A DNA stretch of 64,000 bases from Eledone cirrhosa (lineage: Eukaryota), in the NCBI GenBank assembly GCA_964016885.1, contig OZ024743.1, positions 220,286,001 through 220,350,000 on the forward strand, in the 5' to 3' direction. This document shows positions 1 through 64,000 of this stretch, piece by piece. Both the position numbers and the translations under genes were made by a program. Below the pieces are notes generated by a model. It was not told the origin of the DNA. It did no database searches and saw only the letters and a list, made by a program, of their open reading frames with translations. Numbering within the stretch: position 1 is the stretch's first letter; every line of letters begins with the position of its first letter.

Positions 1-30
1 GGTGTTTTTAACCTTCATATCATGTCCTCC

Positions 31-101
31 TATTTTATCTCATGAAAACACAAATGTTATTGCATGATGATATTTGTTTTTGAAATGCGCATAATAAAAT
101 A
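31..101 (+). ncRNA. Type I hammerhead ribozyme motif (core variant CUCAUGA, probably decayed)
   Basis: Stem I TATTTTAT(31-38)/ATAAAATA(94-101); CTCATGA in place of CUGAUGA; AT-rich stem II; GAAA-TGCGCA-TA (palindromic minimal stem III). Confidence 0.7.
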
Positions 102-214
102 CATGGAACTCATTTAATTATCTTTTGATCTTATATATTATATATATATATATATATAATATAATAATGAAATGACAGGAGGCTGGATTTGTGTAAATCC
201 TTGAAAGGTTTATT

Positions 215-272
215 ATACTATGATCATTTCAATGACCGGGTTCCGTATGAATCCGGTGATATCATCAGGTAT
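215..272 (-). ncRNA. Type I hammerhead ribozyme motif, intact core
   Basis: Minus strand reads ATAC-CTGATGA-tatcaccggattcatacggaacccggtcatt-GAAA-TGATCA-TA-GTAT; stem I ATAC/GTAT, stem II built on ACCGG/CCGGT. Confidence 0.8.
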
Positions 273-579
273 TCGAAATATAATACGTGAATGTAATAGA
301 TAAAATCCATGGGGCTGAAAATCGAGCTACAATGTATTATCATCATCTAGAAACGATCGTAAAGCACTGAAGTATATCTCTAATGACTTGATTTTTTATT
401 TCATTGTTTTAACTTATATATATAAATATATATATATATATACGATATATATAGATATAAATAGATATATATTCCTATATATATATGTAAGATATATATA
501 TATACTATATATATATATATGGCTTAGCTGCTGATCGAACTTCGAATATGCTGTACTATTGTATATATATATATATATA

Positions 580-1177
580 TGGTGGCTGCCAACTCGTTTT
601 CGAGTACGGCCTCTACATCCATGTAGGAGAACCCCTACCGATGCGCTGAACAAGTGTGACTTTTTAGTCCCGCCAGCGACTTAAAAACTCTGGTACAAAC
701 ACTACACTTGTGACAATTATTGACACATAGTGCTGGACCCATGGTACCATGTGATGACAAGTGCAGAGAGATCTCCAGATATAAAGAAATGCCTGTGCTG
801 TGTAGCTTTTATAGTGTGCAAAGGCACTGCAAAAAGCCAGTCCCACTCTCTTAACCAAGATGATATTTACCAAAAAGAAGAACAAGTGAACATCATTGGA
901 TACCATCAGGGTTGCAGGTGTTATATCAGAGTTTTCCTTCTCCTAGAATTCTGCCTTGACAAAGGCTAAGGGGCCATCTCTCCCGGTGATTTTGGATTGC
1001 CATTGACGCTTAAGAGCTCCTTTGCCCTTTGACAGGTTTTGTTTTTAGTCCTGCAGGATGTCCAAAGTCACCTTCCTCAAGAAACGTTGGTGGGGTTGCC
1101 AGTTTAGTCGCCAACGACCCGACCATGAGACAGGTTGTACTGGGATACATGTTACCAGTAGCACCAACTGGTGACCT

Positions 1178-1181
<4 letters not shown>
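580..1181 (-). mobile_element. ~600-bp non-autonomous RTE-like retroelement, copy 1
   Basis: Highly similar (reverse complement) to 25081-25690 and 26201-26808; flanked by (TA)n; contains CTAGGAGAAGGAAAACTCTGA, which resembles RTE 5'-UTRs; no credible ORF. Confidence 0.7.
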
Positions 1182-1215
<34 letters not shown>

Positions 1216-1223
1216 TAAGTACA

Positions 1224-1278
<55 letters not shown>

Positions 1279-1325
1279 TAAGTACAATATATATATATAA
1301 AATTTAGCTTCGAGCATAGCAGTTG

Positions 1326-1676
1326 AATTTCGTATTTTTAAAGAGACGCGGTTTGTTTATAAATAAACATTTAGAAAGCCGTGGCTATGCAAAAACACCG
1401 GCAGCTATCACCACCTAGTGGTGTCCAACAGAAGCAAGGGGGGGGGGGCAATCGTTGATGCATTCCGAACTGAACTGGTTCTCATCAGGACGATCCCTCC
1501 CGTTCTTGCAACTGCTGGACTTTGAAAACAGGCGAGAATATCTATTTTTCTCGTCTGTGTAAATGAGGTGATTAATTTGTATATGAAGCTATACAAGTCC
1601 GGTGTTTTTGCATAACCACGGCTTTCTAAATGTTTATTTATAAACATACCGCGTTTCTTCTTTAGAAATACGGAAT

Positions 1677-1679
<3 letters not shown>
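1326..1679. repeat. Mini-element with ~75-bp inverted ends enclosing a decayed hammerhead (1451-1494, minus)
   Basis: 1326-1401 is the reverse complement of 1599-1679; the interior on the minus strand reads ATCGTC-CTGATGA-GAAC..GTTC-GGAA-TGCA-TC-AACGAT. Confidence 0.65.
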
Positions 1680-1710
<31 letters not shown>

Positions 1711-1713
<3 letters not shown>

Positions 1714-1845
1714 GAAGGAAGTGTGGTAAGGAACCAGGTGGACCATAACGCACCAGAGTACTCGATATTATGGGTAGTAGAGTGGGTAATAGTAAAAGAG
1801 TCAGGACCCCGACGGCTGAGCTCCGGCCGTTTCGACAGCTATTTC

Positions 1846-1848
<3 letters not shown>
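1711..1848 (-). repeat. ~140-bp dispersed repeat carrying the 3' half of a hammerhead
   Basis: Reverse complement matches 30820-30955 and 31293-31428; GAAA-CGGC..GAGCTC..GCCG-TC. Confidence 0.65.
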
Positions 1849-1903
<55 letters not shown>

Positions 1904-1914
1904 AAAAAGGAAAT

Positions 1915-2030
1915 TTCGCTCTACATGGCTGTCCATTCTACTGACATGGCTATAAAATTGAGGCTTGTTTGCAAAATTGCAAACGAATCGAATGTTATTA
2001 TTAATATTCGAAAAACTCAGATTACATTTA
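1915..2030. repeat. Rearranged (internally inverted) copy of the 5586/6170 repeat
   Basis: Starts CGCTCTACATGGCTGT, then continues as the reverse complement of 6195-6290. Confidence 0.65.
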
Positions 2031-2032
2031 TA

Positions 2033-2104
<72 letters not shown>

Positions 2105-2190
2105 TAATGGTAGCTAAGATGCTTCCATAGGCGGTATGCCTATTGAGCACTCTATGCTCCAGAAAGTGGATCTGCTCCGAAATCAATAAA

Positions 2191-2280
2191 CGTGTCTGAG
2201 GAACCTGTGAATCCAGAGTCAGGTCGATCCACACACAGATCGCACCTCGAACTGTTCGTCGGGGAAACAATTGTAATACG
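2191..2280 (+). ncRNA. Type I hammerhead motif with extended stem II
   Basis: CGTGT-CTGAGGA-(~60 nt)-GAAA-CAATTG-TA-ATACG, followed by AATAAA; stem I CGUGU/AUACG. Confidence 0.7.
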
Positions 2281-2321
2281 CAATAAATTGAGTTCCGATG
2301 CATCACTGATTTTTCGTTTTC

Positions 2322-2512
<191 letters not shown>

Positions 2513-3001
2513 AATATATGACATCGATCTAAAAAAAACGTACCATTCTCTAGAAACTACATAAAAAGTAATAAAATAAAATAAAATAAAACAAAATAAA
2601 ACAAATAACAGACCAATAAACGCAAAGAGAAAAATACTCCCGCCCCTTCCAACAAAAAATGTCTATTGGAAGAATTAGTAAACAACCAATCAAACAAAAA
2701 CGGTAGAAATTTTAAGGCGTTGTAGCTATAGGTTTTTAAGTTTCATTATATTTGCTTCTTTTGATCTTTAAATAAATTCATTATTTGATAGCCAAAGCAC
2801 ACATTAACTTACCTTGATGTCGACGAATAAAAACAAATATTGGTAATTTTTACATGAAAGAGAACTGAGAACGATATACAAAGGGGAAAAATACGAAATT
2901 CTACATGTACAGTGTACTATACTATAAATACTCGTGTACACAGATGCACATAACACACACACATACATATATATATAAATATATGTATATACATATGTAT
3001 A

Positions 3002-3048
<47 letters not shown>

Positions 3049-3439
3049 TGTATGTATAAATATACATATATACTATATAGATATATAAATACTTATATAT
3101 ATATGCTTATATATATATATATTCACCTACATACATATGCTCACATGCAAACATACTACACATTCGCCTACATAAACACACACACTTACACACACACAGG
3201 TCTATATATAACAGACAGCTATTTAGACAGCTACGCACATATAAACTATTAGTTTATATGTTAGAATTTATAGGTTACAATTTTCAATTTCAATTTATGT
3301 ATGAAAGTCAGCAGTGCAAAAGCCATTTATAGAGATAAAGATGAAGAATTCAACTAGTTTGTGTGTTTATTTGTTATAACATTGTCTATAACTGATGTAA
3401 TCAACATCCGTTTAGTGTCTGTTTTGGTCGTGAAAGGTA

Positions 3440-3602
3440 GACGGCGAATTGGCAGAGTGATTGGAACGGTGGATAGAATGCTTTGCTGTATTCAGTTTTG
3501 CTTTGCTGCGCTCTGAGTTCAAATCTTGCCAAGGTCAACTTTTCCTTTCATCCTTTCGAATTCGATAAATAAAGTGTCCGTTGAATTTGAATACTGGGGT
3601 CA
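3440..3602 (+). mobile_element. tRNA-derived SINE, diverged copy
   Basis: A-box-like TGGCAGAGTGATTGG, B-box GAGTTCAAATC, central GGTCAACTTTTCCTTTCATCCTTTCG. Confidence 0.7.
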
Positions 3603-3764
3603 ATTTTTCCTCTATATCTCTTTCTCTCACGCCCCTAAATCCGGAAGAAATCGGCTGTGTTCAGACATGGAGAAGTATGTCCTTCGCCTGATTTAAATGT
3701 CACGACGACCCCTGCTCCAACAACTTAATCAAAATGTGAGAACCTATGGGTAGATCGTGACTTT

Positions 3765-3900
3765 TAGGCAGCGAAATGGTGGGCTTTATAAAGCGTTGGA
3801 TTCCGGTTATCTGTGATCTGAGTTTCAATCCCGCTGATGTCAATTTTGCCTTTAATCCTTTCGAGGTCGATAAATAAAGTACCAGTTCAGTGTGGTGCTT
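3765..3900 (+). mobile_element. tRNA-derived SINE, diverged copy
   Basis: GAGTTTCAATCCCGCTGATGTCAATTTTGCCTTTAATCCTTTCGAGGTCGATAAATAAAGTACCAG. Confidence 0.7.
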
Positions 3901-4334
3901 TGATGAAATTATTATTAATAGCAACGATCGTCATACCTTGCAGTATCTCTATCGGTCGTTTGAGTTGGCCTGCGACCTCACAAGCTTAAGTGACGGTGTA
4001 CATGGAGATACTCTGAGTATTGACGAATAACATTTTTCACAGGGTAATCATATCGGGGATTGTGGGTTAATGTGTTTGTATGGAAGATCTGCAGTAGTTG
4101 TCGACGCTTCTCGCTACCGATGTCCACTGGGAAGTGCACAAAGTCCAGTGTTTCTACGCAAAGAGGTTAAAAAAGGGAGTGCTGTGATTTTCCAAGGTTT
4201 AGGAATTATGTTAGCGGGGAGGGGTCGGTTGTGGAATGAGATATGACGAAATGTAACAGCTTCGACAGAGATTGAAACTGCGATTCGTTATCAGTTTTCT
4301 CAGGAGCGAACCTCATGCTGTTACTGTGTGTATT

Positions 4335-4423
<89 letters not shown>

Positions 4424-4738
4424 TTACATATATATATATATATATATGGTCTTCCCAAAGATAAATATTGTCACGAGAAGTAACTAACCTCATATGTGAC
4501 TGCTCATAAAATATGGCCCTGTTCTTACACACATATCTTTGTTTCCATAGCAACAGCCAACGATAAGATAAGACAACAGCTTGGATTCTCCCCCTCCTCC
4601 TCACCCTCTTCTCCCTCTCTTCATTCCTCGCTAAATCTTCGGTGACCACCATCAAGTGGTGGTGAAAAGTGGTGTGGGGGATGCCTTTTATACACACACA
4701 GACACATATATATATACAAATATATACACATATATGTG

Positions 4739-4819
<81 letters not shown>

Positions 4820-4903
4820 GCATATATATATAAATATATATATGCATACGGAGGTGTTGGTATACAACCAACATATACTCAATATATATATATATATATA
4901 TAT

Positions 4904-4945
<42 letters not shown>

Positions 4946-5231
4946 ATAGTGATTTTCCTCCTACAGATGGTAATTGTGGCGGAGATGGTGATGGTAGTGG
5001 TGGTAATGGTTGTGCTACCTAGGTGGTGGCAATGCTGGTGGTAGTGAGGTGGTGGTGTTTGAGGTGGGAATGTTGTGGTTAGGGTTGGGTGGTTATTTGT
5101 CGAGGAGTGAGTGCCACTCCCGTGTTTCGACTGATTTACAAGACAGCTTGCCGTCATCAGCCACAACTGGATAATAGAAAAAAATCCACCAAGATTAAGA
5201 TATCTGTGCAAATGCGTACGACGGTGGGGAG

Positions 5232-5297
<66 letters not shown>

Positions 5298-5312
5298 GAA
5301 CACACACGCACG

Positions 5313-5368
<56 letters not shown>

Positions 5369-5645
5369 CACACACACACACACGCACGCATACACACACA
5401 CACACACACACGCGAACACACACGCACGCATACACACACACGCATACACACACACACACACATACGCACGTATACACACACGCACGCACGCACACGCACG
5501 CACACACACACACACGCACGCATACACAGACACACGCACGCACACGCACGCACGCACACACACACACACACACATATAACAAATAGTTATCGCTCTACAT
5601 GGCTGTATACAATAAATGTAATCTGAGATTTTCGAATATTAATAA

Positions 5646-5829
5646 TTGTTTCTACTTTTAACACAAGGCAAGCTATTATCCCAGTGTATTACTGGTACTT
5701 TATTTTATCCACCCCGTAAGGATGAAAGGCAAAGTTAACCTCGGCGGGATTTGAACTCAGACAATAAAGGGACGTAACTCTTTGCTGCAAAGCATGGCGT
5801 CCGACCCTCTACCGATACTGCCAATCCAA
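5646..5829 (-). mobile_element. tRNA-derived SINE (major family)
   Basis: Reverse complement of the consensus TGGATTGGCAGTATCGGTAGAG...GAGTTCAAATCCCGCCGAGGTTAACTTTGCCTTTCATCCTTACGGGG...GTAGAAACAATT. Confidence 0.9.
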
Positions 5830-5927
5830 TATTCGATTCGTTTGCAATTATGCAAACAGCCTCATTTTTAAAGCCATGTCAGTAGAATGAGCCCCTCATT
5901 CTTGCTCTTGTGTTGGCATGTAAACAG

Positions 5928-5976
5928 AACTGCGGACACTAATGTTTCTGGGTGATTACCCTTCGTCAGTACAATT
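5928..5976 (-). ncRNA. Type I hammerhead ribozyme motif
   Basis: AATTGTA-CTGACGA-aGGGTaatcACCCa-GAAA-CAttagTG-TC-CGCAGTT; GUC triplet. Confidence 0.75.
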
Positions 5977-6671
5977 TACTGCTCACCTGCGAACTGTCAG
6001 AGCTAGTGAAAATATATGATATTTTCTGAACTATACAATGACTGATCGGCCTGATTTGCATATTAGCAGATTGGCTGATCAGTTAGATCTGCATATTAGC
6101 AGATCCACTGATCGGCCAGATTTGCATATCAGTAGATAGGCCAGTCAGTTTCATGTATACGAGCGATTAAGTTATCGCTCTACATGGCTGTATACAATAA
6201 ATGTAATCCGAGTTTTTCGAAAATTAATAATAATATTTGATTCGTTTGCAATAATGCAAACAGCCTCTTTTAAGCCATGTCAGTAGAATGAGCTCTTCAT
6301 TCTTGCTCTTGCATTGGCATGTAAACAGAACGTGTGTGTATACATGTGTAAGTATTGAACAGATTTTCTTTTAAACATATGTTGAAAACACTATTGTACT
6401 CCAGTTCAAAAGTTTCATTAAGGATTTTCGTATTTATTTCCTTATTAATTTTTAATCTTAGTGTTTAGATTGGAACAGTGGTTTTACTAAATTCACGTGT
6501 GTGGTAACATTTCGATGCATTCGCAATCATCTCATCAGAATCCGAATGGCCATACCAGTGGCGTATTGGTCATGTGCTCAGCAGTGTTAGTAAACTATCA
6601 TGGGAGTGGTAAGAGACCGTTGATGCCTGATTAAAAATTTCTCAATGACTAAAAAGTGTCTCGCGCCTAGA

Positions 6672-6870
6672 GGCCGGTGCTTACCCCAGTTTCTCTGGCG
6701 TGAAGTGACTGGGAGTACATGACTCCCCCTTGGATAGGACGCCCGTTCATCGCAGTTTTAACTATTGCTGATACTCTTTTTTCAGCTGAATGTACTGGAG
6801 CGATTCAGGAATCGAACCAACGGCATTAGATCGTAAGTCCTGTACCCTTACCACTAGGCCATGCGCCTAT
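6672..6870 (-). mobile_element. Second tRNA-derived SINE family with a V-SINE-like central domain
   Basis: Minus strand: GGCGCATGGCCTAGTGGTAAGG (A box), GGTTCGATTCC (B box), then CTGCGATGAACGGGCGTCCTATCCAAGGGGGAGT, resembling the V-domain. Confidence 0.65.
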
Positions 6871-6900
6871 TAACGACTAAAGCACGACAATTATTATGAC

Positions 6901-7079
6901 TGTCTCTACTTTTGGCACAAGGCCAGCAATTACCCCAGTGTATTACTGGTGCTTTATTTTATCGACCCCGTAAGGATAAAAGGCAAAGTTAACCTCGGCA
7001 GGATTTGAACTCAGACCGTAAAGGTCCGTAACTCTATGCTGCAAAGCGTCCGGTCCTCTCCCGATACTGCCAATCCACC
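6901..7079 (-). mobile_element. tRNA-derived SINE (major family)
   Basis: Full-length match to the family consensus. Confidence 0.9.
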
Positions 7080-7131
7080 TATTATAACATATGCTGTATC
7101 TGTGTGTTAATGTTTCGTTTATATCATAGTA

Positions 7132-7315
7132 CTAGCAAAAGTGCCCGTCGTTGCCGAACACACCTTCCGCCATTGTAAACAAAGACTCTCTTATCTCATC
7201 AACTTTTCTATTTTAGAGAAGAGCAAGATTTAAACTACATGCTGACATGCTTAATAACCTATGTATCAAATTTGAACAAAATCGGATGGAAACTGTGGAA
7301 ATGCATCGCCTGCAT

Positions 7316-7371
<56 letters not shown>

Positions 7372-7403
7372 CAGACATACATTTTCGTTTTTATATATAT
7401 TGA
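7132..7403 (-). mobile_element. Short non-autonomous Helitron with internal (GTCT)n
   Basis: Minus strand starts TC, ends with GC-rich CGGCAACGACGGGCAC then CTAG, sits between A and T, no TSD; internal (GACA)n. Confidence 0.7.
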
Positions 7404-7404
7404 T

Positions 7405-7525
7405 TGTTTCCGAAGAAGACGTCTGATCAAACCTATATATGAAGTCTGATAGTATACAGTTATATAACTGCTATAGATCGGACAATATGTCAATATGATC
7501 AACCCTCCGAAACGATCGTAAAACC
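7405..7525 (+). ncRNA. Decayed hammerhead motif with long stem II
   Basis: GTTT-CCGAAGA-(~95 nt)-GAAA-CGATCG-TA-AAAC; same stem III as at 350 and 37714. Confidence 0.5.
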
Positions 7526-7695
7526 ATGATATGAATAGGTAAAATAACTCGACTTTGTTATTACTATTTTCATTGTTAAATTAATATCTTATATATAGAT
7601 TAGTAAAGTTTCTATAGTTTCATGCGACGCCAGTAAAGTCTCTATAGATTACGACACCAAGTTGTATCGGTCATTGACATTCATTGGACAACATA

Positions 7696-7803
7696 TCCCG
7701 CCGAGGTTAACTTTGCCTTACATCCTTACGGGGTCGATAAAATAAAGTACCAGTAATACACTGGAATAATTGCTGGCCTTGTGCCAAAAAGTAGAAACAA
7801 TTA
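7696..7803 (+). mobile_element. SINE, 5'-truncated
   Basis: 3' half of the major SINE consensus. Confidence 0.85.
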
Positions 7804-8113
7804 TATGTAGTGTATATATAGAGTGTTTATTGAATATTTAGAGTGTATAGAAAGTATTTATAGAGTATGTACAGAGATGGTGGAAGCATTTCTGAATTGG
7901 CGGGTGGGGGTAAGTTTGGTCAATTTAGTTATAGTGATTAGTTTAGCTCTTTCAATTAATAAAATGGTCAGAAAACTTCAATATGCTATAAACATAACAT
8001 GTAAATAAATTGCAGCGCATATGCAAATAGATGTGTGTTTTGGTAGTTTAGAGAGAAAAATACAATTATTAAGGGAGGGGGGCATGTCCCACTCCCAGTT
8101 TCACCGCCTCTCT

Positions 8114-8270
<157 letters not shown>

Positions 8271-8332
8271 TAAATAGAATATATATTAATAAATATATTA
8301 ATAAATAGAAACTATATTTATAAAACCATATT

Positions 8333-8398
8333 TATTTTATTATGCATATTTCAAGGGCCACCAAGGCAAATTATGGTGCGCTTTGATCAGATAATATA
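8333..8398 (-). ncRNA. pLTR hammerhead (CUGAUCA variant)
   Basis: TATATTAT-CTGATCA-aagcgCACCA..TGGTGgccctt-GAAA-TATGCA-TA-ATAAAATA. Confidence 0.7.
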
Positions 8399-8603
8399 CA
8401 GATTTGTTTTATAAATAAATATTGACATACCCGGGAAAAAAAGACAACCTTGACGGTTGGAGCTTCCTGGATAGTGGAGATATTACATTTATTGAGGGTG
8501 ATAGAAATTATGAGTGAGTATGCAAATGAGTGTCCAAAAGGTTGAAAAGATAACGGTTTATTTAAATTAAACTGTCGGAAGAAGGTGATATGTGAGGGAG
8601 AGA

Positions 8604-8737
8604 GAAAAAAAAAAGAAAAAAAAGAAAAAAAAAGAAAAAAAAGAAAAAAAAAAAGAAAAAAAAGAAAAAAAAAGAAAAAAAAGAAAAAAAAAGAAAAAAA
8701 AAGAAAAAAAAGAAAAAAAAAGAAAAAAAAGAAAGAA
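8604..8737 (+). repeat. (GA8-9)n expansion inside the Penelope 3' region
   Basis: Reiterated GAAAAAAAA; the equivalent site in the inverted arm (~14660-14683) is only ~25 bp. Confidence 0.9.
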
Positions 8738-9881
8738 ATGAGAAAGATAGAAGAGGAAAGAAAGAACGATTATATATATTGGCAGTGAAAATAGCGTGCA
8801 TGAAGAGAAGAGTTTCAAAGGATAAATACAGCGTAAGTATATTTAAGTGAGAGAAGAAATGAGTTTCAAAGGATAAATACAGCGTAAGTATATTTACGTG
8901 AGAGAAGAAATGAAGAAATGAGAATAACGTGGAAGAATAATATTTATAATGCAGGATTCATTATGTTTTGATTATAATATTTATAATGATAGGTTGAAAA
9001 ATTAGATTAAAATTAAAATCAAAAAATTAGAAATCAAAATTAAAGATTAAAATCTACCTTAATATTAAAGATTTAATTTAATAATTTAATAATTAGTTTA
9101 AATGCGTATGTTAAGGATTATAAATTATTTAAATAAATATATATTATTTTACATTACAGCAAATCTAGTATAGTTTATTTTATTAAAAGTTGTAAGTCAA
9201 ACATTTTAAACATCCAAATAATTCTAAATTTATGGAACATTTTAGAGAGTTTACAAAAGAATAACCACTTAGATATATTATAAAAACAGTAAGGAAGCGT
9301 AAAGGAAGTTATAAGTGATTTTTTAAGAACTCAGATGACTCTAAGGATTAAATGCTATAAAGTTAAGAAGGTAAACATTTTTTTATCTTAAGAATATAAT
9401 TAAAACATGAACCATATGTTATTTTATACGAAGTCATAAATTTACTTGCTATAAAGTTAAAACATTTAAAAAAAAATTATCTTAAGAATATATTTAAAGC
9501 ATAAACCATAGGTTACTCCACATATATATTTTTAAAAATCATGTTTTTCCACATATATATAAAAATTTGGATATATATATTAAAAACGTTTGAAAATATA
9601 AGAATATAAAAACATAACAATATAAAAATATTGGAAGGTATAAAAATATGGTTTTTCTATATCTTTCAAAGCAATTTTCAAAAGATTTTCTTAAAACCTT
9701 CCGTAAGTTTTTCAAGAAAAAATTTTCCTTAGAGGAGTTTCAAGCAGTCATATAAAGGAATTTTATAATCTATCAATAGGTGTAATAATATATATGTGAA
9801 GTAGAGATAATAGAAAGTAAATTAAGTATATTAATCATATATAGATATAGAAGACATTATGTAAAAGAGATAAATCGTATA

Positions 9882-12272
9882 TTACATTTTATATATATAT
9901 TTATAAGTTGAATTTAAACGATGTTTGCAGGAACTGAATAAATTATTTCGCAAATTAATAGAGTTCTTACTTTTTAGTATAAAGAATATTTCTTCGACAC
10001 AAAGGAAACAATTTTGGGATAAAGCAGTGTATGAAGGAGCTTTGGAAATAATTTTCCAAAGTAAAGAATAGTTAATGTTCTTGGATTTCAAGTCCCATAA
10101 TAAGTTATATAGAGAAGTTGAAGATTTTTTACCAATATTCGTAAAAGAACATTTATGGTTATTAAAACGAGATTTGAAGTCTGTGGAAGTAGAGCCGACA
10201 TAGTTAAAGGAGTTTCCATTTGTTTTGATATTACAATTGTATACTATATTTTTAACTAAACAATTATTATTTAGAGGACAGTTAGATTTATTTCTACAAT
10301 TACATTTATCTAAATTTATATTATTGGGAGCCGTAACATTATATTGGATATTGCTAGAGGTATTAATGCTATTCTGGTTAGGTTTTAAGTTTCTATTATT
10401 AATTCTATTAATATTCTACGCTAAATTCATAGTGGTGGAATATGAGAGTTTAATAGTATGTCTATTAAATATTGAGTAATACCTGTGTGTTCTAGGAAAG
10501 CACTTATCTAGAGCTTTAAAGAATAATTTAGCAATAGGAGTTTAATGAGAAAGGGGGAGCGAACCATAATATATTTCTAGTTCTACTTTTTCTTTTGGTT
10601 TTCGAGTTAGTGTAAGGTTTTCTATTATTATATTTATAGTTATGGTTAGTTGGCACATCCTTATTATCAATGTATTTAATTTTATTACTATAGCCTGCTC
10701 TACCTAACGCTTCGTTATAATATTGTGCCTTATCTTCAAATATATTTTTATTACCTGAAATTCTAGAAATACGTTGCTGCACAGAATTTACAATAGTGTT
10801 TTTAACGGATCTGGGGCGATTGGAATTAAAGTTAACATAGTTTAAATTCTCATTTATTTTATGAAATGGATAATACAGACCAGTGTTAAGGTTTAAAGTT
10901 ACATCTAAAAAATTTAACTATTTTATAATTATTCTTTACTTCTACTTTAAGATTAACTCAATTAAAAAGTTGTATAATTTCCTTTCTTTTCCTATTTATT
11001 TCACAATTATTATTATTTTCAATAAGTAATAGCATATCGTCACGATATAAACCACCGGTCACCTCCGGTATTTTCCTATGTAAAGTATTGTTAATAAAAA
11101 TCCCCACAAGATCCGTTAATTGCGCCGAGTCCGATGATCCCATAGTGATATCGAAATTGTTATCTCTGTCTGCTCTAGTCCAAAGGTGGTTGCTAAATTT
11201 AATTAATGTTTTACGTGCCTTTAAGATAATGTGCATTTCATTACTAGTTAAATCTGTATATTTAAATGCATATGTAAGGGCTTTATTTTAGTAGATTAGG
11301 AGTGATAGATGAGTAATAATTAGTAATATCCAATTGAATAAATTTATTGTTATGCTTATATTTAATTGTTTCTACTTTAGGCACAAGGCCAGCAAATTAC
11401 CCAGTACATTACTGGTACTTTATTTTATCGACCCCGTAAGGATGAAAGGCAAAGTTAACCTCGGCGGGATTTGAACTCAGACTGTAAAGGGACGTAACTA
11501 TGCTAGAAAGCATGGCGTCCAACCCTCTACCGATACTGCCAATGCTTATATTTAATGTCCTTAAAGCAGTCGATAACTTCATTAGGCCCATTCCATAATT
11601 TTAAATAAGATATTTCCTTAAGTTGTGATATGATTCGATCTAAAATATTCTTGCTAAGTATGGCAAGGTCCGATTTAGATGGTGCAATCAATCTAACTGG
11701 TAATTCAATTTCAAAATTTCTTTTATGGTCCTTCATATTAATTTTTGGTTTCCTAGGTATGAAGGGTTGAGTCCTATTTTCGATGCCTAATTCCTGCATT
11801 ATATAAGAAGCTTCAGTATTTAGTTTTTCAAGGTCATCATTGGTTGCTCTTTTGTAATTCTTCCTTAATTCCTTCAATATACGATCATTGTAATTATCCT
11901 TTTGCATTCCGTAAAGATTGTTGGTTTTATCTGATTTAACCGTTTTTTCAAAGCTTTCTATATTATTTTTGAGACTTTTTAGGTAATCCTGGCCTACAAA
12001 GTGGTTTTTCTTAAATTTAATGCTTTGTATGATAGAGATAATCTCATTTTCAAATTCCATTAATAGTTTGTTGGAAGGTGGATTTTTTTAGATTTGAAGA
12101 TTCTATCAAGATTGGAAATATTTTATTTCGCATCAGATTTATCGAAATGAAAAGCACGCCATCTGAGTCTTCTTATAAATGAGTCCGATTTTCCTATAAG
12201 TTGTTTTAGAAAGTCCTTATTCCTAGGTAAAGGTATGTCTTTTAGAGAAGAAGAGATCGTAAAGAATTCCAT
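9882..12272 (-). pseudogene. Penelope RT + GIY-YIG ORF, frameshifted and SINE-interrupted
   Basis: SLKDIP..FIRRLRWRAF; ITMGSSDSAQLTDLVG; GLYRDDML; RNILWFAPPFS; CNCRNKSNCPLNNNC; IVYNC..YVGST..FKSRFNNH; CFLCVEE..CKHR. Confidence 0.9.
11367..11541 (-). mobile_element. SINE inserted in the Penelope RT, with a 15-bp TSD
   Basis: ATGCTTATATTTAAT at 11352-11366 and 11542-11556. Confidence 0.92.
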
Positions 12273-12457
12273 TTTTAATTAGTTATAATTTAAAGCGCTC
12301 AACAATAAAGGAGCAAAATATATGCAGAGGTTATATTTAATTTGTTTGGATTCAACAAGCTTAAACATTTTTATAACTGATATAAAGCACTTTACAGTTT
12401 AGTGGAGTAAATACACAATATATTAATAAATGGAAACTATATTTATAAAACCATATT

Positions 12458-12523
12458 TATTTTATTATACATATTTCAAGGGCCACCAAGGCAAATTATG
12501 GTGCGCTTTCATCAGATAAAATA
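12458..12523 (-). ncRNA. 5' pLTR hammerhead, intact core
   Basis: TATTTTAT-CTGATGA-stem II-GAAA-TATGTA-TA-ATAAAATA. Confidence 0.85.
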
Positions 12524-12558
12524 CAGATTTGTTTTATAAATAAATATTGACATACCCG

Positions 12559-15062
12559 GTCTTTATTATCCATTTCATAAAATAAATGAGAACTTAAACT
12601 ATGTTAACTTTTATTCCAATCACACCAGATCCGTTAAAAACACTATTGTAAATTCTGTGGAGCAACGTATTTCTAGAATTTCAGCTAATAAAAATATATT
12701 TGAAGATAAGGCACAATATCATAACGAAGCGTTAGGTAGAGCAGGCTATAGTAATAAAATTAAATACATTGATAATAAGGATGTGCCAACTAACCATAAC
12801 TATAAATATAATAATAGAAAACCTTACACTAACTCGAAAACCAAAAGAAAAAGTAGAACTAGAAATATATTATGGTTCGCTCCCCCTTTCTCATTAAGTA
12901 TTAAAACTCCTATTGCTAAATTATTCTTTAAAGCTCTAGATAAGTGCTTTCCTAGAACACACAGGTATTACTCAATATTTAATAGACATACTATTAAACT
13001 CTCATATTCCACCACTATGAATTTAGCGTAGAATATTGATAGAATTAATAATAGAAACTTAAAACCTAACCAGAATAGCATTAATACCCCTAGCAATATC
13101 CAATATAGTGTTACGGCTCCTCTAAATAATAATTGTTTAGTTAAAAATATAGTATACAATTGTAATGTCAAAACAAATGGAAACTCCTTTAACTATGTCG
13201 GCTCTACTTCCACAGACTTCAAATCTCGTTTTAATAACCATAAATGTTCTTTTACGAATATTGGTAAAAAATCTTCAACTTCTCTATATAACTTATTATG
13301 GGACTTGAAATCCAAGAACATTAACTATTCTTTACTTTGGAAAATTATTTCCAAAGCTCCTTCATACACTGCTTTATCCCAAAATTGTTTCCTTTGTGTC
13401 GAAGAAATATTCTTTATACTAAAAAGTAAGAACTCTATTAATTTGCGAAATAATTTATTCAGTTCCTGCAAACATCGTTTAAATTCAACTCTTAAATATA
13501 TATATAAAATGTAATATACGATTTATCTCTTTTATAATGTCTTCTATATCTATATATGATTAATATACTTAATTTACTTTCTATTATCTCTACTTCACAT
13601 ATATATTATTACACCTATCGATAGATTATAAAATTCCTTTATATGACGGCTTGAAACTCCTCTAAGGAAAAGTTTTTCTTGAAAAACTTACGGAAGGTTC
13701 TAAGAAAATCTTTTGAAAATTGCTTTGAAAGATATAGAAAAACCATTATTTTTATACCTTCCAATATTTTTATATTGTTATATTTTTATATTCTTATATT
13801 TTCAAACGTTTTTAATATATATATCCAAATTTTTATATATATGTGGAAAAACATGATTTTTAAAAATATATATGTGGAGTAACCTATGGTTTATGCTTTA
13901 AATATATTCTTAAGATAAATTTTTTTTAAAATGTTTTAACTTTATAGCAAGTAAATTTATGACTTCGTATAAAATAACATATGGTTCATGTTTTAATTAT
14001 ATTCTTAAGATAAAAAAATGTTTACCTTCTTAACTTTATAGCATTTAATCCTTAGAGTCATCTGAGTTCTTAAAAAATCACTTATAACTTCCTTTACGCT
14101 TCCTTACTGTTTTTATAATATATCTAAGTGGTTATTCTTTTATAAACTCTCGAAAATTTTCCATAAATTTAGAATTATTTGGATGTTTAAAATGTTTGAC
14201 TTACAACATTTAATAAAATAAACTATACTAGATTTGCTGTAATGTAAAATAATATATATTTATTTAAATAATTTATAATCCTTAACATACGCATTTAAAC
14301 TAATTATTAAATTATTAAATTAAATCTTTAATATTAAGGTAGATTTTAATCTTTAATTTTGATTTCTAATTTTTTAATTTTAATTTTAATCTAATTTTTC
14401 AACCTATCATTATAAATATTATAATCAAAACATAATGAATCCTGCATTATAAATATTATTCTTCCACGTTATTCTCATTTCTTCATTTCTTCTCTCACGT
14501 AAATATACTTACGCTGTATTTATCCTTTGAAACTCATTTCTTCTCTCACTTAAATATACTTACGCTGTATTTATCCTTTGAAACTCTTCTCTTCATGCAC
14601 GCTATTTTCACTGTCAATATATATAATCGTTCTTTCTTTCCTCTTCTATCTTTCTCATTTATTTCTTTTTTTCCTTTTTTTTTCTCTCTCCCTCACATAT
14701 CACCTTCTTCCAACAGTTTAATTTAAATAAACCGTTATCTTTTCAACCTTTCGGACACTCATTTGCATACTCACTCATAATTTTCTATCACCCTCAATAA
14801 ATTTAATATCTCCACTATCCAGGAAGCTCCAACCGTTAAGGTTGTCTTTTTTTCCCGGGTATGTCAATATTTATTTATAAAACAAATCTGTATTTTATCT
14901 GATGAAAGCGCACCATAATTTGTTTTGTGGCCCTTGAAATATGTATAATGAAATAAATATGGTTTTATAAATATAGTTTCCATTTATTAATATATTGTGT
15001 ATTTACTCCTCTATCTTGTTGAGTGCTTGTTGAATCCCAACAAATTAAATATAACTTCTGCA
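12559..15062 (+). mobile_element. Inverted 3' arm of Penelope element 1
   Basis: Reverse complement of ~10880 to 8288, plus pLTR; ORFs 12657-13031 and 13305-13514 mirror 10528-10782 and 9882-10091. Confidence 0.92.
14891..14955 (+). ncRNA. pLTR hammerhead
   Basis: TATTTTAT-CTGATGA-..-GAAA-TATGTA-TA-ATGAAATA. Confidence 0.8.
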
Positions 15063-15189
15063 TATATATATATATATATATATTTAGGGCGGGTAAAATT
15101 CCCGAGATTATATATATATATATTTATATATCATCATCATCATTTAACGTCTATCTTCCACGCTAGCATGGGATTATATGTATATAATT

Positions 15190-16403
15190 TTAAAAAATTA
15201 TGCTCTGTGCCCTTTCCAAAGTGTTAATATATCGAGCTTCTTCGCATTTGGTAAGAAACTGGTATTATACCCTCCTGTATATACATATACACTCATTTAT
15301 TATGGCTAATAGTGAGATTTATTACTCTAAAGTTTCATCTGCGCACTCACAGGATCCCCTGTTTTGTCTGATGATCCTGTGAGTACCAGGTGAGACTCCA
15401 GAGTAATAAGGCTCGTCACTTTGCCATAATAAATGAATATTTAAACTCTACTTCTGTATTGAGTTTTGGGACCCGAGAGTGCCACCAAACTCTCCTCCTC
15501 TCTATGTCTATTACACAAAACTTTCTTTGAATCTCCCTCTCTGTATCTACTAAAGCCAAAATCTCCCCCTCTCCATATCTACCACGACACCAACTCTCTT
15601 ATCCCCCTCTCTATATCTAACATTAATACACTCACCCCTCTCTGCAAATATCTACACTTGTCTCTACCAATCCCCCTCTATATATCAATCACCCCTAAAC
15701 TCTACTACACGGCCCTTTCCAATTATCCCTCTCTATATATCTACAACCCTCAAATTCTCCCCCTCACTATATCTAACATAAAAAAACACTCTCTCAATCT
15801 CCAAGCTCTCCCCACCGGCATCTCTATCACACTCTGTCGTAATCGTTCTCTCTCTATCTATCACAACCCCCCTCTATATCTTTTACGACAATGCCATATC
15901 CAGTCCCCTCTATATATTTAGCAATATTTATCTCTCCCAACCCCCTCATTATATCTACTACACGACACACACTCCCTGCCTCTTAAACCACCTCTCCATA
16001 TCAATTACCACCAAACTATCCCCCTCTCTATATCTACCATACAACACTCTCTCTCATCCCCTCCCACTCTATCCATCACTACCAATCTCTCCCCCTCTCT
16101 ATATCTAACAATACCAATCTCTATCAATCCTCTCACTTTATTCATTACCATCGAACTCTCCCCCTCTCTAAATTAAACATAAAACTCTCTCTCCCAACCC
16201 CCTCTCTATATCAATTAACACCAAACTTTACCCCTCTCTATATCTAGTAAACAGAACTCTCCTCCAATCCTTTTCTCTATATCTACTACACGGTACTCTC
16301 TTCCAATTCCCCTCCCTATATCAATTAGCACCAAAGTCTTCCACTCTCTATATCTACTACACAGGACTCTCTTCCAATCCCCCTCTCTATATCTACTTCA
16401 CGG
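15190..16403 (+). repeat. Composite dispersed repeat with a C/T-rich degenerate tandem array
   Basis: 15190-15465 matches 40310-40612; 15466-16403 resembles 40960-41540; recurring CTCTATATCTAC/CAATCCCCCT motifs. Confidence 0.75.
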
Positions 16404-16480
16404 AATAAAGTACCAGTAATACACTGGGTAATTGCTGGCCTTGTGCCAAAAGTAGAAACAATTATAATTGAATACTAACT

Positions 16481-16696
16481 AGGGTGGTGGATTGGCAGTA
16501 ATCGGTAGAGCGTCGGACAATATGCTTTGTGGCATAGAGTTACGGCCCTTTACGTTCTGAGTTCAATTCCCGCCGAGGTTAGCTTTGCCTTTCATCCTTA
16601 TAGGGGTTAATAAAATAAAGCACCAGTAATGCACTGGGGTCGATTCAATCGAGTCCCCCACCCCGGATTGCTGGCCTCGTGCCTATACTAGAAATC
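16481..16696 (+). mobile_element. SINE (long variant), preceded by a SINE 3' tail at 16404-16462
   Basis: Consensus match; ATTATAATTGAATA duplicated at 16461-16474 and 16697-16710. Confidence 0.9.
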
Positions 16697-16891
16697 ATTA
16701 TAATTGAATATTTGAATCTAATAAAATGTCGGAAATAATAACCCTATACCGTCAACAGTTATTTCAGTGGGGACATGGTTAATATACATAGTGTATGCAC
16801 ACACACAATATTACCAGACACACACACGTACACACACAAGCTCGCACATTCAGACACCATACACACACACACACAGACACCACAATCGCAC

Positions 16892-16926
<35 letters not shown>

Positions 16927-17653
16927 GTTACCACACACGCACGCACAGACACCACTCACGCAAGACAGGTTAGATGATTTTACGATATTACTGTGTGTCT
17001 GTATATGTGTCAGAATATTTCACTCCCCTGCATCCTCGTACGCCTACACACACACAAATACACACATTCACACACTCACACACACATACACACCCACATA
17101 CAAACACGCACACACAAACACACACACATTCACACACACACACAAACTCACATTTACACACACACACACATTTACACATATATACAGATACACATCCGTA
17201 CACACACAAACATACACAGACACCCTCACAGGCCAGAAGAAACATTTAGATCTATGCAAGGTGTAATAGCAAAACTTAGTGAAGTTTTACTACACCTCAC
17301 GCTGTTTCATCGTCTGCCGCTTCCGTCAGAGCTATCAAACTAACATGTCGTCTGTTTATTGCCGGAGAGATATTTGTCGAGAAATACTGATCACACACAG
17401 CTTCAGAAAGAAAAGCAAGGAAGAAAGAGGGTATATATTGAAGAAAAGCGAAACATTTGAATGCGATATTAACAGAGTATTGTCTAATGCATTTCGGTAT
17501 AAATAAATTAGATGTAAGAGAAAATATGGAATTGTGAATATGTGATATACGTTAGCAAAGAGAGAAGAATATGGGAAAATGATAACCGCAAATGTATGCT
17601 CCATTATTTAGAAACTCTTGTGTAAAATATCCATGGCACATAAAAATAGATGC

Positions 17654-17723
<70 letters not shown>

Positions 17724-17771
17724 TTTCTGAATTTGTTTAGCAAGATTCTTTATCTGAAAACGTGTGTTGAA

Positions 17772-20067
17772 ACTGATATTGTTATGCTTTGGGACGGTCA
17801 TGTTGCTAATAAGAAACACACGCACCAGTTGCTTTCACTCCAATTTATTATAAATTAAATTTATAAATTTAAGAATTTATAAATTTCCGGTTGGTTGGTT
17901 GGTTCCACAACCGCACGGTCGTTCATATATTGTCAAAGTTCTTTCCTCACACATTCTGTGACCTCTTCAGTGACTACGGATTCTTTTCTTTGTTTTTGTG
18001 CCTCTCCTTTGTTCTGTCCTACGCCATCTTGTTTTTGTGTGTGTTGTGTGCTTAGTTTGCCCATGTGTTACATCCGGGTGTCTGTGTGTGTTTATATTTG
18101 TTTATTTATTTGTTTATTTACATGTTACTGGTTGGTTGTTTGTTCTATGTGTGTGTGTGTTTTCATTTTGTCCTTTATTGTAAGTTGTGATGTTGCTATT
18201 CCATTCATGTTTTCTATTTAATTTCGGTTGGAGTTCATTTATATTTATTGCCTCTGTGATTTGTCTAAACATTGCGTCTTTTCTGTGTATAGATTCTATT
18301 TTTTATTTCTATGTTCTCTAATTTGCCCTTATGTTCTATTTTAGCATGTTGGTGGAGTACAGATGATTCTTTTCTATCTTGAAGCTCTCGCCAGTGTTCA
18401 TTTATCCGTTCTCCTATACAACGAGCTGTCTCACCTATGTGCACTATATTCTTATCTCTACATTGTCCTTCAGTACATCTTATGCTATATACTACATTTC
18501 TAGTTTTACAGTTAATATGGGGGCTTAGTTTGCAGTTTATACATTTCTTATCTATACAGGGAGGTCTTTGAAAAGGGTATGTATTGCTAATAAGTGTTTT
18601 TATGGAGGTACCTGGTCTTTCTACTATCTTAATATTGAGTTTATGTTTATCTAGGGCCCTTCTAAATTTGTAAGCTAATTCACCTCTAGGGGTTGTATTG
18701 ATGAACATTACACTCAGGTATTTATTGCTATCATACCATGAGTTTATTCTATTAACCTTATTCCTAGTTATTTCTATTCTATTCCAAAATTTGCTCCTAT
18801 ACAAAGGGCAGGTCCCATTTGTATCATTATTTACCATTTTTTCCCATTTGGTTCTGGCTCCTCTATATACTCTGATTTTATCTCTCTGATTGTAACCAGA
18901 GAACTGCATACGGTGGATGAAGTGTTGTATGTGTCTCTCTAGTTCATGGGGTTGAACATGCGGGACACGTTTCTCATAACCCGTACCAAATCCGCAATCA
19001 GTATGTTGATTTTGGTATGGTCGAAACAGCTGAGTTTCGGTGGATCAGATATTTGGAAGTCATGGGCTTGGCATAATGGGAATGGAGGATTTGTTTTTTG
19101 TTATTAATGGTTTCTAACCAGAGCTCTGTGTCTAGTACAGGTAATTGATGGTTGGGGTGTTTGCTTGGGTAGTCTATAGTAACTCTAATACTCTGGTGGA
19201 TGGAGTTAGCTATTTGCTGGATGCTTTCCATGGTATTTTTCTCTAATTACTGACTGTTCTCTAGTGGGGTGTTTTTACTACGATGTTTATATCAACGTAG
19301 CGGGAGTACATTATCAGGGTTAAGAAGTTGCTGTCTTCTAATTGTTCTTTAAGTTTAAGTTTAAGTCTATTGTCCCACCATACCATGAATAGGTTAGCTA
19401 TGTCCCCTGCAATGCTAACACCAATGGCTGCTCCCTCCTCTTGGGCATATGTTTTTCCATTAAATTTGCACATATGTTCCTTCGGGGTTAATTTTATACT
19501 GGCCCCACCGCTTGTGCAATCATTTTCTTTAGTTCATCGTGGTTTTCGGGGGTTCGTATGGCTCTGGTCCACCCGTTCCATCTATCTGTGTGGGTTGTCT
19601 TGGCCATTGTAGGTAATGGTAGGTGGTCTGCCTCTTGCTCGTCTTGTAGGGCACAGATTGCTAAGGTCATATGTATCTAGATAATCATTACTATAGTTAA
19701 GTTTAAGTAGGAATCCCAGCTCACTGGTATCAATCCGACGGAATTCAACATTGCTCTCAGTGATCATTTCTACGCATTTCTCCACAGCAAAATCCACGTC
19801 AATGGATGGATATAGGGACACAACATCCATACTACCTATTATACAGTTTGTTAGGTCCCTAGATCAGTTACTTTCGCTGATACTGCTGAGGAGGTCCTCC
19901 GTGCTGTCACATATATCTGGGGACATTTCAATGATGGGGCGTATGATCAGGGAGAGGAAGTAGGAAAGTCTGTAGTTACTAGCAATGTTAGCTCCACAGA
20001 CTGGCCGTGTTGGTAGTCCTGTGACAGGGTCACTGCTCGTTTTATGGTCTTTTCGAAGCCCATACAA
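17772..20067 (-). mobile_element. Penelope-like element 2 (RT + C-terminal GIY-YIG), 5'-truncated and frameshifted
   Basis: MDVVSLYPSID; GAAIGVSIAGDIANLFM; YSRYVD; LPVLDTELW; MQFSGY; CINC..NCKTRNVVYSIRC..HIGETARCIGERINEH. Confidence 0.9.
17932..17974 (-). ncRNA. Hammerhead-like motif at the 3' end of Penelope 2
   Basis: GTCA-CTGAAGA-ggTCACAgaatgTGTGAg-GAAA-GAAC-TT-TGAC. Confidence 0.6.
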
Positions 20068-21425
20068 GAAAACCCACACAGATAGATGGAACGGGTGGAC
20101 CAGAGCCATACGGACCCCCGAAAACCACGATGAACTAAAGAAAATGATTGCACATGCGGTGGGGGCTAGTATAAAATTAACCCTTAAAGAACATATGTTC
20201 AAATTTAATGGAAAAACATATGCCCAAGAGGAGGGAGCAGCCATTGGTGTTAGCATTGCAGGGGACATAGCTAACCTATTCATGGTATGGTGGAACAATA
20301 GACTTAAACTTAAACTTAAAGAACAATTAGAGAGATAAAATCAGAGTATATAGAGGACCCAGAACCAAATGGGAAAAAATGGTAAATAATGAAACAAATG
20401 GGACCTGCCCTTTGTATAGGAACAAATTTTGGAATAGAATAGAAATAATTAGGAATAAGGTTAATAGAATAAACTCATGATATGATAGCAATCAATACAA
20501 CCCCTAGAGGTGAATTAGCTTACAAATTTAGAAGGGCCCTAGATAAACATAAACTCAATATTAGGATAGTAGAAATACCAGGTACCGCCATAAAAACATT
20601 TATTAGCAATACATACCCTTTTCAAAGACCTCCCTGTATAGATAAGAAATGTATAATCTGTAAACTAAGCCCCCATATTAACTGTAAAACTAGAAATGTA
20701 GTATATAGTATATAGTATAAGATGTACTGAAGGACAATGTAGAGATAAGAATATAGTGTACATAGGTGATACAGCTCGTAGTATAGGAGAACGGATAAAT
20801 GAACACTGGTGAGAGCTTCAAGATAGAAAAGAATCACCTGTACTCCACCAACATGTTAAAATAGAACATAAGGGTAAATAAGAGAACATAGAAATAAAAA
20901 TAGAATCTACACACAGAAAAGACGCAATGTTTAGACATATCACAGAGGCAATAAACATAAATGAACTCCAACCGAAATTAAATAGAAAACATGAATGGAA
21001 TAGTAACATCACAACTTACAATTAAGGACAAAATGAAAACACACACACACATAGAACAAACAACCAACCAGTAACATGTAAATAAACAAATAAATAAACA
21101 AATATATACACACACAGACACCCGGATGTAACACATGGGCAAACTAAGCACACAACACACACAAAAACAAGATGGCATAGGACAGAACAAAGGAGAAGCA
21201 CAAATACAAAAACAAAGAAAAGAATCCCCAGTCACTGAAGAGGTCACAGAATGTGTGAGGAAAGAACTTTGACAATATATGAACAACCGTCCGGTTGTGG
21301 AACCAACCAACCGGAAATTTATAAATTCTTAAATTTATAAATTTAATTTATAATAAATTGGAGTGAAAGCAACTGGTGCGTGCGTTTCTTATTGGCAACA
21401 TGACCCTCCCAAAGCATAACAATAT
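20068..21425 (+). mobile_element. Inverted arm of Penelope element 2 with a ~450-bp internal deletion
   Basis: 20068-20330 is the reverse complement of ~19338-19598, then jumps to the reverse complement of 18888-17772. Confidence 0.9.
21231..21273 (+). ncRNA. Hammerhead-like motif in the inverted arm of Penelope 2
   Basis: Same motif as 17932-17974. Confidence 0.6.
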
Positions 21426-21461
21426 ATATATATAAATCAGACAAAGTTGGAATTCCTTTTA

Positions 21462-21567
<106 letters not shown>

Positions 21568-21676
21568 TATATACATATGTATTGCATACATTACTATCTA
21601 TATGTGTGTGTGTGAAATTACGTGTTTATGGATATGCTTCAGTTTCAATGCATCTCATAAATGTAGGCTTGTATGC

Positions 21677-21719
<43 letters not shown>

Positions 21720-21727
<8 letters not shown>

Positions 21728-21950
21728 TAAAAGGAATTCCAATTTTGTCTGATTTACTTGTTTTATTTACAATCCTTTAAAATTTATAATGGTATTAGAA
21801 TGAAATAGTATGGTAGAATATTAAATGTTAAGTGTTAATTAACATTTAATATTCTACCATACTATTTCATTCTAATACCATTATAAATTTTAAAGGATTG
21901 TAAATAAAACGAGTAAATCAGACAAAGTTGGAATTCTTTTTATTAATATA
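21720..21950. repeat. ~112-bp-arm near-perfect palindrome
   Basis: 21720-21831 is the reverse complement of 21839-21950; the arm end is also present at 21433-21468. Confidence 0.85.
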
Positions 21951-21981
21951 ATCTTCTCTACATAATCATACACACTCGTGT

Positions 21982-23108
<1,127 letters not shown>

Positions 23109-23299
23109 GAACCATATATCGAGAGAAGACACAGTATTTTGTACATAGAGTAAATACATATTACATAGAAGAACATGTACTCGAGAGGGAATCAAAAGTG
23201 ACTATATGGCGCCATTTCGTTAACTGTAAACTGTAATTTAAAATAGATCTATGTGAACGGATATCGATCACAAACTGTGTGTGTAAACTCAAATTTATA

Positions 23300-23945
23300 T
23301 ACGTGTGAATGAAGTTCCACTCAAGCAGGTAGGGAAGTTCAAGTATCTCGGGGCCGTATTCATGATAGATGGAAGTCAGGAGGCTGAATTAAGTGCAAGA
23401 ATTGCAAAAGCTGATGCAGTAATGCGCCAGCTTCAGCAATCAGATGAAGGGAGGTAAGTGTAAAAGCCAAACTCGCTGTCTTCCTGGTATTCCTGCCAAC
23501 CCTTACCTATGGTCATGAATATTGGGAAATGACCGAAAGAGTACGATTGCGAATACAAGCAGCCAAAATGGGGTTCCTCTGAAGGGTTTTTGGAGTAACT
23601 TTAGTCGATGAAGTGCATAGCCCAGAGACAAGAGAGTCACTCCAGGTAGAGCCGCTACTTCTCTGAATTGAGAGATCACAACTCCGATGCTATGGACATG
23701 TGGTTAGAATGTCTCAGAAAAGAATCGCTGGACAGATTGTACAGGCAAAACTAACCGGCAGGAGAACCAGAGGTAGACCCGCAGCAAGTTAGTTGGATAA
23801 CATCCCTGAGCTTGGCTGGTCACACATTGGGATCCAGTTGGATCAGTTAGAGATGTTTGCTTCTGACAGACTAACTGGAAGGAGTGTTTGAGAAAGACTC
23901 TGCCCCCACGACCTTCTCAGAAATAAGTGAGTGAAGAAGATAATG
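23300..23945 (+). mobile_element. RTE-clade (Rex3/Expander-like) LINE 3' fragment
   Basis: LKQVGKFKYLG..ARIAKADAVMRQL; PTLTYGHEYW; IERSQLRCYGHVVRM; GRRTRGRP. Confidence 0.8.
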
Positions 23946-24092
23946 TCAATTTACTTTTCAATTTACATATCATATCTGTATGCATATATATTTGCATATA
24001 ATACCAATACGCACATTACATTTGCTAGCACAAAAACGCCCGAAGCGATGTTCTTCTACTAGCAATAAATAAAATCGTTAATTTATATTTTA

Positions 24093-24288
24093 TGATTTCT
24101 AGTATAGGCACAAAGCCAGTAATTTTGGGTGAGGGGAAAGTCGATTAAATCTACCCCAGTGCATTACAGGTACTTTATTTTATCGACCCCGTAAGGATGG
24201 AAGGCAAAGTTAACCTCGGCGGGATTTGAATTCAGATCATAAAGGGACGTAACTCTATGCTTCAAAGCATGGCGTCCGACTCTCTACT
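24093..24288 (-). mobile_element. SINE (major family)
   Basis: Consensus match. Confidence 0.9.
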
Positions 24289-24394
24289 CCAATATATAAT
24301 AATATCATATATATTATGTATAAATTAATATTATATATTTTTTATTTTACTATATTTATATATAATATCTATCATTTGATATTTAATATACAAT

Positions 24395-24835
24395 TACATC
24401 ATCCAGCCGACCTCATGGATGTTATCCAACCATCTTGCTCAGGGTCTACTCATAGATATCATGCCGGTTGGTTTTGTCCGTAAAATCTATCTACCGATAC
24501 TTTCCTGTGATATTCTAACCACATGCCCGTAGTATCGGTGTTGTGATCGCTCAAGTCGAAGAAACAGCGGCTACGCACTCTATCGGGTTACGTTACTCCG
24601 AAGACGCTTCGAAGGAACCAAATTTCGGCCGTTTGTATTCATAATCATAATTTTTCGATCATTACCCAAGATTCATGACCATAGGTAAAGGTTGACACGA
24701 ATACCGAATTGAAGATACTGAGTTTTATTCTGTTACACCTACCTCCTTTCTTCTGATGACCGAATGCTAAAGTATTATTGCACCAGCTCCTGCAATTCCT
24801 GCACTTAATTCAGCCACTTGGTTTCCACCATTTCC
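24395..24835 (-). mobile_element. RTE-clade LINE fragment, diverged
   Basis: Minus strand STFTYGHESW..RYYGHVVRI..RWLDNI, homologous to 23300-23945. Confidence 0.7.
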
Positions 24836-25080
24836 ACAAATTATCATACACAGTAAACGTACACACACATACACGGACACGTATAGACACACCCCACACA
24901 CACACGCACATACACATACAAGCACTCGCACACACACATACACTCACACGCGTATACATATATATGCCTGTATATATATGTATATATAACTAGGTATGTA
25001 TGTATGTATGTATGTATGTATGTATGTATGTATGTATGTATGTATGTATGTATGTATGTATGTATGTATGTATGTATGTA

Positions 25081-25690
25081 TGTCAGGTCACCAGTTGGTG
25101 CTACTGGTAACATGTATCCCAGTACAACCTGTCTCATGGTCGGGTCGTTGGCGACTAAACTGGCAACCCCACCAAGGTTTCTTGGTGAGGAGGGTGACTT
25201 TGGACATCCTGCAGGACTAAAAACAAAACCTGTCAAAGGGAAAAGGAGCTCTTAAGAGTCAATGGCCATCCAAAATCACCGGGAGAGATGACTCCTTAGC
25301 CTTTGTCAAGGCAGAATTCTAGGAGAAGGAAAACTCTGATATAACACCTGCAACACTGATGATATCCAATGATGTTGACTTGTTCTTCTTTTTGGTAAAT
25401 ATCATCTTTGTTAAGAGAGTGGGACTGGCTTTGTGCAGTGCCTTTGCTCACTATAAAAGCTTCACGGCACAGGCATTGCTTTATATCTGGAGATCTCTCT
25501 GCACTTGTCGTCACATGGTACCATGGGCCCAGCACTATGTGTCAATAATTGTCACAAGTGTAGTGTTTGTACCAGAGTTTTCAAGTTGCTGGCTAGACTA
25601 AAAAGTAACACTCGTTCAGCGTATCGGTAGGGGTTCTCCTACATGGATATAAAGTAGTGGCCGTACTCGAAAACGAGTTGGCAGCCACCA
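25081..25690 (+). mobile_element. ~600-bp non-autonomous RTE-like element, copy 2
   Basis: TGTCAGGTCACC...GGCAGCCACCA embedded in (TATG)n. Confidence 0.75.
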
Positions 25691-26058
25691 TGTATGTATG
25701 TATGTATGTATGTATGTATGTATGTATGTATGTATGTATGTATGTATGTATGTATGTATGTATGTATTCATGTGTATATGTATATATATATTTGTGTATA
25801 TGTATATATATATGTGTGTATATGTATATATATATGTGTGTATATGTATATATATGTGTATATGTATATATATATATGTGTATATGTATATATATATGTG
25901 TATATGTATATATATATGTGTGTATATGTATATATATGTGTGTGTATATGTATATGTATATGTGTATATGTATATATATGTGTGTATATGTATATATATA
26001 TATGTGTATATGTATATATATATGTGTATAGGTATATATATATGTGTATATGTATATA

Positions 26059-26168
<110 letters not shown>

Positions 26169-26200
26169 TATGTATATATATATGTGTATATGTATATATA

Positions 26201-26808
26201 TGTCAGGTCACCAGTTGGTGCTACTGGTAACATGTATCCCAGTACAACCTGTCCCATGGTCGGGTCGTTGGCGACTAAACTGGCAACCCCACCAAGGTTT
26301 CTTGGTGAGGAAGGTGACTTTGGACATCCTGCAGGACTAAAAACAAAACCTGTCAGAGGGCAAAGGAGCTCTTAAGCGTCAATGGCAATCCAAAATCACC
26401 GGGAGAGATGACTCCTTAGCCTTTGTCAAGGCAGAATTCTAGGAGAAGGAAAACTCTGATATAACACCTGCAACACTGATGATATCCAATGATGTTGACT
26501 TGTTCTTCTTTTTGGTAAATATCATCTTTGTTAAGAGAGTGGGACTGGCTTTGTGCAGTGCCTTTGCTCACTATAAAAGCTTCACGGCACTGGCATTGCT
26601 TTATATCTGGAGATCCCTCTGCACTTGTCATCACATGGTACCATGGGCCCAGCACTGTGTCAATAATTGTCACAGGTGTAGTGTTTGTACCAGAGTTTTC
26701 AAGTAGCTGGCTGGACTAAAAAGTCACACTTGTTCAGCGCATCGGTAGGGGTTCTCCTACATGGATATAAAGTAGTGGCCGTACTCGAAAACGAGTTGGC
26801 AGCCACCA
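26201..26808 (+). mobile_element. ~600-bp non-autonomous RTE-like element, copy 3
   Basis: Near-identical to copy 2, followed by (TATG)n. Confidence 0.75.
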
Positions 26809-26885
26809 TGTATTCATGTATGTATGTATGTATGTATGTATGTATGTATGTATGTATGTATGTATGTATGTATGTATGTATGTAT

Positions 26886-29800
26886 GTTCTTCTGGTTTTA
26901 TAATTTCACAAAGTTTTACCAATAGGGAGAGAGTCGGTTTCTAATATAGACACAAGACTCTCTCATTGGAATCAACTAGGTAGATATGTATGTATGTCTG
27001 CATGCATGCATGTGTAGATATGGATGTTATTGTATGTGTGGATGTGTATGTTTTGAGTTGTATGTGTGCATGTGTATATGCTTTGTATTTGTACATGTGT
27101 ATATGCAGTTAATAGATGCAACATTTTTGGAATGTTTTACATATTTTTACTGTTCCATTACTGGATTGTACTTGTAATTTCCTAACTAGATGTGTTCTTT
27201 CTGTTCCTGTGAAGCCCAGCTTCTCAAGATTTGTATTGAGGCAGTTACTAACATATCCCAGTGCCCCTATAATCACAGGCATAAATCTGAAGGTGTAATC
27301 AGGGTAGAGTATCTGCAGATTTCTCATCAGTTCTGCATAAATATTCTCCTTTTCACTAATCTTTGATATTATATTGGCATCTGCTGGGCAGCTAATTTCC
27401 ACTACTGTGCATGTTTTCTTCTCCCTGTCCCATATCATAATATCTGGTCTGTTATGCCTGCATTTTATTGGGGTTTTTACTGGAACATTCCACCAGTACC
27501 CTTTCATATTATGTACATGGATCTCTTCCACATTGTTGTAGCTTTTAATGTGTTTATCATCGGGGCTATCTTTTTTACGAACTGCATTGACAGTGTTTTG
27601 GCCACTACATCATGCCTCATAGATAGTACCGCGATGACATCTTTGGGCAGCTGCTGATGACATGGGTGATATCCTCAATGTTAGTTCTGCAGAGTCTGCA
27701 CATGTTATCACATCTAGTTGTTTTGCCTGCATCCCTATCTCTTTTGTGAATCAGGTATTTCGTGCTAATCTCCTGTTCTTGGATTGCAAAAGCGTATCCT
27801 TCAAAGTGGAAGCCAATATAGCGGTTGTTGGTCCAGGATAGACTACTTTCCTTATCTATATTACTCTCACTCTGGAACTTCCTGGCAACATATCCATGCA
27901 TAATTTTTTGCTGATAAGCATGCAGTTTTTCATCCATGGATTCACTGCGATACTGCTGAGCGATATCCCTGGGTGTGAGTTTTTGATTATCACACAGGGA
28001 ATATCTCTCAAGGAGTTCCTTCCCAACTCTCATGATCTTATCTGTTTCATGCAGATAGACTTGCTCGAGAAGCGGGCTCCTACGCTTCGAGGTTCGTAGA
28101 TGTTGTCGGAGAGATATGATGCGACATTCAAATGTTGTCTGGACTGATGTTAGGCCTCTGCCTCCCTGCCTACGTTTCAAGTAAAGGCGGTTTATGTCAC
28201 TGTTGATGTGGAAGTTTCCTTTTTTGTTGAGTATTTTTCGAGTTCCAACATCAACTGCTCGGATTTCGTCTATCGTCCAATTGAGTATTCCAAACGTTGG
28301 TGTTAGGACAGGCACAGCAAACACATTGTGAGCCACTGTTTTGTTTTGCGCAGAGAGTTCCGATGACCAGATCTTTCTTAATCGGGTGTAGTATTCCCTG
28401 GTTACGCGTTCTTTATTACAGATACCATTATAGGATATGTTCTCATCCATCCCCAGGTATCTGTAGCAGTCCTCATCAGATAACGGTGAAACAGTTAGAC
28501 CATTGATGACAATGTTGCTAGATTGGGTTGTTGTTATTCCCCGCTTTACAGTCATGTATGAGCATTTATCTTGGCCAAACTCCATTCCTATATCCTTTGA
28601 GAACGTTGTAACCAGGTCTCAGATTTTTCTTCATCCCATCCATGTTCTTGGCATAGAGTTTCAGATCGTCCACAATAATGTCTGGGACTTTAGCAAGTTG
28701 GACGGCCTCTATCATCCAAGAGTGGGGAACAGAATCGAAAGCTTTCCTGTAGTCCAGCCAGACTGTAGTCATATCCCTCCTACGTTGTCGCACCTCCGAC
28801 ATCGCAGTTTTATTGATTAGGAGTTGTTCAGCACATCCCCAAACCCTTTTCTTTCCAGCTGCTTCTTCATCTGTGATGATGTTATTATTTTCACAGTGAT
28901 CTTGGAGGAATAGGTTGAGGCAGGCTGTATACATCTTATACATTAGGTTCTGGCATGCAATGGGTCGGTAGTTTTTTGCCAAGTGGGCGTCTTTGTTCTT
29001 GGGGACCAGTAACGTTTGTGCTAATGTCAACCATTCTGGTATAAGTGTATCCCCCTTAAGAACTTGTTGGTAGAGGTCAGTAAGATACCTCCGATAGAAT
29101 ATTAGTTTTTTGTACCAGTAGCCGACAATCATGTCTCTTCCTGGTGTTTTCTTATCTTAGAGTTTTCCTATCACAGTCTCAAGGGTACCCTCACTTATTT
29201 CGTATGTTTTTGTTGTAGTGTAGGAGCAATAGTTCTTTCGGATTTCTCTTAGCCACACTGCATCTTGGTTAAAATTCTTCTTTTCACCCCATATTTTTCT
29301 CCCAAAAGAATCTATGTCTTTCTGGGATGGGGCCTCAGTGACACTTATTATTTTGCCCTTCATATCTCTATAGACTGATGTTTGATTTCGTCTGAATCTT
29401 TTATTAAGCATTTTTCTCTCATCTACCTTCTTCAGGTATCGGCGTTTTTCGCTAACAGCTCTCAATTCTTGTTTGAGGGTGATCAGCTTATATTGGAGAG
29501 TTCTGGTTCTACTGTTATCAAACATCGTCTCTATTTTATTTTTCACTCTTTGTTGGTGAGGAGTGAGGTTTTTTGTATTTGTTTGCATGTAAGGAGCATT
29601 GTCACATATCCTATGTTTTTTCGTAGGTCAGCAATCTTTATTTCTATTTTAGTTATATATGATGGTATTTTTGGTGGTGTTTTGTTCTTGTTAATATCTC
29701 TGCTGTCACCAAGATAATGCTTCACTGTCATTGCTAGGGCATATAAACAGGCGTTGATTTGCCAAAATGTTGGGGTTTTTATCCGTCGTAAATATTCATC

Positions 29801-30815
29801 CCTTATTTCGTCAATAACACGTAGTATTTCATTATTTGGTTTTTTATTCACCATTGTCATTTTAACACGTTCAGCCAGAGAGATATTTATACATGAGTTA
29901 ATTTCTCTCTGGAAGATTTCGTTGGGGGAAATTTTCAATTGTTTATACTTTTGATTATCATTATCGATAGTATTTTCTACAACAGTCGAGGTAGACTCAC
30001 ATGGTATACGTGGTGTCACATTTATTCGATTATTATTATTATTTCTTCGATTATTATTATTATCGATAGTGTTTTCCCCAGCATTCGAGGTAGACTTAGA
30101 TGGTACAGGTGGTGTCAAGTTTCTTACAGGCATAGTTGTTTCAAGGCGCTGTTCGACCTGGCTGCTAGGAAGTCTAGTAGCATGGCGATCTGTAGCACGT
30201 GTTGTTGATTCTATGTTTGTTGTGGGGGACTTACAATTAATAATATTTATCTTATTTTTACGTTCAACAAACGTCGCTTGTTGGCGTAATTGTTTCGCTG
30301 TGAAATAATTTAGCTCTGAGTGCATTTCGTCCCAGTGTAGCTTCATTCTATTCATATAGCCAATGGAGGGATTGTTTTTTGCCATTTTATAACAATTAAA
30401 TAAATCAATATTAAGTTCGCAACTCCAAGAGAAATGCGATTTATAATTTCGGTTTCTTCTGTAGCTACAACTGAATAAAGTTTGATTACCTTCCGTGTTA
30501 TTTGTCTTCGATACTTCCTTAATTTTCTTCTTGATGTTGTGTTCAGCCATGCTGTTTGTAGCAAATCCTTGTAAAATGAATTATGTATTTAGTCGGATAT
30601 CTCTACGAATTCGACCAGCTGTAGCTGGCACTACAAACGCTTGACTGGGGCTACTCCACCCCCTCCCCTCTTTCTCCTACTGGCAGGTTTAGCCACCATC
30701 TCCCCTACTAATTTGCAACCACAGAATTACTACTGATTTTTGACAATCACTTTGACCATATATGGAATTACCCCTTGAGAAGATCGGCTATTTAAATACC
30801 AGGATAAATTTTCAT
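26886..30815 (-). mobile_element. R4/Dong-type non-LTR retrotransposon (RT + restriction-like endonuclease), decayed
   Basis: NYRPIACQN; WLDYRKAFDSVPHSW; DDLKLYA; FGQDKC; YRYLG; RLYLKRRQGGRGL; CRLC..H..SSC; RPDIMIWD..VVEISCP..KE..Y; PVIIGALG; 3' end abuts (CATA)n. Confidence 0.9.
27109..30550 (-). pseudogene. Single RT-RLE ORF broken by frameshifts and an in-frame RT deletion
   Basis: Consecutive ORF pieces 30550-29543, 29588-29157, 29132-28566, 28585-27617, 27531-27109. Confidence 0.88.
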
Positions 30816-30819
30816 TTAG

Positions 30820-30954
30820 TCCAGAATTAGCCGTCGAAACGGCTTGAGCTCAGCTGTCGGGGTCTTACTGGTTCCTATTACCCACTCTACTACCTCAAGT
30901 ATTGAGTACTTTGGTGCGTTATGGTCCACCTGGTTCCTTACCACATTTCCTTCG

Positions 30955-31013
<59 letters not shown>

Positions 31014-31045
31014 TATACATATACATACATATATATATACATAAT

Positions 31046-31111
<66 letters not shown>

Positions 31112-31117
31112 TAGATT

Positions 31118-31185
<68 letters not shown>

Positions 31186-31193
31186 CAAATATA

Positions 31194-31238
<45 letters not shown>

Positions 31239-31428
31239 ATGTATGTATGTATATGTATATGTATACATATGTATACATATATGTATATGCGTCAAGAATT
31301 AGCCGTCGAAACGGCTTGAGCTCTGCCGTCGGGGTCATACTTGTTCCTATTACCCACTCTACTACCCTAAGTATTGAGTACTTTGGTGCGTTATGGTCCA
31401 TCTGGTTCCTTACCACATTTCCTTCGTT
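30820..31428 (+). repeat. Two copies of the ~135-bp half-hammerhead repeat separated by (TA)n
   Basis: 30820-30955 matches 31293-31428; GTC-GAAA-CGGCTTGAGCTCAGCTG-TC-GGGGTC. Confidence 0.8.
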
Positions 31429-31440
31429 ATATATATATAT

Positions 31441-31672
31441 AAAATTAGAATTGGTGCTCTGAAATAGCGATATATATATGAATGTATATATTGTGTATTT
31501 TAAATTTTCAGCAAACAGGGGAGAAAATTTAAAGTAAGTGACACTGTCACTACTCTAAAACAATAGCGTAAGGTCTTCGAAATGCTTTTAATTAAGCATA
31601 CAGTGTATTGCAAAATACACTGTATATACATTCATATATATATCGCTATTTCACAGCACCAATTCTAATTTT
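31441..31672. repeat. Inverted repeat (~60-bp arms) of the family also seen at 62345-62430
   Basis: AAAATTAGAATTGGTGCTCTGAAATAGCGATAT.. / ..ATATCGCTATTTCACAGCACCAATTCTAATTTT; 31673-31716 resembles the reverse complement of 62347-62395. Confidence 0.75.
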
Positions 31673-31996
31673 CAATTTCTGTCTGACCGGCAACCGCTCT
31701 GTAGAATCAGTTCCTGATTATTAATAGAATTCTATAAGAATTAAACATTCATGATTTTCAGCAAACAAGTGGAGTACTTGGCTTTGATAAGTAACAATCA
31801 TTACGAAACAGAGCTCTGTCAGCTTTATCTCGCCTTGTTTACACAATATATATATATATATATACGTATGTTGATGCCCTAAGGACAGACACTGGTCTGT
31901 TGGAGACGCAGGACATGGCAGCGATAATGAGGGACAGAGACACTGGAGAGAACTCGTCCATGGATCTCGGGAATTTTACCCGCCTTAGATAGATAG

Positions 31997-32853
31997 AGAG
32001 ATATATTAAATATGTCTCATTTGAAATAATACAGCCAATTTTCCACGCAATACTTTTAGTTAGCACACCGAACACATAATTGGGAATTTAATCACTTATT
32101 TCCTAATGTTTGTTGAGTGAGTTGGAATTTGGCCGGAGTATCGCTAAAAAGCTTTCTCCGATATTGTATTTATTTACTTACTCTTGGCGCGGTAGATTTG
32201 AAAAAAATTCCCGGTATACGGTAAACATTTCTTTGTTTATTTTTTATATATGAATATTGATTGTTCCTTATATCTCATTCTGTTATTTTGCCCGAGAAAA
32301 TATCTGTGTGTGTCATCAAATGTTGTACACACATAGATATTTTTTCAATTTCCAATTGAGTTCTTAGCACGTGGCCTGAATTCCTTTCAGAGTTCATTGT
32401 CACGCGCATGTATTGTTTTTGTTGGCGGTAATTCGCTTCCTCATTTTTTGAATCAGTTCGAGCATTTCTTTCAGAACTGCTGGACTGGCAACCTGACAGA
32501 TACCTCAGGCACAGAAAGTGATTATCGCCAAATGCTGATGTTGGTTAGATTATCAATATTAGTATTATTGGGGCACCCACTGATGAATTATAGGAGCCCA
32601 CTTGAATATATATCTATTGATGGTATACAAGCTCCTACATAAATTGGTATAATTTCACCCAAATTGTAGGAATCCTATAATGAAACGAGACGTCCGTCTG
32701 GGAAGAGATATATTAAATATGTCTCATTTGAAATAATACAGCCAATTTTCCACGCAATACTTTTAGTTAGCACCCCGAACACATAATTGGGAATATAATC
32801 ACTTATTTCCTAATGTTTGTTGAGTGAGTTGGAATTTGGCCGGAGTATCGCTA
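31997..32853 (+). mobile_element. Hammerhead-bearing non-coding mini-element with 150-bp terminal direct repeats
   Basis: 31997-32146 matches 32704-32853 (period 707); HHR immediately upstream of the right repeat. Confidence 0.8.
32576..32702 (+). ncRNA. Type I hammerhead, intact core, 9-bp stem II with a ~77-nt insertion
   Basis: CCCA-CTGATGA-ATTATAGGA..TCCTATAAT-GAAA-CG agacgtc CG-TC-TGGG; predicted cleavage after 32698. Confidence 0.82.
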
Positions 32854-33344
32854 TGTGTATATATGTATATATATATACACTATTAGTTTATTCTTTTATA
32901 ATTTTACTGTTTTCAATCATTAGACTACAACTATGGGCATTACCTTAAAGTCCTTCGTACGGGCCCTAGATCTTTTTATTTAAGACTGGAAAATATTTTA
33001 TCGATCTTCTTTTTTTGTCGAACCGTTAACGACGGTTTAGCATTTAAACCGGCCATATACGACCACAATTATCTCACCTCTCTCTGTCCAAGCCGGCTGT
33101 AACCAGTTGCTCATACTGGTATTAAGGTATTGTTCTAAAAATAGATAATATCAAAATCTCATATATTTGATATTATGGGAGATAATTATGTGAGACAAAG
33201 CCTTTACCGTGATAATATAATAGTATATTGCACAACAACTCATCAAAGGTGCATGTATAGTTCATATAATAATATACAAATGTCAGGGAAATGAATAGTG
33301 TATGAGTCATGATATACATGTGTGCGTGTGTATGGAGGGGGAAT

Positions 33345-34480
33345 ATTAGGTGTAGTGTTGGCGAATTTCAAGAAGCATGGAAGTTTTAAAGGATGCAGTG
33401 TCTCGACAGCTAATAAATGATGCAGGTAGTTTGTTCCATGCTTCAGCAACTCTGAGCGTGAAAAAGTGTTTCCAAAGGTCATGGGAGCTGTGTTGTTTTC
33501 TGACTTTGTGGGCATGCCCACGTGTGTTAGACACATGGAAATCAAAAAATTACTCAGGGTTGTTGTTGGCAAGATGGTTAATAATTTTGTGGGTGTTTAC
33601 CAAGTCAGTTGCCAGTTGACGTCGGAGCTTCAATGTATCCATGCCCAGGGAAGCAAGGCGTTCAGAGTATGGTAGATGTCTGATAGAGGGTATGCGCTTG
33701 GTTGCACATCTCTGAACAGTTTCCAGGAGGTCAATGTTCTGAGCAAGATAGGGGTTCCAGACTGATGATGCGAATTTCAAATGTGGTCGTACCATAGCTG
33801 TATACAGTTTTAAATAGATGGCTGGAGAGCGGCTAACAAAGGTCTTGCTGAGTGATGCTAAGACACCCTCTGCCTTCTTGACAATTTTAGAGACGTGCTT
33901 CGTCCAACGCAAATGGCTGCTGACAGTAATGCCCAGGTCACGTTCACAAGAAGACTTCTTGATATTAGTGTTGTGGAGGGATTATGAGGACGCTGGGTTT
34001 TTACTCCCAAAATGCACGGTGGTACACTTGTCCACAGCCAGCTTGAGTTGCCAGTCCGTGATCCATTGCTGCATTGTGTCCAGGTCAGATTGCAGGCAAG
34101 ATCTATAGTGTTCGGGATCTGTCCTTTTTATCTCAAGGTACAGCTTGATGTCATCTGCATATTTCAGTACTGTGGCACATTCTTTAAGTTGGCATCTATG
34201 TCATTAATATATGCCGCACACAAAAGGGGACCAAGAACAGATCCCTGTGGTACACCAGATGACATCTCATACAGTGAAGAATGCTGTCCTAGAACCGTGA
34301 CTACCTCTCTTCGACTGAGAATGAAGGACTTTAACCAGTTAAAAACATTATCCTTCACACCCATTGCGGAGAGTTTTGCCATGTCTTTTGTGTGACACAG
34401 AATTGAAAGCTTTAGCAAAGTCAAGGGAAACAACATCCACCCATGACTACCACCAGTGATCCGGATGATGTCTTCAAGAG
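33345..34480 (-). mobile_element. CR1-like LINE 3' fragment (RT)
   Basis: SSGVPQGSVLGPLL..YIND; KLYTAMVRPHLKFASSVWNPY; LETVQR.ATK; TRGHAHK; FFTLRVAEAWNKLP. Confidence 0.88.
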
Positions 34481-34542
34481 TAATGTAAATGCTATAGAGT
34501 AATGTAAATGCTAAAGGGTTAAACATAGAAAAAGACACACAC

Positions 34543-34631
<89 letters not shown>

Positions 34632-34684
34632 AAATATATATATATATATGTTTACTTATGTATATTTATATATATAGATACATG

Positions 34685-34790
34685 AATTTATATAGAAACG
34701 GCTTCTACAGGACTAGTACTGTTTCATTCTTGATGATTTCATACGAATGAAACAGAACTAGTCCTGTAAGAGCCTTTTCTATATAAACTC
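34685..34790. repeat. Short imperfect palindrome containing a decayed hammerhead
   Basis: GAAACGGCTTCTACAGGACTAGTACTGTTTCATTC / GAATGAAACAGAACTAGTCCTGTAAGAGCC; TTGATGA-TTTC..GAAT-GAAA. Confidence 0.55.
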
Positions 34791-34863
34791 CTGTCTTCAC
34801 TCTACACACGTATTGTGTACATTATTTACTTTGGTTACCTCCGACTCAACTCGGGATCAACTT

Positions 34864-34916
<53 letters not shown>

Positions 34917-35142
34917 ATATATATATGTCGGGCTTCTGTGTTTTCCGACGACCAAATATCACCTACAAGTTACAGTTTATAGTAAAAATACATATCAATT
35001 CTTATATATCGAATAAGATGAAAAAGATTTGTTATTTTTAGGGGAGACAAATCGTATTATAAAACTATAAGTTATTCCCCTTGTTTAATATTATTTAATT
35101 CGCAGTACTTTACCTACAAATTAAGTTTTAAGCATCGAATAT

Positions 35143-35360
35143 ATACGAGGCTTGCCTGAACAGTTCATCATAGGTTGACTACGAAGGAATGATGCTAGAG
35201 CTGTAGAATCTTGCATGCATTAATTTCAAATATTCTTTTTAATAACTGGATTGTTTCTTTCCAGGGACCATGTTGAAAAATAAATCTTATTTGGTTATTC
35301 CATCTATCCTGGTGAGCATATGAATTTTTCAGCCTATGACCTTTTCAACCGACCCTCGCA
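35143..35360. mobile_element. Mariner-like MITE remnant (with a partial second copy at 35370-35530)
   Basis: TA-CGAGG..TGAACAGTT and TTTTCAACCGACCCTCG termini; internal GATGCTAGAGCTGT repeated. Confidence 0.5.
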
Positions 35361-35879
35361 CATAACATAATATAAGGGTTCATTGATGAAAAAGGGCTTA
35401 GAGGCAAACATTTTGAGTGATGCTAGAGCTGTAAAATCTTTGCTCTAATGCATTAATTTTATCTCTTTCCAGGGACTATGTTGTAAAATAAATCTCATTT
35501 GGTCAGCCCATGAACATTTTAGCCTTTTAGAGTTTTGTGGGTAGGATATTAGGTACACGATCATATGATCATGGGTTCAAATCCCGGACCAGGTGACAAA
35601 TATCATTTTACATTGTACCAGTTCACTTACTTTATTCATGTGAGTTTATTAACACAAATTAATTTTCAAGTATCTGATATATCGACTAAATCTCACCCTG
35701 AAACGTAGGGTTTTGCTCTTATGTTAAAAATTAATACTTAAACACTAGATATCTGATTCATACATTATGTATTTTAATTACATTTCGAAGCTATGATAAA
35801 CGTCATAGAAATGACATATTTTCTTGAAAATTTACACAATAACATTGTTCTTTATTTTTGACTTTTACAGATTTCAGTT

Positions 35880-36250
35880 ATTTGACAGCGGCCATGTAGC
35901 GGTGCTCGGAATTTTGTCTGAAGCGATACGGCTGAAACCGGAGAGCGTCTCACAGCACGTGGCATTATAGACGACATTTAGTTTCCTTAGGGTTTATCGT
36001 GTTTGGACGCTTATCGTCCCAACAGTCGAGGCAGGCAGGCACTTGCTACGTCGAGGCTCCTTCTGATGACCTCATTTAAGGCGGCGTGTCGAGCGAACCA
36101 ACTTGCAATATGGCGGCAAGAAAGCAGGTGTAGCTGACCATGTCTCCATACCAGCATTTGTGTAGAGGACGCGTTACTTACTCACTTCAATGCGGATACT
36201 TTAATCGAGGAGAGAAGTTGCTTCCCTTAGATCGACAAGGAACAACAATT
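35880..36250 (-). mobile_element. CRE-clade retrotransposon C-terminal fragment (Zn-knuckle/RLE), decayed
   Basis: HLLSCRHIASWFARHAALNEVIRRSL..DDKRPN..YNATCCET, resembling the CRE motif HxLSC..RHxxLNDxIxRxL..DGKRPDG..WDATCxDT. Confidence 0.7.
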
Positions 36251-36324
36251 GCCTCCCTTACCAATCTACTTGTTTAATTTTAGCCAATAATGATTTGACT
36301 AAATAACCATATATATATATATAT

Positions 36325-36362
<38 letters not shown>

Positions 36363-36506
36363 ATACAAGGACGATTTGTTAAGCCTTCATTACGTTTATT
36401 GATTGGTGACGCGCGTTTCGCTATTGATCAGTTCAAGGTTTGATCTGTATCGATCTGACTCGACTCTGGAATAAAAAATCGGACCTCTGCTGTTGTAATA
36501 AAAGGG

Positions 36507-36564
<58 letters not shown>

Positions 36565-37030
36565 CTAGCCGAATTACCCGCGCCTTGCTGCGTTTCTCAC
36601 ATTTTTGGGGGGGAAGAAAATGATGATTGATTTTAAATCAGTGATATAATTTATGGAGAAAAACTCTGCATTTCAATATAAATGTAATGCATGAAAAGTT
36701 GGAAAACATTATTTTTTGTAATATATCAAATCAAAATTACATTATTAAATCATATTCTTATTTTGTTTCTTGTAAATAATTTTTTTCAAAATATCAATTC
36801 AAAACTTTTGTGAATAGGCATCTTGTCTTGTATTTACCTAGGGTTTACATTTCATATAAATTGAAGGGAAAAGATTTTCAGCGGGGGTTTTGTGCCCCCG
36901 GGGAACCCTATGATTAAATTGAAATATACTTATCCAATTACCCTGGGCAATGTAGTTTCAGAACATATATGTTTATGGGGGTATATATATATATACATCA
37001 ATTACACACTCACCCAGCATAGGAAGTGTT
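36565..37030 (-). mobile_element. Possible non-autonomous Helitron (3' end clear, 5' end uncertain)
   Basis: Minus-strand end CGCAGCAAGGCGCGGGTAATTCGG-CTAG followed by T. Confidence 0.45.
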
Positions 37031-37056
37031 ATATATATGTAGTTTTTATTGAATCA

Positions 37057-37145
37057 CTAGTCTGATGAGCAGATCGATAATGGAGTCGGGTTTATAACCT
37101 TTATCGGAGACCTTGAGCTAATCTTTTGCAAAACGCGCGTCACAG
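37057..37145 (+). ncRNA. Hammerhead motif with long stem II (GAAA mutated to AAAA)
   Basis: CTAGT-CTGATGA-GCA..TGC-AAAA-CGCGCG-TC-ACAG, then AATAAA; related half at 36405-36425 (minus). Confidence 0.6.
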
Positions 37146-37290
37146 ATCGATACACAATAAAAACCAAAACGCATGTAATCGAAACTTCATCGTTTTTATT
37201 AATATATAGTCTCCTGTGTGTCGAGTGCTCATTTTGGTACCACCACCAGTATTTCACTGAATCACGTACTATATATGTATATACATATAT

Positions 37291-37796
<506 letters not shown>

Positions 37797-37927
37797 TCTT
37801 GACTCTGTTTTCCGTTTATTTTTCACCGAAAGTAGTTTTTGAATGCATCTCTTCTTTTCATGATATCCGGATTACATTGAGTTCTTCATACGGATTGGAC
37901 ACTACCGTAAACTTTTGGTAGATTTAT

Positions 37928-37958
<31 letters not shown>

Positions 37959-38350
37959 AGTGAAAGTAGAGGATCTGCCGCAAACTCGGTAGCCGAAACC
38001 GCCGAGCTCGCAATCGATCCCGTCTTTCACTAATATACCCACTCTGTATCTTACCATGTATCGAGTACTTCTTTGATTTGTGGTTTTCTCGGTTCGAAAT
38101 GCCGTAGACTATGAATATATACATACATATATATAGATTCCTCTCTTCACTCACTTCCACGTGTAATTTATTCGATTTTATTTATGAACTTTTATCTATA
38201 TCGATTCGCTATTATTATGCTTATTTGCGTTGGGATGCACACAATTTGAAATTTCATAATTTCCCAATGCTTTCCAAATCAATGTTAAAGAGTTACATAC
38301 AAACACACTTGGCATTTTTTTTATAGCTGATAACCATTTTAAAACAGTTT

Positions 38351-38906
38351 TGTAACATACAAGAGGGGGAAGTTCCAGAGTTTGGCATTAAAAGAGTGTT
38401 AATCACTAAATATTGTAACATACAAGAAGGGGAAGTTCCAGAGTTTGGCATTAAAAGAGTGTTAATCACTAAATATTGTAACATACAAGAGGGGAAGTTC
38501 CAGAGTTTGGCATTAAAAGAGTGTTAATCACTAAATATTGTAACATACAAGAGGGGGAAGTTCCAGAGTTTGGCATTAAAAGAGTGTTAATCACTAAATA
38601 TTGTAACATACAAGAGGGGAAGTTCCAGAGTTTGGCATTAAAAGAGTGTTAATCACTAAATATTGTAACATACAAGAGGGGGAAGTTCCAGAGTTTGGCA
38701 TTAAAAGAGTGTTAATCACTAAATATTGTAACATACAAGAGGGGAAGTTCCAGAGTTTGGCATTAAAAGAGTGTTAATCACTAAATATTGTAACATACAA
38801 GAGAGGGAAGTTCCAGAGTTTGGCATTAAAAAGTGTTAATCACTAAATATTGTAACATACAAGAGGGGAAGTTCCAGAGTTTGGCATTAAAAGAGTGTTA
38901 ATCACT
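38351..38906. repeat. Minisatellite, 9 x 62-63 bp
   Basis: TGTAACATACAAGAGGGG(G)AAGTTCCAGAGTTTGGCATTAAAAGAGTGTTAATCACTAAATAT starting at 38351, 38414, 38477, 38539, 38602, 38664, 38727, 38789, 38851. Confidence 0.95.
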
Positions 38907-38944
38907 TTTTGGCACATTATAATAATAAATAATGATAATAATAA

Positions 38945-39127
38945 TGTTTCTACTTTTGACACAAAGTCAGCAATTACCCCAGTGCATTACTGGTACTTTA
39001 TTTTATCGACCCCGTAAGGATGAAAGGTAAAGTAAACCTCGGCGGGATTTGAACTCAGAACATAAAGGGCCATAACTCTATGCTGGAAAGCATGGTGTCT
39101 GACACTCCACCGATACTGCTAACCCAC
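38945..39127 (-). mobile_element. SINE (major family)
   Basis: Consensus match. Confidence 0.88.
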
Positions 39128-39765
39128 TCTGGAAAATAATGAAAAGATATGCCCCTTTCATTATATCATGTTAAAAAGGTTGGTGGGTTGACAGCCCTGT
39201 GGGAGCAGTGTGAATTCACCCCTCTCGAGGTCAACTTTGTCATTTATCCTCCTGGGGTCGATACATAAAAAAATAACAATTGAGGTGGGTATAATCGACG
39301 TTATCTTTCCTCCAAGTTGCTGGCCTTATGCCACCAAAGTCAGAAACCATAATATCCAGTCAAATGAGAATAACGGATGCTCCTGTAAAAATGAACGTCC
39401 AGTTGATCGAACAACTGAATGGCCTACTCATTGAATTCACGCTTGAAGTAGTCCAGCATTACACAGACAGGTGTAGGAGTAACAAAACTCTTAAGTGGAT
39501 CAACATAATATATATATACCCCTATATTGAATGATCTCCTCAAATCAGCAATCACAATCATCTGAAGTTTCCATTGCTACATGCATCTACATATATAAAA
39601 TATGTAAATGATCTTCAACTATGATCTTCAATTATGGCGACAGCAACGCCGTCGTGACATACGGCGGAACTTGAACATTATATACGTGGTAGCATATCCA
39701 CATATATAATACAGGAATATATAATACAATGATATCATAATCTTTAAGATAGTATATTTGCACTA

Positions 39766-39832
<67 letters not shown>

Positions 39833-39905
39833 AAAGGTAAACAGAAATAACAACACAATCGGTACAGTATATGGAGGTTAACGCTTGATAAAGCAGGAAG
39901 AGGGT

Positions 39906-39940
39906 CTTAACATTTCGGACGCTAGCCCTTCATCAGAAGA
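39906..39940 (-). ncRNA. Minimal Penelope-type hammerhead motif
   Basis: TCTT-CTGATGA-AGGGCtagcGTCC-GAAA-TGTT-AAGA. Confidence 0.6.
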
Positions 39941-40079
39941 AAGAATGAGAAAAAAAATAAATTGAGGGGACAGGCGGGATGGAATTTTAAAAAATGTCCT
40001 TAGATAAAATAACAGGTCCATTCATGTTGACATCTCTTGCAAAACTGTTGGTGCTGCCGATATATATATATATATATCA

Positions 40080-41540
40080 GGGGCCGTGGAAGAATTTCTG
40101 AATCGTGGTGGGAGGAATTTGGACAATTTAGTTGTAGTGATTAGTTTAGCTCTTTGTACCCTAAAATGGTCAGAAAACTTCGATAGGTGATAAACTTAAC
40201 ATGTGCATAAATTGTAGCGCATGTCCAAATAAATGTGTGTTTTGGTAGTTTGAGGAGAAAATATAATTATTAGAACCCTTAGTTCGACCGCCACTGTGTA
40301 TATATAATTAAAACAAATATGCTCTGTGCTCTTTCCTAAGGGATTAATATATCGAGCTACTTCGCATTTGGTAGGAAACTGGTATTATACCAAATTTATT
40401 CATCTCGATTACAATTGTTGCCAATTTATTCATCTCGATATACATTCATTTATTATGGCTATTGGTGGGCTTTGTTACTCGAAAGTTTTACCTGCGCACA
40501 CACAGGATCACCAGCCTTGTCTGATGATCCTGTAAGTACACAGGTGAAACTTCAGAGTAACAAGACTTAGCCATAATAAATGAATATTTAAATTGTACTT
40601 CGGTATTGAGTTTTTATTCTTACTGTCCGTCAATAATTCACGTACTCTCAGGTCTTGAATAATTGTCTTCACCCCACCGCTTATTAATTTTTCAGACCCC
40701 TTCCTCCCGGTCTTTATTCCACCCACACCCCCATCCGTTTATTAAACTTTCCTAATCTCTCTCCGGCGAAATTTTATTGTAAGTGATTCATATTGATACA
40801 ATAGCTGGAGAATCTAATAATAATGTTTGCATAAAAGAAAAACATTATATATGACAGAAGAAGAATATTACAAGAAATTTCATATTTGCGCACGTACACT
40901 TTACAATTACTGATTTCCCAAGCCCTCGCTCCCCATTATTGCCACCCCTCCTATAATTTGGGACCCGAGTGTACCACCAAACTCTCCTCTCTATGTCTAT
41001 CATACAAAACTCTCTTTTAATCCCCCTCTCTATATCTACTAAAATCAAACTCTACCCCTCTATATATCTACCACGACACCGCCTCTCTTATCCCACTCTC
41101 TAAATCTAAGACTAATACACTCTCTCACTCTCTATAAATATCTAAACTTATCTCTCCCAATCCCCCTCTGTATATCAATCACCCCTAAACTCTCCCCCTC
41201 TCTTTATCAATTAACACCAAACTCTCCCCCTCTTTATATCTACTACACGGAACTCTCTTCAAACCATTCTCTCTATATCTACCATACAACACTCTCTCTC
41301 ATCCTATCTCACTCTACTCACCACTACCAAACTCTCTCCCACTCTATATCTATCAATACCAATCTCTATAAATCCTCTCCCTTTATTCGTTACCACCAAA
41401 CTCTCCGCCTCTTTTTACATCAACCATAGAACATACGCTCCCAATCCCCCTCTCTATATCAATTAAAACCAAACTCTACCCCTCTCTATATCTACTACAC
41501 GGAACTCTCTTCCAACCCCACTCTCTATATCAATTACCAC
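40080..41540 (+). repeat. Composite repeat (related to 7880-8070, 15190-16403 and 47318-47380) containing a MITE and a C/T-rich array
   Basis: Direct similarity between the copies. Confidence 0.7.
40643..40973. mobile_element. TA-flanked MITE
   Basis: Imperfect TIRs TACTCTCAGGTCTTGAATAAT / ATAATTTGGGACCCGAGTGTA. Confidence 0.55.
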
Positions 41541-41740
41541 TTGATATAGACGAGAATTACTTCGCTCAAGACTATTACGGATTATTGTAAAAAAACTGTG
41601 AGTTCATTTCTCAATTTAATAGCATTGTTTAGTTTAACCCCTTGCCTGGGCCTTCAGACGTTGAGTCAACTAATTTTCGCCCCTTTCTGCGGCGAAATTT
41701 TCATTTTCATCTCAAAACTGTGTAGACTTGGTAGTCAGCA

Positions 41741-43413
41741 ATGGATGCCAGTTCCACCTCGCACACTGTCGTGAGTGCCACGCCCACTAAGAAAAGTGGT
41801 GGAGGGAAGGTAGGAGTACAAAGCTTGCAGCCTTCCCCTCTCGCATTATCGAAAAACGTTGAAAATATTGAAACTACGAAACCAAACCCGGTAAATAATA
41901 CCAGCACCAACAACAAGAACAATGACAATAACACCACAACCAACAACTGCAACAATAGCAACACCAAGGAAAACATGAACAATATTACCAACAGTGACAA
42001 CAACAGCAGCAACAAAAAAGACAACAACACCAAAACAACATTCGCACAGACTGTAAAAAAAAAACGAACTATACACGCCATAACAAATGGTAAACAACTA
42101 TTACAAGACGCAAAACAATTCGTGACTTTTGGCGAAAACGGTGCTTTTAGCATCAATTCTCCACAGGAATTACGTAGAGAGGCTGTCCTGAAAACTGTGG
42201 TTTTCAGGACAATATCGAACGAAACAAGAAAACCAGCTCAATTATCACAAAATGAAATTGAGTAGGTTCTAAAAGATGCAATGAAGGACATAACCTTCAT
42301 ACAAAAAGGTAAACTGTTTGGTAGCATTTCGGTGCTAATGAACAACCAGTCAACAGCACAAAAGTACTCGGTATCACCCATTGTGTCCCCCCGCTTCACC
42401 TTTTTCCCCACATACAGGGGAAAAGGGACATAAAGAATAAAAATAATGAGTATCACACCAAATGTAAATATTTGGTGGATACTATGTGGAATCATTGACT
42501 TTGATGAAGACAAGATAATTTCAATAGGAAAGTCCCCCGGAGGTGTTTTTGGTGGGACCAGCGTAGAAGTTCTGGTGCAAATGAGCCCAGAACGAATAGC
42601 GAATATCCTACAACGCGTGCCTCTAGACGGGCTAACTTATATAAACATTTCAGTGGAGGGAAGGCGGCCGTCATGTTACCACTGCTTAAACAGGGGTCAC
42701 CTAAGGGCTGCCTGTCCTCAATTAACGAGTAAAAAAAAAAGGCTCTTCTGCCAACCCCAAACACAACAACACAACCACCACCACCACCACCACCACCACC
42801 ACCACCATCACCACCACCACCACCACAACAACAACAACAACAACCACAACAACACGGAAAAATAACAACACAAAACACTGTTCCACCCAACCCCTCCCCA
42901 CCTAAAACAAATACAAAAGCAACCACAACAAAACCCCCAAATATACCCCTCCCCAACAACACGGAAGAGGACTCCGTATCAACGTCACCCAGTGACGACG
43001 AGGGAGAACCCTTTCAACAGGTGAAAAGGAAAAAAAAAAGGCACCACAAAAATGCTACAAACACACAACCACCAGCACAAACAGAACAAACGTCACAAAC
43101 AAAAAAATCCACCCCTCCCCAAAACATAACACATACTACAAAACGCAAACACGCACAAGAACAACAAACAAAAACAAACACAACACAACAAAAACTCTAT
43201 ACATACATTAACAAGAACAATAAAACTTTGATGAAAGCAATAGAAAATAACCCTTCGGTGGAAACCGAAGGGATCACTTTCACCTACGCAGCGAACAAAC
43301 CGTACCTAATGATGATTAGGGTCCCAACGGAAACCTATGTAACTTTGAAAAAGAACCATCCAATGCATGTGGGGACCAACTGCACCAAACCACTTAACAG
43401 CGTCCTATTGTGA
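41741..43413 (+). pseudogene. Tx1 ORF1 (gag-like), with stop and frameshift
   Basis: N/T-rich N-terminus, TAG at 42263, zinc knuckle, frameshift at the A-run near 42731. Confidence 0.75.
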
Positions 43414-43615
43414 TGTTTCCCCACCCCACACCAGACACCCACACCCCACCAAACACCCTAATCCCACCACACACTGATGTCCTCACCCCACCACAAACCA
43501 CCACCCCACCAAACAACCCTTCCAACACCCCCATGGAAATTGTGCAGCCTGGTCCCCAGGAGACGAAGAGGTAAGTAATTTCCTTTCCTCTTCCTTTAAA
43601 CTCTTCAGCACCAAC

Positions 43616-46600
43616 ATGGCCAATATAAGAGTTGGATGTGTGAATGCACGCGGCCTGGGGATGTCCTGGAAACAGGGCAAACTCTTAAATGACCTCAGGT
43701 CGCACATGGTTATTTGCGAGTTCAGGATCAGCAGCGAGCGCCAACTGGCTCCCATCTTCGACGACTTTGAGATCTACGCATCTCTCTGTCAGCCGAGGGG
43801 TGGGGTTGTCGTTCTGCTGCGAAAATACCTGGGTCTTGCCACACAAAAGGTACACCTGGACCCGGAGGGTCGACTGGTGGTTTTAGACGTCGGCAGTGGT
43901 GAAGGTGGAGCTTTCAGGCTGGTGGCAGCGTATGCCCCATCTGGGACACCACGACCGGACTTCTTCCGACGCCTGGAGAATTTCCTGGGAACGTCTCGCT
44001 CCTTGCTTTTAGTGGGGGACTGGAATGGTATCCTGGATGCACGTTGGGACTATGTAGGGGCATGTCCCGATAGAGGGGGGGGGTGTAACAGCCTCAAACG
44101 ATTAATCGGCCGATTTGATCTGGCCGATAGATACCGACTAGATTTTCCGACTGTGCCACTGTGGACGTGGACTAATCTCAGCGGAACATCTAGGTCGTAA
44201 CTAGATAGGTTCCTAGTTAGAAATAAGGATAGGGACATATTAAGCTGTCCACGAATGTTCATGGTTGACTATTCGGATCACAAGTTGGTGACCGGAGTGG
44301 TCAACCTTGATAGAACTCATAGACAGGGACCCGGTTACTGGAAGCTAAACTTGTCTTTATCGACAAACAAAGCTTACAGTAAGCGGATTAGCACACTAGT
44401 TAAGCAGCGTTTGACGGGGGAAATTGTCAACAGCAGGTGGTGGGGATCTCTCAAGAGAGAAATTAGAATAGAATCGATAGGTTTCAGTCGGGAATTAGCA
44501 TCAGATAGGAATAGGACTGAAAGGGAATTAATAAATAGAGTAGAAGAGGCGATTAGGAGTGGCAACGTGGCCGGCGTGCTGGCGTCAAGAACGGCCCTAG
44601 ACCAGTTCTTTGATGCGAAGCACGAGGGCTGCGTTGTCAGGAGTAAAATACGTGCTCTGGGTAACAAGGGAGCCAAAGCTGTTAGCTGGGCCCGAGTGAC
44701 AGAGGCAACAAGTGGAAACAAGTCCACGATTCGGTCTTTGAAGGACCAGGATCGACGCGTGATCCTTGAACCTGGGCGGATGAGCGCGGCCTTTCAACGG
44801 CGCTTTGAACGACTGTTCGGAAGGGGCGCGGGCCGGGTGGGGCCATGGATTTCGGTCCATACCTCGACCGTCTGGCGCGGCTCTCGGACGGGGAGGCGAA
44901 GTGCTGCGAGAGGCCGATTTCAGCCGCTGAAATAGGGGAAGCGCTGAGCCAATGCGGCAAACGCAAATCTCCGGGTCTCGATGGTCTACCATACGAACTT
45001 TATGTAGCGATGCCGGGCTTGTTCTCCGGTCTCCTCAAGGCCGTCTACTGCAACTGGCAACAGAACGGGAGAATTCCCAGTTCTGTGATTAAGGGCGTAG
45101 TCACGCTGGTGAGGAAGGATGAGAACAAGGGGGATGACATAGATAACTTCAGGCCCATAACTCTGCTAAACACAGAGTTAAAGATTTTGGCCAAGGTGTT
45201 AGCGAAGAGGTTGGCGCTTGTCGTCGGGAACCTGGTGGGAGAAGCGCAGACATGCGCAATCCCGTCCAGGCCCATACACGACAACCTCCACCTCATGCGA
45301 TACATCGTAGAGAGGGTAGGGAACGAACCCGGCTTTGGTGGGGCCCTGATCAACTTGGATCAATCTAAGGCGTTCGATAGGGTTGACCATCGGTACGTGG
45401 ATGCGGTGCTCGCGGCGGCAGGCTTCGGACCCGTTTTCAGGGGCTGGATTGCTGCAATGCACAGCAGCAACACCTGCTCAAGGGTCAAGGTGAACGGCTA
45501 CCTCTCGGAGCCGTTCCAAATCACGCGATCCATCCGACAGGGATGCCCTCTTTCCTCCCTCCTGTATGTGCTGGCACTCGAGCCACTACTGCGGAAGCTG
45601 GAGCTGTTGCAGGGCATCCCCTTGGAACCGGGATTGCGGAAAGCGGTGTCGGCCTACGCCGATGACGTGACAGTAATGGTGTCGTGCGCCTCGGAAATCG
45701 GGCAGATCGGCACCTTACTGGAGGAATATGAAAGGTTCACAGGAGCCAAGCTGAACCGGGACAAGTCCGTCGGTTTGCAACTCGGGAGGTGGAGGGGCAA
45801 AACGATGCCCTCCGACGGCATCGTCGAACGCTGGACGGAGGGACCGGTGAAGCTGCTCGGGGTCTGGTTCAGACTGGACCTCCAGGTGGAGAAAAACTGG
45901 GACGAGGTAACGGGCAAGGTCTTTGCTCTCGCCCTGAAGTGGGCTGAGTGCAAACTATCCCTGGAAGGTCGAGCGGAGGTGGCGAACGCTTATATAGAGT
46001 CCGTCATCTAATACCGCTTGACCGTCGTGCCTTGCCCAGAGAAAACACTCGCCAAAATGGAGCGCGTGCTCTTCCGATTTCTTTGGAAGAAGCGGGCTCC
46101 TTTGGTGAGAAGATCCATCTGCTGTCAACACCCTTCGAACGGGGGGCTGGGGATGCCGTGGCTGACGATGCGTAGACACGCATTAAGGCTACGGCACCTC
46201 CAGGTATTCTTCACCGGTCAGCCGGTGTGGGCCCTGTTTGTGAGGCGAGCCTTTCCGAGACTCGTCTCACTCACTGAGCTGCAATCCTGGGTCAAACAAA
46301 GACCGAGAAAAGTGGGCGACTGGCACATTGAATGTGCCCAGGCGCTTACGGCCCTCTAGCAAGCGGATCCGGCAATCAGTGGAGACTCAACCTCAACATT
46401 CTATAGAGGGTTGGTGCGCAGTAAGTGCGACGACGCTCTCGGAGAGGCTCTGGGCATGGAGGAAGATGAACTGGCCAGTCTGTTCGGTAGGACGTTTGGC
46501 CCGGGACCGATGGACAACTTCCAAAAGTCCCTGGCTTGGCAATGTTACCGAGGAGCTCTACCCGTTCTGGACAAGCTCTACAGACACGGGCGCCCGGGTA

Positions 46601-47036
46601 GGGACCCCTCGAAGAAGATCTGTCCGAGATGCCTGCGTGACGAGGAAAGCGTCTCACACGCATTCGTACACTGCTCGGGTGTTGCTGACCTGTGGGGCTA
46701 TGTGGAACGACTACTGCCGCGGGTGGGACCAATCCGGTTGACCACCGAGAACATTGTCACGATCAAACCGCCTCCCCTTTCAAAAACGAAGGAGAGGCGG
46801 TTTTCCTCTGTGTGATAGCTATGGCGAAAGAAGTTGTATTGTGGACAAGGTTGAAAGGGTTGAGGTTAGACACCTTTCTCTCCGGCCAACAACTGGTCTT
46901 TTTTTTTAAGTACCACTTTAGAAGAAGGATCAGAATGGAGAGAGAGGTGCTTTACCCCAGCAAGTTTTATGAAAGGTGGGTGAAAGTAGCGAGAATGGTC
47001 CGAGTGAATGGGCCTTCTCTCTATATCAGCCTGTAG
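43616..47036 (+). pseudogene. Tx1 ORF2 (APE-RT), several stops and frameshifts
   Basis: ORF pieces 43616-44200, 44255-44935, 44845-46011, 46018-46359, 46411-46815, 46692-47036. Confidence 0.92.
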
Positions 47037-47406
47037 GTGAGAGAGGAGAAGAATGAGAAGAGGAAGGAAGCACCCGCTCTTTGTGCTCCTGAAGAGGAGG
47101 GTTGCACATTTTTTCGGGGGTGTGTGCGACCCATGTCAACGCCCCTCCCTATTCAGGACATCGATTGTTAAATTTAATTTGTTATATGTTTTTTACACGT
47201 CTTTTTAAATGTATGTAAACTCCCCCCTTTGTATTTGTCTCAATCTTTGAAGCCCTGGTGGCAAATAAATAGAAATTTATATCTATCTCTCCCATGTGTC
47301 TCTACATAACACGTACAACATAAATTGTAGCGCATACACAAATAGATGTGTGTTTTGGTAGTATGGGGAGAATAATATAATCCGGGGGAGGGGAACGTGC
47401 ATGTAT

Positions 47407-47454
<48 letters not shown>

Positions 47455-47457
<3 letters not shown>

Positions 47458-47622
47458 TAGAAGGGGTATTTAATTTGTTGGAAGTCCGATAAATATAAAT
47501 GTTTATAACTGATTTAGACAACTCAACAAATTCTTGGAGTAAATATTCAATGATATTAAATAAATGGAAACTATATTTATAAAACCATATTTATTTTATT
47601 ATAAATATTTCAAGGGTACCAA
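47455..47622 (-). mobile_element. Solo pLTR fragment of the Penelope element 1 family
   Basis: Matches 12320-12488 (ATTAA..TGGAAACTATATTTATAAAACCATATTTATTTTATTAT..ATTTCAAGGG). Confidence 0.75.
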
Positions 47623-47624
47623 AA

Positions 47625-50600
47625 CACAATTCTTATCCACCTGGAGGTCTGGCCCGAACCAAACCCCTAGCAACTTTACCGGTCCGTCCGTCCAGCGCCT
47701 ATCGACGCTGTTGGACGGCATGGACTTGCCTCTCCAGGTGCCGAGTTGCAAGCCTACTGACTTTTCCGGGTTAAGTTTTGCTCACGTCAATCTTTCATAT
47801 TCCTCCAATAAGTTGCCGACCACCTTGATTTCTGAGGTGTCCGACACCATCACGGTGATGTCGTAGGCATGAGCCGACACAGCCTTTCCGCGTCCCGGTT
47901 CGAGCGGGATACCCTGCAACAGCTCCAACTTCCGCCGTAAAGGCTCGAGAGTCAATACGTACAGAAGGGAGGGAGAGGCACCGTTGACGGACCGATCAGG
48001 AGACCTGAAACGGTTCCGAGAGGTGGTCATTAATTTTGACCATCGAGCAGGTGCCGCTGTGCATTGCAGCGATCCAGCTTCTGAAGACGGGGCCGAAGCC
48101 AGCCGCCTTGAGGACAGCCTCCAGGTACCGATGGTCGACCCTATCGAATGCTTTCGATTGATCTAAATTGATCAGAGTCCCTCCGAAGCCAGGTTTACAC
48201 CCTACCCTCTCTATGATGTATCGCTTTAGGTGGAGGTTGTCGTGTATGGACCTGGTTGGGATTGCGCAAGTTTGCGCCTCCCCAACCAAATCCCCGACGA
48301 CAAGCGCCAACCTCTTCGCTAACACCCTGGCCAAAATCTTAAACTCTGTGTTGAGCAGAGTTATGGGCCTGAAATTGTCTAATGTGTCCCTCTTGTTATC
48401 GTCTTTCCTTATCAGCGTCACTACGCCCCGGCTCACAGAACTGGGAATACTCCCGTTTTGCTGTCAGTTGCAGTAGAGGGCTTCGAGGAGATTGGAGAAC
48501 AAGTCTGGCATATTTACGTAAAGCTAGTAGGGCAGACCATCCAAACCGGGTGACTTGCGCCTCATGCAGCCGACAAGGGCATCCTGAATCTCGGCTGAAG
48601 TAATTGGCCTTTCGCAGCGCCCAGCGTCAGCCGTCGAGAGTTGCGGCAAGCCATCGAGTTAGGGACTGAAGTCCGTCACCATCTCTGACCCGCCACTTCC
48701 CCCGAACAACCGAGCAAAATGTTGGCGAAAGGCCTCACACATCCTCTTGGAATCGCTCAGCTCATGCCCGTCTCGGTCCGTCAAAGACCGAATCGTGGTT
48801 TTATTACCACGCTGCGCCTCTGCCACGCGGGCCCATCGAACAGCTTTGGTTCCTCGTTTCTCAGAGCACGCGCCTTAGCTCTGACAATGCAACCTTCTAT
48901 TTTTCTCTAACGCTACTTTGCTAAACTCTATCGACATTATTCTAATCACTCTTTTGAGAGCCCCCCCCCCCCCCACCATCTATTGTTGACGACTCCCCCT
49001 GTCAACTTTTTCTTAACTAAATTGTTGACCTTGTCCCTGTAAGCCTTACGTGCCGGAAATGACATGTTTAGCTTCCAGTAACCAGGTCCTAAGCTACGCG
49101 TCTTATCTATGTCGACCATACAGATCACAAACTTGTGATCTGAATAGGCGACCGTTTCAAAACGTGGACAGCTTACACTATTTCTGTCTATTTTCCTAAT
49201 GAATATCCTGTCTATATACGATCTAGATGACCCTATGCGGTTAGCCCAGGTCCACACTGGCGCATTAGGGAAATCTAGTCGGTACCTGTCAGACAGTTGG
49301 AACTGGCTGATCAGGTTCTCGAGGCTTTTGCACCCCCCTCTCCTATCGGATACTCCCACTCAGTCCCAGCGTGCATCTAAGATGCCGTTCCAGTCCCCCG
49401 CTAACAGTAAAGGGCGAGACGTACCCAGAAAGGCTTACAGGCGTCTAAAGAGGTCCGGCTGTCCTGCCCCAGTAGGAGCATAGACGGCCACCAGTCTAAA
49501 AGCATCACCTTCGTTATTGTTCACGTCCAGGACAACCAAATTCCCGCCCGGGTCCCGGAAGATCGACCTTACCTCGAGATCCAGGCCTTTCCTAAACAGC
49601 ACTGCCACCCCGCCGCCCATTCCCGGCCGGCTAACAGATGCAAAGATATGATAGTCGTCGCAAATGGGGGCTAGTGCGCGCGTGTCGGAAATCCTGGTCT
49701 CGCTGTTGGCAATTACATCCATTTCTATAGACCTGAGGTCGTTGAGCAGGTGACCCTGCTTCCAGGACGATCCCAGGCCTCGAACATTTAAACATCCTAC
49801 TCTTAATACGGCCATGTTGGCAGGTTAAAAAGAGAGAGAGGAAGGTTTATTTACCTTCCGGGCTCTTGTGAAGGTCGGGTTGTTCGACCTCCATAGTTGG
49901 TGGGGTTTCTTTTGGGAACCCCTTTAAAATTTAAACATTTAAACATTTACACCTCTTTTTGTATATTTTCACTTCGTACTACGAGGGCCATCAGTTCCTT
50001 GTTGGCCCTCCTGACGAGCACGGAGTTTTGTATGTTTTGTTGATGTGATTTTATTTGTCTGCGAAGCTGTGGTGGTGATGGTTTTGGTGGTGTTGTTTCG
50101 GTTGTATCTGTGTTTGTTGTGAGTGCGGTGTCTGTGGTTTTAGATGTTTGTGTGTATATTTGTTCTTGCATCTGTTTAGGTTGTTTGCGTTTGGGGTATT
50201 CTGGTGATGGTGATGGTGGTGTTGATGTTGGTGTTATTGGAGAGATGTTTGCGTGGGTGGTGTCTGCGTTTCTTATTGTGGGTAATTTTGTGGTTTGTTG
50301 AGTTTTTTTTTTCTTTTTGTGTTTCCTTTTTTGTATTTTGGGGGATTTTGGTTTTCCCTCATCTTCACTACTGGTAGATGAGGGGTCTGTGTCTGTAAGT
50401 GTGCCTGTATGTATGTTTATGGTTTTATTGGTGTGTGTATTTTGGGGGGGGGGGGGGGAAATTTGACAGCTTTCCTCGTTTCCCCTCTGGGTGGTCAATG
50501 TTGGTGGTGGTCTTTCTATTGGTGTTGTTGTTGGTGGTTTTGCCGGTGCTGGTGCTGGTTGTGGTCCTCGCCCCGGCGTCAGCAGCAGTGGAGCTTTTCG

Positions 50601-51915
50601 ACCCCTTGCAGTTGAGGGCAGAAGGCTCGCAAATGGGTTTTTTCCCCACAAACAAAACACTGCGGCCTTTGCCTTCGGTCATAATGTGAATGACCGTCCA
50701 ATTCTGAAGGCGGATGTGGTCCGGGATTGTCTTCACATTCTCGGGCCTGATCTGGAGAAGGATCTCCAGGTCAACTCCGGACCAGTCCTCTCTGGCCGTT
50801 CTGGTCACTTCTATAGGGACTGTATCCGTCCCCTCCACAATCACACATTCCAGAAGCCACCACATGTCAAGTCCTGGTGGGATTCTGGGAATGCGGAGAC
50901 GGGCCGTTCTTTTTCCCATGTGGGAGGGGTACATTATGACCTTGCTGGTTTTGCAAGGAGTCATAGCGTGTTTCATAGCGAGCGCTTCTGACTTGAACAA
51001 CACCGAAATGGTGCCATACTGTCTGCCCCTCTCTATGTATTCGGCGTCTTCTCTGATGCACCTCAGTGCGACTTCGACATCTTCTTGTGGGATTAAAGCT
51101 GCCTTTTTGGTTTGTGCTGAGATGCATCTATAATGCACCGTTCTGCGCTCCACTGCCTCAATAGCTTCTACCGGGACAGTTAAGTTGGCCCAGGTTTGCT
51201 CTTGCTTGATGAGCTTCCATGCCTGGGTCAACTTTTCATCTTTGTTTGAGAGGTCCATGTTGAAGCATGGCCTCTTTTTTGCTGCTGCCGCAGAGAAAGT
51301 GTTCCTCTTGTTTTCGTTGGGGGTGTTGTTGTCGTTGTCGTTGTTCTTGTTGGTGTTGTTGTTAGCACTATCGCTGTTATCATTGTTGTCTTTGTTGCCA
51401 CCGTTGTTCTCGGTGCAGTTGGTATTGTTGCTGTTGGTGTTATCGCTATTTGTTTTCATGTTAGTGGTGTTGATATTGTTGTTGTATTTGTTATTTTTTT
51501 TTTGTTATCTGTATTTTTGATGTCGCTGTTACTGTCATTTTTTTATTTTTAATTAGAGTTCTCCTTGGTCTCATTGGTGTCTTTGTTTACATTGTTTGTG
51601 GTGGTGTTTGTGTTATCAATGTGTGTTAATTTCGCTGTAGCGCTCCTCTCAACTTCCACGTCGTTGTCCAACGACAGCAAACATATCGCTGGGTGGCGTG
51701 GCTCAGCCATGTTTTTTTTTCTCCGTAAATGTTTTAACATGTAAAAAAATTTAAAATATTTGAATGAAAAGGCCCAAATATTATACTTTCCCCTTCACAG
51801 GGCAAAGTCTAAGGGCTTATATCCCTTACACAACAAGAAATATTTAACAACAAATAATTTTAACAGGCAAATAAAGCGACTTACTGGGAGCGAGAAAAAT
51901 ACGTTCGCTTAGACC
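47625..51915 (-). mobile_element. L1/Tx1-clade LINE copy 2 (5' UTR, ORF1, APE-RT), internally deleted and 3'-truncated
   Basis: MAVLRVGCLNVRGL..; YSDHK..GPGYWKLN; FRPITLLN..DQSKAFD; ORF1 pieces at 51710-49950. Confidence 0.9.
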
Positions 51916-51937
51916 AATAATAATAATAATAATAATG

Positions 51938-53600
51938 GTTTCTTTATTAACGACAAGGGTTGACACAAAGTATAACATTAAGGACAACACAGGACAATAC
52001 TGGACGGTATAAATGGGCATTTCTGCGTGTAAAAAAACAACAAAAACAGAGGATGTAACAAAAAAAGGAAACAATGAAAAATTCCCCAATACGGGGGAGA
52101 CTTCCGAGGGTCGCTCGCGGAGAACGCCCACAAAAAAGCCACGGTTACGCTGACCGCTGGGGCAAGTGCCCTCTTCCAGTTTTCCTCCCACTATGCTACA
52201 GGCACACGCTCAAGGTAAGCCCATTCACATGGGCCATTCTTGTCTCTCTCACCCACCTTTCAACAAACTGGCTGGAAGGCAGCACTTTCCTCTCCACCCT
52301 GATTTTCCTTTTTAGGTGAAACCTGAAAAAGTTAATGAGGGCATCACCGAAGAGGAACGTACCCGCCTTCAACCCTTTCAAACGTGTCCACCAGCTGATA
52401 GCCGGATCCGTCCTACACGCGACAGCTGGTGTTCGACACAAACCCACAAGTCAGCAATGCTCGAATACTGGACGAGTGCGTGCAGGACGGTTTCATCGCC
52501 CTGCGTGCATCTCGGACAGGCTCGGCTGATGGCACTTCCATGCCTGTAGAGTTTATCACGAACTGGCTAGCCTCCTCGATAGGGATTTCTGAAAGTTGTC
52601 CAGGGGCCCAGGCCCGAAAGCTCTCCCGAAGAGATTGGCTAGTTGGTTTTCGTCGACGCCTAGAGTCTCCCCAAGGACGATGTCGCTCTTTCCCTCCACT
52701 AACCCTCTATAGAATGCCAAGGTGGAGTTTCCACCGATCGTATTGCCCGACTGGTTGAGGGCTATAAGCACCTGAAGACATTCCAGTCTCCAAGCGCTTC
52801 CTCTCGGTCTTCGCTTGACCCAGAACTGCAGCCCCGTCAAGGAGACGAGCTGGGGAAACACGCGTCTAGCAAAGGACGACCACACCTGATCACCGTCGAG
52901 GAAGAGGTGGAGATGCCGTAGCCTGAGCGTATGTCTGCGCACCATCAGCCATGATATGCCCAGCCCTCTGCATAACGGGTGTTGACAGCAGTTGGGCTGT
53001 CTGACCAACGGAGCACGCCCCTTCCATAAAAAGCGAAAGAGCAAACGCACCAGCGTAGTCAGGCGAGGCTTAGGACAAGGTACGACGGTCAGGCGGTAGT
53101 AGATGACGGACGCGATGTATGCGTTCGCCACCTCCGCTTGACCTTTCAGGGATAGCTTCCTCTCGACCCATTTCTGAGTGAGAGAAGCCACCCTGCTCGT
53201 CACCTCGTCCCAGTTTTTGTCCGAACCAGACCCCTAGCAATTTAACCGGTCCGTCCGTCCAGCGCCCTACGATGCTGTTGGACGGCATGGACCTGCCTCT
53301 CCAGGTGCCGAGTTGCAGACCCACTGACTTTTCCTGGTTGATTATTGCTCCGGTCACCGCCTCGTATTCTCTTAGTGTGCCGGTAGCCTCGATGTGTTAG
53401 GGCGTTCGACACCACTACGGTGACCTCGTCTGCATCTGCTGACACGGTTCTTCCGCATCCCAGTTCGCGCGGAGCCCCCTCAACACTCCAGAAGAATTCA
53501 GGCCGTCCTGCTCCTGTTGGGGCATAGACAGCAACTAACCTGAAAGCTTGCCCGTCTCCGCTGGTCACATCCAGCACCACCAACTTACCTTCTGATCCAG
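51938..53600 (-). mobile_element. Tx1 copy 3: APE fragment fused to the RT C-terminal half and 3' UTR, with (ATT)n tail
   Basis: FRLVAVYAPTG..FFW|SVEG..SADADEVTV; KLSLKGQAEVANAYI; WWTRLKG. Confidence 0.88.
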
Positions 53601-53627
53601 ACTTCTCCGGAAATAATAATAATAATA

Positions 53628-53810
53628 ATTGTTTCTACTTTAGGCACAAGGCCAGCAATTACCCAGTGCATTACTGGTACTTTTTTTATCGACCCCGTAA
53701 GGATGAAAGGCAAAGTCAACCTCGGCGGGATTTGAACTCAGAATGGCAAGGGCCGTAACTCTATGCGCCAAAACATGGCGTCCGACCCTCTACTGATACT
53801 GCCAATCCAC
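53628..53810 (-). mobile_element. SINE (major family) with (ATT)n tail
   Basis: Consensus match. Confidence 0.9.
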
Positions 53811-53857
53811 AAAATGAAGAAGAAGAAGAAGAAGAAGAAGAAGAAGAAGAAGAAGAA

Positions 53858-54635
53858 TGATTTCATTTATTGGCCACAAGGGCCGACATGTAGGGGACAA
53901 TACAAAGACAGGTACAGTGGGGTTTACAATAAGCTCGAGTAAAAGTGCACAATGGCAAGAGTAATTTAACAATGAAAATATAAATATATAAAATAAACTA
54001 TGCATAAATATAACAAAATAAATTCCCCTATAGGGGGTGGACGACCCTGCGGTGACTCGGGTACCCCACCAATCCTGAACCACCCTGCGCTTCTAGGGCA
54101 CCCAGGGAGAGCACCCCTCTCCTCAAGTTAGCTAGCCTATAGGCGCATGGTCAGAGTAGGCCCATTCACACGAGCCATTTTCGCCACATTCATCCACCTT
54201 TTAGCAAATGTACTGGGGGGCAGCACTTCTCTCTCCACCCTCACCTTCCTTTCCAGGTGAAACTTGAAGAAGTTGATGAGGGATTGGCCGAAGAGAAAAG
54301 TGTCTGTCTTTAGTCCTTTCAACCTGGTCCACCATATAATCTCTTTCGCAACTGCCACCAGACAGAGGAAAATTTCCTGCCCTTCCTGACCTAAGGAAGG
54401 CGGTGGATCGATCTTCACTATGGACTCGGCCGATAGCCGGATTCGTTCCACACGCGACAGTAGCTGCATAACTCCACAAGTCAGTAATGCACGGACATTG
54501 GACAAGTGCGTGCAGAACGGTTTCGTCGTTCTGTGCGCATCTTAGGCAGGTCCGCCTGACAGCACTTCTGTGCCTGTAGAGTTTATCCCGAACCAGCAGT
54601 GCCCCCCGGTAGCACTGCCAAGCGAGGGCAGTATC
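53858..54635 (-). mobile_element. Tx1 copy 4, 5'-truncated, with (TTC)n at the 3' end
   Basis: ALAWQCYRGAL..CLRC..HALVQC; WWTRLKG; AATAAA then (TTC)n at 53816-53857. Confidence 0.9.
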
Positions 54636-54814
54636 CACTTCTATTGCTATCGAGAAGCATGTCAGTACATCTAGCCACTCTGCTAACGAATATCTCGAAT
54701 GCTATCGTTTCACGTACGTATCAGATACAGGCATAAATGTGCACAGATACTTTATATATATAGAGAGAGAAAGAGTGAGAGAGAGTAAAGTAAAATAGTT
54801 GTGTGTGTGATACA

Positions 54815-54818
54815 TATA

Positions 54819-54877
<59 letters not shown>

Positions 54878-54949
54878 CTATATGTATTACACATATATAT
54901 ATACACACATACATATATATTACTATATATATACATACATATGTATTAC

Positions 54950-54980
<31 letters not shown>

Positions 54981-55430
54981 GTATGTATGTATATATACAT
55001 AGTATATATATGTATATCTATGTATATATATGTATGTATGTATATATACATAGTATATATATGTATATATATGTATATATATGTTTGTATGTATGTATAT
55101 ATACATAGTATATATATGTATATCTATGTATATATGTATATATATATATGTATGTATATATACATAGTATATATATGTATATCTCTGTATATATGTATAT
55201 ATATGTATATATATAGTATATGTATGTATATATATAGTATATGTGTATATATGTATGTATATATATATATATAGTATATGTGTATATATGTATGTATATA
55301 AGTATGTATGATTATATATATATATATATATGCTGTGCTAGGTCGAGAAATAAAATTCTAATTTTTTATATATATATATATATATACATACATATATATA
55401 TATACATACATATATATACACACACACAAT
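54815..55430. repeat. Compound (TA)n/(TATG)n microsatellite (representative of dozens across the window)
   Basis: Directly visible; similar tracts at 2330-2510, 4340-5575, 21470-21720, 25690-26200, 30955-31290, 56010-56315, 61405-61860. Confidence 0.95.
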
Positions 55431-55529
55431 GCGATGAAATACCAATGAAGGTTGGAAAATCACTGACGAAGGACTATTTTTATCATATGTAACCCATGTG
55501 AAAACCACGCAGTATTCTTCTTTCTTCTC

Positions 55530-55579
<50 letters not shown>

Positions 55580-56106
55580 ATACACACACGCACACACTAA
55601 GACAGACATGTATTATATGCACACAAAGAAAAAAATAAAATCTTTTTTTAATCGATGATCTTATCTGGACTCGTTTATACAGATGTCATTGTTTGGAATG
55701 TTTGTGATAGTTTCACCTTTCGTCTCCTCAGCACGTTTTCTTAACCTGATTATTTCAGAGATCTGATAAACATTGAGGTATCGGTGCACCGCAGCATATA
55801 AAACAATATTACTCACTCGGTGTAGTTTTCTTTTTATTGGGTATTGAGTACACTTTCATTACACGACAATGTATAAGCATTGTATTCTAATGATGCAATG
55901 ACGTCGCTATCTAGACAAGTTAAACTGGGTTAATATATTTATCTATTTTTTTCGATTTGGTGCAGACCTGTCGAACTTAACCAGATTTTTACACGGATAT
56001 ACTATATTATGCGTATATATATATAGATATATAAACATACATACATACATATATATATATATATACACATACATACACACACACATATATATATATATAT
56101 ATACTT

Positions 56107-56139
<33 letters not shown>

Positions 56140-56142
56140 CTT

Positions 56143-56201
<59 letters not shown>

Positions 56202-56339
56202 CATACATATATATATATACATATGTATACATGAGTGTGTGTTTGTATGGACATACATACACACATACACACACATACACACTCACACACATACACATAT
56301 ATATATATATATATGTTAAAACAAAAAAGAAAAACAATA

Positions 56340-57470
56340 ACGATGAGTGCAGTACAAAGTGTTAGTATTAGGTTCCCGCTTGAGAGTGGGGTTTGGGGGG
56401 ACGACGTTTCTGGCATAAGCCCTTCATCAGGAGAAAAGTGGGAAGGAAAAGAGTTCTGAGGGTGTGAGGGGGAATGGTGGAAAGACATTAAAGGGAGGGG
56501 GCGGGGTTAAGGGGAAGAAAAAGAAATTAAAAAGAAGGTTAAAAAATTAAAATTAAACAAGTGGTGAAAGGGTGTGAGGCGTGTAGAGGTGGTGGTGGGT
56601 GGATGGAGTGGGAGAGGGGCGAAGGAGACAGGGCGGAAGGTGGTGTGTGTGTATGTGTGGATGTGAATGTGAATGGGAAAGAACGTGGTTCCATGTTCGT
56701 GTAATAGGAAAGTCAGTGTGTACATGGGGTTGGATGTAAGTCAGTGTGTGTGTGTGCGTGTGGATGTAGAGGGGTCAGGGGGGGTGGGGGATAGAAGGCA
56801 TGCAGAGTTCGGAGGCCGAGTATGTGTATATGAGGATACGCACGTGTCTGTGTTTTTTTTCTGGTGTAGATACGTGGGAACGTATGGTTGCGTGAGTGCG
56901 AAAATAGTGTAAGTGTTTGTGTGTGTGTGTTCCTGAATGTTTTCCCGGAGGGTGTATGAAGAGATGGTGAAAAATCCGAGTATAAGAGGGTGGATGTCTG
57001 GAGCATATGACCAGTTGTATAGAATCCGTGGAATGGTGCGGAGGAAGTAGAGAGTTGTGGGGTGCGCGCGCAACAGGAAGTGGTCAAGAAGGTCAAGGCA
57101 AGCGGTGGAGAAGGCAGGGCGAAGGATGCGAGAGAGAGGAGATAACTGTAGGAGGGTGACAGACAGGTGAATAGTAGGGATGATGGCAGACAGGCGAGTG
57201 GTGGGGTTGGTCTGTATGTGTGTTGTGAATGTGTGTATGTGTACGGAGGTGCGGTGGACAGGAGAGGAGGTGGGTATGTGTGAAAGGTTGAGGTAGAGGG
57301 TGGCGGTGTGTGTGTGTGGGGGGGGGGTTGTGTGTGTATTAGTGGAGGTGTTAATGGGATGTATGTGTGGGGGGTGTTGGTAGTACGGGTATATATATAT
57401 ATATAGTGGTAGAACACTGGAAGGTAATATCCGTAGTGGTAGAGCATTCAGTCCATGGGACGAGTTAGGT
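56340..57470 (-). mobile_element. Heavily decayed Penelope/Poseidon-type 3' fragment ending in a minimal hammerhead (56402-56435)
   Basis: C/A-rich strand with remnants like TRPPN; CTC-CTGATGA-AGGGCttatGCCA-GAAACGTC. Confidence 0.55.
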
Positions 57471-57650
57471 AGAAGTGGTTACACAACAGTTAGTTTACCA
57501 TACCGAGAAACAATTTTTTCACCTTAGCGGATCCTCACCTCGTAATGGACATGGTTATACGTATAACGATGTCCATTACGAGCTGAGGATCCGCTAAGGT
57601 GAAACAATTGTTCTCGGTATGGCGAACTAATTGTTGTGTAACCACTTCTA
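57470..57650. repeat. Imperfect palindrome (~88-bp arms) containing mirrored hammerheads
   Basis: TAGAAGTGGTTACACAACA.. / ..TGTTGTGTAACCACTTCTA; centre TTATACGTATAA. Confidence 0.85.
57579..57616 (+). ncRNA. Minimal type I hammerhead, intact core
   Basis: CGAG-CTGAGGA-tCCgctaaGGt-GAAA-CAATTG-TT-CTCG. Confidence 0.75.
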
Positions 57651-57735
57651 TATATATATATATATATATATATACTAAAAGCCTGTTGAGAAAGTGACTT
57701 CCTTGTTCGATCATCATATCAAAAGCTTAACATAA

Positions 57736-57908
57736 ATCGGTAGAGGGTCGGACACCATGCTTTCCAGCATAGTTACGTCCCTTTACGATCTGAGTTCAAA
57801 TCGCGCTGAGGTTGACTTTGCCTTTCATCCTTACGGGGTCTATAAAATAAAGTACCAGTAATGCACTGGGTCTTTGTTGGCCTTGTGCCTAAAGTAGAAA
57901 CAATTATT
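57736..57908 (+). mobile_element. SINE (major family)
   Basis: Consensus match. Confidence 0.9.
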
Positions 57909-58194
57909 TGTCTAAGCAGACAGTACTTGGTTTAGGAGTTGCAGAAACCCAATACTGGATATTACCAACCTTCCAGAGGTCCGGGTATAATTTTCAATCA
58001 TATTTTATTTGTTTGACCCGTATTACTTGGTCGTTTCTATGGCTGTGCGGATAATGGTTTAACCATCGTCTCAGTGTGTTTGGCCTTTTAACTTCTGTTG
58101 TTGCTCTAGTTCACTAGCTTCTATGGAGCGCTTGCCACACATCTCGGAAGTTGTTTTTCGCTAATTTCCAATAGCCGAAATACGATTTTCGCTA

Positions 58195-58251
<57 letters not shown>

Positions 58252-58639
58252 TCAAATCTATACATATAAAATATATACTATGTTACTCATTAAAGATAAA
58301 GCTCAATTAACATTAAGCTCTGAGCATAATGTATTCAAATTTGAAAGATATACAAACATATTTTCCATATATCTAGTTGAGAAACTAGATGGCGCCAGAG
58401 CATCATCATTCTTAAAGCCGAGTAAACAGGAGCAACGTGAAATAAGTGTTTTGTTCAAAACTGTCCTCTCCGGGAATCGAACTCACAACCTCATGATTGT
58501 TAATCCAATGGTCAAACCACTAACCTACGCGCCTTTATTATTACTATTATTTCTTTTTTATTTATCTTGCTTTATGTTCATACGAGTTATCACCAAGTCA
58601 AAACCAGTGACCTCTAGAGACAACAAGGTCCGCCATGTT

Positions 58640-59395
58640 CAAGAAAGAACATACATACACACACATGCATCTTTAGGTGTTTAGACTTGTGATGTATTTA
58701 TATTGACAGAATCTTCCTTAGTATATGGGCAGTTCCCATTAGTACTATCTTTTGTATTTCTTCTATCCTGGGATTTGGGATACGTAATCATTAGACCCCT
58801 TAGGTATCCTAGAGCGCCTACAACCACTGGTATTGTTTTAGTTCTCAACTTCCACCCTTCAGGTCTTTATACTTGCTCAATTTTTCAAATGTTTTAATAA
58901 ATACATTCTTGTCTATTGGAACGGATATATCAATTAGCAGACATACCCTCTTTTTAAAGTCCTTCAGTATTATATCAGGTCTATTTGCATTTATTTTTCG
59001 GTCTGTTTGGATACTAAAGTTTCACAAAATTGAGATGTTACCTTTTTCAAGTACGGGAGGTGGTTGATGCTCCCACCAATTCTTTTGATGGAGCAGGTCA
59101 AAATGCTTACACATTACCCAGTGTATGTATTGTGCAGCTCTGTCGTGCCTGTTGGAGCTATAGGACTGTATTTTGAAATTATATGATCAATGGTCTCTGG
59201 GTTTTTTTTTACATACACGGCATAATGGGTTGCATCCATTTTTTTATTATGTTGGCTTGGTAATTGTTTGCTGGCAGACACTGATCTTGTGCTGATATAA
59301 TCAGTCCTTCAGTCTCCGATTTCAGTCCAGAGGATGCCAACCACTGATGGGTTAAAGTTTTGTTAACATCAGGATTGTAAGCACCTGTTGGTTTT
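58640..59395 (-). mobile_element. R4/Dong-type fragment (RLE end)
   Basis: Minus strand HQWLASSGLKSETEGL; RHDRAAQYIHW; WNFSIQTDRKI.ANRPDII..CLLIDISVP; IPVVVGALGY. Confidence 0.8.
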
Positions 59396-60094
59396 TACTT
59401 CAATTTATTATAAATTTCCAGTTGCTTAGTTTAATAACCGGATGATTGTTTATTTGTTTATTTTCAAAGGTTTTTCGTCCCGTATTCTGTGACCTCCCTA
59501 AGTGACTAATTTGTTATTTTGTTTCCCTCCTTTTTTCTGTTCTACATCATCTTGTTTTTGACAGCTCACAAAAACAGATTTAACCAAAAACGATTTATTG
59601 TAAAATGACAAATATTTTCTATTCATATTATTGTTAAATTGATCCGATAATCAATATTTGGTATAACATAGTTTTACAAGAATATGATTTAGTTATAGAT
59701 GGAAATAACAATATTATATCAAACTGCATAAATTTATATTTACAAAGGCTTGATCAACCTGGCTGAGTGGTAAGTGTTAAATGTCTTTTGTTACTGAAGC
59801 TGGTATCATGTTTGATTAGTGAAGATGATCCTGATTTCACATTGAAGAAATTACATTTCACTGCTGTGTATATGGTTAACGTGACTGCAAGATATAGCGA
59901 GTTAAAATCAATTGTGACACATGGTGTCAAATTTGTCACCGGCTTAGCTTTTTCAAGAGACTGTACGTGTATTGCTGTTGTTTCTTGTTGATAGTCGTCG
60001 AACTGGCTAGAAGAACACCTAGTAACATAGCAGCCTCTTGTGACAGGTGTTGGTTACATGTCTGATCTAGGAGAACACTCACTTAGTGTTGTTA

Positions 60095-60303
60095 TTTGGC
60101 AGAATTGGTAGAGCGTCGAACAACATGCTTTGCAACGTAGAGTTGCGGCGCTTACGTTCTGAGTTCAAATCCCACCGAGGTTACCTTTGTCTTTCATCCT
60201 TACGGGGTCGATAAAATAAAGTAGCAGTAATACATTGGGGTCGATTTAATCGACTTTCCCTTTGCCTCCAAATTGCTGGCCTTGTGCCTAAAATAGAAAC
60301 AGT
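60095..60303 (+). mobile_element. SINE
   Basis: Consensus match; GTTATTTG repeated at both ends. Confidence 0.88.
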
Positions 60304-60346
60304 TATTTGTAGAGGTTTCACACTTTCATTATTGTTTTGAATAATA

Positions 60347-60531
60347 GGGCGGTGGATTGGCAGTATCCGTAGAGGGTCGGACGCCATGCTTTCCAACATA
60401 GTTACGTCCCTTTACGGTCTGAGTTCAAATCCCGCCGAGGTTAACTTTGCCTTTCATCCTTACGGGGTCGATAAAGATAAAGTACCAGTAATGTACTTGG
60501 TATTAATGGCCTTGTGCCAAAAGTGGAAATA
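60347..60531 (+). mobile_element. SINE with an 18-bp TSD
   Basis: ATTATTGTTTTGAATAAT at 60328-60345 and 60532-60549. Confidence 0.92.
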
Positions 60532-60925
60532 ATTATTGTTTTGAATAATGCTTATGTTATTTTTATGTTCGACAAATGTTGTTGGCGTAATTGTTTGGCT
60601 TTCCAATAATTTAGCCCTGAGTAAACTCTTCCCGGTGTAACTTCATTGTGTTCATGTTGTAGTGTTTAGCCATGTTTGTAAAAAATCCTTGTATGGTGAA
60701 TTTCTAAATGGATATCTCTACGATTTCGAATAAAAGTAGTCGTCTGTGAATATCATGAGAAGAATATCCAACACGGCTGGTAGTTGTGGCATTATTTTTG
60801 GAGAGAGTATTCATTTTAAATTTCATAAATAGTCCCCCACGCCATATGTGCGATATCACGCCTCAAATATCTTGATATGTTATATATGTATGTTATGTAT
60901 GTATGTCATGTATATATATATTTAT

Positions 60926-61402
60926 GTCTGGTCGGGCCATCGGCAACTAAATTGGCAACCCCACTAAGCTTGCTTAGTAAGGAGAGTGATTTTGGGCACC
61001 CTGCTTGATGAAAACCAAAACCGATCAAAGGGCGGAGCAAGTCAGGAGAGTCAACCGCCACCCAATAAAGTATTTTTTTAGTGGGCTAGTGGAGTGAGAG
61101 ATCCCAAGTCTTCATTAAGACATCTCGCTAGGAGAATGTCACTATGACGTAAAACCCGATGTAGACCATTTCTATATTTTCGGTAAATGCATTCGATGTT
61201 CAGAGAGTGGGATTGGCTCCGTGCAAAGCTTTTCTTCACTTAAAAAAGCTTTAAGCACAGGCATCGCTTAATATGTGACATTTTCTGTGATGCATGGTAT
61301 TGCTGGCCATAGGCAAGTACCTAGCAGGACTATAAAGCCACATCCGTGATACTCATGCTTACGTATCAAGCGATGGCATTACTCAAAATCGAGTTGCAGC
61401 CA

Positions 61403-61404
<2 letters not shown>
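60926..61404 (+). mobile_element. Diverged relative of the 600-bp RTE-like element
   Basis: GGTCGGGCCATCGGCAACTAAATTGGCAACCCC..GAGAGTGGGATTGGCT..ACTCAAAATCGAGTTGCAGCCATCA, then (CA)n. Confidence 0.7.
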
Positions 61405-61486
<82 letters not shown>

Positions 61487-61830
61487 ACACACATATATAT
61501 AATTTATATATATACATATGTGTATATACATATGCATACATACACATATATATATAAACACACATATATATTTATACACACACATATATATTTATACACA
61601 CACACACGCATATGTATATATGTATATATATATATACATGTGAGTGAGTGTGTGTGCGTGTGTGTGTGTGATTGTGTGTGTATGTATGTCAATGTATATA
61701 TATACGTATGTATATGTATATATACATATATATATATATAATATACATACATACATACACACATATACATATATATACATACACACTATATATACACATA
61801 CATACATACATACATACATGTGTGTGTGTG

Positions 61831-61861
<31 letters not shown>

Positions 61862-61905
61862 GTGGGATAACATTGCACATTTTTGTTATATTATCATTGT
61901 TTCCA

Positions 61906-62026
61906 TCCTGAAGAGAAAATTATATGTTTGATGAAAGCAAATACCACTTACAATTAGAGTCTTTCTAATGTGACAATAATTTGTCCTCATACAAAGTGTC
62001 CCGAACTTATGTCTGAACGTGTAGGA
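61906..62026 (+). ncRNA. Decayed hammerhead with long stem II
   Basis: TC-CTGAAGA-GA..TC-TGAA-CGTG-TA-GGA. Confidence 0.4.
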
Positions 62027-62052
62027 GCAACACTAAGTATTTTACTACATAC

Positions 62053-62115
<63 letters not shown>

Positions 62116-62116
<1 letters not shown>

Positions 62117-62725
62117 GTGAAGATAGACATAGAATATTCGAAAATATTCTGTATGTTTATAATAAACATTTTGAAGACCTAATCGCTATAGAATAGAATA
62201 CGTCACGTATTACAATTAGATTCTCGATAAAAGCAAGGGAAGTAACCTACGCGTTTCATTCTTATTAGAAATCTTCAGGATTACATATCCAGTGCTTTTA
62301 TCGAGAATGACACAGCTAGAGACTTATAGAATACTTAGCTGTGTACAGGAACTGGTTTGAAAGAGCGGTTGCCGGTCCGGCAGAAATTAGAAATTGGATT
62401 AAATGCTCTGAAATAGCGATATATATGTGAAGATAGACATAGAATATTCGAAAATATTCTGTATGTTTATAATAAACATTTTGAAGACCTAATCGCTATA
62501 GAATAGAATACGTCACGTATTACAATTAGATTCTCGATAAAAGCAAGGGAAGTAACCTACTTTTATCCCTTGCTTTTATCGAGAATCTAATTGTAATACG
62601 TGACGTATTCTATTCTATAGCGATTAGGTCTTCAAAATGTTTATTATAAACATACAGAATATTTTCGAATATTCTATGTCTATCTTCACATATATATCGC
62701 TATTTCAGAACATTTAATCCAATTA
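62116..62725 (-). mobile_element. Hammerhead mini-element: 310-bp-period direct repeat plus an inverted arm, flanked by (ATT)n
   Basis: 62116-62250 matches 62426-62560; 62566-62725 is the reverse complement of 62390-62549. Confidence 0.8.
62242..62284 (-). ncRNA. Minimal type I hammerhead, intact core
   Basis: GTAATC-CTGAAGA-tTTCTaataAGAAt-GAAA-CGCG-TA-GGTTAC. Confidence 0.82.
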
Positions 62726-62919
62726 TTATTATTATTATTATTATTATTAATTGTCGTTTCTCCTCTGTACCTAATCAAAAATAATCCCTTATTATATCTT
62801 TCGTTCTTGTCCCCCGGTCTACATCCCTGCTCTCTGCTATGGGAGCGGAGTTAGCTGCCCTCAGGTGGAGTGGCTGTTCCAGTGCGTCTCCCGATGTTTC
62901 GTTGGATGAGGAAATGTAC

Positions 62920-63880
62920 TTGCGAATTCAGAAATTCGGAAATCTCGAAAAGAGAGTGCCGGTGGATCATGGCATCAATAACAAGACCAAGATAAGTGAG
63001 TAGAAGGCCAGCATACTGAGCGCTCTTGTGTACACAACGGAAATGTGGACACTACATTGTAGTCACCTCAGGTTTCGTGAACACTTCAATCAGAAATGTT
63101 AAAGACGAATCATCAACATTAAGTGTCATATAAACATACTTGACACACACATTTTTATAGATGCTGAATACGCAAGCATTTAATCTGCCACAATATCCTC
63201 TCAAATGCGTTGGGTAAGGTCTTGTAGTACGTATGAATGATGATAGACTATTTTACAGTCAATTGCACACTGGGAAAACCAAGGAAAAGATATAGACTGC
63301 ATAAAAACCATAATGTTCTACAGATTGAAATTCAGAACTAAGAAGTGCTAGCTTTAAAGAGGGTTGAATGGAGAGTACATGTAAAGGAAGGCTGCAGAAT
63401 TCTTGAAGAGAGACATCTTGACTATGAAAAACTTAAGCGTCAACTTTGAATAGGCCACAGTATAAACCTAACTAAGTACATAAGGAGCTAGAGATTTGAA
63501 GTGTGTGATCGTCTAATTCTCTCTAAATCTGGCTACATGAAAGACCCACTATGAAATCACACAAAAGACTCACTCTGTGCAGCACTATCCCTCAAACACG
63601 AGTTGAGAAAAAATATGGTGCGCAGGAAAATCTGCAAATCAATTTCTGGTCTTAAAAGGCATATGAGAGTGCATAAGGAAGACATCCGACAAACTGACCC
63701 AATCAATCCAATAAAGGAGGTGGGGGAGGGGGAAACATGTTTTGTCTGTCTTATTTGTTGCAGATCGTGCAAATCTGCAGCTGGACTTAAGTGGTTATGA
63801 ACGGATGTTTGGGGTTGGTGACGAAGTTGGGAGATATACAGAGAGACGAAACACCATCTGCAAAGATGAAGGGATCAATA
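62920..63880 (+). mobile_element. RTE/BovB-like LINE 3' fragments with C2H2 zinc-finger remnants
   Basis: FGNLEKRV..TKISE.KASILSALVYTTEMWTL..HLR..HFNQKC.RRIINIK; ICKSISGLKRHMRVH; CLICCRSCKSAAGLK. Confidence 0.7.
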
Positions 63881-64000
63881 TCTACCTATCTATATCTATA
63901 TCTATCTATATATATATATGTATATATTGCACCCTCAGATATATATTAACCTTATTCAACATTCTCCAGTATGTAGAGAAAAATCCTGTCGTTCTATTTA

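What the first reader, a model, noticed from the sequence alone, without database searches (positions are those of the whole stretch)
62116..62725. 310-nt hammerhead monomer: the repeat boundary falls on the GUA cleavage triplet, then folds back
Seen: the direct repeat has a period of 310. On the minus strand the upstream copy starts at 62560 with GTAGGTTAC, which is the GUA triplet plus stem I of the HHR at 62242-62284 (cleavage between 62248 and 62247). A ~160-bp inverted arm is attached right at that point, and (ATT)n lies on both sides. This reproduces in miniature the tandem-plus-inverted geometry of the two large Penelope insertions. A relative lies at 31441-31716.
Basis: partly seen in the sequence, partly recalled or inferred. 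Interest (0 to 1): 0.74.

Follow-up and report, generated by a model that had tools for sequence, protein, structure and literature searches.

The report
Two-armed retrozyme copied from edited circles
This is one of over a thousand genomic insertions of a 310-base repeat with a predicted self-cutting RNA motif; its boundary does not mark the cut site, but the back-to-back arms, two fixed end points and A-to-G changes repeated in every unit suggest that a Penelope-type enzyme likely copies one small, probably circular and edited, RNA round and round from both ends of cut DNA.

Summary
The anatomy is real: a 310-nt unit with a type I hammerhead motif, 1.44 units plus a 159-nt inverted arm inside (ATT)n. 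The headline fails: 5' ends are spread evenly over the unit (5 of 185 within 5 nt of the cut site, 6 expected) and nothing folds back there. The fixed points are the 3' ends, about 130 (A) and 165 (B) nt past the cut site; 97 of 101 resolved two-armed insertions have one of each, matching the two internal priming sites ('tail') of Penelope-like elements. Both arms share one haplotype (75 of 79). Rare changes fill whole insertions and are A-to-G-rich on the ribozyme strand (13 of 29, versus 19 of 220 single-unit changes), including the cleavage-blocking GUA-to-GUG change in six insertions on six backgrounds. Best reading: a non-LTR retrozyme inserted by twin-primed, likely rolling-circle reverse transcription of one edited RNA. 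Cleavage, RNA circles and the partner enzyme are not shown. The class and the circle model are published; this genomic evidence was not found in nine literature searches. The scan reported this family and these ideas before, on other DNA of this genome.

The parts
62053..62115 (.). Left part of the (ATT)n target microsatellite
   Evidence: TRF array 62053-62116; sequence
62116..62560 (-). Arm 1: 1.44 units, running from unit position 308 to position 132; its 3' end (62116) is priming site A
62248..62557 (-). One full 310-nt unit in cut-to-cut register (predicted monomer RNA; predicted fold z -3.7 linear, -4.9 circular)
62242..62284 (-). Type I hammerhead motif: helix I 6 bp with one G-U, core CUGAAGA...GAAA, helix II 4 bp under a U-U mismatch, helix III 2 bp with palindromic GC loop, GUA; predicted cut between 62248 and 62247
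   Evidence: activity untested
62419..62428 (-). Priming site A within the unit (positions 130-139, hairpin followed by AUAUAUAU)
   Evidence: 3' ends of arms pile up here
62386..62398 (-). Priming site B within the unit (positions 160-172); the about 35 nt between A and B is the Penelope-type tail
62561..62565 (.). 5-nt filler at the head-to-head junction; with its neighbours an 8-nt copy of 62573-62580, likely templated during end joining
62566..62724 (+). Arm 2 (inverted): unit positions 8-166; its 3' end (62724) is priming site B
62725..62749 (.). Right part of the (ATT)n target microsatellite
   Evidence: TRF array 62722-62749
31441..31845 (+). Older two-armed copy of a 320-nt sister family sharing unit positions about 59-235 (about 75% identity), with a U3-A8 hammerhead motif at 31780-31824

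Best explanation
It is one insertion of a young, non-coding 310-nt hammerhead repeat family (a non-LTR retrozyme) whose two back-to-back arms end at two fixed sites and share one sequence variant, likely because a Penelope-type endonuclease/reverse transcriptase cut both strands of an AT-rich microsatellite and primed both DNA ends on the same RNA, probably a monomeric circle read round and round. Shown: geometry, fixed 3' ends, one-A-one-B pairing, random 5' ends, shared haplotypes, whole-insertion A-to-G changes. Inferred: tandem arrays are transcribed; the hammerheads, acting as dimers, cut out monomers that a host ligase closes; ADAR edits some adenosines; a reverse transcriptase dimer primes one DNA end at site A and the other at site B about 35 nt downstream; each cDNA runs a random number of rounds, and the two are joined head to head by microhomology-mediated end joining. 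This copy is an ordinary product whose arms happened to stop near the cut site; its only unusual trait is an (ATT)n target.
For: Ends: 75 of 75 resolved two-armed loci among 121 are A+B (9 of 84 unresolved); a further 37 regions gave 22 A+B, 2 A+A, 2 B+B, 6 unresolved, 5 one-armed. Published Penelope enzyme cuts both strands at ATT and starts at two internal RNA sites that define the tail (PMC11167929). One template: identical arm haplotypes in 75 of 79 loci, 18% on permutation, maximum 29%; 34 haplotypes in 80 loci. Monomer read many times: 41 distinct variants fill all units of both arms, only 3 sit at one matching unit of both arms (76 loci); no single-unit indel at positions 300-8 in 547 junction crossings; arms are longest where single-unit mutations are fewest (median 4.4 units at 0.37 per kb, 1.8 at 1.5, 1.4 at 3.3). 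Editing: 13 of 29 rarer all-unit substitutions are A>G against 19 of 220 single-unit ones (p 4e-6), 13:4 against T>C, 13:1 against C>T. Genome-wide, 76 of 87 units with a changed cut-site base lie in 9 insertions, six with GUG on six haplotypes, up to 20 of 20 units; 67 of 72 changes at unit position 5 are A>G, 64 of them filling 8 insertions, 7 of which carry a further all-unit A>G; the neighbouring essential U has 9 changed units and fills no insertion.
Against: No RNA, cleavage or circle was observed. The autonomous partner was not found. In vitro a Penelope enzyme does not need hammerhead cleavage and prefers unprocessed RNA (PMC11167929); only 1 of 9 frog retrozyme dimers cleaved. This variant has U-U at the base of helix II and the isolated motif does not fold as a hammerhead by minimum energy (z -1.0). 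Four of 101 insertions break the A+B rule. Several long arrays repeat a variant in only some units (for example L046, L049, L062, L271, L276, L277) and a 50-kb higher-order array exists on C14, so DNA-level duplication or multimeric templates also act. One of six units in L071 lacks the GUG change; L258 mixes two haplotypes. Three insertions have GUU in all units and 8 of the 29 variants are A>T or T>A, which ADAR does not explain. The ADAR neighbour preference is only a trend (5' U at 8 of 15 sites, 36 of 93 adenosines overall) and 4 of 15 sites are predicted unpaired. Samples were chosen by identity, by one end type or by a variant, not at random.
Confidence: 0.68

Rival explanations
1. Same Penelope-type twin priming, but on long uncleaved linear transcripts of existing arrays (or of extrachromosomal DNA circles); unit number and homogeneity come from DNA-level amplification, and the hammerhead is a passenger.
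For: Cleavage is dispensable in vitro; partial repeats of variants within long arrays and the C14 higher-order array show DNA duplication; GUG arrays show that uncleavable DNA copies exist; shared haplotypes alone do not separate this from a circle.
Against: A linear copy cannot fix a new change in all units: 41 all-unit against 3 position-matched variants. All-unit changes are A>G on one strand, not the symmetric, C>T-rich spectrum of single-unit changes. Six GUG against no changed-U whole insertions (one-sided p 0.016). The youngest arms are the longest.
Confidence: 0.18
2. A linear monomer (cleaved or not) is copied repeatedly by precise template jumping from its 5' end to its own 3' end, so no covalent circle is needed.
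For: It predicts the same all-unit variants and shared haplotypes; L258 may show a switch between two templates; changes at the junction base recur.
Against: No excess of 5' ends at the cut site and no single-unit indels there in 547 crossings, both expected of run-off and jumping; circles are the abundant form in other animals (PMC7229834).
Confidence: 0.09
3. First reader's model, and the published self-priming model: the boundary is set by hammerhead cleavage and the inverted arm comes from fold-back self-priming (on an antisense template in PMC3846280).
For: In this copy both inner ends lie within 10 nt of the cut site; microhomologies and short templated fillers are common at the inner junctions.
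Against: 5 of 185 ends near the site, 6 expected; inner ends uncorrelated; this copy keeps 2-3 nt upstream of the scissile bond; both outer ends are fixed priming sites; both arms carry A>G on the hammerhead strand, which points to a sense template.
Confidence: 0.03
4. Assembly artefact or a simple satellite that spreads by DNA recombination.
For: Palindromes are hard to assemble; no read spanning this locus was seen.
Against: Arms differ at one base and have a templated filler; the same layout with different inner junctions occurs at 84 of 121 loci on many chromosomes; 500 of 534 hammerhead cores are intact.
Confidence: 0.02

Closest known systems
Metazoan non-LTR retrozymes (Cervera and de la Pena 2020, PMC7229834: passages and Discussion read; Li, Clavereau and Pollet, bioRxiv 10.64898/2026.07.22.740005: parts 1-3 of 5 read)
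   Same: Non-coding tandem units of 170-400 nt, low G+C, one type I hammerhead per unit, short helix III needing dimers; circle-templated tandem cDNA by a Penelope enzyme is proposed in the Discussion of PMC7229834.
   Different: Those papers show RNA circles and cleavage, which I could not test. The main text of PMC7229834 has no 'inverted', 'microsatellite', 'rolling' or 'truncat'; Li et al. favour local DNA amplification of pseudo-LTRs. Two-armed insertions with fixed ends and all-unit A>G changes are not described in what I read.
Endonuclease-bearing Penelope-like elements: tail, partial tandems and inverted 5'-truncated copy (PMC11167929 parts 1-2 of 4; PMC8557442 and PMC3846280 passages)
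   Same: 5' truncation, head-to-head inverted copy, 30-40 nt tail at one end only, microsatellite targets, two internal start sites downstream of the hammerhead, non-autonomous multicopy members known in Chlamydomonas.
   Different: No ORF; arms are homogeneous multimers of up to 26 or more units; the in vitro study saw no difference in start site between strands, whereas here the two arms almost always use different sites.
Canonical and minimal type I hammerheads of animals (PMC4209133, part 1 of 4 read)
   Same: Helix I 6 bp, helix II 4 bp, helix III 1-2 bp with a small palindromic loop; U3-A8 core variant known (as in the sister family).
   Different: U-U instead of a pair at the base of helix II in the commonest variants; A at core position 7 in this subfamily.
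L1 twin priming (recalled; no call)
   Same: Two DNA ends primed on one RNA give an inversion joined by microhomology.
   Different: In L1 the second primer anneals at a variable internal site and the arms do not overlap; here both sites are fixed, 35 nt apart, and both arms copy the same sequence many times.

Membership tests
Non-LTR retrozyme | Tandem units of about 150-450 nt, no ORF, no LTR | tested here: met
   Periods 309-312, arms up to 26 or more units; no ORF of 150 aa or more at the locus
Non-LTR retrozyme | Type I hammerhead motif in every unit | tested here: met
   Motif at 62284-62242; 500 of 534 cores intact; helix I stays paired in the main variants. No Rfam match
Non-LTR retrozyme | Self-cleavage, as monomer or dimer | not testable with these tools
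   Palindromic GAAACGCGUA strands can pair as a 6-bp duplex; activity needs an assay
Non-LTR retrozyme | Linear and circular monomer RNAs in cells | not testable with these tools
   No run on record as RNA was listed; only indirect genomic evidence
Penelope-mobilised element | Tail of 30-40 nt at one end, from two internal start sites | tested here: met
   Sites A and B about 35 nt apart; 97 of 101 resolved two-armed insertions have one of each
Penelope-mobilised element | Random 5' truncation with head-to-head inverted copy | tested here: met
   84 of 121 loci two-armed; 5' ends uniform
Penelope-mobilised element | AT-rich or microsatellite target | tested here: met
   189 of 199 arm ends abut (TA)n-type runs, 2 (both in this copy) abut (ATT)n, 8 other
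Penelope-mobilised element | Sequence link to the pseudo-LTR of an autonomous element | tested here: inconclusive
   None to the window's two Penelope insertions, none in 816 kb of masked loci apart from the sister family, none among 30 of 74 variant-motif hits read; the genome could not be searched exhaustively
Autonomous Penelope-like element | RT plus GIY-YIG ORF between pseudo-LTRs | tested here: not met
   Units follow each other directly with no ORF
ADAR-edited template | One-strand A>G excess | tested here: met
   13 of 29 against 19 of 220; 13 A>G to 4 T>C; 8 of 8 whole-insertion changes at position 5 are A>G
ADAR-edited template | Double-stranded context and neighbour preference | tested here: inconclusive
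   Mean pairing 0.64 against 0.59 for all adenosines; 5' neighbours U8 C3 A3 G1

The most novel reading that the evidence does not exclude
These insertions are a genomic record of twin-primed rolling-circle retrotransposition: a Penelope reverse transcriptase dimer primes the two cut DNA strands at two fixed, different sites of a single ADAR-edited circular RNA and copies it up to dozens of times in both directions, so RNA editing of the circle, including edits that kill its own ribozyme after it has cut, is a main source of heritable variation in the family, and the long-unexplained Penelope tail and inverted copy are two faces of one asymmetric priming step.
Probability: 0.5. Interest if true: 0.82.

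Novelty: new member of a known kind. Interest (0 to 1): 0.62.

Why it matters
How Penelope-like elements make their tandem and inverted copies, what the hammerhead is for, and whether retrozyme circles are really the template for insertion are open questions (PMC8557442, PMC7229834, PMC11167929). A family with more than 16,000 near-identical units gives countable footprints: one arm per start site, one RNA per insertion, and RNA-type edits repeated in every unit. These turn the proposed circle model into direct tests with the existing in vitro Penelope system, suggest a way to write tandem arrays from a small circular RNA, and would show RNA edits entering the germline.

Tried and rejected
Boundary at the cleavage site: rejected. 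Fold-back at the junction: rejected, inner ends uncorrelated. Rfam scan: no hammerhead family among 138 matches, nearly all microsatellite noise. RNA evidence: no RNA holder listed. Three coded runs each held one 340-nt contig (310 plus overlap), which looked like a circle, but the same runs hold other repeats of this genome at low depth, so this is read as a collapsed DNA repeat and not used. Autonomous partner: self-BLAST of the window, BLAST and tblastn of masked loci and a variant-motif search (30 of 74 hits read) found only this family and the 320-nt sister family. Pfam gave only weak GIY-YIG support (E 0.002, below cut-off) for one Penelope fragment of the window. Arm lengths at A and B do not differ (p 0.27) and are not correlated. 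Selection for G-U wobble as the source of the A>G excess: rejected because C>U is not enriched (13:1). ADAR neighbour preference: not significant. Sequence look-up among earlier scan notes returned nothing. A paper statement that G at position 17 blocks cleavage was not found in two look-ups; that rule is recalled.

Full report
Observation. The window holds an identical 135-nt direct repeat at 62116-62250 and 62426-62560 (period 310) and an inverted pair 62392-62550 / 62566-62724 of 159 nt with one mismatch, between (ATT)n runs. On the minus strand 62284-62242 reads as a type I hammerhead: helix I GUAAUC/GGUUAC, core CUGAAGA and GAAA, a 4-bp helix II, a 2-bp helix III with a palindromic loop, and GUA. 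This is the canonical animal form, which needs a second copy to cleave (PMC4209133, part 1 of 4). Rfam does not report it and the isolated motif does not fold that way by minimum energy; the whole unit folds better than all 100 shuffles, linear (z -3.7) or circular (z -4.9). I number the unit from the first base after the predicted cut. The minus arm runs from position 308 through one cut site to position 132; the plus arm runs from 8 to 166.

The family. The host genome is 3.0 Gb; I did not identify the animal (earlier scan notes call it an octopus; untested). A DNA search scored 39 of 387 candidates and returned 166 matches, the 150 listed at 98-100% identity, mostly in arrays. Exact patterns across the cut site count 1,782 units of this subfamily and 14,690 of a younger GAUUAC subfamily; 798 plus-strand site B ends beside TA repeats imply about 1,600 such ends. 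I mapped 121 loci: 33 best hits, the first 39 loci on C1 with an intact junction, 9 chosen for a changed base before position 1, 20 chosen by a B end, 20 by an A end, then 37 more regions chosen mostly by a variant near the junction.

The headline fails. Of 185 5' ends (window copy and the 9 selected loci left out), 5 lie within 5 nt of the cut site, 6.0 expected; the spread over ten bins is uniform (p 0.20); the later set has 3 of 64. Genome-wide, 20 units have position 1 preceded by a base other than A; two are true 5' ends, the rest point changes. The inner ends of a locus are unrelated (4 of 77 within 15 nt, 7.7 expected), so there is no fold-back. In this copy the arm keeps 2-3 nt upstream of the scissile bond, and the filler is a copy of a nearby 8-mer.

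What is fixed. The 3' ends fall at site A (about 130-139) or site B (about 160-172), next to the microsatellite. Of 84 two-armed loci, 75 had both ends resolved and all were A+B; the later 37 regions gave 22 A+B, 2 A+A, 2 B+B, 6 unresolved, 5 one-armed: 97 of 101. [quoted passage not shown] A purified Penelope protein cuts both strands at ATT, extends both, and starts at two internal RNA sites whose distance is the tail; it is predicted to be a dimer (PMC11167929 parts 1-2 of 4). The large Penelope insertion at about 17722-21425 also has one long and one short end but no sequence in common. This copy is the only one of the 121 in (ATT)n.

One RNA per insertion. The two arms have identical haplotypes in 75 of 79 loci (the other four differ at one site) against 18% on permutation; without the best-hit set 55 of 58 against 9%. 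There are 34 haplotypes among 80 loci of 2.5 units or more, 32 of them the window type, mostly from the best-hit set. In 76 loci, 41 distinct variants fill every covered unit of both arms; only 3 sit at just one matching unit of both arms, as a transcript of a mutated array would give; 111 differ between arms, as later mutations do. No single-unit indel falls at positions 300-8 in 547 crossings. The subfamily with fewest later mutations has the longest arms (some arms cut by the fetch). A monomer that is read many times explains all this.

Edits in the template. Leaving out 12 common subfamily markers and one alignment artefact, 13 of 29 all-unit substitutions are A>G on the hammerhead strand, against 19 of 220 single-unit ones (p 4e-6); T>C gives 4, C>T 1. 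Genome-wide, 87 units have a changed cut-site base and 76 lie in 9 insertions: GUG in 5 of 6, 3 of 3, 5 of 5, 4 of 4, 9 of 9 and 20 of 20 units on six haplotypes, GUU in three more. GUG should not cleave (recalled rule; GUA is a natural triplet, PMC1636495 passages), so the simplest source is a change made after cutting and closure. At position 5, 67 of 72 changed units have G, 64 of them filling 8 insertions, 7 with a further all-unit A>G. The essential U next to the cut site has 9 changed units and fills none. ADAR is inferred; its neighbour preference is only a trend.

Against. No RNA, cleavage or partner is shown. Cleavage was dispensable for the anole enzyme and 8 of 9 frog dimers did not cleave. 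Variants repeated in only some units, a 50-kb higher-order array and a two-haplotype locus show that DNA duplication, conversion or multimeric templates also act. GUU arrays and A/T transversions are unexplained.

Comparison and novelty. It fits the non-LTR retrozymes; circle-templated tandem cDNA by a Penelope enzyme was proposed (PMC7229834 passages and Discussion) and a Penelope origin argued (10.64898/2026.07.22.740005, parts 1-3 of 5). Nine searches (listings only, apart from the papers named) did not turn up the one-arm-per-site rule or edits repeated across whole insertions; the library lacks most subscription papers. An octopus repeat annotation has no mention of ribozymes or retrozymes (PMC13282606 passages). 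Earlier notes of this scan describe the same family and ideas on other DNA; my reading was written down before I saw them and the numbers here are my own.

Verdict. A new family of a known kind. Confidence: retrozyme moved by a Penelope enzyme about 0.93, both arms from one RNA about 0.85, monomer circle about 0.7, ADAR about 0.7. Interest 0.62.

Noticed in passing
window 31441-31845; loci L128-L147: A 320-nt sister family (1,760 first-look candidates) shares the priming region, ends at the matching sites, and carries a U3-A8 hammerhead core with a palindromic helix III loop (window 31780-31824, plus strand).
   Followed up: partly
window about 8290-15030 and 17722-21425: Two large decayed Penelope-like insertions with head-to-head inverted arms and their own hammerhead motifs (12523-12458, 14891-14955, 17974-17932, 21231-21273); the second has one end about 54 nt longer than the other.
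   Followed up: partly
G000:C14:25199400-25240000 (L063-L067): At least 40 kb of higher-order repeats in which truncated multimers of the unit alternate with TA spacers, a retrozyme insertion turned into a satellite.
   Followed up: no
L258 (G000:C10:14285000-14291500): Both arms switch from one haplotype to another, after about one unit in one arm and ten in the other: template switching or gene conversion across the junction.
   Followed up: no
L271, L276, L277, L278-L279: Single variants recur every 2, 6, 4 or 8 units, which could mark multimeric circles or later duplications.
   Followed up: no
L248, L249, L250: GUU at the cut site in all units on three haplotypes; a recurrent A-to-U change at the predicted ligation point that editing does not explain.
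   Followed up: partly
L033 and L034, about 900 bases inside the array: The same foreign insertion interrupts a unit at position 251 in two loci 50 kb apart; its ends recall Helitron-type elements (recalled, untested).
   Followed up: no
L151 1-1536; L157 1988-2929: Other tandem repeats of about 484-499 nt; the one in L157 carries a different hammerhead motif, a further retrozyme-like family.
   Followed up: no
L032, L035, L037, L039, L046, L050, L051, L057, L060, L111, L115, L121, L127, L166, L176, L178, L184: Fragments of Penelope-like ORFs related to the window's first large insertion lie within a few kb of many insertions; probably shared targets, but candidates for the partner.
   Followed up: no
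window 38350-38906: A 62-nt minisatellite, 8.9 copies at 97% identity.
   Followed up: no
window 37542-37650: A near-perfect hairpin of about 110 nt, possibly the centre of another small inverted insertion.
   Followed up: no
window 57579-57616 (+), 40516-40564 (+), 5973-5919 (-), 272-215 (-): Further hammerhead-like motifs from a loose scan, not examined.
   Followed up: no
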